Below, piece by piece: positions 1 to 64,000 of a stretch of 64,000 bases of DNA; positions within the stretch are counted from its first letter, which is position 1, and the number at the start of each line of letters is the position of its first letter. The notes beneath the pieces are model-generated. The model was not told the origin of the DNA. It was given only the letters and a program-made list of their open reading frames with translations, and did not search any database. A program made the translations under genes and the position numbers. Source of the stretch: Patescibacteria group bacterium (GTDB lineage Bacteria; Patescibacteriota; Minisyncoccia; Phycocordibacterales; JACOZG01). The stretch is taken from positions 3,400 to 67,399 of the forward strand of contig JAYEGE010000008.1 in assembly GCA_034658935.1 (NCBI GenBank). Reading direction: 5' to 3'.

Positions 1-255
1 GATCTTATTCCCCGAATTCGGGCTGGCCTCGAGGTTAAGACCGAGGCAGGACCGCAAGCACTTCGGGAAGTTCACAAATCAGTAAGTATGCTCACGGGTG
101 GATCAAACGAGGGTGGTAGCGCCAAGGAGGGCCAATCGGCTCCAGTCATTGCGCCATCTGGCCCCCGCGTTGGCCGCAACGAGCCCTGCCCTTGTGGTAG
201 TGGTAAGAAATACAAGCATTGTGGCTTAGTTGAGGCCCCGGAGCACAAGGCCTAG
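1..255 (+). CDS. secA: SecA preprotein translocase ATPase, C-terminal fragment (gene start lies upstream of window)
   Basis: Frame 1 is open from base 1 to the TAG at 253-255 and ends ...[18 protein letters not shown]... This Cys-x-Cys-x8-Cys-His zinc-binding tail is characteristic of the SecA C-terminus. It is absent from the ORF track because there is no start codon inside the window. Confidence 0.6.
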
Positions 256-498
256 CCCCCGCTGTAGTAAAAGACATCTGTCCTATAAGGCAATGTCCCA
301 TAGAAAGACCGAGCCAGGGCTCCTTTTAGGAGCTTTTTGTGTGCGAGGCGTACAAAATAAGGGGTAGGGGGCTTGCGTTTTTGGCGCCTCTATGTTAGTT
401 ACTGAAGTAGGTGATTGTTCTTTGACTAGCTCTTTTTTGGTTCTCCGCAAGACGGGGACAGTTTCCTTTTTATTAACTGCACTAAACGCTTAACGTTT

Positions 499-1791
499 AT
501 GACCAAAAAGAGCAGTCTACTCTTTGGTTTTGTTCGCAATATCACTCAAACTATTTTAATACTGGCTTCGGTCGGGTTATTGGTCGTAGCGTTACCTGGG
601 CGTTTACATGCAGAGGATGGAGCAGTACTTATTGGGGACACCATTAGGCCGCTAGCTATTAGCGCTGAGTTCAGCGGTTCCCCGGTCGAAGAAAATCACA
701 ACACTGGCGAGAATGTTTTCACTACCACTGGTAGTTCTACAGATGATATTGGCGAAAATATCTTCACCACTGCTACCGCGGACGATGACAGGCCTTTGGC
801 CATTAGTGAAGAGTTTGGTGGTTCTACCACTGGTGACGACGGTGGCGAGAACACTTTCACCACTTTGGCTAATGGTGGTAGCGATGATGACCCTGAGGAC
901 TGTGTTAGTGGTTGTGGTGGAGGTAGTGGAGGCGGCCCTATCCATCGCCGCCCGGATCCCAAGCCAGTCGATCTTCCTGCCCCCTGTGTCCCATATTTAC
1001 TCGATTTCATAAAATTAGGCCGCGACAACGACAGGATCGAAGTACTGAAACTTCAATCTTTTCTGCGTACCTTTGAGGGTCTGGAGGTCCCACTCTCTGG
1101 AGTCTATGACCAGGTCACCTATGAGGCCGTTAAGGTTTTCCAATCCCGATATAGCAATGATGTTTTAGGGCCTTGGGGCATTGGCGAGTCTACCGGGTAC
1201 GTTTTTATAACCACTCGCTTGGCTATTAATAATATTTATTGTAGCCGTACCACTGCCAATAATCTTAATTTGCGTAATTTCTACCCAAGCTATGGCGAGT
1301 ACCAAGACTTGGACGAGGGGGTGATAAAAGAAACAGAAACCAATCTAGAAGACATTGACCTCCCCGTTGTTCCGATTGACCTGATGGGTCAAGCTGGTCC
1401 TGGAGAAGGGGTTCCTATACGTAATTTTTTCCAAGCGGCGGCGCTCGGCTTCCTCGATTGGTTAGATTTCAGTCATTTCCTTAATCTAGTCTTTCTACTC
1501 ATAGTTATTCTCGTGTTGTGGTGGGTCATTAAACTAAAACAAGAGATCAACGAAGTTGAACAAGATAAATTTAATACCGGCCGGCCGATTCCTCCAATAG
1601 AACTCCCCGCGGCTTCGACAGAAGACGAGCCTGACGAAATGGAAGAGGGGGTTCTCAAGGATCTAGATAACAGTGAGGGTGACGAATGGTTAGGCGATGA
1701 GATCGGAGACCAATTACCCCTTGGTGACCCCGATGATTCTGACTTACCTCTAGGCCCAGTTGAGGATTCTGAGCTTGACAATAAACAATAA
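499..1791 (+). CDS. secreted/membrane-anchored hypothetical protein with degenerate ENxFTT repeats, a putative peptidoglycan-binding-like domain, a C-terminal TM helix and an acidic tail
   Basis: N-terminal signal peptide. Three degenerate repeats (ENVFTTTGSSTDD / ENIFTTATADDD / ENTFTTLANGGSDDD). The segment LKLQSFLRTFEGLEVPLSGVYDQVTYEAVKVFQSRY resembles a PG_binding_1 motif. A hydrophobic helix FLNLVFLLIVILVLWWVI is followed by a D/E-rich tail. Confidence 0.5.
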   Translation: MTKKSSLLFGFVRNITQTILILASVGLLVVALPGRLHAEDGAVLIGDTIRPLAISAEFSGSPVEENHNTGENVFTTTGSSTDDIGENIFTTATADDDRPLAISEEFGGSTTGDDGGENTFTTLANGGSDDDPEDCVSGCGGGSGGGPIHRRPDPKPVDLPAPCVPYLLDFIKLGRDNDRIEVLKLQSFLRTFEGLEVPLSGVYDQVTYEAVKVFQSRYSNDVLGPWGIGESTGYVFITTRLAINNIYCSRTTANNLNLRNFYPSYGEYQDLDEGVIKETETNLEDIDLPVVPIDLMGQAGPGEGVPIRNFFQAAALGFLDWLDFSHFLNLVFLLIVILVLWWVIKLKQEINEVEQDKFNTGRPIPPIELPAASTEDEPDEMEEGVLKDLDNSEGDEWLGDEIGDQLPLGDPDDSDLPLGPVEDSELDNKQ

Positions 1792-1905
1792 ATACACTAG
1801 TTATTAAGAGGGAGTTCTTTTACAAAACAGGGAAGAACTGTTCTTAGGAAATGCCACGGATGTTCCGTGGCTAGTCAGGTGTTTCTCAGAGAAAGGAGGC
1901 CTGCG

Positions 1906-3777
1906 ATGGCCAGAAAGTTTACGTTGATCGCTGTGGTTTTGGGTACGGTTTTTGGTCTGGGGGCAGGATGTCCACCCCACCTCGATGTGACGCCTGTAGT
2001 GCCACTACATGTCGGCATTGAGGCGCTTGACTCCGATACTGGTGAGCCACTGGAGGTTGATGGGGCGCGACGACTTGAAGTGTCGGTTGGCACTTTGGTG
2101 CATTTTGTGCCGATAGAGGTGTCGCCTCCGGCCCAAGGCGGGGGCGTTGCCGACCAGGATGCTAGTCCGGCTGGACTAGCATCTAAGCCGAAGGGGGCTG
2201 CTTTGAACAAGCTGCCTTTTTCGGAAGCGACTTTCCATTGGCGAGTCTCGAGCGAGAGTGTTCCTCGGGAATCGACCTATGACTTCAATTACACGTTTGC
2301 AACCGCGGGCGTGTATGAAGTGGCCTTGCTCCGGGTTGACGTTCATTACGTTAACCCATTGGTGATTAGTCAGGATAAAGCCAGGTTACAAGTGGTGGTA
2401 TCAGAGGAGCCGATTGTGCTTCCTCCGATTCCTCCTCCACCGGTGCCTGACCCAGGGCCGCCATTTTTTACTGGCGGTGTTGAGATCAATGGCCTGATTT
2501 TCTTTGACGGCGAGTTCAGTCTCGGTGCCGGAGAGACTCTGCGCATTGATGGCACGGGCGTGGTTAGTGGGGGGCGTTTGCCCTACACGATCCAGGTGAT
2601 TGGTTCAGACGGAACCGTCTTGGCCGAGAGTTTGGGATTGAAGTTGGACTGGACGCCAACGGAGTCGGGTACTTACACCATCCGTGTCATCGATGCGGAT
2701 GGTCGGACGCTCGATTTGGTGATTGTGCTGATTCTGATCTGCCCACCAGATTCGCCCGTGCCACCCATTCCGCCTACCCCCACCGTTAACCTGAAAATCA
2801 ACGGTGGGGACGGGCCACTAGAGCTTGTTACTCTAGCGCCAGGAGGAGTCTCGGCCAACCTCAGGTTGTCCTGGGGTTCATCTGACGCTGAAACCTTAGT
2901 CGCCTCGAGCGCCTGGTCTGGTAGCAAGTCTCTCAGTGGAACAGAAACCGTCAACGGCTTGCCGGCAGGTGACTACCTTTTTACCTTAGCGGCGACCGGT
3001 GATGGCGGTACGGCGACGGATAGCGTGGGAGTCCACGTTGTTGATCCGGCGCCGAATCTCTATCGCCTGAGGGTGACCCATACTGGCGGTGGAGACGTTA
3101 GGATTTCTCCCGCAGGTGATGGTGGTTATGAAGAAGGAGTGGTTGTCACTCTGACGGCTGTTCCCGAAACAGGCTATCGCTTCGTTGATTGGGGGGGTGA
3201 TCTGTCGGGATCGACGAGTCCTACCTCTATCACTATGGATGGTAACAAGGCGGTTACAGCGAGCTTTGCTCGCCTGACCTACGCCATTACCGCCAGTGCT
3301 GAACTTGGAGGCAGCATCGATCCTGAGGGCATCGTAATGGTCGCCCATGGCGACGACCAGCGTTTCGATTTCGTGCCCGACCCGGGCTATGAGATATTCA
3401 TGCTCTGGGTTGACGGTTTGATGGCTGATGTGGCTCTGTCTTACACATTTACCGACATGGCGACGGGTCACAACATTAGCGTGACTTTCCGGGAAATCGT
3501 TCCCCGGCCTCTGATGGCAGAGATTGTCTCGCCGGAGAATGGCACACACCATGATGTCGGCGATGAGATAATTTTCAGGGCCGAGACAAGTGGTGGTACG
3601 CCGCCTTACACTTACCATTGGTTGTTTCCAGACGGCAGTAACGTCTGGACCGACCAGGCGGGCCTTGGACACGTGTTCGATTTCGAAATCCAGAACGGGT
3701 CTGTCTATATGCAGGCTCGAGACGGAGCCGGGCTCTTGAGTCCGGTAACCCAAACCATCATCTGGGTTTACCCGTAA
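1906..3777 (+). CDS. large secreted/lipoprotein-like protein with Pro-rich linkers, InlB-B-repeat (Listeria-Bacteroides repeat)-like beta domains and a C-terminal PKD-like domain
   Basis: ATG at 1906 (MARKFTLIAVVLGTVFGLGAGC...) gives a signal or lipoprotein-like N-terminus. PPIPPPPVPDP and PPIPPTPT act as linkers. Two repeat domains (YRLRVTHTGGGDVRISPAGDGGYEEGVVVTLTAVPETGYRFVDWGGD... and YAITASAELGGSIDPEG...) are followed by PPYTYHWLFPDGS, which resembles a PKD motif. Confidence 0.55.
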   Translation: MARKFTLIAVVLGTVFGLGAGCPPHLDVTPVVPLHVGIEALDSDTGEPLEVDGARRLEVSVGTLVHFVPIEVSPPAQGGGVADQDASPAGLASKPKGAALNKLPFSEATFHWRVSSESVPRESTYDFNYTFATAGVYEVALLRVDVHYVNPLVISQDKARLQVVVSEEPIVLPPIPPPPVPDPGPPFFTGGVEINGLIFFDGEFSLGAGETLRIDGTGVVSGGRLPYTIQVIGSDGTVLAESLGLKLDWTPTESGTYTIRVIDADGRTLDLVIVLILICPPDSPVPPIPPTPTVNLKINGGDGPLELVTLAPGGVSANLRLSWGSSDAETLVASSAWSGSKSLSGTETVNGLPAGDYLFTLAATGDGGTATDSVGVHVVDPAPNLYRLRVTHTGGGDVRISPAGDGGYEEGVVVTLTAVPETGYRFVDWGGDLSGSTSPTSITMDGNKAVTASFARLTYAITASAELGGSIDPEGIVMVAHGDDQRFDFVPDPGYEIFMLWVDGLMADVALSYTFTDMATGHNISVTFREIVPRPLMAEIVSPENGTHHDVGDEIIFRAETSGGTPPYTYHWLFPDGSNVWTDQAGLGHVFDFEIQNGSVYMQARDGAGLLSPVTQTIIWVYP

Positions 3778-3799
3778 TTCTTCCCTGTTTTCCCCTTCC

Positions 3800-3846
3800 A
3801 ACCCCTTCCTCAGCTTGCGAGCTGGGTGAAGGGGTTGCTTTTTTAT
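3800..3846 (+). terminator. rho-independent terminator (hairpin aaccccttc...gaaggggtt followed by a T-run)
   Basis: Inverted repeat followed by TTTTTTAT immediately after the stop of the 1906..3777 gene. Confidence 0.5.
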
Positions 3847-3900
3847 ATAGATGTGTTAGCTATGGAGCATTAGGGTATTAGTAATGTGTTTATAAATTAA

Positions 3901-5112
3901 ATGAATAATATGTTGAAAAATATAGGTTTAATGGCCTTGGTGGCGGTATTGACTGCTACTATGGTGCTACCTGCGAGTATTGCTGTGGCCAACGATGATT
4001 TGGCGACCAGTATTATTTCGCCAAACAATGCTGCTGTTTTTGAGGTGGGGGAAGACATCACTTTCTCTGGTCAGGCGACTGGCGGTGAGGCTCCTTACGC
4101 TTTTGTTTGGAATTTTGGTGACGGCACCGAGGGTGGCGGCCAGAATTTCACCAGGGCTTACTCTGAGGCAGGCGATATGGTAGTGACCCTTACTGTTACT
4201 GACTTCGCCGATAGTACTTCTGAAGTGAGTCATACGATTACCATCAATGAGGCGCCTGTCAATGCTCCTACCGTTGATTTGAAGGTTAATAATGAGGATG
4301 GTCCTGTAACTATCATCGAAGGCACGGTGGCCACTCTTAGTTGGTCTACCACTGACGCTACTGAGTGTGTTGCTTCTGGTGCCTGGTCTGGTGATAAGTC
4401 TATTGGTGATTCGGAGTCTTTCGATGATCTAGTTGCTGGTACTTATGCCTATATTTTGACCTGTACTGGCTTTGGCGGTTTGGCTAATGATTCGGTGACA
4501 GTAAACGTTGAGGAGATTGTTGATCCTACAGATACTACGCCTCCTACAGTGCCGACTATCACCTTCGCCTCTCATAACGAGGGTGAGACCTCAGCTGATA
4601 CTACTGCCAAGATTTCTTGGACCGAGTCTGCAGATGAGGGTTCTGGTTTAGCCGGCTACTCCTTCCTCTGGGATCATGGTTCTGACACTGCTCCTGATAG
4701 TACTATTGATTCTACTATTACCACTTATACTCAAGCTCTCGGTAATGGCACTTGGTACTTTCATATTGTCGCTCTCGACAATGCGGGCAATGTGTCTAGT
4801 CCGGTAACTCATTACGGTCCGATTACCATTGAGGTCGGGGATGTATTGCCGCCAGTGATCAGTAATATTCGAGTAACCGATATTACCCAGACTGGTGCCA
4901 CTATCCGCTGGGATACCGACAAGCCAGCTAATAGCCGGGTGATCTACGATACAGTTTCTCACTCAGACATCAGTGGCGAGTCCGAGCCTAATTTCGGTTA
5001 TGCTTTTTCGAGTGAGACCCTCAACGAGGACCCTCTTGTGACTGAGCATGCTGTAACTTTGACTGGCTTGACTGCTGATACCCAGTACTTCTTCCGCGTC
5101 TTATCTCGCTGA
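3901..5112 (+). CDS. secreted PKD-domain / fibronectin-III-like repeat protein
   Basis: Signal peptide. Canonical PKD motif APYAFVWNFGDGTEGGGQNFTRAYSEAGDMVVTLTVTD. The downstream segment VISNIRVTDITQTGATIRWDTDKPANSRVIYDT is FN3-like. Confidence 0.6.
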   Translation: MNNMLKNIGLMALVAVLTATMVLPASIAVANDDLATSIISPNNAAVFEVGEDITFSGQATGGEAPYAFVWNFGDGTEGGGQNFTRAYSEAGDMVVTLTVTDFADSTSEVSHTITINEAPVNAPTVDLKVNNEDGPVTIIEGTVATLSWSTTDATECVASGAWSGDKSIGDSESFDDLVAGTYAYILTCTGFGGLANDSVTVNVEEIVDPTDTTPPTVPTITFASHNEGETSADTTAKISWTESADEGSGLAGYSFLWDHGSDTAPDSTIDSTITTYTQALGNGTWYFHIVALDNAGNVSSPVTHYGPITIEVGDVLPPVISNIRVTDITQTGATIRWDTDKPANSRVIYDTVSHSDISGESEPNFGYAFSSETLNEDPLVTEHAVTLTGLTADTQYFFRVLSR

Positions 5113-5139
5113 CTTTCTTTTAGCGCACTGCGCACAAAC

Positions 5140-5186
5140 AAAATCACCCTGATCCGCTGTGGCGGATCAGGGTGATTTTGTTTTGT
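5140..5186 (+). terminator. rho-independent terminator (18-bp perfect hairpin aaaatcaccctgatccgc/gcggatcagggtgatttt followed by a T-run)
   Basis: Perfect inverted repeat followed by TTTTGTTTTG after the stop at 5112. Confidence 0.7.
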
Positions 5187-5214
5187 CGCTGGGTGCATGT
5201 TAGATTGAATCTAT

Positions 5215-6144
5215 ATGCCGGAATTAAAAATGCAAACAAATGTAGACCTTAGCCACTTCACTACTTTCGGAGTCGGTGGTACGGCAAGGTACTATGTACT
5301 CGCGGCGACACCGGGGGAGTTGATTCAGGCTCTTGAGTTGGCGTGCGAGAACGGCTGGCCCTATGTCGTCTTGGCGGGCGGTAGCAATATGTTGTTCCCT
5401 GATGCTGGTTACAAAGGGCTAGTAATACATTACTTGAACACTGGCGCCGAGCTAGCAATCGGCGGTACTAAAATCAAAGTGGGGGCCTCTCTCCCCCTTG
5501 CTTCGCTTGTTGATGGGGCGATAAAGGTGGGGTTGGCTGGCCTCGAGGCGCTCTCTGGTATTCCTGGTACGGTGGGGGGCGCTATTGTTGGCAATGCCGG
5601 TGCTTATGGACAGAGTATTTCCGACCACTTAACCCGAGTGGAAGTTTTCGACATGGTTTCTGGTGTGCGGCACTTAAGTAAAGGGGAGTGCGAGTTTGCT
5701 TATCGAAATAGTATTTTTAAAAAAGATCGAAACTTATTTGTGCTGCGGGCGGAATTTGGATTAGGGAGAGGGGATGGCGGGGCGCTTCACCAGAAGTCTG
5801 AAGAGATCATTGCGACCCGAGAGAAGAAATATCCACCTACTCTTAAGTGCCCAGGCAGTTTCTTCAAGAATGTGTTGGTGAAAGATGTTTCGTCGGAGTC
5901 GCTTAAGCTAATAGATCAATCAAAAATAATCGATGATAAGATCCCTACCGGCTATTTGTTAGAAGAAGTTGGCGCCAAGGATATGCGCCAAGGTGGCGCT
6001 TACGTTGCCGATTACCATAGTAATTTAATTATTAACGATGGCACAGCTAGTTATAAGGATGTGATGACCCTGTCTACCGAACTTAAAAAACTAGTCAAAG
6101 ACAAATTTAATATTACACTTGAGGAGGAGGTGCGGTTATGTTAG
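5215..6144 (+). CDS. murB: UDP-N-acetylenolpyruvoylglucosamine reductase
   Basis: FTTFGVGGTARYYVLAATPGELIQALE...VVLAGGSNMLFPDAGYKGLVI matches the MurB FAD-binding N-terminus. Length 309 aa. Confidence 0.85.
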   Translation: MPELKMQTNVDLSHFTTFGVGGTARYYVLAATPGELIQALELACENGWPYVVLAGGSNMLFPDAGYKGLVIHYLNTGAELAIGGTKIKVGASLPLASLVDGAIKVGLAGLEALSGIPGTVGGAIVGNAGAYGQSISDHLTRVEVFDMVSGVRHLSKGECEFAYRNSIFKKDRNLFVLRAEFGLGRGDGGALHQKSEEIIATREKKYPPTLKCPGSFFKNVLVKDVSSESLKLIDQSKIIDDKIPTGYLLEEVGAKDMRQGGAYVADYHSNLIINDGTASYKDVMTLSTELKKLVKDKFNITLEEEVRLC

Positions 6145-6189
6145 CTTCTTTTTTTGTACTCAAAATCGTGATAAAATGGCGCCACTAGT

Positions 6190-7605
6190 ATGGAATACAA
6201 GCCAACGATTGGGCTAGAAATCCACGCAGAGCTGAAGACCCGGACCAAGATGTTCTGTGGTTGTAAGAATGACCCAAACGAGGAGCGGCCCAATACGAAT
6301 ATCTGTCCGGTCTGTATGGCTCACCCCGGTACCCTGCCGGTGATTAATAAGGAGGCAGTGCGGCAAGTCTTGCGAGTTGGTGTAGCCCTTGGGGGCGAGT
6401 TGGCATTAAAATTTTCGGAGTTTGATCGTAAGAATTACTTCTACCCCGACATCTCTAAGGGTTATCAGATTTCTCAATACAAATACCCGTTAGTCGCTGG
6501 TGGCGAATTAGCCGGAGTGGCTATTACTCGAGTGCATCTTGAAGAAGATACTGCTACTTCTAAACACAGGGGCGATCATTCCTTGGTTGATTTCAATCGA
6601 GCCGGGGTGCCATTGATGGAGCTGGTTACCGAGCCGGTGATTAATTTGGCCAAGCAGGCGGGGGATTTTGCTCGTGAACTCCAGCTTCTCTTACGCTATC
6701 TCAACGCTTCCGACGCCAATATGGAGAAAGGGGAGATGCGGGTGGAAGCGAATATCTCGGTAAGTAAAGACGACAAATTCGGGACGAAAGTCGAAGTAAA
6801 AAATCTTAACTCCTTCAAGATCGCGGAGAAGGCGATTGAATATGAAATCAAGCGTCAGCAGGAAGTCTTAGAAGCTGGCGAGGAAGTAGTCCAGGAGACG
6901 CGTGGTTGGGATGAGACCAAGGGAGCAACTTTCTCACAAAGGAAGAAGGAATCTTCTCATGATTATCGCTATTTCCCTGAGCCAGACTTACCAAAATTAA
7001 AATTGGGTGAGGTAGAAGAGTTTAAACCGGAGAGTCTACTTAAAACTCTGCCCGAGCTACCTTGGCAGAAGCGAGAACGCTACCGAAAAGATTACGGGAT
7101 TAAAGAGAGTGATATTGAGATTTTGGTGGCCGATCCAGTACTTGATGAATTTTTCGAAGCTGTAGTAGCCGATTTAGGGAGAGACAAGCAGATGGTTCAA
7201 CTGGCGGCTAATTACCTAATCTCCGATGTCTTAGGGAAGATGAAGGTTAAGGCCGATCTTGGATTACCGCCACATGCTGATTTTACTTCGCTCATTAAGC
7301 TAGTGGCCGAGAATGAAGTCTCTTCGCGTGGCGCGAAAGATATTTTAGAAATCATGCTGGTGAGCGGGGAAGCGACTGGCCCCAAAAAAATTGCTGAAGA
7401 AAAAGGACTCTTTCAACAGAGCGACACTGATGCCTTAGGAAAAATTATTGATCGGGTTATTGATGAAAACCAAAAGGCGGCTGATGAATACAGGGCTGGC
7501 AAAGAAACTGCTTTGCAGTTCCTGGTTGGCCAGGGAATGAGACTCTCTAAAGGTTCGGCTAATCCTGGAGTGTTGAAGGAGTTGTTGGTCGAGAAGCTGA
7601 CATAG
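6190..7605 (+). CDS. gatB: Asp-tRNA(Asn)/Glu-tRNA(Gln) amidotransferase subunit B
   Basis: MEYKPTIGLEIHAELKTRTKMFCGCKNDP...NTNICPVCMAHPGTLPV is the diagnostic GatB N-terminus. Length 471 aa. Confidence 0.9.
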   Translation: MEYKPTIGLEIHAELKTRTKMFCGCKNDPNEERPNTNICPVCMAHPGTLPVINKEAVRQVLRVGVALGGELALKFSEFDRKNYFYPDISKGYQISQYKYPLVAGGELAGVAITRVHLEEDTATSKHRGDHSLVDFNRAGVPLMELVTEPVINLAKQAGDFARELQLLLRYLNASDANMEKGEMRVEANISVSKDDKFGTKVEVKNLNSFKIAEKAIEYEIKRQQEVLEAGEEVVQETRGWDETKGATFSQRKKESSHDYRYFPEPDLPKLKLGEVEEFKPESLLKTLPELPWQKRERYRKDYGIKESDIEILVADPVLDEFFEAVVADLGRDKQMVQLAANYLISDVLGKMKVKADLGLPPHADFTSLIKLVAENEVSSRGAKDILEIMLVSGEATGPKKIAEEKGLFQQSDTDALGKIIDRVIDENQKAADEYRAGKETALQFLVGQGMRLSKGSANPGVLKELLVEKLT

Positions 7606-8001
7606 AGCTAAAAATAGAGCTAAAACGGGACGATCCTAAAACCCGCAAACTAATCAAGACCTCCGCAACACTTCCTGTGGAGTCTGGTAATTAATCCCCA
7701 TGTGCGTTCTCTTGTTATTGTGGTAATTCAAGTAGGTTGGCAGGGCTTTCTTGTTCGCACACTCCAACCTCGTCTTACTAACTCTACTGCCTGCCCCCTT
7801 ACCTTGGGGATGTTGGGATTTTTAGTATATGCCATATTGTGGCTTATTTTAGCCCCTTAAGTGGTCCCAAGGCAGTGAACCATTGCGGGGAGTTGACATT
7901 TATACCAACATGATGTAGTCTTTATGTAGATACATTGTCAGGCCTGAAAAGACAACCGAGGTGTTCTCGATTGTTCTGGATGGGCCAAAAAGGAAAGGGA
8001 G

Positions 8002-8742
8002 ATGATGACGATGAGTACATCGATCACATCGACTGAAGGTTCGGGGATCACGCGGGGACAGAGGGAGTCTTGTACAGAGTTGATCACTCATGCCGCCCGT
8101 AAAGCGGCGACAGCAGCGATCAACGACCTTGAGGCCAACGGCGTACTCGACAAGGAGAACATCGAACGGGTCAGAGCCCGAGGAAACGAGGTGGTTGCCG
8201 CGATCACTGCGACAGTTAAGGCGAAATTCGCTGAGATCGCCGACAACGTCGCCGGTTACCTCCGCCTTATCTCCGGGGCTGAGACTATCACCCTCGACCC
8301 AACCGACGGGCAGGCAACCATCGCCAGGGCGGAGAATGTCTTCACTGACCGGATTGGCGGTGATTTCCGGGACTACTACGGCATTGACGTGCCTGGTCAG
8401 CCTACTATGGAGACCAAGGTCCAGGTCCACGAGATGGTCAAGGATGGCAACTTCAGGAGGATCTTTGGCGGCCTGTCAGAGAAGCTCGATGCCTTGAAGT
8501 TCGAGCAGAACCAGATCATCCAGTTCTGTCAGAAACACCGCCGGTGGCTCCGCACCGGCGGCTACGCCACCTTCTTCCTTTTCAAGGTGAAGGGTGAGTT
8601 CTTCGTGGCGCACGTCCGCTACTACGCCGGTGGCTACCTCGGGGTTGACGGGGGCCGCTTCTCGTACGACTATGTCTGGGGTGCTGACCACCGGCATCGG
8701 GTGGTCGTTCCGCAACTGCCCCTTGGCCCCTCTGACTCCTGA
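8002..8742 (+). CDS. GC-rich orphan hypothetical protein; candidate DGR target (its C-terminal 117 bp is duplicated downstream)
   Basis: Good RBS (aaaggaaagggag). No recognisable domain. Visibly higher GC than the flanks. The 3' segment 8596-8712 is identical to 9047-9163. Confidence 0.5.
   Translation: MMTMSTSITSTEGSGITRGQRESCTELITHAARKAATAAINDLEANGVLDKENIERVRARGNEVVAAITATVKAKFAEIADNVAGYLRLISGAETITLDPTDGQATIARAENVFTDRIGGDFRDYYGIDVPGQPTMETKVQVHEMVKDGNFRRIFGGLSEKLDALKFEQNQIIQFCQKHRRWLRTGGYATFFLFKVKGEFFVAHVRYYAGGYLGVDGGRFSYDYVWGADHRHRVVVPQLPLGPSDS
8596..8712 (+). repeat. 117-bp direct repeat copy A (VR-like, inside the 3' end of the 8002..8742 ORF)
   Basis: Identical base-for-base to 9047-9163 by manual alignment. 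The repeat ends 30 bp before the ORF stop. Confidence 0.85.
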
Positions 8743-9046
8743 TCCCTTGATCCTTTGTTCGCCTCTGGCGGACTCGGTCCCTCTGATTGGCCAAATTGGC
8801 TAGTCGGGGGGATTTTTGTATATTGATGGATGCATTTATTCAAATATCGCGGCTATGGCTCCGGTACAATGAATGTGTAAGGATAGGTTTGAGAGTTCTG
8901 TCGTCTAATTGATTGCAGAAGAGTAGGTCTATTTTTGCTAAACAAAAAATAATCAGTTGGTGCGATGAATTGGCGGACTTCTAGGTCCCAGATAAGATTC
9001 AATCTGTCATGATTTGGCAGATGGTATTAAAGGTGATTTATCGGCC

Positions 9047-9163
9047 GAGTTCTTCGTGGCGCACGTCCGCTACTACGCCGGTGGCTACCTCGGGGTTGAC
9101 GGGGGCCGCTTCTCGTACGACTATGTCTGGGGTGCTGACCACCGGCATCGGGTGGTCGTTCCG
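9047..9163 (+). repeat. 117-bp direct repeat copy B (TR-like position, immediately 3' of the Avd-like gene on the opposite strand)
   Basis: Identical to 8596-8712. The ORF-track ORF 9014..9319 that spans it is probably spurious. Confidence 0.85.
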
Positions 9164-9170
9164 AAACTTG

Positions 9171-9514
9171 TTATTTCTCTCGCTGCTTGTTGGCGAGAGT
9201 TTTCTTTTGCAGACCCTTTTCCCAGCCGCCGAGTTGTCTGCCCACCTCTTCTAATTTGGTTATTAAGTCAGAGTATTTGCTCGTTGCTATTATCTTGCTT
9301 TCCCAGGCTAATTGAGTGAAAAATTTTAACGAGTCTAGTTTGGCGATTGCTCTGCTTAGCACTATGATTTTGGATTCTGGTGACAGATAAATTGAAGTAA
9401 AGACAAGGTCTAGAACATCAAGAAACATTTGTTCTATCTTTTGTCTCAAACCACCCTTTCCACTCTAGGGAGGTTGCGGTGAATTGGCAGCCAGAACTGA
9501 TAAGCTTCCTTCAT
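9171..9514 (-). pseudogene. Avd-like (DGR accessory variability determinant / four-helix-bundle) gene, frameshifted near its 5' end
   Basis: The 92-aa ORF 9171..9449 (TTG start) ends ...LEEVGRQLGGWEKGLQKK and contains MFLDVLDLVFTSIYLS, resembling the C-terminal helices of Avd/bAvd-family proteins. The missing N-terminal helix (MKEAYQFWLPIHRNLPRVERVV) is encoded in another frame at 9446..9514. Confidence 0.5.
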
Positions 9515-9517
9515 TTT

Positions 9518-9540
9518 GAGAAGCACTGCCGGTGCTTCTC
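9518..9540. other. perfect 9-bp-stem hairpin (gagaagcac-tgccg-gtgcttctc) between the divergent Avd-like and RT genes
   Basis: Seen directly in the sequence. Followed by a G8 homopolymer at 9544-9551. Confidence 0.6.
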
Positions 9541-9570
9541 AAAGGGGGGGGTATTGGTAGAATTATTAGT

Positions 9571-10421
9571 ATGTTTCATAATTATCACCATATCATATCA
9601 GTCGGAAATCTTTTCCTAGCTTGGAGAGAATTTGTTCGCGGTAAAAAGAAAAGAGATAATGTGACCAAGAGGCATTGGTGGCTGATCGCTTATTACACCA
9701 TGTCATTTACCGATCTTTGTATATCTTCTTTGAACGCAGGTTTATCTATGATTCTTATTCTTGTCGCAACGGCAAGGGGACTCACAAGGCCCTCAATCGT
9801 TTTAGGACTTTTACTAGAAGAGTTTCACAAAACAACAGTCGCACTTGCTGGGTTTTAAAATGCGACATTCGTAAGTTCTTTGCCTCAATTGATCATTAAA
9901 TTCTGGTTGCTATTTTAAAGAGACATTTAGCCGACTCGGACAATATTTGGCTGCTAGACAACATTATTGGCAGTTTTTCCAGTACGGCTCCCGGCAAAGG
10001 TTTGCCTTTAGGCAATCTCACTTCCCAGCTTTTGGTGAATATTTATATGAACGAGTTTGACCAATTTATTAAACACCAACTTAAACAGAAGTATTATATC
10101 CGCTACGCTGACGATTTTGTGTTTATGCACCAGGACCGACTTGCACTCCTTGAAATATTTTCTATAATCCAAAGGTTTTTAACGCAAGAACTTAAACTAT
10201 TACTTCACTCTGATAAAATATTTTTGCAACCTGTTTCGTCCGGGGTCGATTTTCTAGGCTGGGTTCATTTCCTAGATCATCGAGTTTTGAGGACCAGCAC
10301 CAAGAGGCGAATGTTTAGGAATTTACAATTAGCTAGAGATAATGAGGAAGTTTTACAGTCATATCTTGGTTTAGTTCGCAACTTGACATCTGGGGGCGAT
10401 AGGTATATAATGACCAGGTAA
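9571..10421 (+). pseudogene. DGR-type reverse transcriptase, disrupted
   Basis: NLFLAWREFVRGKKKRDNV (RT N-terminus), DRLLHHVIYRSLYIFFERRFIYDSYSCRNGKGTHKAL, VLKCDIRKFFASIDH, PLGNLTSQLLVNIY (the LGxxxSQ motif typical of DGR RTs) and YIRYADDFVF (YADD). A frame change falls between 9660 and 9690 with about 45 aa missing relative to canonical RTs. An in-frame TAA sits at 9897-9899. Confidence 0.6.
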
Positions 10422-10522
10422 GTGTTTTTCTCACGATGTATTCTCGAGCACTCACAAGGTGTAAGGAAGGACTAGGAGAAAATGGTCGCCTTACATTTTA
10501 GTGTTAACGAAGTATAGTTCCA

Positions 10523-10810
10523 ATGGCTAAGAGATTGTATGTCGGTGGTTTGCCCTACACTACTACCGAGGAAAGTCTCCGCACTGCTTTTGCTCAAGCT
10601 GGGACCGTGGAATCCGCCAATATCATTATGGACAGGATGACCGGTCGCTCTAAGGGCTTTGGTTTCGTGGAGATGGCCACCGATGAGGAGGCCGCTAAAG
10701 CAATTGAAACGTGGAATGGTCAGGACTTCGAAGGACGTCGTCTCACCGTAAATGAGGCCCGCCCACTCGAAGAGCGACCCCCACGCCGCAATGGCGATTA
10801 CCAGGCCTAA
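10523..10810 (+). CDS. RRM-domain RNA-binding protein
   Basis: LYVGGLPYTTTEESLRTAF (RNP-2) and KGFGFVEM (RNP-1). Length 95 aa. Confidence 0.8.
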   Translation: MAKRLYVGGLPYTTTEESLRTAFAQAGTVESANIIMDRMTGRSKGFGFVEMATDEEAAKAIETWNGQDFEGRRLTVNEARPLEERPPRRNGDYQA

Positions 10811-10821
10811 GGCCTAGTAAC

Positions 10822-10856
10822 AAAACTCCCCCGCCAGTCGGGGGAGTTTTGTTTTG
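10822..10856 (+). terminator. rho-independent terminator (aaaactcccccg / cgggggagtttt followed by a T-run)
   Basis: Perfect 12-bp hairpin followed by TTTTGTTTTG. Confidence 0.7.
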
Positions 10857-10878
10857 CCTGAGAATAACCAGGCGAGGC

Positions 10879-10906
10879 TTGACAAAATGATTTTATAGTA
10901 TATAAT
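10879..10906 (+). promoter_or_regulatory. sigma70-like promoter TTGACA-N16-TATAAT
   Basis: Consensus -35 at 10879-10884 and consensus -10 at 10901-10906, upstream of the SPFH gene. Confidence 0.45.
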
Positions 10907-10980
10907 GGGGGGCAGTATAGAGTAATGAGAAGATGCGGCGTGTAGCTGTATCACTGAGGTCTTTGAAAGGGAGAAATCCA

Positions 10981-12363
10981 ATGGTAGCGAGAATTGTTGT
11001 GTTTTTGTTGTTGGCGGCCGTGTTTGTCGGCGGAGGGGAACTTTGGCAATCAGCCATCGCTCCGGAGATGTCCACGGATCTGGCATTGGCCCAGGTCAAC
11101 GGCGGCGACGCTGACGCAGTCGCCCTGCGTACTTATGAACAGGCGGCCCGCTCCATCACGGTGCTGCAGTGGGCGAGTATTGTTGTTCTCATACTCGCCT
11201 GTTTCGCTGGGCCGCTGTACCGCGAGCTCACCGGGACTCAGAAGAGCAAGGCGCTTTTCGGCGAAGGTTGCCGCGGTGGAGGCATGGGTGATGCGGCCAG
11301 ATCGTTCTTATTCGTATTGTTCGTTGGGGCCTTGTTGGCTTCCAGCGGATGTCGCCAGCCCTACGATGTGCCCGAGTACGTGGAGGTGGCCACCAACGAG
11401 ACCGCCTTTGTCGTACCCCTTGAAGGGGATACAGCGAAGCAGGTCGCTTTTGATTCAGCGGAGCAGTTGGATCAACACAAGGTGGCCGCCAAGCGAATCC
11501 GGATTACTCACCGCTTCAACCAGACGGGCCGTTATTTTTGGTCCGGCGAGTGGATTGACAATATCCGGGTGATCAAGGTCAGTCGAACACCGATCACCCG
11601 AGAGTGGGTGACTGGCGATGACAGAGGAACCGGCAACAAGGATGAAGCAATTTGGGCCGAGAGCTCAGATTCAGTCGGTTTCTCAACCGGCATCACTTGT
11701 ACCGGTATGGTGTCGGAAGCCGATACCGCGCTGTTTCTCTACAGCTACAACGGCCAATCACTGGCTCAGGTGATGGACACTGAAGTCCGGGCGCGAGTTC
11801 AGATGCTCTTGTCCGAGTTCTCCGCCAAGTACGTGATGGATGCCCTGCGGAATAAGAAGGGTGATATGATGACTGTCATCCGCGAAGGCGTTGTGCCCTT
11901 CTTCAAAGATAAGGGAATGGATATCACGACTATCGGCCAGTTCGGCGGCTTCGCTTATGAAAACCCGGCCATCCAAGAGGCGATCGATAAAGTCTTCATC
12001 GCCCAGCAAGAGAAGCAGGTTGCCAACGCACAGCTTGTTGCTCAAGAAGACAAGAACAAGCGATTGAAGATGGAGGGCGAGGGTGAAGCGGCCAAGCTAC
12101 GCGAGATGGCCAAGGGGCGCAAAGACGCGGCCATCACCGAGGCCGAAGGTCGAGCTTCAGCCATTGCCATGATCGCCGCCGCCACCAAGGAAGCCGGGCA
12201 AGACCCGCTCTTTTTGGAGATCCGTAGACTTGAGGTGGAACTCGAACGGATTAAGCGCTGGGATGGCAGGTATCCGTCCTACATGATGACAATGGGGGGC
12301 GACGGCGCCGGTCTGGGATTACTCCTGAATGTCCCGGGGCCAACGGTGGCCGCCGCCGATTAA
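10981..12363 (+). CDS. SPFH/band-7 (prohibitin/stomatin/HflK-like) membrane protein with an N-terminal two-TM extension
   Basis: The C-terminal region EAIDKVFIAQQEKQVANAQLVAQEDKNKRLKMEGEGEAAKLREMAKGRKDAAITEAEGRA is a typical SPFH coiled-coil region. Start chosen at the ATG at 10981 because of its RBS (aaagggag); the ORF track starts at 10933. Confidence 0.65.
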   Translation: MVARIVVFLLLAAVFVGGGELWQSAIAPEMSTDLALAQVNGGDADAVALRTYEQAARSITVLQWASIVVLILACFAGPLYRELTGTQKSKALFGEGCRGGGMGDAARSFLFVLFVGALLASSGCRQPYDVPEYVEVATNETAFVVPLEGDTAKQVAFDSAEQLDQHKVAAKRIRITHRFNQTGRYFWSGEWIDNIRVIKVSRTPITREWVTGDDRGTGNKDEAIWAESSDSVGFSTGITCTGMVSEADTALFLYSYNGQSLAQVMDTEVRARVQMLLSEFSAKYVMDALRNKKGDMMTVIREGVVPFFKDKGMDITTIGQFGGFAYENPAIQEAIDKVFIAQQEKQVANAQLVAQEDKNKRLKMEGEGEAAKLREMAKGRKDAAITEAEGRASAIAMIAAATKEAGQDPLFLEIRRLEVELERIKRWDGRYPSYMMTMGGDGAGLGLLLNVPGPTVAAAD

Positions 12364-12453
12364 TTTCTCCCTATTGCAGGAAGGAGGTGTCTTATGGCCC
12401 TTAAGCGTTGGATCATTCCGGAAGTGGCCCATTGCGTAAAAGGCTGCTGGCAC

Positions 12454-12491
12454 GGCCCCACGAGAACTTGTTCTCGTGGGGCCCTTTTTTT
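12454..12491 (+). terminator. rho-independent terminator (ggccccacgagaa / ttctcgtggggcc followed by T8)
   Basis: 13-bp hairpin followed by TTTTTTTG. Confidence 0.7.
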
Positions 12492-12505
12492 GTTATCCTT
12501 TGTGC

Positions 12506-13477
12506 ATGGAAGAAACGATTCTCAATTTCGCCGAACAATTCAAATGGGAGCCAGAAATAAATAATAGTGAATCACTTGGAGGAAGAACCTCCAAGTGGAT
12601 AGTTTGTGGGATGGGCGGTTCTCATCTGGCCGCAGGGCTGATGAGAGTCCATAATCCCCGGCTCGACTTATTGATTCATCGTGATTATGGTCTGCCCCGT
12701 GTACCCGATTATTTTCTCGAAGGCAGTTTAATTATTCTCAGCTCCTATTCTGGTAATACCGAAGAGATTTTAGATGCTGGTAAGGTGGCCCTAGAGCGGG
12801 GCTTGAATTTGGCGGTCATAAGTACTGATGGGGCATTACTTGAATTTGCTGAAGCTAATCAGTTGCCCTATGTTCAATCGCCAAGTTCTGACAAGCTCCA
12901 GCCGCGCATGGCCCTAGGCTATAGCTTAAAAGCGATGGCGAAATTAATTGGTAATGACGACATCTCGGTTCAGTTGAGTGCGTTGGCTGATACTCTTGAG
13001 CCGGCAGAATTACGACCGGCAGGGGAGAAGCTAGCCGAGCAGATTAAGGGTAAGATTCCCCTCTTTTATTCCTCTGTTGCCAACCTGCCCCTGGCTTATA
13101 ATTGGAAGATCAAATTCAATGAGACGGCTAAGGCGCCAGCTTTCTACAATGTTCTGCCAGAGGCGAACCATAATGAGATGGCTGGTTTCAATGGTGTTCT
13201 CGCCCAGCAGGATTTAAATCAGAAATTCTTTACTCTTTTTCTTACTGATCCCAATGACGAGCTACGCCTCGCTAAACGCTTTCAAGTCTTGGCTGAGATG
13301 TATCGAGATTGGGGGGTATCAACAGAAGAAGTGCCCCTATCGGGGGGCACTTCTTGGCAACGCATCTTTAACTCCTTAGTCTTAGCTGACTGGGCCGCCT
13401 ACCATCTGGCCACCTTGAATGGTGATGATCCAGAAGCGGTACCAATGATCGAAGAGTTCAAGAAATTAATTGGCTGA
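12506..13477 (+). CDS. bifunctional phosphoglucose/phosphomannose isomerase (SIS-domain, archaeal-type PGI/PMI)
   Basis: WIVCGMGGSHLAAGL (SIS motif) and SSYSGNTEEIL (the SxSGNTxE signature of the PGI/PMI family). Start placed at MEETILNF because the GTG at 12476 lies inside the terminator hairpin. Confidence 0.75.
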   Translation: MEETILNFAEQFKWEPEINNSESLGGRTSKWIVCGMGGSHLAAGLMRVHNPRLDLLIHRDYGLPRVPDYFLEGSLIILSSYSGNTEEILDAGKVALERGLNLAVISTDGALLEFAEANQLPYVQSPSSDKLQPRMALGYSLKAMAKLIGNDDISVQLSALADTLEPAELRPAGEKLAEQIKGKIPLFYSSVANLPLAYNWKIKFNETAKAPAFYNVLPEANHNEMAGFNGVLAQQDLNQKFFTLFLTDPNDELRLAKRFQVLAEMYRDWGVSTEEVPLSGGTSWQRIFNSLVLADWAAYHLATLNGDDPEAVPMIEEFKKLIG

Positions 13478-14629
13478 AGCTGGGGGAATAGGGAAAGGCA
13501 TCATCCCTTCAGGCATACCTGGAGGCATTTGAGGCATCGGCATATCGCTGAAGGCCTCGCTCATGGTACCGAAGGACTCACCAAACATTGCCCCAAGTAC
13601 TTCTTGGATGGTCTGGCCGTCACTGGGCGCTTCAATATTTACTGGTTCATTGTGGTTGTTGAAACTTGCCGAGAAATTGACTGTCCCGTTAATGATCGCG
13701 ACATCTTCAGGATCGCCAGCCCAGAGTTGGGTATTATCGAAGACCATCTCGAGATTCATCTTGTGAGGCAGGTAGTCACTTTTCGCTAGCCAAATATCTC
13801 CGACTAGATCGGGCAAGGTATCTATTACTCTGCCTATTATCGCTAAGACCTCAGCCTTATCTTGTTGGCTCTCGACGGTATACTCACTTGGGTATTCGGT
13901 AACCAATAGGTCGAAAGACCTGGCGATTAACCTCTTTAGACTATCCTTGTCGAGGTCAATGGCGTAATGCCAAGTTGCTTCGCCGTCAATGTTCCCACTG
14001 TCAATGAGTTCGCCGAGACTGATTACTTTCTCCTCCTTCCAGATTCCGATCAGTTTGAGAGCGATCTCCTTAGTCTTCTCGTCCATGTTCTCTATGCTGT
14101 GGTCCACTCCGAGTCGGTCTTCCAGATCTTGTCTGTCGATTTTTATCCAGCGATCAGAGAGGAAGCTGGCCCCAAAGGCAGCTAAGAGTGGAAATTGTCC
14201 TATCTTAACGTAGGTGATCCCGTCGATGGTGCGGCTCTCGCCGCCTACTTTAAAACTGGCCAGTTCGTTACTGCTAGTTAGCTCGGCGGTTACTTGGACG
14301 CTAGATTTTATATTGTCTAAATCTGACCAATCACTCTGGCCATTTGCATTTATCTTGACATCGCCGCTTAGTGGCTCGTCCTTCTCGTCCCCCTCTTGTC
14401 GGACTTCTCCTCGGAGGCCGATTTCCTGTTGGTAGGTTAAGGTTTTAAGCGACCAGATACCCTCCCACATTTTGGCTTCAGCCGCCGATGCCCCTGAGTT
14501 GGACCTGAAGACGCTAGTTACCTTATTGAATGATTCTGGCTGGGCAAAATAGGCATAGGCGCCTCCTCCGATCAGCAGAAGGATGATTGTGATGATGATC
14601 AGGGGTGCTCCTCCGCGTTGTTTGTTCAT
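13466..14629 (-). CDS. hypothetical secreted/membrane-anchored protein with a Pro/Met-rich C-terminus
   Basis: N-terminal TM/signal segment (LIIITIILLLIGGGAYAYF). No recognisable domain. Confidence 0.45.
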   Translation of the reverse strand: MNKQRGGAPLIIITIILLLIGGGAYAYFAQPESFNKVTSVFRSNSGASAAEAKMWEGIWSLKTLTYQQEIGLRGEVRQEGDEKDEPLSGDVKINANGQSDWSDLDNIKSSVQVTAELTSSNELASFKVGGESRTIDGITYVKIGQFPLLAAFGASFLSDRWIKIDRQDLEDRLGVDHSIENMDEKTKEIALKLIGIWKEEKVISLGELIDSGNIDGEATWHYAIDLDKDSLKRLIARSFDLLVTEYPSEYTVESQQDKAEVLAIIGRVIDTLPDLVGDIWLAKSDYLPHKMNLEMVFDNTQLWAGDPEDVAIINGTVNFSASFNNHNEPVNIEAPSDGQTIQEVLGAMFGESFGTMSEAFSDMPMPQMPPGMPEGMMPFPIPPASAN

Positions 14630-14704
14630 CTTAGTACTTGGTTATTTTTGTTGTATAATAATGCTTACAAGCGGTAGTCTACCAATAATCTATTAATTAG
14701 ACCA

Positions 14705-15499
14705 ATGAGCTATTTACTTTTTGATTTGGGGGCAACCAATCTGCGAATGGCCGCAGTCTCTGAAGCCGATTGGAGCAAGGGGGAGTTGGGGGAGAAGAAG
14801 ATGGTTGCCCATTCGGGTGGCACTGAGCCCACCCTGACCATAATGCAGCAATTGATGGAGGAGCTTAAACCAGCCGATGGCTATAGCCTAATGGCTGGGG
14901 GGATCACTCGTAAATTATCTGCCTTAGTGCCGGAACTAACTCAGGCTGCTGGTCGCCCTCTCTACTTGGAGAATGATGCTGCCTTGGTTGGTTTAGGGGA
15001 GGCTCTGACTGGTGCTGGGCGAGGACATGGCATTGTGGCTTATGTGACGGTTAGTTCTGGTGTCGGTGGAGTGAGGATAGTTGATGGAATGATCGATCGC
15101 AAGGCGGTTGGCTTTGAGCCTGGTTATCAAGTTATTAATTACGACGGCGAGCCCAAAGTTTTAGAGCAGATTGTGTCTGGTTTTGGTATTAAGGAACGAC
15201 TCGGTAAGGACCCCAGCACAATTGAGGATGATAAGTTTTGGTTGGAGATGTCCCAGGTCTTGGCTTATGGGCTCTACAACATGATTCTCCATTGGTCACC
15301 CGAGGTGGTGGTAGTGGGCGGAGCGATGATGGGTTCACCGGGGATAATTTTAGGTGAGGTGAAGAAGACCCTGGCCGATATTAACCGGCTGCCTTCCTTG
15401 CCAGAAATTGTCCCAGCCGAACTGGGGGAGTGGGGCGGGCTCCACGGGGCAGCTGCCTATTTGCGCCACGAACTTGAGGATCAAGTAGAAGAGGAGTAG
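14705..15499 (+). CDS. ROK-family sugar kinase/regulator-like protein
   Basis: LLFDLGATNLRMA (ATPase phosphate-1 motif), ENDAALVGLGEA and GVGGVRIVDG (ROK signature-like). Confidence 0.6.
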   Translation: MSYLLFDLGATNLRMAAVSEADWSKGELGEKKMVAHSGGTEPTLTIMQQLMEELKPADGYSLMAGGITRKLSALVPELTQAAGRPLYLENDAALVGLGEALTGAGRGHGIVAYVTVSSGVGGVRIVDGMIDRKAVGFEPGYQVINYDGEPKVLEQIVSGFGIKERLGKDPSTIEDDKFWLEMSQVLAYGLYNMILHWSPEVVVVGGAMMGSPGIILGEVKKTLADINRLPSLPEIVPAELGEWGGLHGAAAYLRHELEDQVEEE

Positions 15500-15543
15500 A
15501 TTTGGGTACTTGCTTTTTCATATATACCTGATATAATAACGAC

Positions 15544-16090
15544 GGCTTGGTGCCGGGCAATTAATCCAATGTTTGGCGTTGGGTAGGAAAGTCCGGACAC
15601 AGCGATTCCTTTATTTAATAAGGGATGGGAATGGTAGCGGCTCCGATGCTCCATAGGGAACTATAGAGTTCGGAGCTCCGACCCTCGATGTAATATCGGG
15701 GCGTCGGAGGTAACGCCCGTCCTCCGATGGACATCGGAGAGGGATGCGAGCAGAGACGTCGAGGGCGAGAGCCTAAGACCCCTTCAGGGTGATGCTCATG
15801 GAGACGTGAGCTTGAAACGGCAAAATTCCTACCTCTGTGCAAGGTCGTGCCCAGCACCACTTTCAGAAAAGTGGTGCTGGGAGTGCCGCTATAGGCGATT
15901 GGCGACAATCGTCACAGATAAATGATTGCCACCAATTTTGTTCACCACAAGTGAGTACAAAATTGAGTGCTCCGACTTTACGTCGGAGTTAAACCCCGAC
16001 GACCTGTCGGTATCGGGGTACTCGATTTTGCGTCCACCTGCGGTGGGCAAAATCGGCACAGAATCCGGCTTATGAGCACCAAGCCACCAA
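15544..16090 (+). ncRNA. rnpB: RNase P RNA (bacterial type), unusually long, about 545 nt
   Basis: Contains AGGAAAGTCCGG (P4 5' strand), ATAGGG and ACAGAATCCGGCTTAT (P4 3' strand). The P1 stem pairs ggcttggtgc (15544-15553) with gcaccaagcc (16076-16085). A terminator hairpin lies at about 16107-16135. Confidence 0.7.
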
Positions 16091-16155
16091 AAATCAAGAC
16101 TCCTCGCTCCAAGCGGGGAGTTTTGCTACCATGATAATTATAATCAACTAATACT

Positions 16156-17832
16156 GTGGAGAGATTATGGCGCTGGTTTAATAAGGGTTGGGGCGGCTTG
16201 CATGAGGCTGCCCTGGTTTTGGCGCTCTCGGCTCTCGCTTCGCAACTCCTCGCTCTGATCCGCGATCGCCTCTTGGCCGCTAGTTTTGGCGCCGGTCGAG
16301 AGCTCGATATTTATTACGCCGCTTTCCGCTTACCAGACTTAGTTTACGTCTCGATCGCTTCTTTCATCTCTGTCGCCGTTGTTATTCCCCTATTGGCCGA
16401 GAAGGAGAAGTCGGGGGATACTGCGGCAAGTAAGAAACTACTAAATAATATTTTTACCGCCTTCATCTTGGTGATGTTGGTAGTCAGCTTGATCCTATTT
16501 ATTGTGATGCCTTGGTTGGCGCCCTTAGTCGCCCCCGGCTTTGATGCTGGTTCCGCAGACCTATTAACCACCTTAAGTCGCATCCTCCTGCTCTCACCAT
16601 TTTTGCTGGGTCTATCTAATCTCTTTAGCGCAGTCACCCAATCACTTCGCCGCTTCTTTATCTACGCTCTCAGCCCAGTCCTCTACAACGTTGGCATTAT
16701 TATTGGCATTGTCTTTTTCGAGCCGCATCTGGGCTTGCCTGGCTTGGCTTGGGGTGTTGCCTTGGGGGCCCTTCTCCACCTGGCTATCCAATGGCCGACT
16801 GTTTGGCAACACGGCTTCTTCCCCCGCTTAATTCGCCACCTGGATTGGCGGGAATTACGCCGGGTGATTTGGCTCTCCCTGCCTCGGACTCTTGGCTTGG
16901 GGGCAGTGCAGTTAACCACTCTCGCCCTAGTGGCCATTGCCTCGCTCATCGGGACTGGGGCTATTGCCGTCTTCAATTTCGCTAATAATCTCCAGGCTGT
17001 CCCTCTAGCAATTATCGGTGTTAGCTATTCGGTGGCCGCCTTTCCCACGCTAGTAAATCTTTTTGCTAGTGGCGAGCGTGATAAGTTCAAACTACAGATC
17101 AGTACCGCCATCCGACATATTCTCTTTTGGGCTCTACCAGCAACGATACTCTTTATCGTCTTGCGGGCCCAAATTGTCCGGGTGATTTTAGGTAGTGGCC
17201 GCTTCTCTTGGGACGATACTCGCTTAACGGCCGCGGCCATGGCTTTATTCATTGTCTCCTTGGCTGCCCAAAGCCTGGTCCTGGTTCTAGTTCGGGCCTA
17301 TTATTCTGCTGGCCAGACTCGACGCCCCCTACTCGTTAACGTGCTCTCGGCCATCTTAACTATTCTATTAGCTTTCGTCTTTTGGCGGATCTTTATCTCC
17401 TCTGCTCAGCCGCTCTTTTTCCTAGAAGGCTTATTGCGGGTGAGAGATATATCTGGCACCGCCGTCTTGGCTTTGCCGCTAGCCTTTACCCTCGGCTCAC
17501 TACTTAATATTTGGTTCCTTTGGCAGTTGTTCCAACGAGACTTCGGTCGCTTCCCCAAGATGGTAGATAAGGCCCTGGGGCAATCGGTGGCGGCTTCTTT
17601 GGGCGGCGGCCTCACCGCCTATATTGCCCTTAATTTGCTCGACAATGTTCTAGATCTTAATACCTTTGTCGGTATCTTCACTCAAGGATTCGTGGCGGGT
17701 ATTTTAGGCCTGCTAGCCTTTACCTTAATCCTTTGGAAATTGAAAAATAAGGAGCTTAAAGAAATCACTAAATCCCTACACAATAAATTCTGGCAATCCC
17801 GCCCCATCGCCCCCGAACCAGAGGGGCTATAG
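16156..17832 (+). CDS. murJ: lipid II flippase MurJ (MviN family)
   Basis: N-terminal LIRDRLLAASFGAGRELDIYYAAFRLPDL matches the MurJ motif. About 14 predicted TM helices. Length 558 aa. Confidence 0.75.
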   Translation: MERLWRWFNKGWGGLHEAALVLALSALASQLLALIRDRLLAASFGAGRELDIYYAAFRLPDLVYVSIASFISVAVVIPLLAEKEKSGDTAASKKLLNNIFTAFILVMLVVSLILFIVMPWLAPLVAPGFDAGSADLLTTLSRILLLSPFLLGLSNLFSAVTQSLRRFFIYALSPVLYNVGIIIGIVFFEPHLGLPGLAWGVALGALLHLAIQWPTVWQHGFFPRLIRHLDWRELRRVIWLSLPRTLGLGAVQLTTLALVAIASLIGTGAIAVFNFANNLQAVPLAIIGVSYSVAAFPTLVNLFASGERDKFKLQISTAIRHILFWALPATILFIVLRAQIVRVILGSGRFSWDDTRLTAAAMALFIVSLAAQSLVLVLVRAYYSAGQTRRPLLVNVLSAILTILLAFVFWRIFISSAQPLFFLEGLLRVRDISGTAVLALPLAFTLGSLLNIWFLWQLFQRDFGRFPKMVDKALGQSVAASLGGGLTAYIALNLLDNVLDLNTFVGIFTQGFVAGILGLLAFTLILWKLKNKELKEITKSLHNKFWQSRPIAPEPEGL

Positions 17833-17876
17833 GAATCCTTTGATTTCTTGCTGTTTTCCAGTAGAGTCTATAGGCA

Positions 17877-19712
17877 ATGTCAACTGATAATATTAGGAAT
17901 TTTTCAATAATCGCTCATATCGATCACGGCAAGTCGACCTTGTCTGATCGGCTTTTAGAAGTGACAGAAACGGTGGAGAAACGGAAGATGAAAGATCAGG
18001 TGCTTGATCAAATGGATTTGGAGCGCGAGCGGGGGATTACCATTAAAATGCAGCCAGTGCGGATGGAGTACCATTCGCAGAATCAAGATTCAGGAATTAA
18101 GATTCAAGAATCGTACATCTTAAATCTCATCGACACTCCGGGGCATATCGATTTCTCTTACGAGGTTTCCCGGTCCTTGAGGGCGGTGGAGGGGGTGTTA
18201 CTTTTAGTTGATGCTACCCAGGGTGTCCAGGCTCAAACCTTCACTGTTCTTGAAATGGCCCGGGAGGCCGGCTTAGTTATCATCCCAGTGATTAATAAGA
18301 TTGACTTGCCGGTGGCTCAGGTGGAAGAGGTTAAGGAAGAAATTGTTGAATTGCTCGATTGCGATCCTGATTCAATTATCGCCGTATCTGGTAAGACGGG
18401 GGATGGTGCGCCCGAACTCCTAGAGGAGATTGTTAAGAAGATTCCCCCTCCCCAAAGCGAAGCGGTGTCAGGTAAGTCGGGCGTCAGGTCCCTTGTTTTT
18501 GACTCTGAGTTCTCGACTCACCAGGGGGTGATTGCTTATGTCCGAGTTATGGACGGCGAAATTAAGAAGGGCGACAAATTATCCTTTGTCGCTGGTGGAG
18601 AGAAATTCCCAGTGCTTGAGCTCGGCACCTTCCAGCCAGAGAAGCGTCCAGTTGATAAATTATCGGCCGGAGAAATTGGTTATCTAATGACCGGTATTCG
18701 CCAAGTTGGTCAGGCTAAAGTGGGGGACACTATCATTGATCCAACTCGCCCCCTGCCGGCCATTCCCGGCTATGTTGAACCCCGTCCAGTGGTCTGGGCC
18801 TCGGTTTACCCGGAGGGGCAAGACGATTTCAATAATCTCAAGCAGGCCCTAGAGCGTCTTCAGCTCTCTGACGCCTCACTGTCTTTTGCTGAGGAATCTT
18901 CTAACGCCTTGGGGCGCGGTTTCCGTTGTGGTTTCTTGGGTCTACTCCATCTAGAGATTATCACCGAGAGATTAAAAAGAGAATTTTCTTTGGAGCTAGT
19001 AATAGCTACGCCGACTATCGGCTACCGGATTAAAAATATGCGGACAGGTAAATCTGAATCTGTCTACTCGCCCCATCTTTTCCCCGATGCGTCATCTGCC
19101 GCGGAACAAGAGGTCCATGAGCCTTGGGTTTCGGCTAAAATTATTACTCCGCCGGAATATCTCAATGCCATCATCAAATTATTTAATGATCACGAGATCG
19201 CCCTGCTCTCGACTATCAACCTAAGTAGTAGTCGGGTGATGGTGGAGGTGGAAATGCCCTTGCGTGAATTGATGCGCAATTTCTTCGATAACCTAAAAAG
19301 CGTTTCCTCAGGCTTTGCCTCCTTCTCCTATCAATTGTCTGATGAACGTTTGGCCGATGTTACTCGTCTAGACATCTTGGTTAATAATCAGGTGGTGCCA
19401 GCTTTCTCGCGGGTGATCTCGCGGCGGCGGGCCCAGACTGAGGCCGAGGCGGCGGTAGAAAGATTGAGAAAGATTATGCCCAAACAACTCATCGTTGTTA
19501 AGCTCCAGGCTAAGGCCTTAGGTAGAATTTTGGCTGCTCGCTCTATTTCTGCTCTCCGCAAGGACGTTACTGGCTACCTATATGGTGGTGACGTTACTCG
19601 TAAGAAAAAGCTCCTGGAGAAGCAGAAGAAGGGTAAAAAGAAAATGCAGGCGCGAGGAAGCGTTAATATCCCGGCGTCTGTTTTCTTGAAGATGGTTTCT
19701 TCGGAGAAGTAG
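17877..19712 (+). CDS. lepA: elongation factor 4 (LepA)
   Basis: IRNFSIIAHIDHGKSTLSDRLLE G1 motif. Length 611 aa. Confidence 0.95.
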   Translation: MSTDNIRNFSIIAHIDHGKSTLSDRLLEVTETVEKRKMKDQVLDQMDLERERGITIKMQPVRMEYHSQNQDSGIKIQESYILNLIDTPGHIDFSYEVSRSLRAVEGVLLLVDATQGVQAQTFTVLEMAREAGLVIIPVINKIDLPVAQVEEVKEEIVELLDCDPDSIIAVSGKTGDGAPELLEEIVKKIPPPQSEAVSGKSGVRSLVFDSEFSTHQGVIAYVRVMDGEIKKGDKLSFVAGGEKFPVLELGTFQPEKRPVDKLSAGEIGYLMTGIRQVGQAKVGDTIIDPTRPLPAIPGYVEPRPVVWASVYPEGQDDFNNLKQALERLQLSDASLSFAEESSNALGRGFRCGFLGLLHLEIITERLKREFSLELVIATPTIGYRIKNMRTGKSESVYSPHLFPDASSAAEQEVHEPWVSAKIITPPEYLNAIIKLFNDHEIALLSTINLSSSRVMVEVEMPLRELMRNFFDNLKSVSSGFASFSYQLSDERLADVTRLDILVNNQVVPAFSRVISRRRAQTEAEAAVERLRKIMPKQLIVVKLQAKALGRILAARSISALRKDVTGYLYGGDVTRKKKLLEKQKKGKKKMQARGSVNIPASVFLKMVSSEK

Positions 19713-19715
19713 GGC

Positions 19716-19823
19716 CTAGAGAAGGGCTGGAATATAGAGCATAACCATGCCGATGATGGTCAGAGCGCCGATAATAATCCAGATTATTTGGAGGCCTTTC
19801 TTGTGTTTTTTATTCAGTAACAT
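19716..19823 (-). CDS. possible 35-aa single-TM small protein (MLLNKKHKKGLQIIWIIIGALTIIGMVMLYIPALL)
   Basis: Short ORF of my own translation from the reverse strand. No homology support. Confidence 0.25.
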   Translation of the reverse strand: MLLNKKHKKGLQIIWIIIGALTIIGMVMLYIPALL

Positions 19824-19844
19824 TAGGTTATAGTATAGCCGAGG

Positions 19845-20222
19845 ATGAGGAAATTTCAAACAAGGAATTGGGGCAGGCGGATAATCTACTCCAAGTGGGC
19901 AGTGGCCGTGTTAATCGTCCTCGTGCTTCTATTACTCCGCTCGGTTATCTTAACCTGGCAACGTGAGCGCTTGGCGGGAGATGGATTGACGGAGGTTAGG
20001 GAACAGGTGGCGGCTTTGGAGGTGCGTAAGGAGCAATTGGCTGCCGATTTGGCCTTGCTCGAAACTGAGCGCGGGGTAGAAGAACGCATCCGCCGTCAAT
20101 TTGCAGTTGCCAAGGAGGGGGAGAAGGTAATGACGGTGGTTTTGCCAGACCGCCCAGCAGATTCTGCTGCTCCCTCAGCCATTTTGCCCTGGTGGCAGCC
20201 GCTATTAGACTTGTTTGATTAA
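19845..20222 (+). CDS. FtsB/DivIC-like septum formation initiator (TM plus coiled coil)
   Basis: N-terminal TM helix followed by the coiled coil LEVRKEQLAADLALLETERGVEERIRRQFAVAKEGEKVMTV. Confidence 0.5.
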   Translation: MRKFQTRNWGRRIIYSKWAVAVLIVLVLLLLRSVILTWQRERLAGDGLTEVREQVAALEVRKEQLAADLALLETERGVEERIRRQFAVAKEGEKVMTVVLPDRPADSAAPSAILPWWQPLLDLFD

Positions 20223-20321
20223 GGTTAGAGTTTTTGTATGATTGCGGCGGGCCTTGCCTCGCCGTAGCCGCGAGGTAGATTTGGCGAAGCCCGACTTCGC
20301 TAGAGCTACGTCGTGGCGAAG

Positions 20322-20392
20322 GCGGGTATAGTTTAGTGGTAGAACACGACCTTCCCAAGGTTGAAACGGGGGTTCGATTCCCCCTACCCGCA
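20322..20392 (+). tRNA. tRNA-Gly (anticodon CCC)
   Basis: Manually folded cloverleaf: acceptor gcgggta/tacccgc, anticodon loop ttCCCaa, T-loop ggttcgattcc. No encoded CCA. Confidence 0.8.
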
Positions 20393-20477
20393 CTTTTGTT
20401 GAGAAAAGAAAAAGCCCCCCTGATCCGCTGTAGCGAATCGGGAGGGCGTCGAGGTTTAAGTGCCTCTGTGTCTGTGA

Positions 20478-20852
20478 AGGTTAGTCCCGCCTCTTCGGCG
20501 TACCCATACGTTTTCTACTGCTTCGATAGGGTGGCACTCAGTTACCTACGGCGATGGCCTCTTTGTAGCGGTGGCATATGATGGCACCAATAGCGCGATG
20601 ACTTCACCTGACGGCATTACTTGGACAGCTCGTGCGACCGCGGAAGTAAATTTTTGGTACAGTGTTACCTACGGCAATGGCACCTTCGTGGCAACGGCTG
20701 GTTCTGGCACCAACCGTGTCATGACCTCAGGAAAAGCCGATCTCTACGACAATCCACACGATAATATCTACCAAGGTGGTATGTCCATCATGGGCGGTAA
20801 CGTCGGCATGGGAACAACCACTGACATTCCACGAGGCTCAACCTCGTGGTAA
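20478..20852 (+). pseudogene. 5'-truncated fragment of a repeat protein (WxSVTYGNGxFVA tandem repeats)
   Basis: The open frame starts right after a stop, with no ATG or RBS. It contains GWHSVTYGDGLFVAVAYDG...ITWTARATAEVNFWYSVTYGNGTFVATAGSG. The ORF track gives it a GTG start at 20571. It sits between tRNA-Gly and the IS-like element. Confidence 0.4.
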
Positions 20853-21583
20853 GATAGGGTTATGTCTAGGCAGATTGAGTTCTCGGTTGACGAATTTTAT
20901 CATCTCTATAATCGCGGTAATGATAAACGCGATATTTTTTTAAGCTCGGCCGACAGGCGTCGCTTTACTGCTTTATTATATCTCTCCAACTCTTGCCACT
21001 CCTTCCACTTCGAGGAACTAAAAAATGCCCCATTTGATTTTGATCGTGGGGCGGCTCTGGTCGATATCGGGGCCTATTGTTTAATGACCAACCATTACCA
21101 CTTGTTAGTCCGAGAACGTCAAGAAAATGGTATCAGTCAATTTATGCATCGTCTGTCCACTGGCTACACCATGTATTTTAACAAGAGGTGGCAACGTCGC
21201 GGTTCGTTATTCGAAGGTCGTTTCCGCGCCAACCATGCCGGTGAGGACAGGTACCTTCATTATTTATTTGCCTATATTCATCTTAATCCGGTCAAAATGA
21301 TTCAAGCGGATTGGCGGGTGATTGGTTTGAAAGACAAAGCATCGGCCAAAGATTTTCTCGGCCAATATTTATACTCGAGTTATCAAGATTGTCTTGGTTT
21401 GAAGCGTGAGAGTGGCAAACTGCTTGCTCGAGAGGCTTTTCCTGACTATTTCTCCGAATCGAATGAGTTTGATAGTTTTTTATCTGATTGGTTGAATTAC
21501 CATGACCACGAGGTTGAGCCTCGTGGGGAGAGGGGGCTAAAGTGACTTGACCTTTTAAGATTCCACGAGGCTCAACCTCGTGG
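20829..21583 (+). mobile_element. IS200/IS605-like mini-element 1 (Y1/HUH transposase gene bounded by palindrome ccacgagg-ctcaa-cctcgtgg)
   Basis: Identical hairpins at 20829-20849 and 21563-21583, both within the direct repeat attccacgaggctcaacctcgtggt(a/t)aag. An inverted copy lies at 21506-21526. Total length 755 bp. Confidence 0.65.
20862..21545 (+). CDS. Y1 HUH transposase (IS200-like / RAYT-like)
   Basis: CLMTNHYHLLV (HUH motif) and YLFAYIHLNPVK (catalytic Tyr motif). Length 227 aa. Paralogous to 43120.. and 57321.. Confidence 0.7.
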   Translation: MSRQIEFSVDEFYHLYNRGNDKRDIFLSSADRRRFTALLYLSNSCHSFHFEELKNAPFDFDRGAALVDIGAYCLMTNHYHLLVRERQENGISQFMHRLSTGYTMYFNKRWQRRGSLFEGRFRANHAGEDRYLHYLFAYIHLNPVKMIQADWRVIGLKDKASAKDFLGQYLYSSYQDCLGLKRESGKLLAREAFPDYFSESNEFDSFLSDWLNYHDHEVEPRGERGLK

Positions 21584-21635
21584 TTAAGCTTGTCGGGCTT
21601 CCATTCCCGGCCAAAGATTAGTAGCATTTTAGTAA

Positions 21636-21923
21636 ATGGCTATTGATTTTATTAAAAAACAGGAGGATTTTACTTGTGAGCATTGTGGAGTGCTGGTGGA
21701 GGGAAGTGGTTATACTAATCATTGTCCTCATTGCCTATGGTCTAAGCATGTTGATATAAATCCCGGGGACAGGGCGGCTGATTGTGGTGGCTTGATGCCG
21801 CCTGTGGGCTATGAATCTGAAGATGGCACCTACACTCTGACTCATCGTTGCGAAACTTGTGGTCATGAGAAGCGTAATAAGGTGTCGTCGGGAGACGATC
21901 TCGCTCTGCTTGCCGGGCTATGA
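21636..21923 (+). CDS. small zinc-ribbon protein, RNHCP-domain-like
   Basis: CEHCGVLVEGSGYTNHCPHCLWSKHVD...CETCGH. The TNHCPHC motif and four Cys pairs support the call. Confidence 0.45.
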   Translation: MAIDFIKKQEDFTCEHCGVLVEGSGYTNHCPHCLWSKHVDINPGDRAADCGGLMPPVGYESEDGTYTLTHRCETCGHEKRNKVSSGDDLALLAGL

Positions 21924-21937
21924 TATGATTTTAGTCT

Positions 21938-22189
21938 ATGGCAAAACAAGTAACAATTTATAGTACTCCTGCCTGCGGCTATTGCCGCATGGCTAAGGAG
22001 TTTTTTAAAGAAGAAAATATCGAATATACCGAGTACGATGTTCAAGCCGACCCCAGTAAGGCTCAAGAGATGATTAAGAAATCGGGCCAGATGGGCGTGC
22101 CGGTAATCGTTGTTTCTGGGGAGGGGAGTGAGGAGCAGATGTTTGTTGGCTTCGATCGACAGGCTCTAAGCGAGGCGCTTGGTATATAG
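21938..22189 (+). CDS. glutaredoxin-like protein
   Basis: VTIYSTPACGYCRMAKEFF shows a CxxC thioredoxin fold. Length 83 aa. Confidence 0.75.
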   Translation: MAKQVTIYSTPACGYCRMAKEFFKEENIEYTEYDVQADPSKAQEMIKKSGQMGVPVIVVSGEGSEEQMFVGFDRQALSEALGI

Positions 22190-22224
22190 TTTATCCGCCC
22201 AAATGCGAAGCTTTTGGCAGGGCG

Positions 22225-22444
22225 GTTTGCTTGCCCTCGTAGCCCCGACGCCTTTGCATAGGGGTCGGGGTCCCGACTGAAGCAAGGCGAACGTCGGGAT
22301 TCAATGATAGACTTTGTGCGAAGTGGTTTGCTTGCCCTCGTAGCCCCGACGCCCTTGCATAGGGGTCGGGGTCCCGACTGAAGCAAGGCGAACGTCGGGA
22401 TTCAATGATAGACTTTGTGCGAAGTGGTTTGCTTGCCCTCGTAG
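22225..22444 (+). repeat. 101-bp tandem repeat (2.2 copies) whose 5' 18 bp equals the first 10 nt of tRNA-Arg plus its 8-nt leader
   Basis: Unit starts at 22225, 22326 and 22427, so the period is 101 bp. Each unit has two hairpins with cccgac/gtcggg stems. Confidence 0.8.
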
Positions 22445-22506
22445 TTCAATGGATAGAACGGCCCCCTCCTAAGGGGCAGATGCAGGTTCGACTCCTGCCG
22501 AGGGCA
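22435..22506 (+). tRNA. tRNA-Arg (anticodon CCT)
   Basis: Manual fold: acceptor gccctcg/cgagggc, anticodon loop ctCCTaa, T-loop ggttcgactcc. Confidence 0.8.
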
Positions 22507-22665
22507 AAAAATAAAAGAGACTTATGCGTATGTATGAGGCGACTGTTATTTTTTAGCCCTCGGCAGGAGTCGGGGTCGAGAGTACTTAGATTTTTGCGAA
22601 TGCCTGGAGTAAAAAGCTTAGTAACTCGTGACCGACTCCCCCTCCTCCACCCTATTTTATATACT

Positions 22666-22694
22666 TGACAAAAAGGCTAGTGTATGCTAGTATA
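22666..22694 (+). promoter_or_regulatory. possible promoter TTGACA-N17-TAGTAT
   Basis: Consensus -35. The -10 hexamer is weak. Confidence 0.3.
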
Positions 22695-22771
22695 CTAGCA
22701 GTTCTTCGAAATCGGCAATTGACTGCGGTTGATTGCCACTTTTACTCTTTTTTCCAGGGAGGAAAAATATC

Positions 22772-23458
22772 ATGTTGCCGAATCCTTTTCCGGTAGTGTT
22801 GGAGTTCGAGGTCGCAAGGAACGCGAACCACAGGGCAAGGGGGGCAAAGCAAATTGCCGCCTTTGGCCGCAATGGGGACAAATTTGTCTCTGATCGTGAC
22901 GGCAGACACCAGCCTCGTGCTGGTGAGACCTGGTTGTGTCGAGCGCACACCCAGATCGGGCGGATCAAGCGCCGGGGTCATCGAGACGGGCGTCTCATCC
23001 TCGTTGTCTTGGAGGCACGGTTGACGGCCAAGACCAAAACCCTCGTCTTCTCATACGATGAGGACGAGTGGGTGCGTCTCGGCGCGGTGAAGGATGATTG
23101 TTTTCATCGGATATCTGATGTCACGCCGCCTTTTTGGAGGCGCGCGGGCGAGTTTGTCTGCCGAGCGGTGCTTGACCTAGAAGGCTGTGGTGACGATGAA
23201 GAGCCCCAGCCTCGGCGTATTGGCTTCGACGAGGAGAATCGGCCGATCTTCCTCGTCGTCCCTGAACGCCCCTCAGAGGAGGAGGCCCGAATATTGTGGG
23301 CGGCTAGGGTGGCGAAGAGTAATGAGCCGCATCGGCAAGCTCGTCTGAGGGCAGTGAAGGATCGCATCCCCGTGGAGGACGCGGTAGCGAGGATTTGCCT
23401 CGGTGGCAGCCTCTTCAACGGAGTTATTACGGCAGGGCCCGAAACCAAATCAGCCTAA
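22772..23458 (+). CDS. GC-rich, Arg-rich orphan hypothetical protein
   Basis: ATG at 22772 has a GGGAGG RBS. No recognisable domain. GC content is clearly above the flanks. Confidence 0.4.
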   Translation: MLPNPFPVVLEFEVARNANHRARGAKQIAAFGRNGDKFVSDRDGRHQPRAGETWLCRAHTQIGRIKRRGHRDGRLILVVLEARLTAKTKTLVFSYDEDEWVRLGAVKDDCFHRISDVTPPFWRRAGEFVCRAVLDLEGCGDDEEPQPRRIGFDEENRPIFLVVPERPSEEEARILWAARVAKSNEPHRQARLRAVKDRIPVEDAVARICLGGSLFNGVITAGPETKSA

Positions 23459-23479
23459 AGGGGGTGATCGCATCTAGTG

Positions 23480-23535
23480 CCCCCGTGAGACCCCGTCTGT
23501 AAAAAGACGGATTATCTCACGGGGGTTTCTTTGCG
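23480..23535 (+). terminator. rho-independent terminator (nested hairpin cccccgtgaga...tctcacggggg followed by a T-run)
   Basis: Inverted repeat followed by TTTCTTTG. Confidence 0.55.
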
Positions 23536-23552
23536 TCTAATTTTGTTATAAG

Positions 23553-23849
23553 ATGAACCACATGAGTCCGGAGGAGAAGAAGTTGCTTGAAGAGGCAGTT
23601 GGTCTATCACGCGAAAATAATAAGATGCTCCATCGCTTGCAGAGTGCCATGCGTTGGGGTCGTTTCTATTCCATCCTTAAGTGGGTCATTATTGTCGGCT
23701 TCACTTTTGGAGTCTATTATTATCTCCAGCCGTATTTGATTGGCCTTATTGATGCCTACCAAGCCGTGTCAGAAGGATTAGATGAGGTTAGGGAGGCGGG
23801 GAGTAATCTACCCGACTTCTCTGGTTTGCTTGATAGATTCGGTCAATAA
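23553..23849 (+). CDS. small hypothetical membrane protein
   Basis: One TM helix (WVIIVGFTFGVYYYL). Confidence 0.4.
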   Translation: MNHMSPEEKKLLEEAVGLSRENNKMLHRLQSAMRWGRFYSILKWVIIVGFTFGVYYYLQPYLIGLIDAYQAVSEGLDEVREAGSNLPDFSGLLDRFGQ

Positions 23850-23862
23850 GTAACAAAGCCTC

Positions 23863-24126
23863 ATGGCCTATGTCTATATTCTTCGCTGCGATGGCAATCG
23901 TTATTATGTGGGCAGTGCAGTTGATTTACAAAAGAGGCTTAAACATCATGATAGAGGTCTAACTCCCTCGACAAAAAGATTAGGAAATTGCCACTTGGTT
24001 TTGTCTCAAGAGTACGAAACCTTGATTGATGCTAGATTAGTGGAGGGTAAAATTAAGAAGTTGAAAAGAAAAGATTACATCGCTAGAATGGTAAAAGATG
24101 GCGTAATCAAAGTAATGCCTCGGTAG
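23863..24126 (+). CDS. GIY-YIG nuclease family protein (small stand-alone)
   Basis: MAYVYILRCDGNRYYVGSAVDLQKRLKHHDRG shows the GIY-YIG motifs. Its 3' end overlaps tRNA-Phe by 10 nt. Confidence 0.75.
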   Translation: MAYVYILRCDGNRYYVGSAVDLQKRLKHHDRGLTPSTKRLGNCHLVLSQEYETLIDARLVEGKIKKLKRKDYIARMVKDGVIKVMPR

Positions 24127-24188
24127 CTCAGTGGTAGAGCGCCTGCCTGAAGAGCAGGGCGTCGGTGGTTCAATTCCGCCCCGAGGCA
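24117..24188 (+). tRNA. tRNA-Phe (anticodon GAA)
   Basis: Manual fold: acceptor gcctcgg/ccgaggc, anticodon loop ctGAAga (G37 is atypical for Phe), T-loop ggttcaattcc. Confidence 0.7.
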
Positions 24189-24189
24189 C

Positions 24190-24352
24190 ACTCGTACTTA
24201 CTTGGTAGCTTGTCCCGACCGGTTTGCGTGCGTCGGGAAGCGCCTGCCCCCGACGTTTCAGTCGGGGCGGAGCTGAAGAGCAGGGCGTCGGTGGTTCCCC
24301 GCCCGACACGCAAGACGAGCTTGCGAGTCGTTGCGGGCGGGAATTCCGCCCC
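24190..24352 (+). repeat. degenerate tRNA-Phe-like copy (anticodon arm through 3' end plus CCA) interrupted by three small GC-rich hairpins
   Basis: agcgcctgc[ccccgacgtttcagtcggggcggag]ctgaagagcagggcgtcggtggttc[44-nt hairpin]aattccgccccgaggcacca. The D-arm region is replaced by the hairpin tcccgac...gtcggga. Confidence 0.6.
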
Positions 24353-24466
24353 GAGGCACCACTTGTATCCCCGTCTTACTATTTACTTCTCAGCTATAGT
24401 TTGTTATAATCCTTTTAGTATTAGATGGTAGGTCTATGTCTCTTGGCAGGAATAGGGAGTTTAGTT

Positions 24467-24676
24467 ATGGCAGGAAATGAACAGCCAAAGAAAGACGGTG
24501 GAGTGCTTGGCAATGTTCAAGTGTTTAATCGGTTCACCCCCAGAGGTCCCGGTCCCGAAAGGCTTGAGTACGGCGTGCAACTTCTTCCTGATGGTGGGGT
24601 CGGCGTCTTTATCGGCGGAAATTTGGTCAGTAGAGATGATCTCCTAAAGATCGCCGGCGCGGTCGAAAGGTGCTGA
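24467..24676 (+). CDS. hypothetical small protein
   Basis: ORF only, with no support beyond its length. The ORF track starts it at 24425. Confidence 0.3.
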   Translation: MAGNEQPKKDGGVLGNVQVFNRFTPRGPGPERLEYGVQLLPDGGVGVFIGGNLVSRDDLLKIAGAVERC

Positions 24677-24700
24677 CTCACTATGTTTCCGGTGAGGCCA

Positions 24701-24731
24701 AAAAGGCGGCTATCGAAAGCCGCCTTTTTTG
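24701..24731. terminator. bidirectional rho-independent terminator (aaaaggcggct-atcgaa-agccgcctttttt)
   Basis: Hairpin flanked by an A-run and a T-run between convergent genes. Confidence 0.65.
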
Positions 24732-24744
24732 ATGTCCCAAGTTC

Positions 24745-25200
24745 TTAAAGTGACTTAACCTTCAAGCTCTGATTTTTCTGCTTATCTATTTTAGGCAAGC
24801 GGAGGGTTAAGAGGCCGTGTTTTTCGATGGCTTCGGCTTCCTCTACCTCGATTTCAGTTGGTAGGGAAATGGCGCGAGTGAAAGAGCCCCAATAGAGCTC
24901 TCGTTGAAAATAGTCTTCGGTATTTACCTCGCGAGTCACCTCTCGCCGCCCCCTGATAGTCACCATCTCACGAGTAATATTAACGTCAAGATCTTCTGGT
25001 TTTACTCCGGCCACCATTGCTCGAATGATGATCTCCGATGGCGTCTGGTAGACATCAACTGCCAGCTCTCCTTCTTCCTCGGCTTCATCCTTCCAGGTTG
25101 GTTGATCGGTGGTCTCCTCGCTCGAGATATCTAATTCCAGTTCATCTCCGTCTAGGGCGACACTGCCAGTTAGACGTTCAAAGAAAGATCTTTTTTTCAT
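24745..25200 (-). CDS. Hsp20/alpha-crystallin family small heat-shock protein
   Basis: The alpha-crystallin domain pattern (AVDVYQTPSEIIIRAMVAGVKPEDLDVNI...GLLTLRLPK) is present. Confidence 0.8.
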   Translation of the reverse strand: MKKRSFFERLTGSVALDGDELELDISSEETTDQPTWKDEAEEEGELAVDVYQTPSEIIIRAMVAGVKPEDLDVNITREMVTIRGRREVTREVNTEDYFQRELYWGSFTRAISLPTEIEVEEAEAIEKHGLLTLRLPKIDKQKNQSLKVKSL

Positions 25201-25202
25201 AA

Positions 25203-25910
25203 TTATTTTTTGTAAATGTGTTTAACTTTCTCAAAGAATAAGATAACCAAAACAGCGACTAGCCAAAGGATGAAAAAGATAGACAGGATCTGGCCTGTGT
25301 CACTAGAAATTATAAAGTAGTTGAAAATAGCGTGCAAGACGACGGCCGTTAATAAACCCCAAAAGAGATAGAGTCTTTTGCGTGCCGCTTGCCCGTAGAA
25401 GGCCAAGCCGATAAAGCCGCCGACCAGGGCCGAGGAGACAATGTGTACCAAGGTGGCGCCTAGGAAACGGAAATTACCAGTGAGAAGGAAGCTCATCCCG
25501 CCCATCGCTCCATCTTGCATAGCGCTCCAGATGAAGAGGCTATTTTCTAAAGCGGCGAAGCCGATTGCCCCAGTGATCATATAGACCATGGCGTCGACTG
25601 GCTCATCATAGGAGCGATTATGAAAGGCGACTAGATAGACAGCGCCAAATTTTAGTATTTCTTCGATGGCGGACCATATTAGGACCCCCCCGATTAACCA
25701 ACTTTGGTTGCCGAGATCAAAGGGGAAGTAGCCGTAGAGCCCCTTCTCTAGTAAGTAGGCCGGGATAACTGCTACTGCGCCGACGACAAAGACTAAAGCT
25801 AAAAGCCCGCGGGGCTCGGGGTGCCGCCTATCTTCTTTAAGCCAGAACCAAAGCCAAATCAAGGCTGGTAAGAGGCCGAGAATGGCGGCTGAGATTATTT
25901 GATTGGCCAT
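25203..25910 (-). CDS. PrsW-family intramembrane protease-like membrane protein
   Basis: Multi-TM protein with EEILKFGAVYL (the EExxK motif) and FAALENSLF (the FxxxE/N motif). Confidence 0.5.
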   Translation of the reverse strand: MANQIISAAILGLLPALIWLWFWLKEDRRHPEPRGLLALVFVVGAVAVIPAYLLEKGLYGYFPFDLGNQSWLIGGVLIWSAIEEILKFGAVYLVAFHNRSYDEPVDAMVYMITGAIGFAALENSLFIWSAMQDGAMGGMSFLLTGNFRFLGATLVHIVSSALVGGFIGLAFYGQAARKRLYLFWGLLTAVVLHAIFNYFIISSDTGQILSIFFILWLVAVLVILFFEKVKHIYKK

Positions 25911-28147
25911 GGCGCGATAATAAGTGGTCTATCTTCCCCCATTAGTCCCCAGATTTCCTCAGTGATAAAGGGCATGAAAGGGTGGAGGAGTTTTAATTGT
26001 TGTTTAAGTAAGTGGACTAACAAAGTTTTAGCCGTTGGTGCATCTCGGCCCTCTTTAATGCGTTGTTTGCAGTTCTCAATAATAATATCAGCAAAAGTGT
26101 GCCAAAAATAGTGATAGATTTTCTCACCAGCTAAATAGAAGCGGTGATTTTCCATGTCCACAGTAATTCCAGTGGCTAGTTCTTTGAAATCATCGATTGT
26201 TTTCCGGTCTTCTGTTGGTGCCGAGTCATACTCAAAATCGCCAAGTCGTTCGTCGTCGTCGTTTTCCATTACAAACCTAGAGGCATTCCAAATCTTATTG
26301 GCAAAATGTTTGTAAGCTTTGATTTTGTCGGGCCAGATTTTGGAGTCATTGCCAGGGGCAGTACCAATAATAAGTGACATCCGACTAGCGTCAGCTCCAT
26401 ATTGCTCTATCATCTCTAGGGGGTCGATAGCATTGCCGAGTGATTTGGATAATTTGCGGTTCTTTTGGTCTCGCACTAGGCCGTGGAGATAAACAGTGCG
26501 GAAGGGGACATCGCCGAGCAAGAAGCCCGACATGAGGATCATTCGAGCAACCCAAAAAAAGAGAATGTCGTAGCCAGTCTCAAGAATGGTGGTAGGGTGA
26601 AATAACTCCAAGTCTGTGGGCGTGCCCCGCGAAGCTTTAACGGAGTGGGGCCAACCTAAGGTCGAAAATGTCCACAGTCCAGAAGAAAACCAGGTGTCTA
26701 ATGTGTCAGGGTCTTGTTCTAGTTCTTGCTTGCAATCTGGGCAAGTACTCAACTTTTCAATGCTGACGATCGGCCCCGCGCATTTTTTGCAGTCTTGACC
26801 TTTGACATTTGAGCTTTGGATTTCCGATTTACGGTAGTAAACCGGTACCCCGTGCCCATACCAGATTTGACGAGAGATGCACCAATCGTGGAGATTGTCG
26901 ATCCAATGATGATAAGTTTTAGCAAAGTGGTCGGGGATAATATTGATTTGGCCACCATCCACTACCTTTTTCATCACCTCCTTAAGAGTAATCATTTGTC
27001 CTTTCCCAATCCCCTTAATTTTGTCAGTAGAGAAAGGGAAGGGCTTTTCAACGGCCACGAACCATTGTTGCATGATCTGGGGCTCTATTAAGCCATTGGT
27101 GCGCTCTGCCCGGGCGATATTGTGGGTGTAGGGCTCTTCTTTCCCTAATAGTCCCTTTTTTCTTAGCTTTTCGACTAATTTAGGTCTAGCCTCGGTGATT
27201 TTTAGGCCAGCAAACTCCCCGGCGATGGGCAGGAGTTTGCCGTATTTATCAATAATCTGCTCTTTGTCTAGGTTGTGGCGTTCAGCAATGGCAAAGTCGG
27301 CATTAGAGTGCCAAGGAGTAATTGTCATTACTCCGGTGCCGAATTCCATATCTATAGACTCGTCCTTAATGATGGTGGCGGTGATTGGCCCGTTGATCCA
27401 CTCTAAATCTATCTTCTGCCCATGCTTGTACTCGGCATAGCGCTTATCTCCGGGGTGCATAACCACATACTTGTCACCGAATTTAGTTTCTGGCCTTGCC
27501 GTACCGATGGTAAAGGGTCCGTATTTGAAATAATAGAAGTTCGCTTTCTCCTCTTCGTAGACTACTTCATCATCAGAGATCGTTGTTTGGCCCTTGGGGT
27601 CCCAATTAACGATTCGGTGTCCGCGGTAGATGAGCCCCGCGTCGTACATTTGCTTAAAGGCGGTCCTGACGGCCAAGGAGCGCTGCTCATCGAGGGTGAA
27701 GGCCTCTCTCGTCCAGTCTAGAGAGGAGCCCATCTTTTTAGTTTGATTGATGATGGTGTTGTGGCTCTCTTGAGCGAAAGCGTTGACTCTCTTTAGGAAT
27801 TCTTCTCGGCCTAAGTCATGGCGATTTAGCTTTTCTTTCTTTCGAATTTCCTTTTCTACCTTTGATTGGGTGGCGATGGCGGCGTGATCGGTGCCTGGCA
27901 GCCAAAGAGTATATTTGCCACGCATTCGGGCAAAGCGCGTCATGATGTCCTCGATGGTTAGCATGGCGGCGTGGCCCATATGGAGCTCGCCGGTGACGTT
28001 TGGCGGCGGCAAAGCCATGGAGAATTTCTCATCTGTCGGCGTGGCCCCGTTAGAACCGGGCGTAAAAAACCCGCCTTCTTCCCATTGGCGGTAAATTCGC
28101 CCTTCAGTTTCCCCTGGGTCGTAGGGTTTTAGCAGTTTTTCATCCAT
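25895..28147 (-). CDS. valS: valine--tRNA ligase
   Basis: PPPNVTGELHMGHA (HIGH region) and KLSKSLGN (KMSKS). The likely start is MDEKLLKPYDP at 28147; the ORF track extends to 28225. Confidence 0.85.
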   Translation of the reverse strand: MDEKLLKPYDPGETEGRIYRQWEEGGFFTPGSNGATPTDEKFSMALPPPNVTGELHMGHAAMLTIEDIMTRFARMRGKYTLWLPGTDHAAIATQSKVEKEIRKKEKLNRHDLGREEFLKRVNAFAQESHNTIINQTKKMGSSLDWTREAFTLDEQRSLAVRTAFKQMYDAGLIYRGHRIVNWDPKGQTTISDDEVVYEEEKANFYYFKYGPFTIGTARPETKFGDKYVVMHPGDKRYAEYKHGQKIDLEWINGPITATIIKDESIDMEFGTGVMTITPWHSNADFAIAERHNLDKEQIIDKYGKLLPIAGEFAGLKITEARPKLVEKLRKKGLLGKEEPYTHNIARAERTNGLIEPQIMQQWFVAVEKPFPFSTDKIKGIGKGQMITLKEVMKKVVDGGQINIIPDHFAKTYHHWIDNLHDWCISRQIWYGHGVPVYYRKSEIQSSNVKGQDCKKCAGPIVSIEKLSTCPDCKQELEQDPDTLDTWFSSGLWTFSTLGWPHSVKASRGTPTDLELFHPTTILETGYDILFFWVARMILMSGFLLGDVPFRTVYLHGLVRDQKNRKLSKSLGNAIDPLEMIEQYGADASRMSLIIGTAPGNDSKIWPDKIKAYKHFANKIWNASRFVMENDDDERLGDFEYDSAPTEDRKTIDDFKELATGITVDMENHRFYLAGEKIYHYFWHTFADIIIENCKQRIKEGRDAPTAKTLLVHLLKQQLKLLHPFMPFITEEIWGLMGEDRPLIIAPWPIK

Positions 28148-28381
28148 TGACTGTATTTTACCCCGAAAATGTCGGTTTGAGAAGTTAACTTCATTAAGGT
28201 GCACTCTATACTGGAGGGTAGCCAACGAATGGGCGAAGTTTTGGGTTGAGTACCTACTAAAATTCTGTCAGTACTTAGTGGTCGATGGTATTTAATTCCA
28301 GGCTTCGCCTTTGTTGTGTAAATAGATTAGACCTTTGGTGAGTTAATTGTTTATAAACATTAAATTAAGTAACAAATAGAT

Positions 28382-29197
28382 ATGAAGAAAATTTTACTAA
28401 GCTTGGGCGTAGTTGCTTTTGCCGCTGCCCTCGTCGCTGGTGGCACCGGAGCTTTCTTCTCTGATGAGGAAGTTTCGTCCGGCAACACCTTTACCGCTGG
28501 ATCAATTGATCTCGGTATCGACAATGAGAGTTATTATAATGGTGAGGCTAACCCAGGCACTTCATGGTTAGAGGTCGCCTTTGACCTCGATGATGGCGCA
28601 GGTCCTTCTACCGATGGTAAGTACCTCTTCTTCGAATTTGATGACCTTAAGCCGGGAGATTATGGTGAAGATACTATCTCTATCCACGTCAATAATAACG
28701 AATCTTGGCTCTGTGCTGACGTTACTTTGACCAGTGATGATGATAATGCTCTAACTGAGCCTGAAGAGGATGATGGAGATGATACTGACGGCGTAGGTGA
28801 GGGTGAATTGGCCAGTGCGGTTGAGTTCATCTGGTGGGCAGACGATGGCGACAATGTCCTTGAGGACAATGAGACCCTATTGCCAGCTGGTACCTTGGGC
28901 GAATTGGGTGTTGATGGAACTGCTTCCATCACTCTCGCTGACTCTCACGTGAATATCTGGGGCGATGATGGTCCTGTTGCGGGATCTTCTACCCGCTACG
29001 TTGGTAAGGCTTGGTGTTTCGGTGAATTTACCATTAATCCTGTAGCTGAGGGCGACAATGACCCATTGGTAGACCCAGGATTCACCTGTAATGGCGCTAA
29101 CGAGAACAATATCACTCAGACCGACAGTATGACCGCTGATATTGGTTTCCGGGCAGTCCAGGCTCGTCACAATGCAGACTTCTCCTGCCGGGACTAG
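28382..29197 (+). CDS. TasA/camelysin-like secreted protein with a SipW-cognate-class signal peptide
   Basis: N-terminus AALVAGGTGAFFSDEEVSSGNTFTAGSIDL matches the SipW-cognate signal/N-domain pattern (GGTxAxFxD...TFxAGxLDL). Confidence 0.6.
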   Translation: MKKILLSLGVVAFAAALVAGGTGAFFSDEEVSSGNTFTAGSIDLGIDNESYYNGEANPGTSWLEVAFDLDDGAGPSTDGKYLFFEFDDLKPGDYGEDTISIHVNNNESWLCADVTLTSDDDNALTEPEEDDGDDTDGVGEGELASAVEFIWWADDGDNVLEDNETLLPAGTLGELGVDGTASITLADSHVNIWGDDGPVAGSSTRYVGKAWCFGEFTINPVAEGDNDPLVDPGFTCNGANENNITQTDSMTADIGFRAVQARHNADFSCRD

Positions 29198-29266
29198 ATC
29201 GAGATACCTGACAATAACGTCTAGTCTTTGACTAAACGGTAACTATTACTGATTAACAAAAACCCC

Positions 29267-30667
29267 ATGAAGAAAAGAATCCTATTAAGTCTAGGGGTCG
29301 TGGCCGTAATGGCTGCAGCGGTGGCTGGTGGCACCGGTGCTTTCTACGCTGACCATGAGGTCTCCGCGGGGAACACCTTTACTGCCGGGGCCATTGACCT
29401 CAAGATAGACAACGAGAGCTACTACAACGGGGCTGTCTCTGAAGAAACGACCTGGTTAGAACCGGCCGATCTTGATGAGGGGAAATTATTTTTCAACTTC
29501 AACGATCTTAAGCCGGATGACGAGGGCGAGGATACGATCTCTATTCATGTCAACAATAACGATGCTTGGCTATGTCTAGATATGACCTCGACCTCTAATG
29601 ATGACATCTCATCCAATGAGCCGGAGCTGGATACTTCTGATCCAGAAGACGATCCTAATGATACTTGGGACGGCGAATTGGCGGGTCTTATCGAGATGGT
29701 CTGGTGGGTAGATGATGGTGATAATGTGCTAGAGACTGGGGAAGATCTATTGTCTGACGATGTGCAGACCATCACTGAGCTCTTTGGTGATGACAAGACT
29801 TTCTCAGTGGGTTTGGCTGATGCCTTCAATAATGTTTGGACTGGCGAGGCTGGTCCAGCAAATGGCGGCGAAACTTATTATCTTGGTAAGGCTTGGTGCT
29901 ATGGTGATATGACCTTGGCCCCTGTCTCCCAAGACGGTCTAGACAGTTCTGGTCCACTTGATGGGCGCGGTTCTGGCTTTAATTGTGACGGTAGTCTGCT
30001 AGGCAACGAGTCTCAGACTGACGGCACAACTTTGGATGTAGCCTTTAGGGCTACTCAGGCTAGACATAATCCCACCTTCACTTGTAACGGTAATCAGCCG
30101 CGTACGGCGACGGTTACTGTGATTAAGGAGATTGTCAACGATAACGGAGGCGATAACGTAATTGATGACTTCCAATTGTATGTTGATAACGGTACCGTCG
30201 CCACTCCTGTAACCTCAGGCGTTTCTACTCTAGTGGTGGATGGCGATTATATCGTGAGCGAAACTGGAGTTTCTGGCTACGTGGCTTCCTTCAGTGGTGA
30301 TTGTGATGCTAATGGCCGATTGATGTTAATGCCTGGTGACAATAAGACTTGTACCATCACCAACAACGATCTCCCGGCCAATATTACGTTGATTAAAGAA
30401 GTGATAAATGATGATGGGGGCCAAGATGACCCAACGCAATTTAGGCTTCTAGTTGACGGTAATTTGGTTCCAAACAACACCTCGGTTGCGGTCGACTCTA
30501 ATGTCGCTCATACAATCGACGAGGATAATCGTCCTGGTTATCACTTTGTCAGTATCACTGGTAGCCCTGAGTGCCCAGATGTTCTTGGTGGCACAGCTAC
30601 TCTTGATGAGGGCAAAGTGATTACTTGTACGATCACTAACGACGATGACTACCCTGGTACTAACTAG
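29267..30667 (+). CDS. TasA/camelysin-like secreted protein paralog with two C-terminal Ig-like repeats (...CTITNDD)
   Basis: N-terminus AAVAGGTGAFYADHEVSAGNTFTAGAIDL. The C-terminus carries two repeats of about 95 aa, TVIKEIVNDNGG...SGYVASFSGDCDANG...CTITNND and TLIKEVINDDGG...CTITNDD. Confidence 0.6.
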   Translation: MKKRILLSLGVVAVMAAAVAGGTGAFYADHEVSAGNTFTAGAIDLKIDNESYYNGAVSEETTWLEPADLDEGKLFFNFNDLKPDDEGEDTISIHVNNNDAWLCLDMTSTSNDDISSNEPELDTSDPEDDPNDTWDGELAGLIEMVWWVDDGDNVLETGEDLLSDDVQTITELFGDDKTFSVGLADAFNNVWTGEAGPANGGETYYLGKAWCYGDMTLAPVSQDGLDSSGPLDGRGSGFNCDGSLLGNESQTDGTTLDVAFRATQARHNPTFTCNGNQPRTATVTVIKEIVNDNGGDNVIDDFQLYVDNGTVATPVTSGVSTLVVDGDYIVSETGVSGYVASFSGDCDANGRLMLMPGDNKTCTITNNDLPANITLIKEVINDDGGQDDPTQFRLLVDGNLVPNNTSVAVDSNVAHTIDEDNRPGYHFVSITGSPECPDVLGGTATLDEGKVITCTITNDDDYPGTN

Positions 30668-30753
30668 TACCTAGGTTCTGTTGAAGTCTTACTCTCTTGC
30701 TCCAGCCTGGGAAACGGGTTGGGCCAGAGGGCTAAGGCCTGAACGCCTTAAGT

Positions 30754-31281
30754 ATGAAAACTTTATTAAACGTTGGTTATTACGTGTTTATCGCCTTGGT
30801 GGTTGTCATCGGCCTCCTGCTGGTGTCTTCCTATTTCCAGTTTACTGACTCTTACCAGCTTAAAGTGGTCAAGTCTGGCTCAATGGAGCCGGCCATTAAG
30901 ACGGGTAGTTTGGTTTTGATCAGCCCAGCCAGGACTTATGGTGAGGGTGACGTTATCACTTTTGGTCGCGATGTTGGGTCTGCGGTCCCGACAACCCATA
31001 GGATTATTGGGGTGCGGGCAGAGGGCGGGACGATGCTCTATAAGACTAAGGGTGATGCCAATGAGGAGGCCGATCTCAACGAAGTTGCTCGGCGCGAGAT
31101 AATTGGTCGAGTGAATTTGAGTATTCCCATATTAGGTTATTTGTTAGATTTTGCTCGTCAGCCGATAGGCTTTGTTTTACTCATTGTCTTGCCGGCGATC
31201 ATGGTTGCGGTGGATGAGGTTTACAAAATCGTGAAGGAGATTAAAAAGATGCGTCAAAAGCGTCAAGAACATGCTGTTTAA
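30754..31281 (+). CDS. signal peptidase I, SipW-like (archaeal/eukaryotic S26B type)
   Basis: N-terminal TM helix followed by VVKSGSMEPAIKTGSLVLI, which is the SGSMEP catalytic-Ser motif of SipW-type peptidases. Length 175 aa. Confidence 0.7.
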   Translation: MKTLLNVGYYVFIALVVVIGLLLVSSYFQFTDSYQLKVVKSGSMEPAIKTGSLVLISPARTYGEGDVITFGRDVGSAVPTTHRIIGVRAEGGTMLYKTKGDANEEADLNEVARREIIGRVNLSIPILGYLLDFARQPIGFVLLIVLPAIMVAVDEVYKIVKEIKKMRQKRQEHAV

Positions 31282-33736
31282 AACAAAATCAATCGCTAGT
31301 TGTTTGATCGGAGTTGCTGTTGTTGCAGTCCTAGTCCTTCTGTCGTCCGCAGCCCTGGCCTATTACCAGGACCCAGAGGTGGGGGGCTTGGTGGGGCAGG
31401 CCACGGACCTAGACTTCATTTTAGACGTGGGGGAGTGGGCGCCGGGGGCCGATGTTGATGATTTGGAGCCGGGTGAGTCTGTCGCTCGTCTGATTAGATT
31501 GGTCGATGACGCTCCTCGCCCCTCGACTCCCTTTTGGTACCAGGTAACTGCTCTCGAGACTGGGGGTAATCCTGATTTTTGTGCGGCACTCCAATTAGAC
31601 GCCCAGGTAGACGGTGTCCCGGTCTACGATGGCCCGTTACTTAGTTTGGCTGTGGGTTTTCCACTAGCTTTCGACCCCCTGGCCTCAATTTGGGATATGC
31701 GGGTGTATTTGCCACTCGGTTCACCATCGTTAGATGATCGGCAATGCGATTTCGATTTTGTCTTTCAGGGTTGGCAGGAGCGCTTCGATGTTTTTCCAGA
31801 GGGCTATCATGATGAAGAAGTGTCCTCCAATCAGCTCTCGACTCCAGAGACACGTCAGTGTTTGATGATCAATTTTGAAACGGATGCTAATGATGCTCCG
31901 ATTGAAACTGGGCAGAGAATTAACGATGAATATTCTCCATGGGGCGTACTGATAGATGCACATAATAATAACCATCGTCACCCGGATGAGGCCATTATAT
32001 TTGACTCCGATTTACCCACTGGTCGTGATATAGATTTAGGTACTCCTAATGAAGACTTTGGTGGACCTGGCATCGGTGCTGGTGGACGTCTTGGTACACT
32101 TGGGGCCAATTTCCTTGCTCAGCATAATTTCTTGATCATTGCCGAGAACGATGAAGACGCTAACGGCGATGGCTTAGTTGATGACCCCGACGATGAAAAT
32201 GATGGCGGTTATTTGGGCTTCACCTTCGATCAACCTTCTTGGGTCAAAGAGTTGCGCCTTTTCGATATTGAGGAGCAGGGGGCCGAGGTCCAACTTTACG
32301 ATGAGGCCGGGATCAATTTCTCCACCATCGCCGTACCTCCTCTTGGTGATAACTCGGCGCAATTGGTGTATATCGACCAGGAGAATGTTAAGGAATTGCG
32401 CGTGTCTCTACCGGGCTCGGGTGCGGTGGATGATATCTGTGTCGATGTGCCACCCCCTCCAATACTCGGCTGTAGTCCTGGTTTCTGGAAAAATCATACT
32501 GAGATCTGGTTTGACCTAAATGACCCTTATGATGTTAGCCTCTTAGCCTACTTGGAAGCACAGGGAGATGGGGCCGAAGATCGACGTTATGGAGCTACCG
32601 CCCACCTGAATGCTGAATTCCCAGAGGTTGCTGTTGGGTGTGCTGAGGAAATGCCTCCAGGTACGCCACCACCACCTCCACCATCTTTCCCCGTCGTGTT
32701 AAACGAATTTCTACCGCGGCCACGAGGCGAGGACTATGGTTTTGATTTCGGTAATGATTCCAGTGTCATGCCGCAGGGCGAATGGGTGGAGCTCTACAAT
32801 AATGGTGACCAGGTATATGACCTAAGCGGTTGGTATGTTTGGGATGCCAGCAGCGATGAAAACAATAAGATTATGATTACTGTCGCCAATACCGTACCAG
32901 CCGCTACTGAGATTGCCCCCCACGATTGGTTGGTTGTGTATCTCAATCAGGCGGTCATGAATAATAACGGCGATGAAATTCGACTATATGATGGTGCTGA
33001 TGAATTAGTCGATGCTCATAGTTATAGCGGCGGTAATTATTGTGAACAAGAGCCGACACCAGGAGAGGGTAATGATACTGGCCCGAGCGAGGAGGAGTGC
33101 AATGCCGTTCCGCCGAATAAATCTTACGCCCGCATTCCTGATGGCGTTGGGGCTTGGGTGGACCCCGTTCCAACTCCGGGCGCTCCCAATATTCCAGATG
33201 ACCCAGCACTTGGTATTACCATAGAAATTGCCTTGGATGCTGTTGTGGACTTGGCTGAGAACTTCATTGTTCCATTGCGTGATATTAAGATCGTCAAGAC
33301 TACTAGCAGTGGAGGAGGTGGGTCGTCTTCGGCAGTAGTGACAGCAGCTGAAGTCGCCGATGGCCCAGCGACAGGGGGGCCGGTGGCCGTTAGTGAAGAT
33401 GACACCATGTCGGTTAGTGATACCCCAAACGCCGCAGATATTATTGAGGCAATAGATGCGTTAGGAGGCACTCCGGCAGAAGCCGTTGAGGCCGCCGAAG
33501 GTCCAGTGACGGGGGAGGCAACCGCCGTCGACGAGGGCGATACTGTATCTGCTGGCGTCACCGAGTCGGCAATGCCGGCAACCCCGGCGGACAGTAGTGC
33601 GTCTGCTGAGCCAGCGGTCCCTAGCGCCCCTGAACCAGCTCCGACCCCGGCTTCAGCGCTACCACCACCAGCCCCTGTTCCAGCCGCCGGTGGTGGTGCG
33701 GGTGCGTCTGGCGATAATCAATCAAGTGATGAATAA
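31271..33736 (+). CDS. large secreted protein with a SipW-cognate-like N-terminus, a lamin-tail domain (LTD) and a Pro/Ala/Ser-rich tail
   Basis: SSAALAYYQDPEVGG...ATDLDF is SipW-cognate-like. NEFLPRPRGEDYGFDFGNDSSVMPQGEWVELYNNGDQVYDLSGWYVWD...GDEIRLYDGADELVDAHSY matches the LTD pattern. Length 821 aa. Confidence 0.55.
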   Translation: MLFKTKSIASCLIGVAVVAVLVLLSSAALAYYQDPEVGGLVGQATDLDFILDVGEWAPGADVDDLEPGESVARLIRLVDDAPRPSTPFWYQVTALETGGNPDFCAALQLDAQVDGVPVYDGPLLSLAVGFPLAFDPLASIWDMRVYLPLGSPSLDDRQCDFDFVFQGWQERFDVFPEGYHDEEVSSNQLSTPETRQCLMINFETDANDAPIETGQRINDEYSPWGVLIDAHNNNHRHPDEAIIFDSDLPTGRDIDLGTPNEDFGGPGIGAGGRLGTLGANFLAQHNFLIIAENDEDANGDGLVDDPDDENDGGYLGFTFDQPSWVKELRLFDIEEQGAEVQLYDEAGINFSTIAVPPLGDNSAQLVYIDQENVKELRVSLPGSGAVDDICVDVPPPPILGCSPGFWKNHTEIWFDLNDPYDVSLLAYLEAQGDGAEDRRYGATAHLNAEFPEVAVGCAEEMPPGTPPPPPPSFPVVLNEFLPRPRGEDYGFDFGNDSSVMPQGEWVELYNNGDQVYDLSGWYVWDASSDENNKIMITVANTVPAATEIAPHDWLVVYLNQAVMNNNGDEIRLYDGADELVDAHSYSGGNYCEQEPTPGEGNDTGPSEEECNAVPPNKSYARIPDGVGAWVDPVPTPGAPNIPDDPALGITIEIALDAVVDLAENFIVPLRDIKIVKTTSSGGGGSSSAVVTAAEVADGPATGGPVAVSEDDTMSVSDTPNAADIIEAIDALGGTPAEAVEAAEGPVTGEATAVDEGDTVSAGVTESAMPATPADSSASAEPAVPSAPEPAPTPASALPPPAPVPAAGGGAGASGDNQSSDE

Positions 33737-35135
33737 ATTAACCCACATCTTATCCTTAGCCTGGCTCCTTGTGGCCATGAGTTGCGCCGGTACAGCTTTG
33801 GCTGATACCCGGCTGGAAGTTACCTTTGATCCTAATCCGCTCTTTGACGTCGGCAATTTTATTCCTGGCGATGAGGAGGAGGGCATAGTTACGGTGGGTA
33901 ATTTAACTGAAGTAAATCAGCAGGTGATTGCAGAGGCTATTAACGTCGACGACCCAGACACCTTGGGTCAGATGATTTCTCTGGAGATTCGTGACGGTGC
34001 TGACAATCAAATTTTTAGCGACGAGTTGGCCGAGTTCTTAAGAATAGGTGAAGTGGACTTAGCCGAGCTCCTTGCTAGCGATAGCCAGACTTTTGTTTTC
34101 ACTGCGAGATTTGAAGATACCGAAGATAATACTTGGCAAGAATCGAGCCTAGCTTTTGATCTATGTATCGGGTTCCGTGGGGATGACCAATCTATGAATT
34201 GTGGAGGGACGGTGATCGGCGAGGAACAGGATCTTGATTCCGGCGACCTCGACGGTGATACTCCTGGCGGCGGCACTGTGAGCGGCGGCCGCCGACTCAC
34301 TATCCATGACGAGCGAGTGGAGAGCATTAACGCCCCAGCTGGCACCGCTGTAATCACTTGGCGAACTAATCTCCTGGCCACCAGTCAGGTCATCTATGGT
34401 CTGTCTGAAGTCGGCCCCTATACTCTTGATCTTGAAGCGATTAATTTTGGCTATTCATCGATGACACCCGAGGACCCTATTAAGGTCCTCGATCATACAA
34501 TGACTATTGGAGGTTTGGTGCCGGGAGCCGTCTATGATTACCGAGTGGTTTCGCGCGCCTCTCCGCCAACTATTAGCCCGGCGCACCAATTTACGGTGCC
34601 GGCCTCTGACGGCACGCCTCCTTCGGAATTATTGGCACTAGTCCCCGGAAATGTTTTGCCGGCTGGTGTTAACTCACCGACGGGCGTAGGGGATCAGGAC
34701 GAAGGCGGCTCATCGCCATCCTCCTCTGGGTTGGTAGACGATAGCGTTGGTGCGGCCGGTCTTGATGGCGGGGGAGATAAGACTGGAGTAGATGGTAATG
34801 CCACCGACACTGGCAATCTTGCTGCTGCCCTGTTTGCCTTCCCAGAGGACTTGGCGGCGTTTCTAGACTGTGCCTGGGCTTGGCTGATCGCTCTCTTAAT
34901 AATCTATATTGTTTGGCGCTTGTGGCGGGCCTATCACCCTCATTATCGCTCTAGCGCTGTTTCGAGCAAAGACTTAGCCATAGACAGGTCTCATTTCTTT
35001 ATGGTTGCCATCGTCGCGGCTGGTATAATCTTGGCCCTGATGGATAGGTATTGCGCTCTCTGGCCACTAATAATCGTCTTCATTATTTTCCTAATCATTC
35101 GTATTAAATTGGGCGGCAGGCAGGTGGCGGCTTAG
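33729..35135 (+). CDS. secreted protein with a C-terminal membrane anchor
   Basis: Start placed at MNKLTHILSLAWLLVAMSCAGTALA, which is a signal peptide. The ORF track begins upstream, overlapping the previous gene. C-terminal TM helices are present. Confidence 0.5.
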   Translation: MNKLTHILSLAWLLVAMSCAGTALADTRLEVTFDPNPLFDVGNFIPGDEEEGIVTVGNLTEVNQQVIAEAINVDDPDTLGQMISLEIRDGADNQIFSDELAEFLRIGEVDLAELLASDSQTFVFTARFEDTEDNTWQESSLAFDLCIGFRGDDQSMNCGGTVIGEEQDLDSGDLDGDTPGGGTVSGGRRLTIHDERVESINAPAGTAVITWRTNLLATSQVIYGLSEVGPYTLDLEAINFGYSSMTPEDPIKVLDHTMTIGGLVPGAVYDYRVVSRASPPTISPAHQFTVPASDGTPPSELLALVPGNVLPAGVNSPTGVGDQDEGGSSPSSSGLVDDSVGAAGLDGGGDKTGVDGNATDTGNLAAALFAFPEDLAAFLDCAWAWLIALLIIYIVWRLWRAYHPHYRSSAVSSKDLAIDRSHFFMVAIVAAGIILALMDRYCALWPLIIVFIIFLIIRIKLGGRQVAA

Positions 35136-36416
35136 CTATTGGCCCAGGCGGAGATTGCCCTTAGCGACAAGGGAAGCCCCGATGTTGCATCGGGGTTCTT
35201 CGCTGTTTAAGGCTCTAAAATAGCCTGCGGCGGCGATCATGGTGGCATTATCGGTTGCCAGGGTGACGTCGGGGAAGAGTACTTTAATTGAGCTATTTTG
35301 GCCCTCTAGGGCCTGTCCCAAAGCTTGCTTGAGGCTTTTGTTGGCCATGACTCCACCGGCGGCAATAAAGGTTTTTGGCCCGTGTTTCTCGGCCGCTTTA
35401 AGGGTTTTGTGGACCAAGACGTCAATTACTGCTTGCTGAAATTCAGCCGCGATGGCCGCCTTGGTGGTTTGATCCAGCTCTTCTGCTCCGCCGAGTTTTT
35501 TGACCAAATAAAGTACCGCCGTTTTGAGCCCTGAAAAGGAAAAATCAAAATCCTTAGAATTAATCATCGGCCTCGGCAGCCCCCACTTGCACTTGGACAT
35601 TGAATGTCCAAGTGGCCCATTCTGACCTGGACATTCAATGTCCAGGTGGTTCTTAGCTAGTTTAGAAATTTCTGGTCCGCCCGGGTAGGGCAGGTCGAGG
35701 ATGCGAGCTACCTTGTCGAAGGCTTCACCGGCGGCATCATCGCGGGTCTGGCCGATAATTTCGTAATCAAGCCAATCGCGCATCAGTACCAACTCCGTAT
35801 GCCCCCCACTTACTATCAACCCCAAAACAGGAAACTCTATTTTTTTGGACTTTGGACTTCGCAATTTGAATTTCCTGTCAGTTATCAGAACTGACAGCAA
35901 GTGTCCTTCTAAGTGATTGATGGGCACCAACGGTTTGCCCCAAGCGAGAGCAAGGGCTTTGGCCGCGTTGATTCCCACCCATAGGGCTGGTTCTAGTCCG
36001 GGGCCTTCAGTGACAGCGATGACGTCAATATCTGACACCTCATTGGCGTCGAGAAAAGCCAGCAGTTTTTCAGCCAACTCTGGCTCACGTTCTAAAATCT
36101 CTTTAATTTCTTCCCGTATTTCTTTCTCAAGTTTGTTGGCCCCGTTTTCTTTTTTTGAACCCCGTCTCGCCGTCGGGCAGGTTTGAACTTTGAACTTTGA
36201 CATTTCTAGTGCCCTCTTCAGTAGGGGCACTAGGCGTTTAGCGTGTTCGCGTTTGGCCAGCATGGGCACCACACCACCGTAGAGGGTGTGTAAGTCTACT
36301 TGCGAATGGACGGCTTCGGCTAGAACTTCAAAAACAGGCCGCTCGAAGCCGCCTTTAGCTGACACTATACTAACCGCTGTCTCGTCGCAGCTTGTTTCAA
36401 TCGCGAGTATTTTCAT
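35136..36416 (-). CDS. tsaD: tRNA N6-adenosine threonylcarbamoyltransferase TsaD, carrying three insertions
   Basis: MKILAIETSCDETAVSIV, HLEGHLLS, VSGGHTELV and DFSFSGLKT are all present. At 426 aa it is longer than the roughly 340 aa typical. Confidence 0.85.
   Translation of the reverse strand: MKILAIETSCDETAVSIVSAKGGFERPVFEVLAEAVHSQVDLHTLYGGVVPMLAKREHAKRLVPLLKRALEMSKFKVQTCPTARRGSKKENGANKLEKEIREEIKEILEREPELAEKLLAFLDANEVSDIDVIAVTEGPGLEPALWVGINAAKALALAWGKPLVPINHLEGHLLSVLITDRKFKLRSPKSKKIEFPVLGLIVSGGHTELVLMRDWLDYEIIGQTRDDAAGEAFDKVARILDLPYPGGPEISKLAKNHLDIECPGQNGPLGHSMSKCKWGLPRPMINSKDFDFSFSGLKTAVLYLVKKLGGAEELDQTTKAAIAAEFQQAVIDVLVHKTLKAAEKHGPKTFIAAGGVMANKSLKQALGQALEGQNSSIKVLFPDVTLATDNATMIAAAGYFRALNSEEPRCNIGASLVAKGNLRLGQ
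35585..35646. repeat. pair of perfect palindromes (25 nt cacttggacattgaatgtccaagtg and 21 nt cctggacattcaatgtccagg) inserted in-frame within tsaD
   Basis: Seen directly in the sequence. Together they encode the extra peptide HLDIECPGQNGPLGHSMSKCK, which is absent from canonical TsaD. Confidence 0.75.
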
Positions 36417-36667
36417 ATGGTCGGCGAATCGAGTGGACTATAATTGAAAATGTGCGAACCTTTTTTAAGCGAAACGCCTGCGGCGTTTCGCAAAATCCCA
36501 AACTGCTCAGGCGGGGCGGGAAGGAAAGGGGTTGAAGGGGAAAGGAATTCCCGCCCTCCGAAAAAATTTCGCAGCGTTCTTTGAAAATTCCAAATCCCTT
36601 AATGAGTTAATCATAACTCATTTCAGAAAATTTTTCAACAAAAAATATTCTGATTCGGTGGTAAGCT

Positions 36668-36707
36668 TAGAATAGAAAAAGGGCTACTCACATTTGTGAA
36701 TAGCCCT
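36668..36707 (-). terminator. rho-independent terminator for the 36727..38139 gene (hairpin gggctactcaca/tgtgaatagccc, with a T-run on the minus strand)
   Basis: Imperfect 12-bp hairpin. On the minus strand it is followed by TTTTTCTATTC. Confidence 0.5.
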
Positions 36708-36726
36708 TGCCAGATCAGAAAACTGG

Positions 36727-38139
36727 TTAGCGTTCTGCCCTGGTATAGAAAGTGAAATCGAGAGCCGACTTCTGTTTCAAGTGTCGCGCTTTCTGGTGGA
36801 GCTTATCTGCTTGCTCGTTCTCTCCGAGGTATTCGGCGAGCGCGGATGCTACTCCGAAGCTTCTGTTGTCGACGGCACATTCGATGGCACCCCGCATTAA
36901 ACGATGCAAGGATTCTTCGAACTTTGCCCGTTCGCACAGCGTGACTTCAAAACTGCAGAGACGAAAGTATCGGCCGAAGCGTGCCAGGATGATCGATGCT
37001 TTGGCGGCTTGTCCGCGCGCCAAACAATTCACCAACATGTCCTCAAAGCACTCCTGGCCTTCTTCCGACCTACACCAATCCCAGCGGCTTGAAGCCAAGG
37101 ACTCCAGCATCTCGAGATATCCCTCGTCGGTAATCTTAAGATGGTGTCCGAGCCAGGTGTAGCGAAGGGTGTCGCCGTCTTCAGACAACAGGTTTTTGAG
37201 GTCGCGCACCAAACACTGCCGGCTTGTTTCTTCAACAACCTTTCGGTTGCTGAGATACTTGCCGTCGATTTTGAGATTCTTCCACCATTCAACGATGCAA
37301 ACAGTGACAAAGTTCTCACGCATGCGCATCTGAAGCATCTGACGCCACAAGTCCTCAAGTTCTTCGATTGTAAAGTACTTAAGCGCATGGTCGATGACCA
37401 GCTGAAGCGACTTGTCCGGCATAAGCCCGGACAGACGGTTCTTATCCTCATCGGTTTGCTCGACTTTGGCAATTTCCTCTTGGGGAATTACTGCCGTAAG
37501 AAGACCGACGGGATCCTTACTACAACCGCCGTGATACACAATGGTCGCAGCGAGTACCTTTTTGTAATACTCGTTGTCAGCGAGATGCGTCCGAACAGCA
37601 AGCATGGCTGAAGCCCAGATGCCGCCGTAGGAAAATTGCTTAACCTTCGGCGTTGACCACTGAGCAAGCATGGCATCAATGATGCGACGCACCAAAGTTT
37701 GCGTTTGCTTGGAATCGAGTTTGAGTCGATTCACTTCCTCTTGAAAGTTGACCCCTTTCGTAACTTGCCCGTCGTTGGCAACGAGCCAAACAGCAAGTCG
37801 ATCGGGAGTATGCGCGTGTGGAGCGAAAACCACATTGCGAACACCATCAGGATACAGAGAATCTAGCGTAACCATAACACCATCTCCTTGAGCGTGCTCC
37901 ATGCCATTAGGCTGAGCGTGCTCCGTTTGAGTTATGAGGGCTTCAAAAGCCCTCTGACCATGATCCCTGCGCAACATTGCCAGGAATCTTGCTGCTTTCG
38001 CCTGCCTACGAGGCCAGCGAGTTGAAGCCAATTCATATGCCTTGTTTGGAGTTTCTGTCCGTGCAAGGTGTATGAGCTCCGCATGTCGCAGAGCAGGCTT
38101 CGCGAGCTTCTGAAGCTCTTCTGAAGTATACTCCGGCAT
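36727..38139 (-). CDS. GC-rich orphan hypothetical protein (470 aa, cytoplasmic, no recognisable domain)
   Basis: Long clean ORF with no signal peptide and no motif I can recognise. GC is clearly above the genome background. It is flanked by a terminator and tRNA-Val. Confidence 0.5.
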   Translation of the reverse strand: MPEYTSEELQKLAKPALRHAELIHLARTETPNKAYELASTRWPRRQAKAARFLAMLRRDHGQRAFEALITQTEHAQPNGMEHAQGDGVMVTLDSLYPDGVRNVVFAPHAHTPDRLAVWLVANDGQVTKGVNFQEEVNRLKLDSKQTQTLVRRIIDAMLAQWSTPKVKQFSYGGIWASAMLAVRTHLADNEYYKKVLAATIVYHGGCSKDPVGLLTAVIPQEEIAKVEQTDEDKNRLSGLMPDKSLQLVIDHALKYFTIEELEDLWRQMLQMRMRENFVTVCIVEWWKNLKIDGKYLSNRKVVEETSRQCLVRDLKNLLSEDGDTLRYTWLGHHLKITDEGYLEMLESLASSRWDWCRSEEGQECFEDMLVNCLARGQAAKASIILARFGRYFRLCSFEVTLCERAKFEESLHRLMRGAIECAVDNRSFGVASALAEYLGENEQADKLHQKARHLKQKSALDFTFYTRAER

Positions 38140-38341
38140 GCGATTTCTCCTTTCTTTGTCAAAGATCTAATTCTCATCTTATCGTTAGTTTTGAACTCCG
38201 AAATATGGAAAATGAGAATAATATATCTTAGCATAATTCATATTGTGTGTCAAGCCCCAAACAAAAACAGAAATTCGTTAGAATTTCTGTAATAAATCAA
38301 AATGATTTTTTTCCTTTTCCGAAAATTTGCAAAATCCTGTT

Positions 38342-38418
38342 TGGTGGGCGATACAGGGCTCGAACCTGTGACCTTCTCAACGTCAATGAGACGCTCTAGC
38401 CAACTGAGCTAATCGCCC
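38342..38418 (-). tRNA. tRNA-Val (anticodon GAC), CCA encoded
   Basis: Reverse complement folds as gggcgat...ttGACgt...ggttcgagcc...atcgccc-a-cca. Confidence 0.8.
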
Positions 38419-38501
38419 CTCACCCAGAAAGCTTTTGCTCTTATTTTGCCTCCGCTTTCTGCTATTTGCCTAACTACATTTGGCGTCTCTATCTTACCTT
38501 A

Positions 38502-39059
38502 TTATGGCCCATCTCGCAAAATAATCTCGCTATTTCTAGCCCCCGTCTCGGCCTCTACCCGATTCATTATTCTCTCTTGGATGAATATGTTGGTTGGCGA
38601 AATGGCATTTAGAATGAGCCATAGGGCCGCTGGTATGGTGGCGATCTTCCAGGTCCAAGAATATTTTCTGCCCAAGAGGCCTCCCAGGACGACCATTAAG
38701 AGGTCGCCGATCAATCTATTGCCCCAATGTTCGTGATTGTCTTTCCAATGAGAAACTATTTGTCCGACTACCCCTTTCTCCATGGCTAGCTCCATGGCCT
38801 CCCAACTCATGGCGATGATTAAGATAACTAAGATATATTCTCCGATGGCTAAGGATTTGCTCTTTACAAAAAACTTAGCCAGCAGGGCGGCGATGATGAT
38901 GCCAGATAGAAAATGCTGAATGGACCACAGATCAAAGATGGCAACGTTGCGGTTACCGAGTAGGCAAGGCAAATCGGGTTGGTCAGTAATGAAGAGGTGG
39001 AGGGCGGCGAGAGCTAAAAATAAAACCACCGTTATTGTGGTTGTCCGATGTCTAGTCAT
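38502..39059 (-). CDS. hypothetical integral membrane protein
   Basis: Four to five TM helices. No recognised domain. Confidence 0.45.
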   Translation of the reverse strand: MTRHRTTTITVVLFLALAALHLFITDQPDLPCLLGNRNVAIFDLWSIQHFLSGIIIAALLAKFFVKSKSLAIGEYILVILIIAMSWEAMELAMEKGVVGQIVSHWKDNHEHWGNRLIGDLLMVVLGGLLGRKYSWTWKIATIPAALWLILNAISPTNIFIQERIMNRVEAETGARNSEIILRDGP

Positions 39060-39106
39060 ATCTATTTTATTATACAGTTTTTATATGGAAGTTTCTCTAT
39101 TGGTTA

Positions 39107-39361
39107 GTGGTCGCAACAACAGGCGAAGATGCTGGGATCTTAGTAAAACAGCTTAAAGAAATGGGATTTGAGGGCTTGATAATCGGCAACCCAGCCCTCG
39201 GCCTCGAGGAGTTCTTGGAGATAGCAAGGGATTATCTATACGGAGTCGAAAATTACCCGGGCGTTGGAGGCCTAACAACCTTCGATGAAAATGGAGATGT
39301 TGTTAAACCAATCATGCTGAAAACGATAAAGGACGGGGAAATAATGCCGTACGAGGAATAG
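39107..39361 (+). pseudogene. C-terminal fragment of a periplasmic substrate-binding protein (LivK-like)
   Basis: Only 84 aa, with GLTTFDENGDVVKPIMLKTIKDG typical of branched-chain amino-acid SBP C-termini. No N-terminal domain is present. Confidence 0.35.
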
Positions 39362-39388
39362 AAAAGCCAGGCAAAACCTGGCTTTTTT
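39362..39388 (+). terminator. rho-independent terminator (agccagg-caaaa-cctggct followed by T6)
   Basis: Hairpin followed by TTTTTT. Confidence 0.65.
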
Positions 39389-39413
39389 ACGATTTGCCGC
39401 TTGCAGCAATTTT

Positions 39414-39486
39414 TGACCCCACCGGGAATCGAACCCGGATTACCGGCTTGAAAAGCCGATGTCCTAACCGTTAGACGATGGGGCCC
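39414..39486 (-). tRNA. tRNA-Glu (anticodon TTC)
   Basis: Reverse complement ggccccatcgtctaacggttaggacatcggctTTTCaagccgg...ggttcgattcccggtggggtca. The D-arm matches bacterial tRNA-Glu. Confidence 0.8.
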
Positions 39487-39591
39487 CACTACGCTGAAAC
39501 TACGCGGGGCAAGCCCTAAGTAGACAACATGTAGACGCAAATAATAACATTTTTTGTCAAAAAAGTAAAAAGATGGTAGATTGATCGCACT

Positions 39592-39676
39592 GGAGGCGTG
39601 GCAGAGTGGTCTATCGCGCCGCACTCGAAATGCGGTTGGGAGCAATCCCTCGGGGGTTCGAATCCTCCCGCCTCCG
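39592..39676 (+). tRNA. tRNA-Ser (anticodon CGA), long variable arm
   Basis: ggaggcg...ccgcaCTCGAAAtgcgg...long variable arm...gggggttcgaatcctcc-cgcctcc-g. Confidence 0.75.
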
Positions 39677-39720
39677 TCCTCGCCACGACGTGGTTTTAAC
39701 GAAGTCGAGACGAGTCATTG

Positions 39721-39745
39721 TCAAGGTCGGACCTTGCCACGGGCG
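39721..39745. repeat. solitary degenerate copy of the element-3 terminal palindrome (tgtcaaggtcggaccttgccacg)
   Basis: Matches cactgtcaaggtc(c/g)gaccttgacagtg of 57229-57255 and 57996-58022, with a mutated 3' arm. Confidence 0.55.
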
Positions 39746-39998
39746 GCCTAGGGGGTTGTCTGTGTACTTAACATTTTGCTATTTTTGATAAAATCAATTT
39801 GATAAAATCAATATTGGCATGAGTATTTAATCTACTGGATATAAAAGAAATCTAGGGCAGCGGCAGCAAGTTGAAGCATCGTGTCGAGTTGGAGAAAGAT
39901 AGATCAAAATAGAAGTAGCCCTCCGCGAGGAGGGCTGCTCTTGTATCAAAGTTGATCAGATAGGTAATGAGGGCGCCTATCTGGCGGCAATTACCAGT

Positions 39999-40313
39999 AT
40001 GACTGAGGGGCAGGTATATGTGATCGGCACTGACACTTCTGGCTGTGATGATCAGAATGCTTATTGTGATACTAACGTGACTGCCGACGATACCTGTGTT
40101 AACCTGGCGGGGTTGGTCACGGAGGGGTATATCGGGTCAGTGCCTATTGGTCCTGATGGCGATGACACTTGGGTGGCGGGGCAGACTGGCTATACACTCT
40201 CAAAGGCCTCAACTGGCATTCTCATTATAGAGGACTGTGAATCTGAAAACGCCACCGAGATTTCCATCTTACGACAAAAAAAAAGTCAGAAAAAGGGCGG
40301 GGATACGTCTTAG
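39999..40313 (+). CDS. hypothetical protein
   Basis: ORF only. Confidence 0.3.
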   Translation: MTEGQVYVIGTDTSGCDDQNAYCDTNVTADDTCVNLAGLVTEGYIGSVPIGPDGDDTWVAGQTGYTLSKASTGILIIEDCESENATEISILRQKKSQKKGGDTS

Positions 40314-40336
40314 TATTGGTATGAGTATTTCACAAC

Positions 40337-40657
40337 ATGAATTATTCCGCGCCAATATTAATCGCTGGCTTTGTCGGTGGTGCTTTGCGGGGAATTGTTG
40401 GGTATATTAAGTACCAGACAAAATATAAGAACGTTGATTTTAAGCCCTGGCATTTTGCTGGAATGACCGCTACGGCTGGAGTCGTGGGCCTATTGGCCGC
40501 TTGGGCCACTAAAGATTTAGGGGTGTCGTTCGCGGGGGTTGAAGAACTTCCAAGTTCCGTTGCTTTTATTATTGGTTATGCCGGGGGAGATTTCATTGAG
40601 AACCTCTTCAAAATTATCTCCGGTAAATCCGTCCTATATTCGATTGGTAACTCCTAA
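40337..40657 (+). CDS. hypothetical small membrane protein
   Basis: Three predicted TM helices. Confidence 0.35.
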   Translation: MNYSAPILIAGFVGGALRGIVGYIKYQTKYKNVDFKPWHFAGMTATAGVVGLLAAWATKDLGVSFAGVEELPSSVAFIIGYAGGDFIENLFKIISGKSVLYSIGNS

Positions 40658-40670
40658 TCTCTGCGGTGGC

Positions 40671-41735
40671 CTAGTTGCTAGGTTTGTTTTCGGTCAGCCA
40701 GTTCTTAAACCATTCGAGGCATTTTTCTGGGTCGCGAGGTTTGTCATCTCCTAACTCAAATGTGCCGCCAGCAGCTCTATCGTGACCACCTCCTAAGTCG
40801 GTTTTTTCCATTAGTTCGCGGGAGTTGGCTGAGCCGGGCTGGGAGCGAGCGGAAATACTGCACTCGCTATTTTCGTCGGGAGTGATAACAATGCCCCAGG
40901 GGTATCCCTCGATTACCCTGAGGTAATGACTCATATAGATGTGACTAGCACTACTGATCTCGTTGTCACTGTAGCCTTGTTTAGTGATGACTGAGCGAGG
41001 CAAGAAACTAGACTGCCAATTACCCCAGCCCGCCGTTTGATTGTGTGCCGTGTTGGCAATCAGCATCTGGATTAATTTAAAGACACGATCGGGGATCAGA
41101 CGGTAGCGAGATTGGAACTCGCCAATACTATTGATCCCAGCTATCTTTAGTAGATTTCGAACTATATCAAAAATATATCCATCTTTCAGTTTTAAGAAGG
41201 AGAAATTTCCTGTGTCACCTAATATACCCAGGAGTAGGGTTTCGGCTAAGGGTTTATTGATCTCGATTTCTGCCTGGAAGAGTTGGTAGATAATAGAGGT
41301 GGTGGCTGGCGCATCTGGTACCACGGTGGCTAAAGTAAACTCATCTACTGATGAGGAATGGTGATCAATACATATTGTCTGAGCCGGTAGCTTTGCTTTT
41401 AGTTTCTCGACTTGGCCGGTGAAGCGATAATGCTGGCTACCGTCGAGTGTGATTAGAAGGTCGGTGTCTTCTAGGTTATTTGCTAAGTCGTCAACAAATT
41501 TGATTTGATCAAAATATTGAAAACTGGCGAACCGCTCCACTACTCGACCGGTAATGATTATTTCCACCGTCTTATCTGGTTGTTTCTGTAGAATGATTTG
41601 ATAAAGCGCTAAGACGGAGGCGATAGCGTCATCGTCGGGGGAGATATGGGCAGTTATGGCAATACGTTTGGCATTTCCCACCAATTGCCAAAAATGTTTA
41701 TTGAAAGTGGGATGCACCTCCCGGTATAATTCCAT
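40671..41735 (-). CDS. DHH-family phosphoesterase (NrnA-like nanoRNase/pAp phosphatase)
   Basis: HISPDDDAIASVLAL, DHHSSS and the DHHA1 motif GGGHDRAAGG. Confidence 0.75.
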   Translation of the reverse strand: MELYREVHPTFNKHFWQLVGNAKRIAITAHISPDDDAIASVLALYQIILQKQPDKTVEIIITGRVVERFASFQYFDQIKFVDDLANNLEDTDLLITLDGSQHYRFTGQVEKLKAKLPAQTICIDHHSSSVDEFTLATVVPDAPATTSIIYQLFQAEIEINKPLAETLLLGILGDTGNFSFLKLKDGYIFDIVRNLLKIAGINSIGEFQSRYRLIPDRVFKLIQMLIANTAHNQTAGWGNWQSSFLPRSVITKQGYSDNEISSASHIYMSHYLRVIEGYPWGIVITPDENSECSISARSQPGSANSRELMEKTDLGGGHDRAAGGTFELGDDKPRDPEKCLEWFKNWLTENKPSN

Positions 41736-41739
41736 TTTT

Positions 41740-43044
41740 CTATTTTATTAGTTTAATCTTTGCTCCCAATTTCTTGAGTCGATTGGCGAGATCCTCATAG
41801 CCCCGATTGATTGAGTAGATATTGCGGAGGATGGATGTGCCCTTGGCGGCCAACATCCCAATAAGTATCAAGGCGGCTGGTCTTAGGGCTGGCGGGCAGA
41901 TGATTTCAGCGGGACGGAGAGCCGTTGGCCCTTTGATATAGACGCGGTAGGGGTCAGCCAAGATAATATCTGCTCCGAGTTTGGTCAATTCCATGTAGTA
42001 AATGGCGCGGTTCTCGTAGACCCAATCATGAATTAAAGTGGCGCCATTAGCTTGGGTGGCGATGGGGACAAAGAAGGGGAGATTATCGATATTGATTCCT
42101 GGGAAAGGTAAAGGGTGGATCTTCTCCTCTAAGGCCTTGAGTTTGGAAACTTTGGTGCTGATATCAACTAATTTGGCGAAGCCGTTGTCGCTGAGATAGG
42201 GCTTAGACAGGCTGTAGAGGAAACCCATTTTCTTCAGTTTCAGCAGTTCTAGTTCTAAGAAATTTATTGGACAACGCTTGATATTGATCTCTGAATTAGT
42301 GGTAGCGGCAATGGCCAAGAAGAGCATTGATTCAATCGGGTCTTCACTAAGGGTAAATTCGATGTTGCGGTTTATCTCTTTTTGCCCCGACACACTGATG
42401 GTGCTAGTGCCCAGGCCTCCCACTTTACAACCAAGAGCCAAGAGGAAGTGGCCCAAGTCCTGGACCATGTAATTAGCGGTGGCAAATTTAATGAAGGTGG
42501 TGCCTGGCAAACCGGCAGCAGCCATCATGGCGTTTTCAGTAACAGTATCGCCGGCCTCGTAAAGAACTATTTCTGACGCTTTTAATTTTTTGGCACTAAC
42601 TTCGTGGCGGTCGTCTTTGGAGATTATTTTTACTCCCAGGTTTTCTAGGGCGTAGAGATGTGGTCGGACACTGCGTGCGCCAAGCTTGCAGCCGCCAGGG
42701 TGGGGAAGAGTGAAAGATTGTTCCCAATGGATGAGGGGGCCGAGGAACATGAGGATACTTCGTGTTTTGGTGGCGGCCTCTTGGTCAAGCCTACTGAGTT
42801 TTAATTTCTTGGGAGGATTAATAATCAGATTGTCTCCTTTCCAATTGATTCTAACTCCGATACTTTTCAAGACTTCAATTAGCCTATTGACCTCCTCGAT
42901 ATGAGGGACCCGCTTGAGGGTGGTGGTGCCGTGGTTTAAGAGTGAGGCGCAGAGTAAAGCCACGGCCGAGTTTTTTGCCGTTTTAGTTACCACGGTTCCT
43001 GAGAGTTTTTGCCCCCCTTCAATTTGTAGATTTAAAGTATCCAT
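41740..43044 (-). CDS. murA: UDP-N-acetylglucosamine 1-carboxyvinyltransferase
   Basis: MDTLNLQIEGGQKLSGTVVTKTAKNSAVALLCASLL shows the MurA N-terminus and EPSP-synthase fold. Length 434 aa. Confidence 0.85.
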   Translation of the reverse strand: MDTLNLQIEGGQKLSGTVVTKTAKNSAVALLCASLLNHGTTTLKRVPHIEEVNRLIEVLKSIGVRINWKGDNLIINPPKKLKLSRLDQEAATKTRSILMFLGPLIHWEQSFTLPHPGGCKLGARSVRPHLYALENLGVKIISKDDRHEVSAKKLKASEIVLYEAGDTVTENAMMAAAGLPGTTFIKFATANYMVQDLGHFLLALGCKVGGLGTSTISVSGQKEINRNIEFTLSEDPIESMLFLAIAATTNSEINIKRCPINFLELELLKLKKMGFLYSLSKPYLSDNGFAKLVDISTKVSKLKALEEKIHPLPFPGINIDNLPFFVPIATQANGATLIHDWVYENRAIYYMELTKLGADIILADPYRVYIKGPTALRPAEIICPPALRPAALILIGMLAAKGTSILRNIYSINRGYEDLANRLKKLGAKIKLIK

Positions 43045-43071
43045 TGCGCTATTCTAACATGCATTCCAACC

Positions 43072-43825
43072 TGTGCAACACTTAGTGTTGCACAAATGAG
43101 CTGAGCTTACTAAACTGTAGTGGATATGCGTCGGATCAAAATCAGTCCAGGAGAATGTTACCATCTTTATAATAGAGGCAATAATAAGCAGAACATATTC
43201 CGTGATAATCGTGATCGAGCCCGCCTCCTCTTCCTTTTGATAGGTTTGCAATCCGAACTATCTTTCAAAAATATCAGTCGATTAGTTTCAGCTTTAACTA
43301 AAAGACCAAAACTTATCTTGAATGCTCGAGTTGTCTCTGAGGTTAGTGCAGCTCGTTACGTTGATCTAATTAGTTTTGTCTTAATGCCCAACCATTTTCA
43401 TTTAATTGTTTTTGAACGCAAAGAAGGTGGTATTGCTAAATACATGCAACGAGCGCTCAACGCCTATACAAAATATTTTAATACTCGGTATAAAAAAATG
43501 GGCATGTATTTGGGGGGACATACCAAGCCGTTCATATCGAAGACAATGATCAGCTTCTTTATGCTTCTGCCTATCTCCACAGAAATGCTCACCAATTACC
43601 AGTTTGGACTGGTCGCTCGGCGGAGTATCCTTGGTCAAGTTATAGTGATTACGTCGGAAATAATCGGTGGGGGGAGCTTTTAAACCGGCGAATGATTATG
43701 GAACAATTTGTCGACGGTAACGAATACCGACAGTGGGTTGAGACCAGTAGTGCCAAGGACCAAGATTGGGAATTTCAAGAGGGGAACTAAATTGTGCAAC
43801 ACTGTGCAACACTTAGTGTTGCACA
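43072..43825 (+). mobile_element. IS200/IS605-like mini-element 2 (palindrome tgtgcaacac-tta-gtgttgcaca at both ends)
   Basis: Hairpins at 43072-43094 and 43803-43825, plus an extra half-copy at 43793-43802. Total length 754 bp. Confidence 0.65.
43120..43790 (+). pseudogene. Y1 HUH transposase paralog, frameshifted
   Basis: The N-terminal part (CYHLYNRGNNKQNIF...LMPNHFHLIV) is in one frame. The C-terminal part (...LLYASAYLHRNAHQLPVWTGRSAEYPWSSY...) is in another. The switch falls at the A7/G6 homopolymers around 43500-43520. Confidence 0.6.
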
Positions 43826-43829
43826 GAAA

Positions 43830-44762
43830 CTATTTTGTTAGGTGTAAAAAGCTGTAGAGGTCCTCGAGGGCCTTAACGGCATCGCCGGCGGCAATATTGT
43901 TTTGGTGATAACGTCCGTCCGTGCAGTCGCCGGCCGCCCAGATGCCAGTGATCGAAGTTCGCTGAGTGCGTGGGTCGACGATGATTTGATCATTTTGGTT
44001 CAATTCAAGCAAATCTTTAGCGAAATAGGTAGCCGGCACCAGGCCGATTTCGACGAAGACACCTCCAGTCTTTAATTCGTGAGCTTTTCCCGTTATCGTG
44101 TCTTTATAAGTCAATGATTCGATGAATTGGCCACCCTTAAATTCAGTGACCTCAGCATTGGTAATGATTTTAAATTTTGGATCCTTTTTGACTTTCTCAA
44201 TTGTGATCTTGTCTGCTCTGAATTTTTCACTGCGGTTCAATAAGGTTACGCTCTTGCAATAAGCTAGGAGCTGGGCCGCTGATTCAAAGGCAGCATTGCC
44301 GCCACCAATTACCACCACATCCTTGCCAGCAAAAAGGGGGCCGTCGCACGAAGCGCAATAGGTAATACCTTTTTGATCAAATTCTTTTGCTCCGGGGGCG
44401 GTCAGGCGGCGTCTATCGGCGCCGGTCGCGATTAAGACGGTTTTGGTGTTGAATTGTTCGCCGCTGTCAATCTCCACCGTGAATTGGTTGTTGCTTTGAG
44501 CGATCTTTTGCACCTTGTGTCCGAACATCACTTTCAAATCTGGCCCCTCGTAAGATGTTAAGTGTTCTTTAAGGCTAATGGCCAATTCTGTTCCAGAGAT
44601 TTTTTTAGTCCCTACCCAGTTTTGGATATCGGTTGAGACTGCAGATTGCCCACCCCATTTAAAAGCAATAGAGAGTGTTTTTAGTTTTTTTCGTGCGGCG
44701 TAGATGCCGGCAGCAGCCCCACCTGGGCCGCCGCCAATGACGATTAAATCATAAGTATCCAT
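43830..44762 (-). CDS. trxB: thioredoxin-disulfide reductase
   Basis: DLIVIGGGPGGAAAGIYAAR (FAD binding), CASCDG redox motif and VVVIGGGNAAFE (NADPH binding). Confidence 0.85.
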   Translation of the reverse strand: MDTYDLIVIGGGPGGAAAGIYAARKKLKTLSIAFKWGGQSAVSTDIQNWVGTKKISGTELAISLKEHLTSYEGPDLKVMFGHKVQKIAQSNNQFTVEIDSGEQFNTKTVLIATGADRRRLTAPGAKEFDQKGITYCASCDGPLFAGKDVVVIGGGNAAFESAAQLLAYCKSVTLLNRSEKFRADKITIEKVKKDPKFKIITNAEVTEFKGGQFIESLTYKDTITGKAHELKTGGVFVEIGLVPATYFAKDLLELNQNDQIIVDPRTQRTSITGIWAAGDCTDGRYHQNNIAAGDAVKALEDLYSFLHLTK

Positions 44763-44785
44763 ATTTACTTATTTAAAAGAAACTG

Positions 44786-45925
44786 TTATTTCTTGTTGCG
44801 ACGTAAGAAAGCGGGGATAGAAGACCAATCATCCTCCTCTTCCTCGATATCTGACTGTTTTGGTATTTTTTCTGGTTCTGGGTTGGCGGCCACCTTTTCT
44901 TTAATTTTTCCGTTTTTGTTGTCATCGATTATTTTGTTATCGAGGTCGATCGCTGGTTTGCGTTTGGCATTCTCGGGGAAGCCAGAGGCAATGACTGTTA
45001 CCTTAATTTCATTTTTGCCTAATTTATTATCACGGATCGCTCCGAAAATAACTTTGGCGTTGGGATCAATCGAGGCGATGATCAACTTAGCAGCCTCCTG
45101 GATCTCGAACATGGTCATATTGTCGTCGCCGGCGATAGCGAAGAGGACGCCCTTGGCTCCATCAATGGAGATGTCTAGTAGGGGAGAATTGACTGCTGCC
45201 CGGGCCGCCTCGATGGCACGATTTTCGCCACTTGAGCGGCCGATGCCCATAAGGGCGGAGCCGGCATTCTGCATGATGGAACGAATGTCGGCGAAGTCGA
45301 CGTTAATAATGCCGGGCATTGTGATTAGGTCTGAGATACCCTCGACTGCTTGACGAAGGACCTCGTCACACATTCCAAAGGCTGAAGCGCAAGAGGTGTT
45401 CTTGTCGATCAAAGAAAGCAACCGATCGTTGGGAATAGCGATAATCGCGTCTACCTCTTTGCGCAGGGTCTCGATTCCTCCTTCAGCAATCTGCATTCGT
45501 TGTTGGCCCTCAAAGAAGAATGGTTTAGTAACTACTGCCACTGTTAAGATGCCCTGATCCTTGGCCGCTTTGGCCACTATAGGGAGGGCGCCGGTGGCTG
45601 TGCCGCCACCTTCACCGCCAGCCAAGAAGATCATGTCGGCCCCTTTAATGACATCCTGGACGTCCTCCAGGCTCTCCTCAGCTGCTTTGTGTCCAACCTC
45701 GGGGTCCATCCCCGCCCCTAGGCCACGAGTTAGGTCCTTACCGATATGGAGCTTCTTTTTAGCTAGCGAATGATGGAGTCTCTGGGCGTCGGTGTCGATG
45801 GCGGTGAAATCTAGCCCCTTAACGTTAGAGCGGGCCATATGACTTATGGCATTAATACCGGAATTACCAACACCAATTACCTTGATTCTAGCGAAAGCCT
45901 CGATATCTGGTTCAATTTTGGCCAT
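44786..45925 (-). CDS. ftsZ: cell division protein FtsZ
   Basis: IKVIGVGNSGINAI and the tubulin signature GGGTATG. Confidence 0.9.
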   Translation of the reverse strand: MAKIEPDIEAFARIKVIGVGNSGINAISHMARSNVKGLDFTAIDTDAQRLHHSLAKKKLHIGKDLTRGLGAGMDPEVGHKAAEESLEDVQDVIKGADMIFLAGGEGGGTATGALPIVAKAAKDQGILTVAVVTKPFFFEGQQRMQIAEGGIETLRKEVDAIIAIPNDRLLSLIDKNTSCASAFGMCDEVLRQAVEGISDLITMPGIINVDFADIRSIMQNAGSALMGIGRSSGENRAIEAARAAVNSPLLDISIDGAKGVLFAIAGDDNMTMFEIQEAAKLIIASIDPNAKVIFGAIRDNKLGKNEIKVTVIASGFPENAKRKPAIDLDNKIIDDNKNGKIKEKVAANPEPEKIPKQSDIEEEEDDWSSIPAFLRRNKK

Positions 45926-45984
45926 ATATAGACTCTAGGTTAACAGAAGAAGCGGAAAAAGCAAAGGCTCTTCTCTGGCTATAT

Positions 45985-47151
45985 TTAGGGCCACAATTCC
46001 TTTAGCCAATGGAGGAAATTTTTTCCTGCTGCGCCGATCGCTTTGACGCTTTCTATGTTCCCAGCTGGATCATTACTAAGTCCCCAGAGACAGAGTCCGT
46101 AAGCCACTACCCAGGTGGAGTCTCGGATTTGGTTTTTTAGAGGACCGACCTCGCTTGGGTCGAATATTTTGGCTGGCAACTTTAGTTGGTTTTTGGCCAA
46201 TTTTTCTAGGTCATTAGCGCTGGCGCCTCCACCAACAATAATGATTCCTGCTGGCAATAACCCATTACGGCCGATTTTTTTAAGATGGGCTTCAATCAAT
46301 TCCATCATGTCCGATAACCTAGCTTCAATGATCTCGTCTAGTTTGCGCTTAGCATTTGTGGTGGTGGTGTTGCCGACTTTCATTCTCTCGGCTTCATCAA
46401 GGGGGACTCGCAATCCGAGAGCAATGTCGTTAGTGACGTCGTTGGACCCTATGGGGAAAACTTGGAGTGAGACTAAATGATCGTCTTCAAAGGTGACCAG
46501 GGATGTAGTTTGGGAGCCGATATTAACTAAAACACAGCCGGCTGCTTTCTGTGTTCCCATTAGGGTAGGGGTGCTGGCCGCTAGAGGTGAGGCCACCACG
46601 TCTTCAACTACTAAGCCAGCTGCGGTAGCAACTCTGATCAGGTCGTTCAGGTGTTGGGTTAGGCAATGAATGAAGAGAGTTCTGACTTCTAATTTCTGTC
46701 CTTTCCAACCCAGGGGGCGACCGGGCACCTTCTTGCCATCTATTTTGAAGGCGATTGGGAGAGCGTAGATTACTTTACGATTAGTAAAATCACCAAGATT
46801 GGATTCGCTGACCTCCATTGCTCGCTCGACCTCGTTTTCAGTGACTTCTAAGTCGGCCTTAGTAACAGCGACTTGTCCCTCAACGATTTTAGATTCCAAG
46901 GTGATGCCTCCTATTCCTAAGATGACTTTTTTAATCTTAGTTTTGGTCTGGCGCTCGGCTTCGCGGACCGCCGCCCGGACACTCTCAGTTGCTTCTTCAA
47001 AATTAACAACGTAACCCCGCTTTAAGCCTCGGGATTCACGTTTAACTTGAGTTAGAACTCGTGGCGCTCTATGTCCGCCGCCCCACTCGCAAACCACCAA
47101 CCTTATAGTTGCTGTCCCGATGTCTAATCCGGCGATGATGTTTTTGGACAT
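45985..47151 (-). CDS. ftsA: cell division protein FtsA
   Basis: MSKNIIAGLDIGTATIRLVV matches the actin-like N-terminus. Start moved to 47151; the ORF track extends to 47187. Confidence 0.8.
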   Translation of the reverse strand: MSKNIIAGLDIGTATIRLVVCEWGGGHRAPRVLTQVKRESRGLKRGYVVNFEEATESVRAAVREAERQTKTKIKKVILGIGGITLESKIVEGQVAVTKADLEVTENEVERAMEVSESNLGDFTNRKVIYALPIAFKIDGKKVPGRPLGWKGQKLEVRTLFIHCLTQHLNDLIRVATAAGLVVEDVVASPLAASTPTLMGTQKAAGCVLVNIGSQTTSLVTFEDDHLVSLQVFPIGSNDVTNDIALGLRVPLDEAERMKVGNTTTTNAKRKLDEIIEARLSDMMELIEAHLKKIGRNGLLPAGIIIVGGGASANDLEKLAKNQLKLPAKIFDPSEVGPLKNQIRDSTWVVAYGLCLWGLSNDPAGNIESVKAIGAAGKNFLHWLKELWP

Positions 47152-47494
47152 GTTGAGTAAAAAATTTGGCGAGCACCTGCTCTTCATGTTCCATCTTACT
47201 ACCGTGAGCGTATCCTTTCAAATGTAAAAGGCCGTGGATAAATAAAAAGATGGTGTAATCAGTTGGTTTCCACCCAAGCTTCTCTGCTTCTTGGGTTATT
47301 AATGCTTCAACCATCAAGATTTCCCCGTCTGTGTCTGTCAGTGGAAAACTTAAAATATTTGCTGGTTTGTCTTTGTGGCGATAAAGACGATTAAGCTCCC
47401 GAGAAACCCGGGAGCTAACAAAGGCGAGGCTTAACTCGTAACGTGGTCCGAGGACGTGGTCCTTAAGAGCTTTAACGTCGGCGGAATCTATCAT
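47069..47494 (-). CDS. ybeY: rRNA maturation endoribonuclease YbeY
   Basis: HGLLHLKGYAH matches the HGxLHLxGYDH zinc motif. The ORF 3' end overlaps the ftsA 5' end by about 83 nt. Confidence 0.7.
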   Translation of the reverse strand: MIDSADVKALKDHVLGPRYELSLAFVSSRVSRELNRLYRHKDKPANILSFPLTDTDGEILMVEALITQEAEKLGWKPTDYTIFLFIHGLLHLKGYAHGSKMEHEEQVLAKFFTQHVQKHHRRIRHRDSNYKVGGLRVGRRT

Positions 47495-47714
47495 TCTTAA
47501 TCTTCCCCAGCTTCTTTAGACGTTCGTAGGTGGCGGTACGCTCTAGGCGTTTGAGGGCGGCTTGTTTTTTCTTCTGAGCAGAGAGAGGGCGCTTCTGGGA
47601 TTTGAGGGATTTAACCTGTCTGACTATGCCGGAGGCGTTCATCCGTCGACTAAAGCGCCGCATAGCGCTACTGGTAGACTCGCTTCCCTCTCGTTTAACT
47701 TCCACGTTTATCAT
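47472..47714 (-). CDS. rpsU: 30S ribosomal protein S21-like
   Basis: 80-aa basic protein (MINVEVKREGSESTSSAMRRFSRRMNASGIVRQVK...) with a bS21-like pattern. Confidence 0.55.
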   Translation of the reverse strand: MINVEVKREGSESTSSAMRRFSRRMNASGIVRQVKSLKSQKRPLSAQKKKQAALKRLERTATYERLKKLGKIKNDRFRRR

Positions 47715-47749
47715 GAGGCCAGATTAACACATTAAGGGTAAATGGGCAA

Positions 47750-49081
47750 TTATTTAAGTTTCTTCAAATATTCAGCCAACTTCTCTATTTTGACTACGTC
47801 CTGAGAGCGGCTCTGGAGATTACGGACGATTACCGTCCCGTCTACGGCCTCTTTTTGCCCCAAGATCATTACGTTGGGCACTCCCATCTTCTCGGCGATG
47901 GCCAATTGAGCGCCAAGGGAATCTTTAGAGATCGATTGGGCTAGAGGAACCCTGGCTTTGCGTAGAACCTCAATGATTGCCAGGCATTTTAACTTAGCCT
48001 CGAAGCTCAATTGGATGAAGAAGACTTTTGGTTTTTTTAGAATACGCGGGTCAAGTTTTTTGTTCTGTGCGGACATTAGTACTCGGTCTACGCCAATAGC
48101 TACTCCAACACCCGGCACATCCTTCTTGTGTCCTAGGGCGCGAGCTAGGTAATCGTAGCGCCCGCCACCAGCTACCGACAAAGGCGATGCTTGTTTTTTA
48201 TCAACTTCACCGTCTTGGTCTTTCTCGGCGTCGCCCGCCTCCTCCGCCTCACTGATTTCAAAAACAGTTCGAGAGTAATAATCTAAACCGCGTACCAGGT
48301 TATTATTGATCTCATAGACGATGTCCATCATCTCTAGATATTCCAATACTTCGCGGAAATGGCTTTTGCAAGCATTGCAGAGGAAGCTCACGGTAGACGG
48401 TGCCCCCCCCTTGGTCTCTTGACAACCCGGGCGCTTGCAGTCGAGTAGGCGTAGGGGATTAGTTTTTAGTCGCTCACGACAGTCGGCGCAAATTTTCTTA
48501 ACGTTCTTGCGGTAATAAGCAACTAGTTCGCGGCGGTAATTCTGTCGACATTCTTTGTCCCCGATGCTATTGATCTCTAGTTTTAGATTTTTTAGGCCCG
48601 CTTCCTCCAGTATTAACATTGTTACTCGGATAATTGTGGCGTCATTAATACTCTTGGGACTGCCAATAGTTTCTAGGCCGAATTGGTAGAATTGACGGTA
48701 ACGTCCTCGCTGTGGCCTATCGTGACGGAAATAAGGGCCGTAATAATAAAGATTTACTGGTTGAGGTTGCGATTGGAGGCCGTTCTCAAAATAAGCTCGC
48801 ATTATCCCGGCGGTTCCCTCGGGCCTCATGGCCAGTTGATCTCCGCCTTTTGTTTTTAATTTATAGATTTCTTTTTGAACAATATCGGTGTCGGTGCCAA
48901 CGCTAGAGCTGTAGATCAATTCTTTTTCCAGCATCGGTGTCTCGATCGGAGAGAAGCCGTAATACATTGCGATCTCAGCGGCTCGCTCAAAAAAACCTTG
49001 GTAGGAATAGTATTTTTCCCCCAAGAGATCGCGCATTCCTTTGGGCGCCTGAAGATTATCCGCAACTTCTTTTTTACTCAT
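47750..49081 (-). CDS. hisS: histidine--tRNA ligase
   Basis: GMRDLLGEKYYSYQGFFERAAEIAMYYGFSPIETPMLE and motif 3 AGGGRYDYLARALG. Confidence 0.8.
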   Translation of the reverse strand: MSKKEVADNLQAPKGMRDLLGEKYYSYQGFFERAAEIAMYYGFSPIETPMLEKELIYSSSVGTDTDIVQKEIYKLKTKGGDQLAMRPEGTAGIMRAYFENGLQSQPQPVNLYYYGPYFRHDRPQRGRYRQFYQFGLETIGSPKSINDATIIRVTMLILEEAGLKNLKLEINSIGDKECRQNYRRELVAYYRKNVKKICADCRERLKTNPLRLLDCKRPGCQETKGGAPSTVSFLCNACKSHFREVLEYLEMMDIVYEINNNLVRGLDYYSRTVFEISEAEEAGDAEKDQDGEVDKKQASPLSVAGGGRYDYLARALGHKKDVPGVGVAIGVDRVLMSAQNKKLDPRILKKPKVFFIQLSFEAKLKCLAIIEVLRKARVPLAQSISKDSLGAQLAIAEKMGVPNVMILGQKEAVDGTVIVRNLQSRSQDVVKIEKLAEYLKKLK

Positions 49082-49103
49082 AGATATAAACTTAGGGGTT
49101 TTA

Positions 49104-49691
49104 TTAATAATTACCCGGGGCCCCGGGTAAGATTGCCAAACGGGCTGGTGGGAAGAGGCGGACTAGGGCCCGGCCAGTGATCATCTCTCCAGGCAGGGCC
49201 CCCCAATTGCGGGAGTCAAAACTAACATCACGATTATCTCCCATGACAAAATACTCGTTGTCCTTGAGGGAGAGCTCGGTGTCGATCAAGGGGTTCTCTG
49301 GGCTCTGAAGGTATGGTTCATCCACATTAATTATTTGTCCGTCGCGCAGAATGTTGATCTTATTATTAGTGATTACTATCTGTTCGCCAGGCAAACCGAT
49401 GATTCGTTTGATGAAGAACTTCTTTGGGTTTTTGGGGTAGCGGAAAATAATAACTTCTCCTCGTGTTGGTTTGCGAAAGAGGTAAGAGGCCTCATCAACG
49501 ATCAAATACTCCTTGTCCTCAAAAGTTGGGTACATTGAGGCCCCGCTGACGATGAAGGGTTGAGCAATATAAGTTCGGATGGGGATGACAATAATCAGAG
49601 TGAGGATGACCATCTTGATTACTTCCCAGGCGGTAGACTTAAAATTGCTAGACATGAGACCCAGTTTATTACAAATAAATGGCTGAGGCAA
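49104..49691 (-). CDS. lepB: signal peptidase I (bacterial type)
   Basis: SGASMYPTF (Ser box) and GDNRDVSFDSRNWG (box E). Confidence 0.85.
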   Translation of the reverse strand: MPQPFICNKLGLMSSNFKSTAWEVIKMVILTLIIVIPIRTYIAQPFIVSGASMYPTFEDKEYLIVDEASYLFRKPTRGEVIIFRYPKNPKKFFIKRIIGLPGEQIVITNNKINILRDGQIINVDEPYLQSPENPLIDTELSLKDNEYFVMGDNRDVSFDSRNWGALPGEMITGRALVRLFPPARLAILPGAPGNY

Positions 49692-49692
49692 A

Positions 49693-50532
49693 TTACAAAT
49701 TATTGTAAGTTTTCACTAAATTAGTAAAAAGTGAAGCGACAGTAAGTGGCCCGACTCCACCGGGGACAGGGGAGATCGCTCCAACGATGTCTTTGATGTT
49801 TTCGAAATCAGTATCGCCGATTAGCCCATCTTTTGTCCTGGTAATTCCAACATCGATGACCGTAGACTTTTTTTCAGTATTGAGATGTCCAGCTTTCAAC
49901 AATTTTGCCTGGCCGGTTGCTACAACGATCAAGTCGGCCGTCTTGGTGTGAGCAGATAAATCGGTGGTGCCTCGGTGGCAAACGGTGACGGTGGCGCCGA
50001 GATTGCCTAAAGCTAAGGCGGTGGGTCGGCCGACTAGGGCCGAGCGCCCAATGACTACCACGTCTTTGCCGTCGATCGGGATCTGATAATAATCAAGCAG
50101 GGTTAGGATGGCCTTAGTGGTGGCTGGCAGGAAACCACTTTGATCTCCGGCCTTAACCTTTTCGGTGTTCGTGGTGGTTAGGCCATCGACATCTTTCTGG
50201 GGCGAGATTTTCTCAATCAATTCATTGGCCTCTAGATTTTCGGGGATAGGTAATTGGAGGATAATGCCGTGAGTTTTTTGATCGGCATTCAGCTTTGTTA
50301 TTGTCTCGGTGATTTCATTTTGCCGCACGTCCTCGGGAAATTTGTAGAGATTAACTTCTGCTCCGATCTTTTCACCAAAAAGCTGCTTCTGCTTAATATA
50401 GACTCCTGAGGCCGGATTATCGCCGATCTGGAGGATGGCTAGCCCAGGCACGCTTTCAAACCCAGCTATTCGCTTAGCTAGCTCGCCGGCGATCTCGTCT
50501 CGGGCCTTATTTCCGTCCAATATTAGGGCCAT
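49693..50532 (-). CDS. folD: bifunctional methylenetetrahydrofolate dehydrogenase/cyclohydrolase
   Basis: MALILDGNKARDEIAGELAKRI...PGLAILQIGDNPASGVYIKQK. Start placed at the Met at 50532, because the ORF-track N-terminal extension overlaps pth. Confidence 0.85.
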   Translation of the reverse strand: MALILDGNKARDEIAGELAKRIAGFESVPGLAILQIGDNPASGVYIKQKQLFGEKIGAEVNLYKFPEDVRQNEITETITKLNADQKTHGIILQLPIPENLEANELIEKISPQKDVDGLTTTNTEKVKAGDQSGFLPATTKAILTLLDYYQIPIDGKDVVVIGRSALVGRPTALALGNLGATVTVCHRGTTDLSAHTKTADLIVVATGQAKLLKAGHLNTEKKSTVIDVGITRTKDGLIGDTDFENIKDIVGAISPVPGGVGPLTVASLFTNLVKTYNNL

Positions 50533-50617
50533 ATAACCGCACTTTACCATTTTTTGAATCTTCTGTCTAATAATCTGTGGCGTCCGATCCAACCTTGTTA
50601 TATTATATACTGAAGGC

Positions 50618-51223
50618 ATGTCATATATCATAGTTGGTTTGGGGAACCCGGGGGAGGGGTATGAAGGGACTCGGCATAATGTCGGGCGGATGGTTTTGGA
50701 GAAGCTGAGGAAGGGGCAAGATTGGCCTGAGTGGAAACTCGATAAGAAGATAAGGTCATTGGTGAGCAAGGGGAAAATGGGAGTAGGGGAGAAGGCTCAG
50801 GCCGTAACTTTGGCGATGCCCGAGACGATGATGAATAATTCTGGCAAGGCGCTGGTGTCCTTAGTGGAGTCTAAGAAGCAAGCTGAGAAGCTGGTGGTAG
50901 TTTACGACGATCTCGATTTAGCTCTGGGTGCGATGAAGGTGAGTTGGAATAGGGGAGACGGCGGTCATCGTGGGTTGGCTAGTATCATTAGGTTGCTCAA
51001 GACGCGCGAGTTTGTGCGAGTGAGGATTGGCGTTTCGCCAACAACGCCGGGGGGCAAATTAAAGAAACCGCCTACTGAGACAAAAGTCTTGGATTTTATC
51101 CTTGGCGATTTCCGAGATAAGGAGAAAATAGTATTCAAAAAAGTCGCCAAATGTGCCGTTGAGGCTCTTACCACTATCGTCGCTGATGGCCGAGAGCGAG
51201 CGATGAATCAATTTAATAAATAA
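50618..51223 (+). CDS. pth: peptidyl-tRNA hydrolase
   Basis: IIVGLGNPGEGYEGTRHNVG. Confidence 0.85.
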   Translation: MSYIIVGLGNPGEGYEGTRHNVGRMVLEKLRKGQDWPEWKLDKKIRSLVSKGKMGVGEKAQAVTLAMPETMMNNSGKALVSLVESKKQAEKLVVVYDDLDLALGAMKVSWNRGDGGHRGLASIIRLLKTREFVRVRIGVSPTTPGGKLKKPPTETKVLDFILGDFRDKEKIVFKKVAKCAVEALTTIVADGRERAMNQFNK

Positions 51224-51329
51224 AGACTTCAAATAAATAATCCCCGGTATGAGCTCAGCTCGTACCGGGGACGGTCTCAAAGAGACCAACTATTGACAGG
51301 ATCTCGCAAGTAATTTTTCCACAAATAAA

Positions 51330-51610
51330 AAGGGTCCGGGGCAAGCTGATGCTCGTCCCGGACCACACACAGTGTACCCGATGTCGGTTTTGTTGACGGA
51401 GAAAGTCGGGTTGTTTCTCCATCTCACCGCTGTTACTTGCCGACGCCATGACCACGGACCGTCCTCGTGGCGTCGACACCTAGCCTGCGTTACTACGCGC
51501 CCGCTCGGCGGGGGGAGCCAAGCGCGTTGTTCGGAGCTCCGTCCACATTCCTCGCAGATCGCTGGTGGCTTTCCTTCCTGGTGCATGATGGCGCCGTTCA
51601 ACCTATATTA
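51330..51610. other. GC-rich non-coding island (about 280 bp) between pth and rpsA; possible structured RNA, identity unresolved
   Basis: GC is far above the flanks. The hairpin ggtccggg-N16-cccggacc sits at about 51337-51370. Only short overlapping ORFs with no support are present. Confidence 0.3.
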
Positions 51611-51709
51611 TTTGTCAAGCCTTTCTGTTGGTCGGCACTTGTTTTGAGGCCCAAAACAGCAAAATACGGCTCAATTGAGCCGTATTTCGGAGAATTTCTC
51701 GTGGTTTAT

Positions 51710-52969
51710 TTACTTGGTTTTAGGTTGCTCCATTTCCGTGGCAGCTCCTGGCGCGGAAATCTTCTTCTCGCCAAAAAGCATGGTCATTTTTTGGTTCTTG
51801 GGATCAAAAATGTTGATGGTCAGAGCATAGGTCTTGCCCAACTCCAATTTTTGACGCAATTCATCCTCACTAATGAATTCTGAGATATGAACTAAGCCAG
51901 CGACGCCCTCTTCAATACTCACTAAGGCGCCGTGCTTATTGTGTCGTATAACTACCCCCTTAACTGTATCGCCCTTTTTATACTTACCTTCGGCGTCTAA
52001 CCAAGGGTTACGTTTCAGAGCCTTAACCGAGAGAGAGACCTTGTCGTCTTTGACCTCAATGATCTTGGCCTTGATTTTGTCTCCAGGGTGGAACATCTCA
52101 CGGAGATTCTCAACCAGGGACCAATCGACTTCCGAGATATGAACTAGGCCTTCGAATCCTTCTTCGATCTTCACGAAGACGCCGAAGTCTACTACGCCAG
52201 TTACCTCACCCTCTACTACGTCACCGAGAGTATATTTGGAAACAATTTCCTTGCGACTCTTGGACCCGAGCTCCTTTTCAGAGAAAATCAGCTTGCCCTC
52301 CTTGGGGTCAGCACTGATCAAGTAGACGGTCAAACTCTGAGTGATCAATTTCCTGAGTTCTTCGGCGATCTTATCTTTATCGCCGTCTGCTACTTTGGGG
52401 TAATGTTCTGGCTTTAATTGTGAAGCGGGAATGAAGCCATCTAGTCCTTGCCACTCAACCATCAATCCGCCCCGATTGGCGTTCTTGATGGCCAAGTTAA
52501 AGGTGGCGTTGGTGTCTATCGCCTGCTTGGCCTCAGCCCAGACGATTGCCTGCTTGGCCTCCTGGAGTGAGAGCTCAATATAGCCTCCTTCGCCCTCGGG
52601 AGTGACCACTTTGGCGCTGATGGCGTCGCCGGTATTTATTTCTTTGATGATATTGCGGGCGTTCAAGTACTCACGGCCGAAAATAATGCCGGTGCCGAAT
52701 GGGGGGATATCTACATAAACCGCCATTTTCGACTTGCCGATAACTGTGCCCTCGACGAGTGTTTTCTCGAGGGGTTTATCTGGCGCACCTTTAAGCATCT
52801 CAGCCATTGCGCCCGTTGGCCCGTCCGAATGGACGGAAAGTTCCGTCCGGGCGGGCGCCGCAATTGCCACAGCCTCATCGGTTATAGCACTGTCTTTCTC
52901 TAATGTCTCATCTGTACTAGACATGGCCGTATAGTATAAGGGTTTTTGGGGGATTAGCAAGTTGTCCAC
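51710..52969 (-). CDS. rpsA: 30S ribosomal protein S1 (short, four S1 domains)
   Basis: Repeated S1 domains (GDVVEGEVTGVVDFGVFVKIEEGFEGLVHISEV..., GTVIGKSKMAVYVDI...). Confidence 0.85.
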   Translation of the reverse strand: MDNLLIPQKPLYYTAMSSTDETLEKDSAITDEAVAIAAPARTELSVHSDGPTGAMAEMLKGAPDKPLEKTLVEGTVIGKSKMAVYVDIPPFGTGIIFGREYLNARNIIKEINTGDAISAKVVTPEGEGGYIELSLQEAKQAIVWAEAKQAIDTNATFNLAIKNANRGGLMVEWQGLDGFIPASQLKPEHYPKVADGDKDKIAEELRKLITQSLTVYLISADPKEGKLIFSEKELGSKSRKEIVSKYTLGDVVEGEVTGVVDFGVFVKIEEGFEGLVHISEVDWSLVENLREMFHPGDKIKAKIIEVKDDKVSLSVKALKRNPWLDAEGKYKKGDTVKGVVIRHNKHGALVSIEEGVAGLVHISEFISEDELRQKLELGKTYALTINIFDPKNQKMTMLFGEKKISAPGAATEMEQPKTK

Positions 52970-53062
52970 TCCACTCCCACCGCTTCTTGGGGTTCTGTTG
53001 TATACTAAATTTATTATATATGTGAAAATTAATAATGTATATTAACAATTCGATGTTTAAAT

Positions 53063-53674
53063 ATGTCTAAAGTCCATAAAGTTATAGGTATAATCGCTCT
53101 GATAGTGTTGGCGATTTGGGTCTGGAATGTTTATCGCGCGCCTGCGCCAGAGGGAGACAGCCAAGCTGCCCAGATTTCACTCATTGATGTTATTAGGAAG
53201 CAATTCACCGGCGCTAAGGAGGCGCCGGCCGAACCAATTGGCAGAGACATGATTGGTAGCTGTACTAAGGAGCAGGAGGCCGGTTTTAGAGAGTGGTGTC
53301 GAAATGTGCACGATACTTGGTATACAGACGTTTATTTACCTTGGTTCAATAATGTCCATCAGCCTTGGCTAGAGGCCAGGGAGACGGCCATTGCAGCCTA
53401 CCAAGCGGCTTATCAGGAATATCTTGATGCTTGGAACGCTTGGTATGCACGTAAACTTGCTTGTAATATTGCGACTGGGGTTGTTTCCACGGTGTCTCTT
53501 GGCGGCGGCGCAGTTATTGAGGTGGTGCGTTGCGCGACTGATCATGAGCCTCAACCACCGGGACCACCGGTTATTCCTCCTCAGCCAACTCCTCCACAAC
53601 GACCGATTGCCCCTCCGGATCTTCAGGGTTGCGCAGGAATAAATCCAGGCAGTGGCGGTCTGTGCGGATTTTAG
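53063..53674 (+). CDS. hypothetical Trp-rich protein with an N-terminal TM anchor and a Pro-rich C-terminus
   Basis: ORF and TM helix only. Confidence 0.4.
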   Translation: MSKVHKVIGIIALIVLAIWVWNVYRAPAPEGDSQAAQISLIDVIRKQFTGAKEAPAEPIGRDMIGSCTKEQEAGFREWCRNVHDTWYTDVYLPWFNNVHQPWLEARETAIAAYQAAYQEYLDAWNAWYARKLACNIATGVVSTVSLGGGAVIEVVRCATDHEPQPPGPPVIPPQPTPPQRPIAPPDLQGCAGINPGSGGLCGF

Positions 53675-53700
53675 ATTTGTGCTGATGTAGGGTATTTCGG

Positions 53701-54399
53701 ATGTTTGACAAAACGCTCCGATGGCCATTGGGGGGTTTTGTTTTGGCTTCAGATTTGCTAAAATATAGGCATATGGTGATTAATCACTATGGCTTAGGGA
53801 TGATTAAAATCCAGCAAGGGGAGCTGGCAGTTGCTTTTAATCCGATTGATGAAGTGCCCAAGGGGCGCAACGATATCAAGGTGGTAAATTTTGGCGCTGA
53901 CATTGCCCTAGTGAGTCTCAACCAGCCTGGCTATAACGGAGCCGCTCGAGTGGCTCGTGGAGACCGCGCCCTTTTCTTAGTTAACAGTCCAGGCGAGTAT
54001 GAAGTTGGCGGCACTTTCATCCGGGGTTTGCCAACGGCCGGCCCAGAGGGTCAGAACAATACCATTTACCTATTAACGATTGACCAGATCCGCCTTGTTC
54101 ATTTGGGGGCCCTGGTTGACCCTAAATTACCAGATGACGTCACTGAGAAATTAGGCAGTGTAGATGTTCTCTTTGTGCCGGTCGGCAATGGTTCTCTTTT
54201 GAATCCCAAGCAGGCGGCTCAAGTTGTTGCCACCCTAGCTCCTGAGTTGGTGGTCCCGGTAGATTACGACGCCAAAACTCTTCCTATTTTCTTGAAAGAG
54301 ATGGGGGCCGAGAAAGAACAGCCAAATGAGAGTTTAACTCTCAAGCGTAAAGACTTGATCGGTGGATCTACCCGAGTAAATATAATTAAATCTTTTTAA
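53701..54399 (+). CDS. MBL-fold metal-dependent hydrolase-like protein
   Basis: VHLGALVDP...VDVLFVPVGNGSLLNPKQAAQVVATLAPELVVPVDYD resembles the UPF0173 / beta-lactamase-fold family. Confidence 0.5.
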   Translation: MFDKTLRWPLGGFVLASDLLKYRHMVINHYGLGMIKIQQGELAVAFNPIDEVPKGRNDIKVVNFGADIALVSLNQPGYNGAARVARGDRALFLVNSPGEYEVGGTFIRGLPTAGPEGQNNTIYLLTIDQIRLVHLGALVDPKLPDDVTEKLGSVDVLFVPVGNGSLLNPKQAAQVVATLAPELVVPVDYDAKTLPIFLKEMGAEKEQPNESLTLKRKDLIGGSTRVNIIKSF

Positions 54400-54408
54400 T
54401 TTAATAAG

Positions 54409-54693
54409 ATGTCCGCCTTAAATTATCTTGATAATCTTCGAGCTCGACCAGAACGTGAACGGCGACATCTTGCCTGGCTCTTCGCCTCATTAATTACGGC
54501 GTTGATCGTGGGAGTTTGGTTGCTCAATCTTTATCTTACCGGGGCTTGGGGGCTCTCGGCCGGGCAATCTGGAAAAGCAGTAAACGGTACTTCTTGGCGG
54601 CAGACCCAGAGTGTTAGATGGCATAATATCCAGGCCGGCATTGTTGAGGGTTGGCGGGTGATTATTAAACGGGAAGCACCGCCAGCTGAATAA
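54409..54693 (+). CDS. hypothetical small membrane protein
   Basis: One TM helix. Confidence 0.35.
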
Positions 54694-54697
54694 AAAT

Positions 54698-57178
54698 ATG
54701 GCTGAAGAAGAAAAAAAAGGAAAAATCGTTCCGGTGGACATCTCTCAGGAGATGCAAGAGTCCTATATCGATTACGCCATGAGCGTGATTGTTGATCGAG
54801 CCTTGCCCGACGCTCGTGATGGCTTGAAGCCGGTTTTAAGGAGGATCCTCTTCTCGATGCATGAACTCGGTCTGACTTCTAGTGCTAAGTTTCGTAAATC
54901 AGCCTTGGTAGTTGGTGATGTGCTAGGTAAATACCATCCTCACGGTGACCCGGCCTGTTATGGCGCCCTGGTTCGTATGGCCCAGGACTTTAGCATGCTC
55001 CACCCACTCGTCACGGGTCAGGGTAATTTTGGTTCCATCGACGGGGATCCACCGGCGGCTATGCGTTATACCGAGGTTAAGATGGCGCCATTGGCCACTC
55101 AATTATTGCGCGACATTGAGAAGGACACGGTAGATTTTGTCCCCAATTATGATAATACTCGCAAGGAGCCATCTGTTCTGCCTTCAGCCGTCCCCAATCT
55201 TCTTCTAAATGGAACTCTCGGTATTGCCGTGGGTATGGCCACTAAAATCCCGCCACATAATTTGCGGGAGATGATGTCGGCCTTGATTCACCTGATCGAG
55301 CATCAAGATGCCACTACTGAGGACCTAATGAAGTTTGTTAAAGGGCCCGATTTCCCTACTGGCGGTCTAATTTTCGATGAACAAAGCATTGAGCAAGCTT
55401 CTGCTACTGGCCGCGGTGGGGTACTTACTCGAGGTGAGATGGAGATCATTGAGCCGAAGAGCGGCTTCTTCCAGATCGTAATTTCATCGATGCCCTACCA
55501 GGTCAATAAGGCCGCCTTGATTGTTAAGTTGGCCGACTTGGTGCGAGAGAAGAAGATAGAAGGGGTCAAAGATATCCGCGATGAATCTACTACTCTAGAC
55601 GATATTAGGATTGTTATTGAGTTAAAGAGCGGCGCTTTTCCACAAAAGATCGTTAACGCTATTTATAAGGCGACAGAGATGGAGTCGATGTTTCATTACA
55701 ATATGTTGGCTTTGGTGGACGGAGTCCCCAAATTGCTCTCACTCCATACCCTATTAGAGGAATTTCTAGGCCATCGGCGAGAGATTATTACTCGTCGGTC
55801 TAAGTTTGATCTCAGCAAAGCAGAGGAACGTGAGCATATTCTGCTCGGTCTCAAGAAGGCGATCGATATTATAGATAAGGTTATCGCAACAATCAAAAAA
55901 TCAGTTGATGCGCCAGAGGCTCATCGTAATTTGGTTAAGAAATTTAGTTTTTCTGAGAAGCAGGCCACCGCTATTCTTGAGATGCGACTGCAGAAATTAG
56001 CTGGTCTAGAAATCAAGAAGATTTTGGAAGAGCTGAAGGAAAAGCAGGCTCTGATCAAGTATTTGAAAGAGCTCTTGGCTAGCCCCAAGAAGCTGGATGA
56101 AGTAATCAAGACTGAATTTGAAGAGATCCGCGACAAGTATGGCATTGACCGCAAGACTAAAGTTATTAGCCAAGGAGTTAAAGAAATCAAAACCGAAGAC
56201 TTAGTGCCTGAGAAAGAGAATGTATTAGTGGTCACTGCTGGGGGCTATATTAAGCGGACTGACCCAAGTGAGTATCGAGCCCAGCGGCGCGGTGGTAAGG
56301 GGGTAATCGATTTAGACACCAAAGAAGAAGATTTTGTCTCCATTTTCCTGTCTGCCAATACCCATAGCGATCTGCTTTTCTTTACTGATCTGGGCAAGGC
56401 TTACCAAATCAAGATGTACAATATCCCAGAAGGTAAGCGAGCGACGCGCGGTAAGTCAATCATGAACTTCTTGCCGCTGTCAGATACTGAGAAGGTTACT
56501 TCAGTTCTGCCGGTGCCTAAAGGCACCGAACCTGCCCGCCATGCTTCGCTCGGCGATTCGGGCGGGGGCAAGCCAGCCGCACTAATGATGGTGACGACCA
56601 AGGGCCTGGCCAAGAAGGTGGCCATTAGGAGCTTCGCTGATGTCAGGCGGACGGGGATTATTGCCATCAGATTAGGTAGGGGCGATTCCTTATTATCTGC
56701 TCTCCTCATAGAGAAGGGCGATGAGGTGATTGTCGCTTCTCGTGAGGGCCAGGCGATCCGCTTTAAGGCTGGTGATGTTAGGGAGATGGGGCGGACAGCG
56801 GCTGGTGTACGGGCGGTCAAGCTTAAGGGCAATGATGTTATGGTTGGCGCCAGTGTTATTAAAATGGCCGACAAGGGGGGTTCTTTCTTGGTCCTCACTT
56901 CTACTGGTTATGGGAAGAAGTCTAAATTATCTGAATATAAGGTACAGAAGCGCGGTGGCTCGGGTATTAAAACAGCTAAGCTTACTACTAAGACAGGACA
57001 CTTAATAGACGGTAAGGTTATTTACGAGAATGAGGAAGAGTTGATTGCAATCACTAAGCAGGGGCAGATCATCCGGATTAAACTCGATGAGATCCCAATA
57101 CTCGGACGTCAAACTCAGGGCGTCCGCATCATGCGCCCCAAGAGTGGGGATAGTTTAGCTTCCCTCACCTTCCTCTAA
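54698..57178 (+). CDS. gyrA: DNA gyrase subunit A
   Basis: [26 protein letters not shown] and [11 protein letters not shown]. The C-terminal beta-pinwheel repeats are present. Length 826 aa. Confidence 0.9.
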
Positions 57179-57228
57179 ATAAGGGGAGATGGGCATGCGC
57201 TCTCATACCTGGCGTTATTTCGCACACC

Positions 57229-58022
57229 CACTGTCAAGGTCCGACCTTGACAGTGAAGTTATCCCCCTAAAACAGGGGGTATATCTTTGGCAAGGTCCGA
57301 CCTTGGGGTAGAATTGACCAATGACTAGGAGGTTTAAGTTTGCTCCTGGAGAGTATTACCATATTTATAATCGAGGCAATGATCGCCGCAGTATTTTCCT
57401 ATCTGGCAAAGACCGTGATCGCTTTCTCGCTCTGCTTTACGTTTGCAATAGTGGCGAGGTTCTCCATCTGAGTGATTACCCCCAAACCTCCCTGCTGAAA
57501 TTGCTGAGTCTGCCTAGGTCTTCAGTATTGGCAGATATCGGTGCCTATTGTTTGATGCCAAACCATTTCCACTTATTGGTACGGGAGAACGAGGAGGGTG
57601 GCATTAGCCGCTTGATGCAGAAATTACTGACTGCTTACACCATGTATTTTAATCGTAAGCATCAACACACCGGCTCTTTGTTTGAGGGTCGCTTTCGAGC
57701 CAGACACGTTAGCGACGATCGACATTTGCAGTATCTCTTCGCCTATATTCATCTCAATCCTGTTAAGGTTAGAGACCCTGACAATTGGGAGAAAAAAACT
57801 ATTCTCGATACGGATGAAGCGGTACGTTTTTTGAATACCTACCCGTACTCTAGTTTTCTCGATTATCTCGGTCGGAATAGGGGAGAGGGGGCAATCATAA
57901 ACCCGTCGGCTTTCCCAGAGTATTTTTCGGTGCCGTCTGATTTCTCCGATTTTGTACAGGATTGGATGAGTTTTGACGAAGAGGAGGATCTCACCACTGT
58001 CAAGGTCGGACCTTGACAGTGA
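57229..58022 (+). mobile_element. IS200/IS605-like mini-element 3 (palindrome cactgtcaaggtc-c/g-gaccttgacagtg at both ends)
   Basis: Hairpins at 57229-57255 and 57996-58022 lie within 40-bp direct repeats. An extra partial hairpin is at 57291-57305. Total length 794 bp. Confidence 0.65.
57321..58016 (+). CDS. Y1 HUH transposase (IS200-like / RAYT-like)
   Basis: CLMPNHFHLLV (HUH motif) and YLFAYIHLNPVK (Tyr motif). Length 231 aa. About 60% similar to the 20862 copy. Confidence 0.7.
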   Translation: MTRRFKFAPGEYYHIYNRGNDRRSIFLSGKDRDRFLALLYVCNSGEVLHLSDYPQTSLLKLLSLPRSSVLADIGAYCLMPNHFHLLVRENEEGGISRLMQKLLTAYTMYFNRKHQHTGSLFEGRFRARHVSDDRHLQYLFAYIHLNPVKVRDPDNWEKKTILDTDEAVRFLNTYPYSSFLDYLGRNRGEGAIINPSAFPEYFSVPSDFSDFVQDWMSFDEEEDLTTVKVGP

Positions 58023-58074
58023 ATAATCCCCAGAGGGCGGCTTTGTTTTAAGATAAAAGAGGTATAATTGAATT

Positions 58075-58605
58075 ATGTTTTCCGATCCTGCCCAGAATGT
58101 GGCGGCTTTTGGTTTGACCGAAGGAATGCGTGTAGTCGAGTTCGGTGCTGGTTCTGGTGCCTATACGTTAGCTATGGCCGAGCGAGTTGGTAGTACTGGC
58201 AAGGTCTACGCTATTGATGTGCAAAGCGAGTTGCTCTCCCGTCTCGATAATTTAGTCAAGGAAAAGAGGAGGAGTAATATCGAAATTGTTCGGGCTAATA
58301 TTGAGCGCCAGGGAGGTTCGGGCTTAGCAGATAATCTTGCTGACGTTGTTTTGTTGACCAATGTCCTCTTCCAATCTGATGCCAAATACAGCATGGTCTT
58401 GGAGGCCAAGCGAGTACTTAGGCCAGGTGGTCAGGCAATTATTATTGACTGGCAAGGCTCTTTCTCTCAGCTCGGGCCAACGCCAGAGCAGGTTATTAAA
58501 CCGGAAGAGGCCAAGCAGATTTTTGACCAGGCTGGCCTAAAGTTTGATCGCGATTTTTCTGCCGGCGATCATCATTATGGCATGATCTTCAATAAACAAT
58601 CATGA
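58075..58605 (+). CDS. class I SAM-dependent methyltransferase
   Basis: VVEFGAGSGAYTLAMAE (motif I) and VLLTNVLFQ. Confidence 0.7.
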   Translation: MFSDPAQNVAAFGLTEGMRVVEFGAGSGAYTLAMAERVGSTGKVYAIDVQSELLSRLDNLVKEKRRSNIEIVRANIERQGGSGLADNLADVVLLTNVLFQSDAKYSMVLEAKRVLRPGGQAIIIDWQGSFSQLGPTPEQVIKPEEAKQIFDQAGLKFDRDFSAGDHHYGMIFNKQS

Positions 58606-59918
58606 ATACCTTCCAATTAGTCATTCTCGGCATCTTCATTTTTCTGGCCATCTTTGCGGTCCTCGTTTTCTCGGGCATTATTCCTTTGGGGGTTGGTTTT
58701 GGTGGCTCGGATCCAGTGGAACTGGTTTGGTGGGGGACGGTACCGTCTCGGGCCCAAGGCCTCGATCTCTCGATCAGAACTTTCAATGCGGAGCACAAGG
58801 ATCAAATTTCGGTTAGATATGTCCAGAAGGATAGTCGGACCTTAGAACAGGAGTTAATTGGGGCCTTGGCGTCTGGTCGGGGGCCCGATCTTATCCTGGC
58901 GCCCCATGAATTAATCATTAGACATGCTGACAAGTTACGTCTCTTCTCCTATGAGTCTATCAGCCAGCGGAAATTTATAGATACTTTTGCTCAAGAGGCT
59001 AGGTTGTGGCTCTACCCAGAGGGGATTCTGGCCCTACCGATGTATATAGATCCATTGGTGCTCTATTATAATCGAGACCTATTTACCACAGCGCGTTTGC
59101 CGTCTCCTCCGCGCACTTGGGAAGAGCTCAGGGATCAGGCCCAGGCTCTGACCCAGACTGACGAGCGTGACAATATATCTCAAAGCGCCATTGCTTTGGG
59201 TGGCTTTAATAATATTGCCTTGGCTAAAGATATTTTGGTCGCTTTGATTATGCAGGCAGGTAACCCCTTGGTCATGCAAGGGGATTCGGAATTCGAGGTG
59301 ACCCTGCGTAATACTCTGGGCTATGCAGAGGCGCCGGCCGGAGGGGCGCTCGCCTTCTTCAATAAGTTTAGCGACTCAGCCAACTCTCTGTATTCTTGGA
59401 ACAGTGCCTTGCCTGAGGCGCGGTCGATGTTTACTCGGAGTGGTCTGGCGATGTATTTGGGTTATGCCAGTGAGCTCAATCTTATTCGCCGGCAGAATCC
59501 CCAACTTAATTTTGATGTCACCACGGTGCCTCAGTCGGCGAGGGCCAATACTGCAGATATTACCTTGGGGCGGCTTTACGGCTTGGCGGCACTGAAATCC
59601 TCCCCGCATGCCACCCACGCCGCCCAGGCCATCTTGTTCTTAGAAGCTCCGGACTTTCTCCAATCATGGTCGGAGGTTGTGGAATTGCCGCCAGCGCGGC
59701 TGGATCTCTTGCGTAATAAACCACAAGACCCGGCCCAAAGTGTGTTCTACGACTCAGCCATTATCGCCCGTGGCTGGTATGATTTTGATCCCCAGGCCAG
59801 TGGCGAAATCATACGAGAGCTGGCTGAGAGCGTTAGGCAGGGGAGGGCTCAGACGGGCGAGGCGCTAAGTCTGGCCCACCAACAATTAACCAATTTGATC
59901 CCAAATTTTGGCCAATAA
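58602..59918 (+). CDS. extracellular solute-binding protein (ABC transporter, family 1-like) with an N-terminal TM anchor
   Basis: N-terminal TM helix, then the VELVWWGTV...WEEL pattern typical of sugar SBPs. Confidence 0.55.
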   Translation: MNTFQLVILGIFIFLAIFAVLVFSGIIPLGVGFGGSDPVELVWWGTVPSRAQGLDLSIRTFNAEHKDQISVRYVQKDSRTLEQELIGALASGRGPDLILAPHELIIRHADKLRLFSYESISQRKFIDTFAQEARLWLYPEGILALPMYIDPLVLYYNRDLFTTARLPSPPRTWEELRDQAQALTQTDERDNISQSAIALGGFNNIALAKDILVALIMQAGNPLVMQGDSEFEVTLRNTLGYAEAPAGGALAFFNKFSDSANSLYSWNSALPEARSMFTRSGLAMYLGYASELNLIRRQNPQLNFDVTTVPQSARANTADITLGRLYGLAALKSSPHATHAAQAILFLEAPDFLQSWSEVVELPPARLDLLRNKPQDPAQSVFYDSAIIARGWYDFDPQASGEIIRELAESVRQGRAQTGEALSLAHQQLTNLIPNFGQ

Positions 59919-59920
59919 AT

Positions 59921-60355
59921 ATGTTATTTTTTTCTCGACTCAGTAATAAGTCCTGGCTTGCGATATCCTGCTTCCTGCTTGTCCTCGTGGTTTTATTATT
60001 GACCCCGGCTCTGACCTTTGCTCAGGATGGGATTGTTCCCTGTAAGGACGGGTGCGGCTTCGCAGATCTCATACAGCTTATAAAAAATCTCTTAGGTTGG
60101 TTTGTGATGATTGCTGTGCCGGTGGCTACCATGATGATTGTCTATGCTGGCGCCCTGCTTGTCACTGCCCCGACAGATACCGGTAAGCGCGTTAAGGCTA
60201 AAAGTGTTTTCAAGGTGGCAGTCATCGGCTTGGTTGCTGTCTTGGCCGCCTGGCTGATCGTTGATACAATATTAAATGAGTTAACTGGCACGGGGATTGA
60301 TCAGAGAACAGAAAATATATCATCCTCTGCGCCACCACTCCTTAGACAGTCATGA
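59921..60355 (+). CDS. VirB2/TrbC-like small pilin-family membrane protein (paralog 1)
   Basis: Signal peptide ending ALTFA, followed by two hydrophobic helices (LGWFVMIAVPVATMMIVYAGALLV and FKVAVIGLVAVLAAWLIV). Confidence 0.55.
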   Translation: MLFFSRLSNKSWLAISCFLLVLVVLLLTPALTFAQDGIVPCKDGCGFADLIQLIKNLLGWFVMIAVPVATMMIVYAGALLVTAPTDTGKRVKAKSVFKVAVIGLVAVLAAWLIVDTILNELTGTGIDQRTENISSSAPPLLRQS

Positions 60356-60798
60356 TCAAAAGAAAAGCATTTTTACACCACCTAAGTGTGTTACTGGCCA
60401 CGTTTATGGTGTTTGGCCTGTTTTCTACTGCTGGCGTTGCCTTAGCGGGTCCCCTTGGGGGCGGCGAGACGAGTGAGTCATCCGGTGGTTTAACCAATCC
60501 ACTTGAGCCTGCCGGCATAGATAGTATTCCCCTTCTTATAGATAAAATCTTAGAGATAGTTGTTAAGGTGGGATTACCGATTGTGGCGATAGCGATAATC
60601 TACACTGGTTTCCTTTTTGTCTCGGCCCGAGGCGATCCCAGCAAATTAACTACAGCCAAGGACGCCTTTAAATACACCATCATCGGCGCTGCTATTGTCT
60701 TGGGGGCCGCCGTCATTTCTGCGGCTATCAATGCGACAGTGGACGAGATAAGGTCTGATGCTACCGTGCTTATTAATATTTTCTCAAATATTGTATGA
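60352..60798 (+). CDS. VirB2/TrbC-like small pilin-family membrane protein (paralog 2)
   Basis: Signal peptide ending GVALAG and two TM helices (FKYTIIGAAIVLGAAVISAAI). Its start overlaps the stop of the previous gene. Confidence 0.55.
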   Translation: MIKRKAFLHHLSVLLATFMVFGLFSTAGVALAGPLGGGETSESSGGLTNPLEPAGIDSIPLLIDKILEIVVKVGLPIVAIAIIYTGFLFVSARGDPSKLTTAKDAFKYTIIGAAIVLGAAVISAAINATVDEIRSDATVLINIFSNIV

Positions 60799-61145
60799 AG
60801 AGATTATATCCCAGCCTATTGATTGCTCTTATCGCTTTGCCTGCGGTGGCCTTGGCGACTGATCGCACTATTGCCCAAATAATCAAAGAGACCCTCATCC
60901 GTGATTTGGCTCCCCCCGTTGTTGTCCTTATTCTTACATTGGCGCTAGTTTATTTCTTCGCTGGAGTTGCTAAGTATATTGGCAAGGCTGGCGAGAGCAA
61001 AGATCGGGAAGAGGGTAAGAAGATGATGGTCTACGGCATTATTGGTCTGGCGGTAATGATCGCAGTCTGGGGACTTGTTGCTCTGCTGGTGAATACCTTT
61101 TTCCCTGGGGGGCCTCCTGACGCTATCCCCACCCTTACGTTGTAA
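60795..61145 (+). CDS. VirB2/TrbC-like small pilin-family membrane protein (paralog 3)
   Basis: Signal peptide ending VALA and two TM helices (MMVYGIIGLAVMIAVWGLVALLV). Confidence 0.55.
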   Translation: MKRLYPSLLIALIALPAVALATDRTIAQIIKETLIRDLAPPVVVLILTLALVYFFAGVAKYIGKAGESKDREEGKKMMVYGIIGLAVMIAVWGLVALLVNTFFPGGPPDAIPTLTL

Positions 61146-61239
61146 TTCATAGCCCAGATTAGAGGGTGTGGTACAATTTGAATAGTTAGTATAATTATAA
61201 AAGGTCGTTTTTAGGTATTATTATTGTTATTAAAAAAAT

Positions 61240-61587
61240 ATGAGTAAAGTTGGAAAATGGTTCATGGGGATAGGAGTTTTCGCCCTTCCTATGTTGGCAG
61301 CTGCCGAAAATTTGGAAGATACCGTGGGCACTGTTGATTCATTGCTGCGATCTGTCATCCCTATAATTATGGTTTTGGCCATCCTCTACTTCTTCTGGGG
61401 ATTGGTCAAGTACATCCAGGCCGCCGGGGATGCTGGTAAGGCCTCAGAAGGGAAGAGCATCATGATCTATGGTATTATTGCCCTTTTCGTGATGTCAGCC
61501 ATTTGGGGTTTGGTAGGATTACTGTCTGAGACTTTTGTCTCTGATGGTGGCGATGCTCCTGATTCGGCAGATCTACTTCCCACATAA
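61240..61587 (+). CDS. VirB2/TrbC-like small pilin-family membrane protein (paralog 4)
   Basis: Signal peptide ending LAAA and two TM helices (IMIYGIIALFVMSAIWGLVGLL). Confidence 0.55.
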   Translation: MSKVGKWFMGIGVFALPMLAAAENLEDTVGTVDSLLRSVIPIIMVLAILYFFWGLVKYIQAAGDAGKASEGKSIMIYGIIALFVMSAIWGLVGLLSETFVSDGGDAPDSADLLPT

Positions 61588-61624
61588 TCTTTCTAATGAT
61601 TAGTGGCGACAGCTAAAACTTATC

Positions 61625-61864
61625 TTGGACTCACTCTTAACCAAAATAAATACCGAACTTCTGAACCCGTTTATTGCCCTGCTTTTTGCTCTTGCTTTAG
61701 TCTTTTTCCTCTATGGTGTGTATGAGTATGTCAAAGGGGCTGATAGTGGAACAATTAGGGAAACGGGGAAGATGCATATGATTTGGGGGGTTGTTGGTAT
61801 GGCCATCATGGTTTCAGCTTTTGGGATCATGGGAGTGATCTGCAAGACGATTGGTAGTTGTTGA
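61625..61864 (+). CDS. VirB2/TrbC-like small pilin-family membrane protein (paralog 5, short)
   Basis: Two TM helices (MIWGVVGMAIMVSAFGIMGVI). Confidence 0.5.
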   Translation: MDSLLTKINTELLNPFIALLFALALVFFLYGVYEYVKGADSGTIRETGKMHMIWGVVGMAIMVSAFGIMGVICKTIGSC

Positions 61865-61875
61865 TCGACAATAAC

Positions 61876-61971
61876 ATGACTGTGAGTAAAATCGGAAAAT
61901 GGTTTCTGGGTATGGGGCTTCTCGCTCCGCCTATGTTGGCGCTCGCCGCTGACGATGATTTATATGGATAA
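61876..61971 (+). pseudogene. 5' fragment (31 codons, signal peptide only) of a pilin paralog
   Basis: MTVSKIGKWFLGMGLLAPPMLALAADDDLYG* closely parallels the N-terminus of the 61240 gene (MSKVGKWFMGIGVFALPMLAAAEN). Confidence 0.4.
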
Positions 61972-61973
61972 AA

Positions 61974-62009
61974 CGTCCCGGTCCGCCATGGCGGACCGGG
62001 GCGTTTTTG
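61974..62009 (+). terminator. rho-independent terminator (cccggtccgcc-at-ggcggaccggg followed by a T-run)
   Basis: 11-bp perfect hairpin followed by GCGTTTTTG. Confidence 0.7.
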
Positions 62010-62082
62010 TTTGAGAACAAAAAAAGCGAGGGCGGCATTTCCTTTCGGAAACGTAGCTCTCGCTTGTGTACAGGGGAGTGGC

Positions 62083-63048
62083 CTATTGGCGCAATATCTG
62101 TATCGCCCCATTCGATACTTGATTACCTGCTACTGACTCGTCGGTTCTCCAATGCCCGACGTAGTCCTGCCCCCCGGCCCTCCTTTCGAGGACCATGTTA
62201 CCCCAGCCGCCTGGTTCTCTCCAGTCACCAGACATACTGGAGGCTGGGCCGGATATCTCGACGTAGCCTCTGCCCTTGGGGGTTAGATATTGGAAGGACA
62301 GATTTCTTCGGCCCCCCTCCATATGCTCGATCTTGTGCCGAGTCATCATCTCTCCGTCTTCGTCGTAGACAACCATGACCCACTTTGGCTCGGCCAGCCG
62401 AGCCCTCTCGATCGCTTCGACTCTGGCGTCTGCTACTTTCGCCGCCTCCCATCGTGTTTGTACTGGTTGGGAGGAGAGGAGTAGGGCCAAGAGGATAGTT
62501 ATGCTATTGAGCCATATGCCCGCACGACGAAAGTGGAGGGAAAAGGCTGCCCAGCCCACCAATAAGACGAAGAAGGAAAACCAACCTTCGTCCCACCAAG
62601 TCTGCCACGTCTCCCACCTAACTTTGCGTTCTGGGTGGAAGTAGATGGTGCCCAGGGCTACTGCCCAGAAGACAGCGGCGAGCCAATAAGTCCTGACGAT
62701 GCCCTGTCGGGTTTCAGCCGCTTCCGCCGCATCTTCTGCAGCTGCTGGGGTCCCCGCGGTCCTTGCTTCGCGGGCTCTTTTTCTGGTGCCTCCGATCGAA
62801 ACTACGACGCTGATGATAAGAGCAAGGGCCAGCACGGGGCCTACAAAACTCATGATGATTCCCCACGAGATCTCTGTGCCCGTGCTTGCTACACCCACAG
62901 TCGTTGCCGCGCTCGCACTTGTTCCTGTTGTGCCGCCTGTGTTTACCTCCTCGCTACCTCCTTGCGCGGCGTTCAAGATCAAGAGAATGCCGATGACGAT
63001 TGCCACAACAATGATGGCAATCACTTTGATCCACTTATTTCTCGTCAT
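62083..63048 (-). CDS. GC-rich hypothetical membrane protein
   Basis: N-terminal TM helix, a Thr/Gly/Ser/Ala-rich linker and further TM helices. No recognised domain. Confidence 0.45.
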   Translation of the reverse strand: MTRNKWIKVIAIIVVAIVIGILLILNAAQGGSEEVNTGGTTGTSASAATTVGVASTGTEISWGIIMSFVGPVLALALIISVVVSIGGTRKRAREARTAGTPAAAEDAAEAAETRQGIVRTYWLAAVFWAVALGTIYFHPERKVRWETWQTWWDEGWFSFFVLLVGWAAFSLHFRRAGIWLNSITILLALLLSSQPVQTRWEAAKVADARVEAIERARLAEPKWVMVVYDEDGEMMTRHKIEHMEGGRRNLSFQYLTPKGRGYVEISGPASSMSGDWREPGGWGNMVLERRAGGQDYVGHWRTDESVAGNQVSNGAIQILRQ

Positions 63049-63301
63049 TTCTCAGTCTCCCTTTCAGTTTTTTGTTTTCCTTGATCTTTGCCAAGAGAAG
63101 CCCGGGAAGTTCTGTAAAAGCAACTGGTATAATCACTAGCCCTTGAGCCAGCAACACCATGCTCTGTAGGAGTCTCCATAGGCCCCGTTTTTTCTGTAGT
63201 CGACCGTTAGCTGCACGACAGAGACTGTCGATCAGAGGATAGCTGAGGTCAAGCCCCAGCGATACCATCAACACGATGAGAAACCGTATCCAGAATTCCA
63301 T
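63035..63301 (-). CDS. small hypothetical membrane protein
   Basis: Two TM helices. Overlaps the upstream gene by 14 nt. Confidence 0.35.
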   Translation of the reverse strand: MEFWIRFLIVLMVSLGLDLSYPLIDSLCRAANGRLQKKRGLWRLLQSMVLLAQGLVIIPVAFTELPGLLLAKIKENKKLKGRLRNDEK

Positions 63302-63539
63302 GAGAGTACCTCCCGTATCTTCTACTCAGTAGAGCCCTAGGGCTCGAAATTCAGGTCTTTTGTCAAGGAACCACTCCTCGATGCTACCCCCAGTGTAGCA
63401 TATATATGTCGTATTTGTCAAGTATAGGGTTGACAAGATCATCTAATTATGATAGACTAGGGGCAGTTACCAATCCAGTATCTTATGCCTATGTTGGTGT
63501 AGATATGGGGTGATCGGACCTTAACATAAGGGGTTATGC

Positions 63540-64000
63540 CATGTTTCTGAATATCCTGTTGGGTGTGTTGTTGTTCTCGGCAAGTGTAATCGTACTCATC
63601 GGGGTGCTCTGGGTTTCTGCCCTGCACAAGATCCATGCTTCATTCGTGGCGCACGGGACGATTGAATTGGTGATGGCCGGCGAGACCCTCTTCAAGGTTC
63701 TCGCCAACGTGCCGGGTTATTACTATGACCCGATTACAAAGAGAATGAGAAAACTAGCGGTAGGCGAAGAAGACCCAAATGAGGGCAAGATTGCTAGTTA
63801 CTTGCGTAGAAGGTGGGGTTTTTTCTGGGTAAGTATCCTGTATCCAATGCGCCAAGTCCATCGTTTTGTCCTGGCATCCCCAGACAAACTGGAAAGTCAG
63901 GGGCGTCAGGTGGAGACTGGAGTTGCGGCCCCCGGTGAAGTGCGGAAGCGGCTGTTGGCTCAACCCAATAGGCTTACAGAGTTCTTGCTCTGGCAGATCC
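63540..64000 (+). CDS. hypothetical membrane protein, 3' end outside window
   Basis: ATG at 63540 opens a frame (MFLNILLGVLLFSASVIVLIGVLWV...) that runs to the window end without a stop. It is absent from the ORF track for that reason. Confidence 0.35.

Follow-up and report, generated by a model that had tools for sequence, protein, structure and literature searches.

The question raised by this locus is how a tRNA-Arg(CCT) gene came to lie between tandem repeats of its own 5' end and an inverted copy of its 3' end. The window is the whole 64,000-nucleotide stretch of DNA that was analysed, from a tiny bacterium of the groundwater-type CPR/Parcubacteria. The repeat and hairpin features around the gene are real and far above chance. 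The gene itself is intact, and its surroundings probably consist of mobile-element debris that is typical of Parcubacteria tRNA loci. The gene and the features upstream of it are as follows.

22434-22507, forward strand: intact tRNA-Arg(CCT) gene, called by ARAGORN and by Rfam (RF00005, 22435-22506, 70.9 bits).
22224-22324, forward strand: tandem unit 1, 101 bp, in the order leader GGTTTGCTT, tRNA nt 1-10, two-hairpin element, nt 11-23 minus one G, and 12 nt (Tandem Repeats Finder, alignment and direct reading).
22325-22425, forward strand: tandem unit 2, 101 bp, with a single difference from unit 1 (C22354 versus T22253).
22426-22444, forward strand: third, partial copy, which is the leader and nt 1-10 of the real tRNA-Arg itself.
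22243-22299, forward strand: two-hairpin element copy 1, 57 nt (hairpin 1 at 22243-22270, hairpin 2 at 22271-22299).
22344-22400, forward strand: two-hairpin element copy 2, 57 nt (hairpin 1 at 22344-22371, hairpin 2 at 22372-22400).
22300-22312 in unit 1 and 22401-22413 in unit 2, forward strand: D-arm remnant TTCAATGATAGAC, tRNA nt 11-23 less one G (direct reading and 7-mer matches).

Tandem Repeats Finder reports 22224-22444 with a period of 101, 2.2 copies, 99% matches, and a score of 435. This agrees, as does the sequence, with the first-pass annotation, which had described a 101-bp unit in 2.2 copies, composed of the leader, tRNA nt 1-10, and two hairpins with 7-bp stems. Each unit starts with GGTTTGCTT and GCCCTCGTAG, the latter being nt 1-10 of tRNA-Arg, and proceeds with CCCCGAC-N14-GTCGGGG and then TCCCGAC-N15-GTCGGGA; the two units join in the sequence …GCGAAGTGGTTTGCTTGCCCTCGTAGCCCCGAC…. 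Overlooked in that annotation was TTCAATGATAGA, found 3' of the hairpins in each unit, which is tRNA nt 11-23 without one G. Since TTCAATGATAGA resumes the tRNA at nt 11, the hairpin pair has inserted cleanly into a 5' tRNA fragment, between its G10 and T11. The pattern CCCGAC-N(4-30)-GTCGGG occurs six times in the window versus 0.07 expected, always at the tRNA-Arg or tRNA-Phe locus, so that the hairpins do belong, as had been noted, to a family seen at other tRNAs.

It is very improbable that the tandem duplication was made or mis-sized by the assembler. Repeats of 101 bp are difficult for short reads to resolve, the tandem copy number of 2.2 comes from a single assembly, and the Logan contigs of run SRR26901924, the only run with this organism, break inside unit 1 and also inside the module on the 3' side of the tRNA. 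However, the diagnostic junction GTAG|CCCCGAC is reproduced in this independent short-read assembly, in a contig that stops inside unit 1, and therefore the junction between tRNA nt 10 and the hairpin is in the reads. In addition, one SNP distinguishes the two units, and many unrelated assemblies share the same architecture. The Logan contig ends exactly 31 nt past the last base that tells 'upstream' from 'unit' context; if the Logan k is 31, as we presume, this hints at more than two units or at a heterogeneous population.

Another explanation takes the repeats and the downstream inverted copy as a structured leader and trailer of the tRNA-Arg precursor, with a regulatory role in its folding, processing, or stability. 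Compared with shuffled sequences, the region is far more stably folded (z = -6.4). No promoter was found inside the 101-bp units and no promoter-like site between the units and tRNA-Arg; the latter suggests that the units are probably part of the precursor. However, the fold of a single unit, which is simply the two hairpins, is unexceptional (z = -1.8), and the hairpins copy an element that also lies inside protein genes. Among 59 tRNA-Arg(CCT) loci the 5' unit is present in one, and since it is missing from the 58 others it is lineage-specific and not a conserved leader. On the whole, a functional leader and trailer appears unlikely, with the trailer being the part that may still hold, as discussed below. 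The units were also considered as pseudo-tRNAs and as a known RNA family or ribozyme, and both were rejected: ARAGORN and Rfam call only 22434-22507 and nothing within the units, which show no cloverleaf, and the covariance models of Rfam 15, run on 22150-22780 with E values up to 10, return the tRNA and generic long-hairpin noise, to which the miRNA matches belong.

The two-hairpin element is widespread and independent of the tRNA leader, and the reading of the hairpins as a tRNA-derived leader was thus not borne out. It apparently represents an undescribed family of 42-57-nt hairpin elements, found on at least 120 metagenome contigs, with 115 non-redundant copies, of which 100 have full stems. 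The hosts are Parcubacteria MAGs and unlabelled groundwater and sediment contigs; eight high-GC contigs among the carriers may be chance matches, the protein-identity proxy for taxonomy being uninformative. The median GC of the element-carrying contigs is 0.43, and the copy number is low, about one per several hundred kb in the loci examined. Target duplication is absent at 77 of the 115 copies, and the 5' flank follows the consensus T-N-A-R|, with A at -2 in 76/115 and a purine at -1 in 95/115. Copies lie in frame in DnaK, UvrA, IF-2, PurL, and DnaE, and at one locus (L033) a copy directly follows the lepA stop codon with no tRNA fragment adjoining. A phage origin was rejected since no copy is present in 2.9 million viral contigs. 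Literature searches on CPR returned nothing relevant to the element or to the tRNA-3'-flank module described below.

Rickettsia palindromic elements (RPEs), of about 100-150 nt, and the GC clusters of yeast mitochondria are short hairpin-forming selfish elements. Like both, the two-hairpin element appears as a short hairpin selfish element whose GC content is above that of its small host genome; it is tolerated in frame in conserved protein genes and also in RNA genes, with little or no target duplication, and its surviving copies are of translation-compatible length. In DnaK the copy, PRRPDGVGVPTEAS, is a pure insertion of 14 residues relative to E. coli DnaK (PDB code: 1dkg), i.e. an extra loop compared with the homologue, as expected of an RPE-like element, and 80 of the 115 copies (70%) have a length divisible by 3. 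However, at 42-57 nt it is much shorter than RPEs, and the resemblance is one of analogy. It also differs from both RPEs and GC clusters in its fixed design of two hairpins whose CCCGAC/GTCGGG stems are conserved, low copy number, precise G10|N11 site in tRNA fragments, linkage to GIY-YIG/tRNA cassettes, and host group.

The element occupies G10|N11 of a 5' tRNA fragment, in either orientation, at seven loci: tRNA-Arg in the window, Phe in L042 and L148, Ile in L122, Lys in L166, Asp in L097, and Thr in L181. All seven comparisons of the filled with the empty site are clean. The sequence 5' of the insertion is GTAG in five of these fragments, including that of the window, ATAG in L042, and TTAG in L181. 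Composites of fragment and element without an ORF were found at four loci besides tRNA-Arg. Group I introns were dismissed as a source of these insertions, since the Patescibacteria tRNA introns described in PMC13011429, where the features reported here are unmentioned, sit in the anticodon loop (including a new site, 35/36) and the inserts here are 20-57 nt.

A small palindrome, no target duplication, and a short preferred sequence on the 5' side are also shared with REP/REPIN sequences and their RAYT transposases and with IS200/IS605-derived elements; insertion 3' of a short specific sequence, here T-N-A-R|, without target duplication is what the IS200/IS605 type would show. The conserved tetranucleotide of E. 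coli REPs is GTAG. The window holds three Y1/RAYT-like transposase genes, each with different flanking palindromes of its own, and every Y1 gene with detectable flanking palindromes has its own, unrelated ones, none of the CCCGAC type; the Y1 proteins score 37.5 and 51.2 bits, below the NCBIfam REP_Tyr_transpos cutoff of 80. The CCCGAC element adjoins no Y1 gene, and whereas REPs are extragenic, 59 of 117 copies of the two-hairpin element lie inside long ORFs. Since the Y1 genes have distinct flanking palindromes, the neighbouring Y1 transposase was rejected as a RAYT-type partner of the hairpins.

A possible source of the 5' fragments is seen at the tRNA-Phe locus of the window, where an older gene copy was interrupted by a complete cassette.

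23858-24359, forward strand: older tRNA-Phe interrupted by the cassette (alignment).
23858-23862 and 24204-24359, forward strand: nt 1-5 and nt 6 to the 3' end of the older tRNA-Phe, respectively.
23863-24203, forward strand: cassette of 341 nt, comprising a GIY-YIG ORF (23863-24126; Pfam GIY-YIG, 1.1e-11), the functional tRNA-Phe (24117-24189), and 14 nt.
24211-24238, 24249-24273, and 24298-24341, forward strand: hairpin insertions in the older tRNA-Phe copy.

The reconstructed older tRNA-Phe is identical to the functional gene at 64 of 64 retained positions, and the cassette lies between nt 5 and 6. Of 13 GIY-YIG genes, ten have a same-strand tRNA downstream at a distance of -7 to +48 nt; eight of these ten have a 5' tRNA fragment upstream of the ORF, and a GC-rich hairpin insertion is present in every such fragment. 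The protein (87 aa) is a UPF0213/YhbQ-like catalytic domain alone, without a DNA-binding domain. These genes resemble the free-standing GIY-YIG homing endonuclease genes of the phage T4 Seg type in that a nuclease gene sits in a conserved host gene, a functional copy is restored, and a partial copy is displaced, which was found at tRNA-Phe and at the eight tRNA-adjacent genes and not at tRNA-Arg. Partial tRNA genes beside intact ones are a known signature of insertion (PMC9897764). However, a homing gene would differ in that here the catalytic domain stands alone and the displaced part is the 5' end; both homing genes and integrated elements would differ in insert size (0.1-0.35 kb here versus several kb), and tRNA-Arg has no nuclease gene.

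If the surroundings of tRNA-Arg are such debris, a possible order of events upstream can be described as follows. The 5' part of tRNA-Arg, from the leader to about nt 23, may initially have been duplicated when DNA inserted in the D-arm region. In relatives, displaced 5' fragments usually precede a small GIY-YIG gene that is directly followed by the intact tRNA. At tRNA-Arg any such ORF would have been lost, as no GIY-YIG ORF or recognisable remnant was found between the fragments and the gene, and a link of these fragments to the cassettes may be drawn by analogy only. The 57-nt element would then have entered the redundant fragment at one exact point, between G10 and T11. Such elements persist only where they are harmless, i.e. 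in in-frame protein loops, expansion-tolerant RNA genes, and dead tRNA fragments. Finally, unequal crossover or slippage between the 19-nt repeats (leader and nt 1-10) would have given unit 2 with its 99% identity; for the tandem copy the crossover is the simplest explanation. Repeated aborted insertion or recombination at the tRNA had been proposed earlier, and insertion and recombination are indeed recorded in the repeats; 'aborted' is unneeded, the element being precisely inserted.

Downstream of the gene, four further features were identified.

22550-22572, forward strand: inverted copy of the tRNA 3' end and trailer, in an inverted repeat with 22489-22511 (23-nt arms, 96% complementary, including the flanking A-run and T-run).
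22556-22572, forward strand: core of the inverted copy, gccctcggcaggagtcg, i.e. GCCCTCG·GCAGG·AGTCG.
22572-22633, forward strand: hairpin C of a tRNA-3'-flank module, GGGGTCGAGAG ... A-CTCGTGACC, with a basal stem (22574-22582 with 22625-22633) and a variable distal stem.
22633-22651, forward strand: decayed direct copy of a tRNA 3' end, CGACTCCCCCTCCTCCACC, recognised from its sequence.

The core equals the 5' strands of the acceptor and of the T-stem, together with part of the T-loop in reverse complement. The first-pass annotation was right that the last 17 nt of the tRNA recur here in inverted form; the coordinates given for this copy were off by 7 (22556-22572, not 22549-22565), and it lies 49 nt after the discriminator base, not 43. 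Inverted copies recur at the tRNAs of relatives, and in each lineage they match the cognate tRNA. In full form, the module consists of the inverted 3'-end copy, hairpins A, B, and C or D, and a direct 3'-end copy that starts in the T-loop. Module components occur at 36 of 209 Parcubacteria tRNAs (~17%) and at 11 of 57 Arg(CCT) loci, and direct 3'-end copies at 24 of 171 tRNAs (25 were counted, one being an end-of-contig artefact) versus one for shuffled probes. A loop motif of hairpin A was dropped as a marker because it is too short, its 52 matches at 209 tRNAs being by estimate barely above chance. At the position of CGACTCCCCCTCCTCCACC relatives carry 16-19 nt that exactly repeat the 3' end of the cognate tRNA; in CGACTCCCCCTCCTCCACC only CGACTCC matches tRNA-Arg, with 10/19 identities to the Arg 3' end versus 15/19 to that of the window's tRNA-Gly(CCC) (manual count). 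The inverted copy in the window is thus part of a reduced, partly decayed member of a conserved module, without hairpins A and B.

Site-specific (integrase-type) recombination would explain both flanks if small circles carrying the tRNA 5' or 3' end had integrated at the tRNA, twice in tandem upstream. The 3' direct copies begin in the T-loop, which Williams reportedly listed in 2002 as a known crossover sublocation, and L065 and L010 contain tandem arrays. In the classic att arrangement, inserted DNA lies between directly repeated tRNA ends (PMC9897764). However, the inserts are only ~80-200 nt and have no ORF, and a double-stranded circle as small as ~100 bp is physically implausible. The 2.5 kb to each side of the locus contain no integrase, and among nine ORFs scanned (19845-24676) no recombinase domain was found except the Y1 transposase at 20862. 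Moreover, the upstream repeat is the leader and nt 1-10 at 101-bp spacing, i.e. a 5' end with a 19-nt repeat shared with the leader, which agrees with the earlier remark that it is not the usual 3'-end att footprint, and at other sites the hairpin element shows no target duplication. This explanation is therefore also considered improbable.

Replication errors without any mobile element are a further alternative, in which slippage would give the tandem unit, and a fold-back template switch at the trailer hairpin, returning via the palindromic TCGA of the T-loop, would give the inverted and direct copies. Two template switches would be expected to leave the order 3' end, trailer hairpin, inverted copy, and direct copy; many loci have the palindrome axis within the trailer or terminator, and the boundaries are in the T-loop. 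However, hairpins A-D, whose loops are conserved, are shared by modules of different tRNAs and genomes, where they lie between the inverted and direct copies; the modules are therefore homologous units rather than independent errors. As the two-hairpin element is clearly an independent family, replication errors seem a poor explanation of the locus.

For the trailer, a function may be considered. The motif of hairpin C lies 47-123 nt after a same-strand tRNA in seven of eight matches, and in its alignment 85.5% of the cells are paired, with seven compensatory pairs and a G·U pair that is invariant in 11 of 11 sequences. Because of the conserved loops of hairpin C and the invariant G·U, the 3' module could be a functional RNA instead of debris, and it is a candidate for a novel structured RNA associated with tRNA genes. 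Module and tRNA always have the same orientation, the G·U pair of hairpin C is a strand-specific feature that lies on the tRNA strand, and in the predicted minimum-energy fold the tRNA 3' end pairs with the inverted copy, which might, for example, sequester the 3' strand of the acceptor and T-arm until processing. Against this, relatives usually have an intrinsic-terminator-like hairpin between the tRNA and the module, and the module of the window is itself reduced and decayed. An earlier proposal of a structured leader or trailer is thus disfavoured for the leader and may hold for the trailer. Two other roles were rejected for the inverted copy. The hairpin that it forms with the tRNA end is not an intrinsic terminator, since it has a 38-nt loop and no U-run, its stem is followed by GGGGTCG, and the terminator scan found none at 22489-22572; a retrovirus-like primer-binding site does not fit because the complementarity continues into the A-run of the trailer instead of CCA.

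The tRNA-like domain of tmRNA and bacterial Y-RNA-like RNAs are tRNA-like 'top-half' minihelix mimics. The 3' module is similar in that pairing of its inverted and direct copies can yield stacked acceptor and T stems and then the discriminator base, one hairpin taking the place of the D/anticodon domain. It differs since its stems copy the neighbouring tRNA whatever its identity, a long insertion replaces the T-loop, and the module always directly follows the cognate tRNA; no Rfam family matches it, a search of eight module-bearing loci having returned tRNAs only. In the window the acceptor stem cannot form since the direct copy is decayed. If the debris reading extends downstream, the inverted copy would be the left arm of the reduced module, and the module would look like the mirror image of the 5' case: an insertion in the T-loop with its own replacement 3' end would have displaced the old one. 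A simple insertion model can account for inverted copies that match the cognate tRNA in each lineage only with extra assumptions, either co-evolution or palindrome correction.

Tentatively, these features may belong to one undescribed tRNA-targeting selfish system in Parcubacteria, and probably in other CPR, although at present this is better regarded as a possibility than as the expected outcome. First, a GIY-YIG cassette encoding a catalytic domain alone would invade a tRNA gene and bring a replacement tRNA or tRNA end. Second, the 42-57-nt element, tied to the cassette, would insert at G10|N11 of the displaced fragment, which could destroy the old target site of the nuclease or heal its breaks; the nuclease gene and the hairpin element may have homing or immunity roles. 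The same activity would scatter copies in frame through housekeeping genes. Third, the 3' module would mimic the acceptor/T-arm half of the neighbouring tRNA and constitute a new type of structured RNA associated with tRNAs.

Despite their strong reduction, CPR/Patescibacteria genomes are known to accommodate introns and insertions in rRNA and tRNA genes. To this a further layer is added by a tiny palindromic element that is tolerated in essential proteins (DnaK, UvrA, IF-2, and DnaE) and has a preferred site in tRNA gene fragments with single-nucleotide precision. Such insertions lengthen RNA genes and add peptide loops to marker proteins, and assemblies break at these features, as the Logan contigs did. 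Since it has many insertion sites, seven of them with an uninterrupted tRNA copy alongside, the element is a tractable system for the persistence of selfish DNA in minimal genomes. The tRNA-flanking modules and nuclease cassettes leave partial tRNA copies, and copies of this kind are a known cause of tRNA annotation errors (PMC9897764). Hairpins with stems similar to those of the element are also present in the RNase P RNA of the window, which scores below the Rfam gathering score.

Taken alone, the tRNA-Arg(CCT) locus amounts to 'scar tissue' that surrounds an intact tRNA gene, a feature that is true and non-trivial. It exposes two seemingly undescribed families, a two-hairpin element that occurs in frame within genes and a module located 3' of tRNA genes, as well as a stereotyped composite of tRNA and GIY-YIG nuclease genes. 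The locus is composed as follows.

22224-22444: tandem repeat of a 101-bp unit, 2.2 copies, 99% identity (Tandem Repeats Finder)
22243-22299 and 22344-22400: 57-nt two-hairpin insertion and its second copy, clean, between G10 and T11 of the 5' tRNA copy
22434-22507: intact tRNA-Arg(CCT) (ARAGORN, Rfam)
22556-22572: inverted copy of the tRNA-Arg 3' end

The repeat, with its two hairpins upstream of tRNA-Arg, was thus confirmed as the first-pass annotation had described it. The two full units differ by a single nucleotide (T22253 vs C22354). Each starts with a leader of 9 nt, GGTTTGCTT, and tRNA nt 1-10 (GCCCTCGTAG), followed by hairpins with the stems CCCCGAC/GTCGGGG and then TCCCGAC/GTCGGGA. 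The unit had been said to diverge after nt 10, and the hairpins do lie there; however, behind them it carries TTCAATGATAGA, which is tRNA nt 11-23 minus one G and had been missed. Therefore, the unit is a 5' copy of the gene that includes the leader and is truncated at nt 23. As for the suggestion of a pseudo-tRNA, the unit showed no tRNA-like fold and was not called a tRNA by any tool. Across the window, hairpins of the pattern CCCGAC...GTCGGG number six versus 0.07 expected, all at the tRNA-Arg and tRNA-Phe loci, as had been proposed of a hairpin family shared with other tRNAs. No ORF lies between the 5' fragment and the tRNA-Arg gene; four other ORF-less composites of fragment and tRNA were found among the comparison loci (L178, L097, L181, and L148).

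Of 59 tRNA-Arg(CCT) loci, only that of the window has the 5' unit, which therefore represents a lineage-specific event, not a conserved leader; 3'-module components do recur, at 11 of 57 such loci, in some lineages and not in others. With regard to an assembly artefact, the junction GTAG|CCCCGAC was recovered in a separate short-read assembly (Logan, run SRR26901924), in a contig that breaks within unit 1. The junction is therefore present in the reads, whereas the copy number of the unit comes from one assembly only. This Logan assembly, the only other one of the organism, includes contigs L081 (about 20354-22253) and L082 (about 22606-24201), and it has breaks within repeat unit 1 and within the 3'-module hairpin C as well as 12 nt past tRNA-Phe. 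Breaks at all three element boundaries are consistent with repeated or heterogeneous sequence there. In the order of events that we infer, the 5' portion of the tRNA-Arg gene was first duplicated by an insertion, the hairpin element then entered the redundant copy, and the second unit arose by unequal crossover between the 19-nt repeats.

The insertion site is a recurrent one. Between G10 and nt 11 of a 5' fragment, the element was found in seven different tRNAs, in either orientation:

tRNA-Arg: the window
tRNA-Phe: L042 and L148
tRNA-Ile: L122
tRNA-Lys: L166
tRNA-Asp: L097
tRNA-Thr: L181

Other insertion points are nt 12/13 (tRNA-Gly of L025, tRNA-Ile of L178) and nt 15/16 (three tRNA-Thr contigs). 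The intact downstream tRNA serves as the 'empty site' for each comparison and shows the insertions to be exact.

The element also exists independently of tRNA-Arg. The same design is present in two other Paceibacteria MAGs, in one within a 5' tRNA-Phe fragment, between nt 10 and 11 (L042), and in the other immediately 3' of the lepA stop codon with no adjoining tRNA sequence (L033). A pattern scan found it on at least 120 metagenome contigs, each with a single copy and most of them from groundwater and sediment; 2.9 million viral contigs yielded none. Among the matches listed, there are 115 non-redundant copies, with full stems (HP1 8 bp, HP2 7 bp) in 100, a length that is a multiple of 3 in 80 (33% expected; modes 42 and 45 nt), a flanking repeat wholly absent in 77, and a 5' flank preference of T-N-A-R|. 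About half of the copies among the matches listed (59/117) lie within long ORFs, and the hosts are housekeeping genes, namely IF-2, UvrA (three contigs, two sites), DnaK, PurL, and DnaE. Compared with E. coli DnaK (1dkg), the DnaK copy purely adds 14 residues, PRRPDGVGVPTEAS, to a surface loop. Taken jointly, these findings describe a small, selfish, palindromic element, which persists at places where it is harmless. Its behaviour resembles that of the Rickettsia palindromic elements; the literature searched held no description of it.

In UvrA, two unrelated contigs (L086 and L154) carry the element at one shared site, before KNIY(D/E)VL, which suggests either that the insertions are old and inherited or that one site has been used repeatedly; L105 carries it at a different UvrA site.

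In relatives, the usual place of the 5' fragments is upstream of a GIY-YIG gene, 87-90 aa in length, which in turn abuts an intact tRNA. Ten of 13 GIY-YIG genes have a tRNA on the same strand at a distance of -7 to +48 nt, eight of these ten have an upstream 5' fragment, and all of those fragments bear a GC-rich hairpin insertion. The window has one complete cassette of this type, at tRNA-Phe:

23858-24359 (+): older tRNA-Phe, split between nt 5 and 6 by a 341-nt cassette
23863-24126 (+): GIY-YIG ORF, overlapping the functional tRNA-Phe
24117-24189 (+): functional tRNA-Phe

GCCTC (tRNA-Phe nt 1-5) stands immediately 5' of the GIY-YIG start codon, and the older tRNA-Phe restarts precisely at nt 6, 14 nt past the functional gene. 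Despite three hairpin insertions, its retained segments are identical to the functional gene (64/64, no point substitutions); it ends in an encoded CCA, whereas the functional gene has none. The encoded protein consists of a UPF0213/YhbQ-type catalytic domain standing alone. Hypothetically, the hairpin insertion might shield the displaced fragment from a homing nuclease, or might mark repair of its breaks; any role in homing or immunity is inferred.

In two tRNA-Thr composites (L145 and L151) and one of tRNA-Ile (L122), the acceptor stem of the displaced 5' fragment differs from that of the intact tRNA located behind the GIY-YIG gene (e.g. GCCGGGG vs GCCGCCT), which suggests that the cassette imported a foreign tRNA allele rather than merely duplicating the resident one.

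Downstream of tRNA-Arg, the inverted copy of the 3' end does exist, although it lies 7 nt away from where it had first been placed. Including the A-run/T-run, the arms (22489-22511 and 22550-22572) span 23 nt with 96% complementarity. A direct copy of the last 16 nt was found 50-185 nt downstream of 24 of 171 tRNAs from the window and lepA-anchored loci (25 counted, less one end-of-contig artefact), versus one for shuffled probes. Partial copies of some kind lie near 32 of these 171, and module components are present at 36 of 209 tRNAs over all loci examined. The usual order is:

1: tRNA
2: terminator-like hairpin
3: inverted 3'-end copy, frequently interrupted by hairpin A, whose conserved loop is RAACTGCTTY
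4: hairpin B
5: hairpin C (GGGGTCGNGAG...A-CTCGTGACC) or, in its place, a short GTA-triloop hairpin
6: direct 3'-end copy, starting in the T-loop

Owing to the self-complementarity of the acceptor and T stems, the inverted copy is identical to the 5' strands of the two stems joined, and a full module can fold so as to mimic the acceptor/T-arm half of its tRNA. Complementarity reaches into the T-loop and trailer, and therefore the copy is a true inversion. The hairpin C motif lies 47-123 nt 3' of a same-strand tRNA in seven of eight matches. Over 11 modules, 85.5% of its cells are paired (31-44% with partners slid), with compensatory changes at seven pairs and one invariant G·U pair, which suggests that the structure forms on the strand of the tRNA. 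In L010, two different tRNAs have nearly identical hairpins B, unlike that at the orthologous L007 tRNA, which suggests exchange within the genome. The window module is reduced: its inverted copy is fused straight to hairpin C (22572-22633), and decay has left only CGACTCC of the direct copy, alongside C-rich sequence that is unrelated. No Rfam family matched the 3' module, which may be a functional RNA, a recombination site, or debris.

Tandem arrays of the module, with units bounded by the tRNA 3'-end copy, occur in L065 (12420-12700, two units after tRNA-Gly) and L010 (12423-12560, one unit plus the beginning of another). In L038, the tRNA 3' end and terminator form a perfect palindrome with an inverted copy of both, with arms of roughly 35 bp.

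Other palindromes and structured RNAs are present in the window:

15545-16088 (+): RNase P RNA (bacterial class A), 57.5 bits, E = 6e-17
20829-21583, 43129-43813, and 57321-57986: three diverged Y1 (IS200/RAYT-like) transposase genes, each with its own flanking palindrome

Since its score is below the gathering score of 100, the RNase P RNA is missed at the Rfam default threshold. It is expanded (544 nt vs a 367-position model) and has hairpins with similar CCGAC/GTCGG stems, CTCCGAC-TTTAC-GTCGGAG (15970-15988) and ACCCCGA...TCGGGGT (15993-16019). The Y1 transposases are unlikely mobilisers of the two-hairpin element, since each has its own palindromes (CCACGAGG-N5-CCTCGTGG; TGTGCAACAC-TTA-GTGTTGCACA; CACTGTCAAGGTCNGACCTTGACAGTG), a layout shared by the Y1 genes of relatives (L041, L060, and L068). 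The copy at 43129-43769 gave two BLAST segments overlapping by ~20 nt and may be frameshifted. A solitary palindrome, TGTCAAGGTCGGACCTTGCCA (about 39715-39745, +), 3' of tRNA-Ser(CGA), closely resembles those of the Y1 gene at 57321-57986 and may be a dispersed REP-like copy beside a tRNA. Directly 5' of tRNA-Gly(CCC), the leader (20230-20321, +) is GC-rich and hairpin-prone (…gcggcgggccttgcctcgccgtagccgcgaggtag…gcgaagcccgacttcgc…), with a CCCGAC word and GTAG motifs, and it could be another decayed composite of fragment and hairpin.

Follow-up and report, generated by a model that had tools for sequence, protein, structure and literature searches.

An interrupted second tRNA-Phe copy beside a GIY-YIG nuclease gene exposes a recurrent arrangement of nuclease gene, hairpins and tRNA fragments in Patescibacteria

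Ssn proteins (SsnA/NTS of Neisseria; SRM) are single-domain GIY-YIG nucleases that occur together with genome-wide hairpin repeats (Chenal et al., Nat Commun 2025, PMC11893778). Acting on single-stranded DNA, these nucleases bind the hairpin and cleave a few bases upstream of it, and their repeat-gene-repeat layout was likened by the same authors to an insertion sequence and to RAYT/REP (PMC11893778). No other characterized small GIY-YIG protein of a single domain is known to pair with such repeats. GIY-YIG proteins are also found among tRNA genes, as SegB of phage T4 is a free-standing GIY-YIG homing endonuclease encoded in a tRNA cluster (PMC2330249). As for interrupted tRNA genes, the only introns described in the tRNAs of Patescibacteria are group I introns (PMC13011429).

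Here we describe a locus in which these themes meet. It lies in a stretch of 64,000 nucleotides of Patescibacteria DNA that was analyzed as a whole (the window), and it contains a gene for an 87-aa GIY-YIG protein, an intact tRNA-Phe gene (copy 1) and a second, interrupted version of the same tRNA (copy 2). In the reading that we favor, to which we assign a probability of roughly 0.6, copy 2 is the disabled remainder of a tRNA-Phe gene that was split by a cassette made of the nuclease gene and a clean tRNA, and the hairpins and the nuclease constitute a selfish pair. Copy 2 alone would be a pseudogene of little importance; its value is the recurrent element that it exposed. The parts of the locus are as follows (coordinates in the window, strand where one applies, and basis of the assignment).

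23858..23862, plus strand: GCCTC, tRNA-Phe positions 1-5 (sequence; tRNA-Phe start in relatives)
23863..24126, plus strand: gene for an 87-aa single-domain GIY-YIG nuclease, UPF0213-like and Ssn-like (Pfam GIY-YIG, E=1.1e-11)
24061..24089, plus strand: promoter-like site TTGAAA-17-TAGAAT (consensus scan)
24117..24189 (end 24188/9), plus strand: copy 1, intact tRNA-Phe(GAA) (ARAGORN; Rfam tRNA model, 69 bits)
24190..24203, plus strand: copy 1 trailer, 14 nt, ACTCGTACTTACTT (sequence comparison)
24204..24210, plus strand: copy 2 block 1, GGTAGCT, tRNA positions 6-12 (match to copy 1)
24211..24238: insert 1, 28 nt, replacing the 9-nt D loop (fold z=-2.1 versus shuffles; family comparison)
24239..24248, plus strand: copy 2 block 2, AGCGCCTGCC, from the 3′ strand of the D stem to the 5′ strand of the anticodon stem
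24249..24272: insert 2, 24-25 nt, at the 5′ border of the anticodon loop, 31/32 or 32/33 (fold z=-2.9)
24273..24297, plus strand: copy 2 block 3, CTGAAGAGCAGGGCGTCGGTGGTTC, from the anticodon loop into the T loop, of which it has the first three bases
24298..24341: insert 3, a 44-nt compound hairpin that splits the T loop at 56/57
24342..24361, plus strand: copy 2 block 4, AATTCCGCCCCGAGGCAC plus CA
24362..24395, plus strand: copy 2 trailer (sequence comparison; consensus promoter scan)

Copy 1 is the clean tRNA-Phe(GAA) that the first-pass annotation took it for; CAC comes next after its 3′ end, and no CCA is encoded there. It is presumed to be the working gene and the source of the cell's tRNA-Phe. 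Copy 2 follows head to tail at a distance of 14 nt and comprises tRNA-Phe positions 6-76 in four blocks between 24204 and 24361, without a single mismatch to copy 1 (60 of 60 exon nucleotides are identical). For block 3 the identity is 25 of 25, and 25 nt is the length of the longest shared repeat of the region. The first-pass annotation had let the tRNA reappear at the anticodon stem and run to a terminal CCA, and had called this a 3′-half duplication; the CCA end stands, whereas the true start is position 6, and a repeat spanning positions 6-76 is not a 3′ half. Block 4 supplies the remainder of the T loop, the 3′ strands of the T stem and acceptor stem, the discriminator A and the CCA. This is the only encoded CCA at the locus, as had been noted, but not the only one in the window, where the tRNA-Val at 38342-38418 also has one. 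Similarly, the 5′ acceptor strand reported missing from copy 2 is indeed absent locally, but its first five bases are found 341 bp upstream.

One insert sits in or beside the loop of each cloverleaf arm of copy 2, and each of the three folds better than most or all of its shuffled versions. The hairpin of insert 1, TCCCGACC...GCGTCGGGA (24213-24238), fits the consensus of the second hairpin ('hpB') found beside homologous nuclease genes; the D loop has been replaced by it, as first proposed for the entire D arm, but the D stem is partly retained (GCT/AGC). The hairpin of insert 2, CCCCGACGTTTCAGTCGGGG (24248-24267), is of the first-hairpin ('hpA') type. Its first 13 nt are identical to the start of hpA in a Giovannonibacteria genome (L037, below), and it equals the second hairpin of a repeat unit upstream of tRNA-Arg, in reverse complement and with 9 nt deleted. 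Ten nucleotides of insert 2, TCGGGGCGGA, are reverse-complementary to TCCGCCCCGA in the tRNA 3′ strand. Insert 3 has a predicted folding energy of -17.1 kcal/mol (z=-4.8 versus shuffles), and its right end is present as well in the independently assembled contig L002. Coordinates and folds thus agree with the earlier description of a hairpin of about 25 nt by the anticodon loop and one of 44 nt in the T loop.

The trailers of the two copies differ by substitutions and indels, with the copy 1 trailer resembling that of copy 2 in shortened form. The end of the copy 2 trailer, TATTTACTTCTCAGCT, is a weak echo of the junction between copies 1 and 2, TACTTACTTGGTAGCT, and this trailer overlaps a promoter-like site for the next ORF.

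The GIY-YIG domain occupies residues 1-70 of the 87-aa protein, which has no second domain and has homologs at 57-66% identity. A profile of the family matches the UPF0213 protein BH0048 in the PDB (E=3.6e-10), BH0048 and EF2693 being the best PDB relatives, and the N-terminus gives a weak match to a group I intron endonuclease model (24.5 bits, where the cut-off is 56). From this similarity we predict that the protein is a nuclease. Its gene is joined to copy 1 in an unusually intimate way, in that the last three codons of the ORF and its TAG stop codon are tRNA-Phe positions 1-10, and the TAG is U8-A9-G10; the overlap of the stop with copy 1 had been seen on first inspection. The bases U8-A9-G10 are near-universal in tRNAs. 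Copy 1 may be driven by the promoter-like site that precedes it by 27 nt and lies within the 3′ end of the ORF.

Comparison with related genomes indicates what has been added at this locus. Relatives were found by means of a small membrane protein (98 aa, 23553-23849), and in L017-L019 and 14 GTDB genomes the gene order is tRNA-Gly(CCC), tRNA-Arg(CCT), the 98-aa gene and tRNA-Phe(GAA). These relatives have one tRNA-Phe, 7-20 nt after the 98-aa gene, and their loci contain no GIY-YIG gene, no second tRNA-Phe copy and no CCCGAC hairpin. Because they are absent from relatives, the nuclease gene, copy 2 and the hairpins are additions in the lineage of the window. In one relative (L021) the tRNA-Phe is inverted, and downstream of tRNA-Phe and tRNA-Arg relatives carry repeats of tRNA 3′ ends, some direct and some inverted. 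The nearest neighbors by Hsp20 (73% identity) have a HepT/MNT pair where the tRNA would be, with the exception of L009, which has a single inverted tRNA-Phe. The ORF of 83 aa downstream had no significant match in the relatives' loci and was therefore not used for synteny. Searches with the exact tRNA 25-mer gave no match in GTDB genomes and, in JGI metagenomes, only unrelated tRNA arrays with ordinary tRNA-Phe genes.

The place where relatives begin their tRNA-Phe is occupied in the window by GCCTC, which is separated by 8 nt from the end of the 98-aa gene and directly abuts the start codon (ATG) of the GIY-YIG gene, and copy 2 picks up exactly at position 6. This arrangement suggests that a cassette of 341 bp (23863-24203), consisting of the 87-aa GIY-YIG gene, the intact tRNA-Phe that is copy 1, and the 14 nt of trailer, split a tRNA-Phe gene between positions 5 and 6. 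A single insertion at 5/6 would account for both GCCTC and the boundary of copy 2; GCCTC would be the 5′ end from which copy 2 was separated or, alternatively, a target duplication of 5 bp. In further support of such an insertion, the exons are identical at 60 of 60 positions while the trailers have diverged, which fits two alleles that both functioned, under selection, until recently better than it fits a decaying tandem copy. The exact locus is known from one genome, so that the order of events is not readable from intermediates, and we infer both that order and the single insertion at 5/6.

We note several counter-points. The match of GCCTC to the tRNA is only 5 nt long. The sequence GTACTTACTT, immediately 5′ of the GGTAGCT of copy 2, matches GTAATGCCTC, at the same site in copy 1, at 6 of 10 positions, a hint that the duplication may extend further 5′. 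Finally, zero substitutions in 60 exon nucleotides alongside three insertions and a D-loop deletion would need either very fast insertion of hairpins or gene conversion.

The hairpins of copy 2 belong to a family with 7-bp stems of the form NNCCGAC...GTCGGNN. Hairpins of the type CCCGAC...GTCGGG occur six times in the window where 0.10 would be expected by chance, and all six are at the tRNA-Phe locus or just upstream of tRNA-Arg. The recurrence of such stems had been remarked upon from the window alone, and it extends to other genomes: among 34 hairpins with a CCGAC/GTCGG core from six genomes, 33 pair at both outer positions, with six different outer dinucleotides. Pairing that is kept across six dinucleotides constitutes covariation for a 7-bp stem. 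Stems were tabulated directly, and no covariance model was used, because MAFFT misaligned the variable loops of the hairpin pairs. Within the window, members of the family and the features beside them are the following.

22233..22434, plus strand: two tandem 101-nt units upstream of tRNA-Arg(CCT) (sequence; folds; Tandem Repeats Finder)
22435..22507, plus strand: intact tRNA-Arg(CCT) after the two units (ARAGORN; Rfam)
15970..16019: hairpin pair, CTCCGAC..GTCGGAG followed by CCCCGAC..GTCGG..GGGG, in an oversized RNase P RNA gene

For the units, Tandem Repeats Finder reports a period of 101, 2.2 copies and 99% matches. Each consists of tRNA-Arg positions 1-10 (GCCCTCGTAG), hpA, hpB, a D-loop-like TTCAATGATAGA and a copy of the leader, and by its sequence we take it to be the same element without the nuclease gene. 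A ribosomal protein gene and what is apparently a 23S rRNA gene also harbor family members, and there are additional copies elsewhere in the window and in two of the genomes considered below (L037 and L042). The window also has a RAYT-like Y1_Tnp gene (20862-21545), which is flanked by a different hairpin, CCACGAGG..CCTCGTGG; this RAYT-like transposase was dropped as a candidate for mobilizing the CCCGAC hairpins because its flanking hairpins are distinct.

To place the locus in a wider context, five homologs of the 87-aa protein (57-64% identity) were located on contigs of other Patescibacteria. All five of these loci have, in the same order, a 5′ fragment of a tRNA, hairpins, the remainder of the D loop, the ORF and an intact tRNA, and the hairpins are inserted at position 10/11 or 15/16 of the fragment.

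L034: GCGCCCATAG, CCCCGAC..GTCGGGG, TCCCGAC..GTCGGGA, CTCAGTTCG, the ORF, tRNA-Lys
L037, a complete Giovannonibacteria genome: layout like that of L034, before tRNA-Val(CAC)
L041: layout like that of L034; the tRNA after the ORF is cut by the contig end
L042: layout like that of L034, before tRNA-Met
L043: nested hairpins (hairpins within hairpins) at 15/16, before tRNA-Arg(TCT)

The stop of the ORF is the TAG of tRNA positions 8-10 in the window and in L034, L037 and L041. Hairpins lie directly upstream of the ORF at all five homologous loci, as a canonical pair in four and nested in L043; the association of protein and hairpins was thus seen at six loci, all of which were fetched by way of the protein itself. 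Unlike the five homologous loci, the window has no hairpins upstream of the ORF and has them about 90 nt downstream. L042 additionally carries a version of the element that lacks the gene. In L037 there is, further downstream, a full-length tRNA-Val(CAC)-like copy with a hairpin pair at position 10/11. Deleting the pair turns this copy, which parallels copy 2 of the window, into one that can be called as a tRNA. The tRNA-Val copies of L037 differ in sequence, so that the intact copy by the ORF is not a local duplicate there, and a clean tRNA next to the nuclease gene does not have to be one.

These recurrences lead us to suggest that the nuclease and its hairpins are a selfish pair residing at tRNA 5′ ends in Patescibacteria. 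By analogy with Ssn and RAYT, the nuclease would bind its hairpins where the DNA is single-stranded and cleave a few bases from them, and repair of the breaks could both spread the hairpins and make partial tRNA duplicates. At the locus in the window, the remainder left redundant by the cassette insertion (positions 6-76, the CCA and the native trailer) would then have acquired three hairpins of the family. Redundant fragments in general may gather hairpins, preferably in loops (the D, anticodon and T loops here; nested hairpins in L043). Selection would keep one copy of the tRNA clean, which would explain why hairpins are seen only in redundant fragments. The 5/6 junction is 9 nt upstream of the stem of the D-loop hairpin, and the distance from a hairpin at 10/11 to the -1/+1 boundary, where ORF and tRNA join, is 10 nt; these distances are in weak agreement with cutting near a hairpin.

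A bolder version of this proposal, which we offer only tentatively, is that of an undescribed mobile element resident in tRNA genes, in which an Ssn-like single-domain gene, fused in frame to the first base of a tRNA gene and stopped by U8-A9-G10, would move or persist together with a clean tRNA while its cognate hairpins disable the resident copy, leaving the host addicted. Were this true, the dependence of the host on the element's tRNA would be a case of addiction by gene replacement.

The alternative that best withstands the evidence, although we judge it unlikely, invokes two events: a tandem duplication of positions 6-76 and the trailer, through slippage or unequal crossing-over, followed by decay of the 5′-truncated duplicate and its uptake of hairpins, and a separate GIY-YIG insertion just upstream of the tRNA with a 5-bp duplication (GCCTC). 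The head-to-tail placement of the copies 14 nt apart is what tandem duplication would give, as are the likeness of ACTCGTACTTACTT to a shortened copy 2 trailer and the third, weak echo after copy 2. Identical exon blocks would be in keeping with a recent duplication, and tandem amplification is clear at tRNA-Arg. However, both events would have to share the 5/6 boundary, and the trailers have diverged while 60 exon nucleotides have not. The recurrence of the order fragment, hairpin, ORF and tRNA in five genomes would be left unexplained, as would the difference in sequence between the tRNA-Val copies of L037. Since it needs two events with one shared boundary, we rate this account below a single insertion.

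Copy 2 is most likely a relic, the non-functional remainder of a tRNA-Phe gene. The Rfam tRNA model (RF00005, with a bar of 29 bits) does not match copy 2 even at E<=10, ARAGORN calls no tRNA there with its intron mode on or off, and it still makes no call when the hairpins are removed in silico and the local 5′ sequence TACTTGG is kept. Joining GCCTC to the copy 2 blocks without the hairpins, in contrast, yields a tRNA-Phe call by ARAGORN. After removal of the hairpins the D loop has 4 nt and lacks G18/G19. For an intron-containing or split tRNA, then, positions 1-5 are 341 bp away and D-loop elements are missing. No intron family was reported by Rfam scans of the window and the region, nor, at permissive thresholds, any known family in copy 2 or in the elements downstream of the relatives' tRNAs. 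We also considered a group I intron in copy 2 and rejected it, as the inserts have only 24-44 nt and the ribozyme core hundreds. No terminator lies between copies 1 and 2, and any transcription of copy 2 is therefore probably as a trailer only.

It nevertheless could be argued that copy 2 is functional, whether as a multi-intron or split tRNA, as a tRNA-like regulatory or decoy RNA, or as a docking site of the element. Its exon blocks are perfectly kept and its CCA is encoded; its hairpins are in loop regions, and hairpins of the same family are tolerated in the RNase P RNA gene. Moreover, 10 nt of the anticodon insert are complementary to the tRNA 3′ strand, and an analogous interrupted tRNA-Val exists in L037. 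We regard a function for copy 2 as very improbable, because the 5′ acceptor strand is not contiguous, G18/G19 are lost, the Rfam and ARAGORN intron-mode searches were negative, the inserts are far below the size of a group I intron, and copy 2 is absent from relatives. Of the two explanations first put forward for copy 2, the one as a non-canonical tRNA-like RNA is disfavored by this lack of conservation in relatives, the lack of a model match and the 4-nt D loop, and the one as a duplicate colonized by miniature hairpin repeats has fared well, given the negative tRNA models and the reality of the repeat family.

The first-pass annotation had likened the duplication to those that integrative elements leave. 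In its classical form, such an element would have entered the 3′ part of tRNA-Phe, creating an attL/attR duplication, and would later have been deleted. In its favor, integration into tRNA genes is common, the locus has direct repeats of tRNA sequence, and relatives carry the copies of tRNA 3′ ends mentioned above downstream of tRNA-Phe and tRNA-Arg. Against this, the repeat is of positions 6-76 and not of the 3′ part, the copies are separated by 14 nt (or by 341 bp if counted from GCCTC), Pfam and NCBIfam find no recombinase in neighboring ORFs, and excision would restore one site and not leave two. We therefore consider an integrase scar scarcely plausible, and the place of the integrative element is taken by the 341-bp cassette.

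That the locus is an artefact of assembly from repeated tRNA k-mers is the least credible account of all: contigs of a second assembler (run SRR26901924) do break inside the region, at 24201 and 24330, with coverage that stops on either side of 24202-24329, but they reproduce both flanks, the left one as copy 1 plus 12 nt of spacer and the right one as the 3′ block and its CCA still attached to the right end of the T-loop insert. The sequences of the inserts are unique and have counterparts in other genomes, and no repeat longer than 25 nt is shared at the locus.

In a literature search combining GIY-YIG, tRNA and Patescibacteria we found no report of a GIY-YIG gene that is joined to the 5′ end of a tRNA and accompanied by hairpins of this kind; this is not proof of novelty, yet the element of nuclease, hairpins and tRNA appears to be undescribed in the literature searched. 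Should the link between nuclease and hairpins hold, nucleases of the Ssn type that act on single strands would extend to Patescibacteria, the unusual insertions that structural RNA genes carry in this phylum (some of those in RNase P RNA and 23S rRNA) would have a source, and tRNA gene fragments that confuse annotation would be explained. Each pair of nuclease and hairpin could be a new specificity for cutting single-stranded DNA.

How the element stands among known systems can now be considered. Group I introns likewise interrupt tRNA genes in this phylum and are likewise missed by standard tools, but they are self-splicing ribozymes in the anticodon loop (at position 35/36 in the newly described cases; PMC13011429), whereas the inserts of copy 2 are plain hairpins of 24-44 nt at three sites. 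With integrative elements that target tRNA genes, the locus shares a split tRNA, an element-borne tRNA that restores function and a fragment left as a direct repeat. Those elements use tyrosine or serine recombinases, usually involve the 3′ part of the tRNA and measure kilobases, whereas the cassette is at the 5′ end, has no recombinase and measures 341 bp.

The phage Seg proteins are larger, with lengths from about 200 aa upward, and have DNA-binding domains. We know of no hairpin repeats, fusions to tRNA 5′ ends or duplicated tRNA fragments associated with them. The 87-aa protein differs from the Seg and I-TevI type in having neither a linker nor a DNA-binding domain; it resembles SegB in that a GIY-YIG gene lies among tRNA genes, SegB being thought to spread with adjacent tRNA DNA (PMC2330249). 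A further likeness is to the REP/BIME-RAYT system (IS200/IS605-like), in which short imperfect palindromes are arranged in inverted pairs, are scattered, and flank one nuclease gene; the partner here is a GIY-YIG protein and not an HUH tyrosine (Y1) transposase.

The closest known system is Ssn/SRM, of which the 87-aa protein is, by analogy, an unproven candidate member. A search with the published SRM motif gave no match in the window or in the five homologous loci (L034, L037, L041, L042 and L043), where about 0.3 would be expected by chance, and the nearest solved structures of the 87-aa protein are those of UPF0213 proteins. The main text on Ssn makes no mention of tRNA (PMC11893778), whereas the gene described here is welded to the 5′ end of a tRNA and accompanied by tRNA fragments. 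What the two have in common is a single-domain GIY-YIG protein of similar length (about 90 aa there, 87 aa here) whose gene adjoins short hairpin repeats (20-50 nt for Ssn) that are also scattered in the genome.

Hairpins of the family that interrupts copy 2, the probable remainder of a tRNA-Phe gene in the window, also lie within the window's RNase P RNA gene:

15545-16088, + strand: RNase P RNA, bacterial class A (Rfam model)

This RNA is 544 nt long, as against 367 nt for the model, and contains large insertions, one of which (~110 nt, 5′ of the 3′ strand of helix P4) holds CTCCGAC..GTCGGAG and CCCCGAC.. hairpins. The default Rfam scan missed the gene because it scores 57.5 bits, whereas the gathering score is 100. 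The same family is found in L037, a Giovannonibacteria genome in which a homolog of the GIY-YIG nuclease gene lies beside tRNA-Val:

L037, 1468-1512, 4694-4734; 1946-1984, 3541-3582: hairpin pairs of the copy 2 family
L037, 3234-3365: full-length tRNA-Val(CAC)-like gene, interrupted at position 10/11 by a hairpin pair

Pairs of this family occur within the L7/L12 gene of L037 and at further intergenic or ORF sites, and one pair lies in sequence resembling the 5′ region of 23S rRNA (CCGAATGGGGAAACCC). The interrupted tRNA-Val(CAC)-like gene, whose acceptor stem is mismatched at its topmost pair or two, is called by ARAGORN only once its hairpin pair is taken out.

Elsewhere in the window, a palindrome has arms that resemble the outer arms (CCCGCCC/GGGCGGG then AATTCC) of the 44-nt compound hairpin inserted in the T-loop of copy 2:

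36514-36556: palindrome GGGCGGGAAGG...GGAATTCCCGCCC

Contigs produced by the second assembler from run SRR26901924 stop at window positions 22606, 24201 and 24330, each of which adjoins tRNA-fragment or hairpin regions; strain variation or low local coverage could account for these ends.

Partial duplicates of tRNA genes are also present in relatives:

L022 3450-3590, L027 3627-3890, L031 3433-3620, L032 3336-3550: inverted and direct copies downstream of tRNA-Phe
L032 1928-2252: copies at tRNA-Arg, in the order inverted, direct, inverted, direct
L022 3315-3326, L027 3386-3495, L033 ~40 nt before tRNA-Phe (3333): partial duplicates of the 5′ part of tRNA-Phe

Downstream of tRNA-Phe in the first four of these loci, all from GTDB relatives, a terminator hairpin is followed by an inverted copy of the 3′ strands of the gene's own acceptor and T-arm, which in three of the four is split at the same position by a 23-25-nt hairpin whose stem differs between loci. 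About 100 nt further on, the tRNA 3′ end recurs as a direct copy; the intervening stretch includes AGCGAAGCGA in three of these four loci. These inverted and direct copies match no Rfam family, and they may be either a conserved element in their own right or a scar left by recombination. The upstream duplicates comprise tRNA-Phe positions 1 to about 12-22 together with a copy of the leader/promoter, and the intact gene lies downstream; in L022, L027 and L033, both CCCGAC hairpins and the GIY-YIG gene are absent.

In two other relatives, L024 and L025, the protein match to the homolog of the 98-aa membrane protein gene continues a few bases into tRNA-Phe (about 3228-3243), suggesting an overlap between the 3′ end of this homolog and the 5′ end of the tRNA. 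In that case, the nuclease gene would not be alone in reading into a tRNA in these compact genomes.

Relatives have at most ~60 nt between tRNA-Arg and the 98-aa gene, whereas the window has ~1 kb, including an ORF with no family match:

22490-22572: palindrome at the tRNA-Arg 3′ end
22733-23458: 241-aa ORF, between tRNA-Arg and the 98-aa gene
20862-21545: RAYT-like gene (Pfam Y1_Tnp), between tRNA-Gly and tRNA-Arg
20829-20849, 21506-21526, 21563-21583: hairpin copies flanking the RAYT-like gene

The palindrome, with arms of ~26 nt, arises where the tRNA-Arg 3′ end and an A run (CGACTCCTGCCGAGGGCAAAAAATAA) are repeated as the reverse complement 31 nt downstream. The hairpin of the RAYT-like gene, CCACGAGG(C/T)T(C/G)A(A/G)CCTCGTGG, is distinct from the copy 2 family, and one copy is contained in the 3′ coding end of the gene itself. 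In addition to Y1_Tnp, the gene product weakly matches the model for REP-associated tyrosine transposases.

Follow-up and report, generated by a model that had tools for sequence, protein, structure and literature searches.

Bacillus cereus carries a sipW-tasA ... calY locus with two TasA paralogs and no TapA. In B. subtilis, the tapA-sipW-tasA locus encodes a dedicated ER-type SipW beside its substrates, and the donor strand of TasA consists of the first 11 mature residues (PMC9674648, PMC10151520). The bundling pili of Pyrobaculum calidifontis, AbpA/AbpB, combine a TasA-like donor-strand pilin with a TapA-like partner (PMC9245690; PDB 7UEG); the archaeal operon is without a dedicated SipW, a generic signal peptidase being used instead (PMC9245690). 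Wang et al. 2022 (PMC9245690) also listed Patescibacteria among the phyla with TasA (PF12389) homologs, and our literature search for TasA, SipW and camelysin in Patescibacteria/CPR returned nothing past that one sentence. These bacteria account for much of bacterial diversity and as a rule live attached to another cell, and their attachment has so far been discussed nearly exclusively in terms of type IV pili.

Here we describe a locus from an ultra-small, Parcubacteria/Paceibacteria-like member of the Patescibacteria (CPR), contained in a DNA stretch of 64,000 nucleotides (the window). Five co-directional genes in the order A-B-sipW-C-D occupy positions 28382-35135 (Table 1), and we read them, with a probability of roughly 60%, as a single operon encoding a TasA/SipW-type extracellular fibre system. 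The one-operon reading is supported by the overlaps between genes: the start of C overlaps the stop of sipW by 11 nt, and the likely start of D overlaps the stop of C by 8 nt (ATGAATAA). Counts from a promoter and terminator scan across the operon were no better than chance. A first-pass annotation of this DNA had already recognized a sipW-like gene with an SGSMEP motif in a co-directional block, and both the open reading frames and the motif were confirmed.

Table 1. Positions within the window of the five genes and of a second signal peptidase gene.
Feature	Coordinates	Strand	Basis
A: short TasA-like subunit, 271 aa	28382..29197	+	
B: long TasA-like paralog, 466 aa	29267..30667	+	
SipW-type (ER/archaeal-type) signal peptidase I, 175 aa	30754..31281	+	TIGR02228, NF046067, SEC11 relatives
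C: multidomain protein, 821 aa	31271..33736	+	LTD match, family motif, domain map
D: membrane-anchored, FN3-like domain, 468 aa	33729..35135	+	likely ATG start
LepB-type signal peptidase I, context only	49104..49691	-	TIGR02227, motif scan

The peptidase is a signal peptidase I of the ER/archaeal type, distinct from the LepB of the same cell, which bears out the earlier view that it is not an ordinary LepB-type enzyme. It scored 108 bits against TIGR02228 (archaeal/ER-type SPase I; cutoff 51.85) and 28.7 bits, below the cutoff of 47, against the LepB model TIGR02227. Its best relatives in the PDB are human SEC11C/SEC11A (E 7e-9), and a HMMER alignment places its His on the SEC11 His. S43 (SGSMEP), H82 (TTHR) and D101 (KGDAN) are invariant in 73 aligned sequences; we take these to be the catalytic residues on the strength of published SipW/SEC11 work, and the sequence thus predicts Ser-His(-Asp) residues in place of a Ser-Lys dyad. 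Transmembrane helices are predicted at both the N- and the C-terminus. The window contains a separate, canonical LepB (SGASMYPT ... GDNRDVSFDSR; 129.6 bits against TIGR02227, cutoff 47), so that the SipW-type enzyme is a second, dedicated peptidase. By the NCBI criterion its sequence makes it SipW-like, not a SipW orthologue, since it reached 131.5 bits against the SipW equivalog NF046067, below the cutoff of 190.

The paralogs A and B are both secreted, and each combines a SipW-cognate signal with a TasA-like beta-sandwich. Their identity is 56% over 280 aa (E 1e-98), and they have in common the N-terminus ...AGGTGAF(F/Y)(S/A)D.EVS.GNTFTAG.IDL, in agreement with the first-pass claim of a shared SipW-cognate/TasA-camelysin N-terminus. 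In A, a signal peptide (residues ~1-24) with predicted SipW cleavage at ...GGTGA/FFSDEE is followed by a donor-strand-like motif (residues 25-46) and a beta-sandwich core with four invariant Cys, for which we know of no counterpart in Bacillus TasA. Signal, donor motif and TasA-like core recur in B (residues 1-275) and are followed by two C-terminal SpaA_2 prealbumin-like domains (two stretches matching PF19403, E 6.5e-13). The family models singled out in the earlier annotation recognized A, which lay above the cutoff of TIGR04088 cognate_SipW (30.6 bits, cutoff 19) and above the gathering threshold of Pfam PF12389 Peptidase_M73 (38.1 bits, threshold 22.5). B stayed just under both, at 13.3 bits, though its motif is visibly the same as that of A, and at 21.2 bits. 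The Peptidase_M73 model is 196 positions long, and its match to A is limited to residues 6-52, that is, to the 47 residues of signal and N-terminal strand. Against the TasA equivalog NF046066 (cutoff 450) A scored 15.9 bits and B 14.7 bits, which does not support orthology to B. subtilis TasA. Searched against the PDB, the A-family profile gave no match even at E 10, and sequence continuity with canonical TasA past the N-terminus could therefore not be demonstrated.

The TasA fibre 8AUR was the top match for A in two independent structure searches, in line with the TasA-like jelly roll that the earlier annotation had proposed to test for, and the archaeal bundling pilin 7UEG was the second Foldseek match; the mature domain has a TasA-like jelly-roll/beta-sandwich fold. 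The match is moderate, as generic carbohydrate-binding jelly rolls score almost as high. The nearest structural relatives are one-dimensional donor-strand filaments, namely TasA, AbpA, the Sulfolobus 0406 thread and CanX. Within the A family, invariant residues are most tightly clustered in the segment directly after the predicted cleavage site (residues 28-53). In the monomer model this segment has the lowest confidence and is left unpacked, as expected where the partner of the strand is another subunit.

C-type proteins display the same kind of N-terminal motif ahead of a compact beta-sandwich, here termed C_N. In C, a predicted signal peptide with cleavage at ...AALA/YYQDPE precedes a degenerate donor-like motif, C_N (residues ~29-190), a ~190-aa module matched by no Pfam model (residues ~192-385), a Cys-rich linker (395-470), a lamin tail domain (LTD, 475-640) and an A/P/G/S-rich tail of 181 aa (641-821). 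The LTD and the tail had both been noted before, and the former was recovered by PF00932 at residues 475-586 (E 1.1e-15; 58.4 bits, gathering threshold 34.3). The related N-terminus that had also been ascribed to C was upheld for the family and not for C alone, whose own motif (AYYQDPEVGG..ATDLDF) is degenerate, lacks the near-invariant Asn and gives no TIGR04088 match. Among the C_N family members, TIGR04088 matches in just 5 of 42 (E<0.1); clear cognate motifs nevertheless occur in homologs of C, e.g. SFYNDTETASGNVQTAGQLDF, the cognate-like motif sits 5-36 residues upstream of C_N, and the C_N-family and A-family N-termini align by hhalign at 95% (E 3e-8). In local mode only this 37-column N-terminal motif aligns; a 173-column hhalign result was discarded because the run was effectively global. 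The cores of C_N and of the TasA-like proteins were not alignable by hhalign (probability 1.8%), and consequently we claim no sequence homology between them. Judged by sequence, the link of C to the SipW-cognate substrates is clear only at the family level.

C showed no homology to the core domain of TapA, either in sequence or in fold. The N-terminus of the C_N family does resemble the donor strand of TasA, a trait that speaks to the working mode of C and not to family membership. The homolog search with full-length C was dominated by low-complexity and mobile-domain candidates and left 5 full-length relatives; the structure was therefore modelled for the corresponding domain of D (D_N), which has a deep alignment, and not for C_N.

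D was first presented as a 512-aa secreted protein with a C-terminal anchor. The anchor was found, in the form of three predicted C-terminal transmembrane helices (about 34848-35099), and the length was revised. The 512-aa frame is the maximal GTG ORF from 33597, which overlaps C by 140 nt and is probably over-extended; D probably starts at ATG 33729 (MNKLTHILSLAWLLVAMSCAGTALA...), giving 468 aa, and public gene calls start it at 33777 (452 aa). The protein has an ordinary AxA signal (TALA/DT), then the beta-sandwich D_N (residues ~24-165), homologous to C_N but without the donor motif, an FN3-like domain (34326-34595) and a G/S/D-rich linker. The SipW-cognate motif occurs in 0 of 118 members of the D family and D has no match to TIGR04088. 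Consequently, the locus encodes three substrates of the cognate type and not four, and the suggestion that D is a fourth has to be abandoned.

We surveyed 78 Patescibacteria loci, 72 of which do not run off the contig and 62 of which are assessable for the C-type domain. SipW lies directly downstream of one to four tandem TasA-like genes in every assessable locus (72/72). The locus, whose conservation in related genomes the first-pass annotation had proposed to check, is conserved across Patescibacteria. Two or more TasA-like paralogs are present in 73/78 loci, the pair of a short and a long TasA-like protein is seen again in related loci, and relatives of A and B bear variable C-terminal add-ons, e.g. 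VWA and SpaA_2. In 51 of the 62 loci a C_N domain comes after SipW, and 18 of those 51 (18/78 overall) have the two fused in frame. The topology of these 18 SipW-TM-motif-C_N fusions puts the motif on the same membrane side as the catalytic domain. D is absent from most loci. The module (TasA-like)n-SipW-C_N is thus conserved across the phylum, with the C_N-SipW fusion in many genomes.

The TasA/SipW module is common in Patescibacteria: it was found in at least 271 genomes at species level, and the protein database contains 1720 homologs. The idea of a system uncharacterised for this lineage holds for experimental work in the literature searched; it does not hold for annotation, as NCBI auto-annotation already names the homologs "TasA family protein" (some CPR homologs "CalY family protein") and the phylum is listed in PMC9245690. 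It is the accessory architecture (C, D and the SipW fusions) that appears to be undescribed, whereas the TasA-type kind itself is known.

By analogy with B. subtilis TasA/TapA (PMC9674648, PMC10151520), the most likely mechanism is a donor-strand-exchange fibre in which A and B would make up the shaft, C would nucleate it in the manner of TapA or form its tip, and D would be the membrane anchor; the operon probably builds a cell-surface fibre. SipW would cut A, B and C just ahead of an aromatic pair (GA/FF, GA/FY and LA/YY, respectively), thereby baring the conserved N-terminal strand. The bared strand of the TapA-like C would complement the first A or B subunit and nucleate polymerisation, and C, with its LTD and extra module, would come to lie at the distal tip, probably as an adhesin. 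Donor-strand exchange would join A and B, the latter carrying SpaA_2 stalk domains, into a head-to-tail polymer, and D, a strand acceptor only, would take the last free donor strand and tie the fibre to the membrane. That C could serve as both substrate and nucleator is suggested by the motif upstream of C_N, by its hhalign match to the A family and by the same-side topology in the fusions. The fibre would probably serve to attach the cell to a surface or a host, or to form a matrix. More speculatively, Patescibacteria might assemble a TasA-type donor-strand pilus that is anchored to the cell, using a minimal, so far undescribed route, in which a SipW-type peptidase, often one polypeptide with its first substrate, frees the C nucleator and tip adhesin, polymerisation proceeds outward, and the donor-less membrane sandwich D terminates and anchors the fibre; such a pilus could be a second, non-type-IV appendage with which these episymbionts hold hosts or surfaces. 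We offer this fuller scenario only tentatively.

The moderate fold match, with carbohydrate-binding jelly rolls nearly equal in score, could also be reconciled with TasA-like proteins that do not polymerise and act as monomeric secreted or surface adhesins, or binding proteins, on a dedicated SipW export and processing route, C and D being independent surface proteins that are merely co-transcribed. The adhesin-type modules of the locus (SpaA_2 in B, LTD and the unknown repeat module in C, FN3 in D) and the variable add-ons of the relatives point in the same direction. We nevertheless consider this rather unlikely, because conservation in the family peaks at the post-cleavage strand, unpacked in the monomer model, and not at a putative binding surface. 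The same motif, moreover, recurs on the C-type proteins although their core sequence is unrelated, which is hard to account for unless the strand itself is functional, and tandem paralogs with a TapA-like third component parallel known fibre operons. Lower still is the probability that the proteins cover the cell with a two-dimensional layer or sheath resembling an S-layer, without discrete fibres and with D as its membrane tether. Cryo-ET of CPR cells has revealed surface layers as well as pili-like appendages, and several paralogs per locus with one membrane-anchored component would suit a coat, but the closest structural relatives are one-dimensional filaments, profile searches of the five proteins gave no matches to SLH or other S-layer families, and D is missing from most loci.

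The Pfam name behind the match of A, "Peptidase_M73, camelysin metallo-endopeptidase", might be taken to mean that A and B are camelysin-type metalloproteases. This identity was rejected and strikes us as highly improbable, since the match spans only the signal and N-terminal strand, HExxH is absent from all five proteins and the solved members of the family are structural fibre proteins. A sortase-assembled (SpaA-type) pilus was rejected as well, LPXTG being absent from every ORF of the window and from the last 60 residues of 120 A-family proteins; the likeness of B to SpaA-type pili is confined to the SpaA_2 stalk-domain fold.

Were the proteins non-polymerising adhesins, the finding would shrink to secreted proteins that have a signal peptidase of their own, a matter of routine annotation. 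The module is nevertheless widespread enough to be a concrete candidate, open to testing, for a second fibre system. How TasA-type fibres could be started and anchored is also suggested, by the SipW-substrate fusions and by the donor-less, membrane-anchored D, respectively.

Compared with known systems, the locus is evolutionarily unrelated to chaperone-usher (type 1/P) pili, with SipW-type processing and neither usher, periplasmic chaperone nor outer membrane. It shares with AbpA/AbpB a TasA-like donor-strand pilin (predicted in the case of A) and a TapA-like partner, but differs in that a dedicated SipW is universal in the loci surveyed. B. cereus likewise has two paralogous TasA-like subunits beside SipW; accessory proteins of the C_N and D kinds are additions of the CPR loci, and no sequence-level orthology was found, as the equivalog models fail. 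From B. subtilis the locus differs in its gene order (subunits-sipW-accessory versus tapA-sipW-tasA), its two to four subunit paralogs in tandem, to which SpaA_2 or VWA domains are often appended, the undetectable similarity of the core sequence of A to TasA, the four invariant Cys of A, the C-SipW fusions elsewhere in the phylum, the extra membrane-anchored D without a donor strand, and its Patescibacterial host. In common with B. subtilis (PMC9674648, PMC10151520) are the dedicated ER-type SipW encoded beside its substrates, a peptidase gene overlapping a neighbouring accessory gene, substrates in which a cognate signal precedes a conserved N-terminal strand, a TasA-like beta-sandwich in the major subunit, for which 8AUR is the best PDB match, and, in C as in TapA, a TasA-like N-terminal strand on a different body with a disordered tail.

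The co-directional gene block proposed for 28382-35135 in the first-pass annotation was found as described, with five ORFs: two TasA-like paralogs (A and B), a SipW-type peptidase, the LTD protein C and the membrane-anchored protein D. Since valS upstream is divergent and tsaD downstream is convergent, the block forms a self-contained operon. Promoter and terminator scans of the operon gave counts no better than chance. The 512-aa version of D corresponds to the maximal GTG ORF, which overlaps C by 140 nt. From the ATG at 33729, within GATGAATAA, D overlaps the C stop by 8 nt and its N-terminus reads as a classical signal peptide (MNKLTHILSLAWLLVAMSCAGTALA/DT), which public gene calls cut short by placing the start at 33777. 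Three neighbours beyond valS, among them a PrsW-like protease (NF033739 75 bits, below the cutoff of 225), show nothing that ties them to the operon.

Features of the window and coordinates of fusions in relatives' loci; SipW-C_N fusions occur in 13 more loci
Feature	Position	Strand	Remark
A	28382-29197	+	271 aa
B	29267-30667	+	466 aa
SipW-type peptidase	30754-31281	+	175 aa
C	31271-33736	+	821 aa; 11-nt overlap with peptidase stop
Module of C	31844-32425	+	residues ~192-385
D	33729-35135	+	468 aa from the probable ATG start
LepB	49104-49691	-	SGASMYPT and GDNRDVSFDSR boxes
Small ORF	23863-24126	+	GIY-YIG-like by eye
HSP20	24745-25200	-	Pfam listing
PrsW-like intramembrane protease	25203-25910	-	beyond valS
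ORF past tsaD	36727-38139	-	470 aa; no NCBIfam or precomputed Pfam matches
SipW-C_N fusion, L040	4128-5732		in frame
SipW-C_N fusion, L008	13442-15010		in frame
SipW-C_N fusion, L061	11672-13273		in frame
SipW-C_N fusion, L074	1544-3175		in frame
SipW-C_N fusion, L069	11990-13831		in frame
SipW-LTD-like fusion, L004	11034-12143		369 aa; Woesebacteria
SipW-LTD-like fusion, L014	10025-11134		369 aa; Woesebacteria

The peptidase had been called sipW-like, and it is not an ordinary LepB: it passes TIGR02228, the archaeal/ER-type SPase I model (108 bits, cutoff 51.85), and fails the bacterial LepB model. It scores below the cutoff of the Bacillus SipW equivalog (131.5 bits, cutoff 190), and among solved structures human SEC11C and SEC11A are the closest (E 7e-9). 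Residues S43 (SGSMEP), H82 (TTHR) and D101 (KGDAN) are invariant across 73 aligned relatives, and TM helices are predicted at both termini. As the window also contains a canonical LepB (TIGR02227 129.6 bits), the genome has both SPase types, with the SipW-type enzyme as the second and dedicated one.

The family assignment suggested for the paralogs held for A, which scores above the cutoffs of TIGR04088 (30.6 bits, cutoff 19) and of Pfam Peptidase_M73 (PF12389; 38.1 bits, cutoff 22.5, match limited to residues 6-52), whereas B falls slightly under both cutoffs. The two share 56% identity across 280 residues, beyond which B carries two SpaA_2 prealbumin-like domains. Profiles of the A family matched no PDB sequence, so that the likeness of A to canonical TasA is confined, in sequence, to the signal peptide and first strand. 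The expected TasA-like fold was recovered from the AF2 model of A (pLDDT 88.1, pTM 0.77), for which a Foldseek search of the PDB placed the TasA fibre 8AUR at the top (E 2.6e-4, prob 1.0), followed by the archaeal bundling pilin 7UEG. Neither LPXTG nor a C-terminal TM was found in A or B. Four cysteines of A (C111, C212, C236 and C269) are invariant in 40 family members, which suggests two disulfides in an extracellular subunit; we know of no counterpart in Bacillus TasA. In the same 40-sequence alignment the densest invariant positions lie at residues 28-53, directly after the predicted cleavage site GGTGA/FF, and this segment is the unpacked, lowest-confidence part of the monomer model. The donor strand of B. 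subtilis TasA, which enters the next subunit, is made up of the first 11 mature residues (PMC9674648), and we infer that the segment in A matches the expectation for such a strand.

The locus is conserved in related genomes. For A and C, NCBI has proteins of 100% identity from a "Patescibacteria group bacterium" MAG. Close homologs all come from Patescibacteria/CPR, including Vogel-, Kaiser-, Zambryski-, Nomura-, Yonath-, Woese- and Daviesbacteria, and when one genome per GTDB species was scanned, 271 genomes encoded a close relative. Within the best 78 loci from these, with ORFs classed by phmmer and iterated HMMs made from the window proteins, the SipW-type gene lies directly 3' of one to four tandem TasA-like genes in 72; the remaining six run to a contig edge. 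At least two TasA-like paralogs are present in 73/78. The N-terminal beta-sandwich domain of C (C_N, residues ~29-190) follows SipW in 51 of the 62 loci with enough downstream sequence, as a separate gene or fused in frame to the SipW C-terminus (18 loci). A D-type gene comes next in 13 loci, which are the sub-clade nearest to the window (TasA-like, TasA-like, SipW, C-type, D-type). Two loci (L015, L025) have operons typical of Patescibacteria under the record titles "uncultured Gammaproteobacteria" and "uncultured Pseudomonadales"; the title "uncultured Candidatus Saccharibacteria" is given to many other loci. Such titles probably stem from imprecise automatic labelling of MAGs and do not name the true hosts. 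Beside the two SipW-LTD-like fusions lie VWA-containing TasA-like genes, in L004 together with type II/IV secretion ATPase and platform genes.

The LTD and the P/A/S-rich stalk claimed for C were borne out; its SipW-cognate-type N-terminus is clear in relatives, where a cognate-type motif directly precedes C_N (e.g. SFYNDTETASGNVQTAGQLDF, GYYNDIESSTENAFRAGSVDF), and degenerate in the window copy (AYYQDPEVGGLVGQATDLDF). The N-termini of the C_N and A families align (hhalign 95%, E 3e-8, 37 columns), whereas their cores are not alignable in sequence, and the lone PDB match of the C_N profile is a weak one to TasA 8AUR (E 0.37, over the N-terminal 55 residues). The motif HMM of the A family matched 173/205 A-type, 22/58 C-type, 0/15 D-type and 8/2981 other ORFs, and at least six of these eight either are long SipW fusions or directly follow SipW. 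In the SipW-C_N fusions, SipW with its two TM helices is joined through a linker of ~80-100 aa to a third TM helix, behind which come the motif, C_N and an acidic tail. As this topology places motif and catalytic domain on one side of the membrane, C-type proteins would be SipW substrates (a "Rosetta-stone" argument); the fusion suggests a peptidase made with its own substrate, possibly self-processing. Behind C_N, a ~190-aa module without a Pfam model, whose acidic DANGDGLVDDPDDENDGG loop may bind Ca, recurs in unrelated large surface proteins, Bacteroidota HYR-domain proteins (P0127, P0128) among them, either singly or as two to three copies in tandem. It is followed by a Cys-rich linker, the LTD and a 181-aa A/P/G/S-rich tail without TM.

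At least 129 proteins make up the D family; all are from Patescibacteria and are annotated as "fibronectin type III domain-containing" and nothing further. Its N-terminal domain, a confident beta-sandwich in the AF2 model (residues 1-145; overall pLDDT 84.7), and C_N are homologs (hhalign 97%, E 6e-11, 115 columns). The matched columns begin past the donor motif, and the match still reaches 96.6% with the motif removed from the C_N profile. The C-terminal anchor proposed for D stood, with a TM segment in 115/118 family proteins, whereas the cognate motif was found in 0/118. Because of this TM segment, D is, besides the peptidase, the only operon component predicted to be membrane-retained after signal-peptide removal. 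The sandwich of D is TasA-compatible but has no strand to donate.

We favor a TasA-like polymerising fibre as the product of the operon, with a probability of about 0.6. SipW would strip A, B and C of their signal peptides and so expose the conserved strand. Nucleation would be TapA-like, with the strand of C complementing the first subunit (A or B), and each complemented subunit would free its own strand for the next, as in TasA-like donor-strand exchange. D would take the last strand, tying the fibre to the membrane, and the LTD and extra module of C would lie at the distal end, likely as an adhesin. The assignment of C to the tip and D to the anchor is less certain than the fibre itself and rather doubtful. 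What the analysis establishes are the type of the peptidase, the motifs of the substrates, the folds, the homologies, the conservation and the fusions; cleavage sites, polymerisation, polarity and the parts played by C and D are inferred.

That these proteins are instead non-polymerising adhesins with a common dedicated peptidase appears unlikely. A surface lattice or sheath is less probable still. A camelysin-type protease is highly improbable, and the HExxH motif occurs in none of the five operon proteins.

By the TIGR04088, PF12389 and TIGR02228 models and by fold, the system belongs to the TasA/SipW class; since both equivalog models fail, the Bacillus proteins are not its orthologs. The TasA-type kind is already known in the phylum at the annotation level: NCBI labels Patescibacteria homologs "TasA family" or "CalY family", and in Wang et al. 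(2022) Patescibacteria are named as one of the phyla that have PF12389 homologs (PMC9245690). Beyond that mention, full-text searches turned up no publication dealing with this operon, or with SipW or camelysin, in Patescibacteria. Within the searched literature, the features that appear undescribed are C_N as a conserved component, the frequent fusion of C_N to SipW, the membrane-anchored D without donor strand and the four invariant cysteines of A. The presence of TasA homologs here will not surprise a specialist; the architecture offers a directly testable model for a non-type-IV appendage of episymbiotic ultra-small bacteria, and for the nucleation and anchoring of TasA-type fibres. TapA, which nucleates TasA fibres through a donated N-terminal strand (PMC10151520, PMC9674648), is built on the same plan as C: the N-terminus is donor-like, the body distinct and the tail disordered. 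The Patescibacteria system would work like the Bacillus tapA-sipW-tasA and sipW-tasA-calY systems and the archaeal AbpA/AbpB pili.
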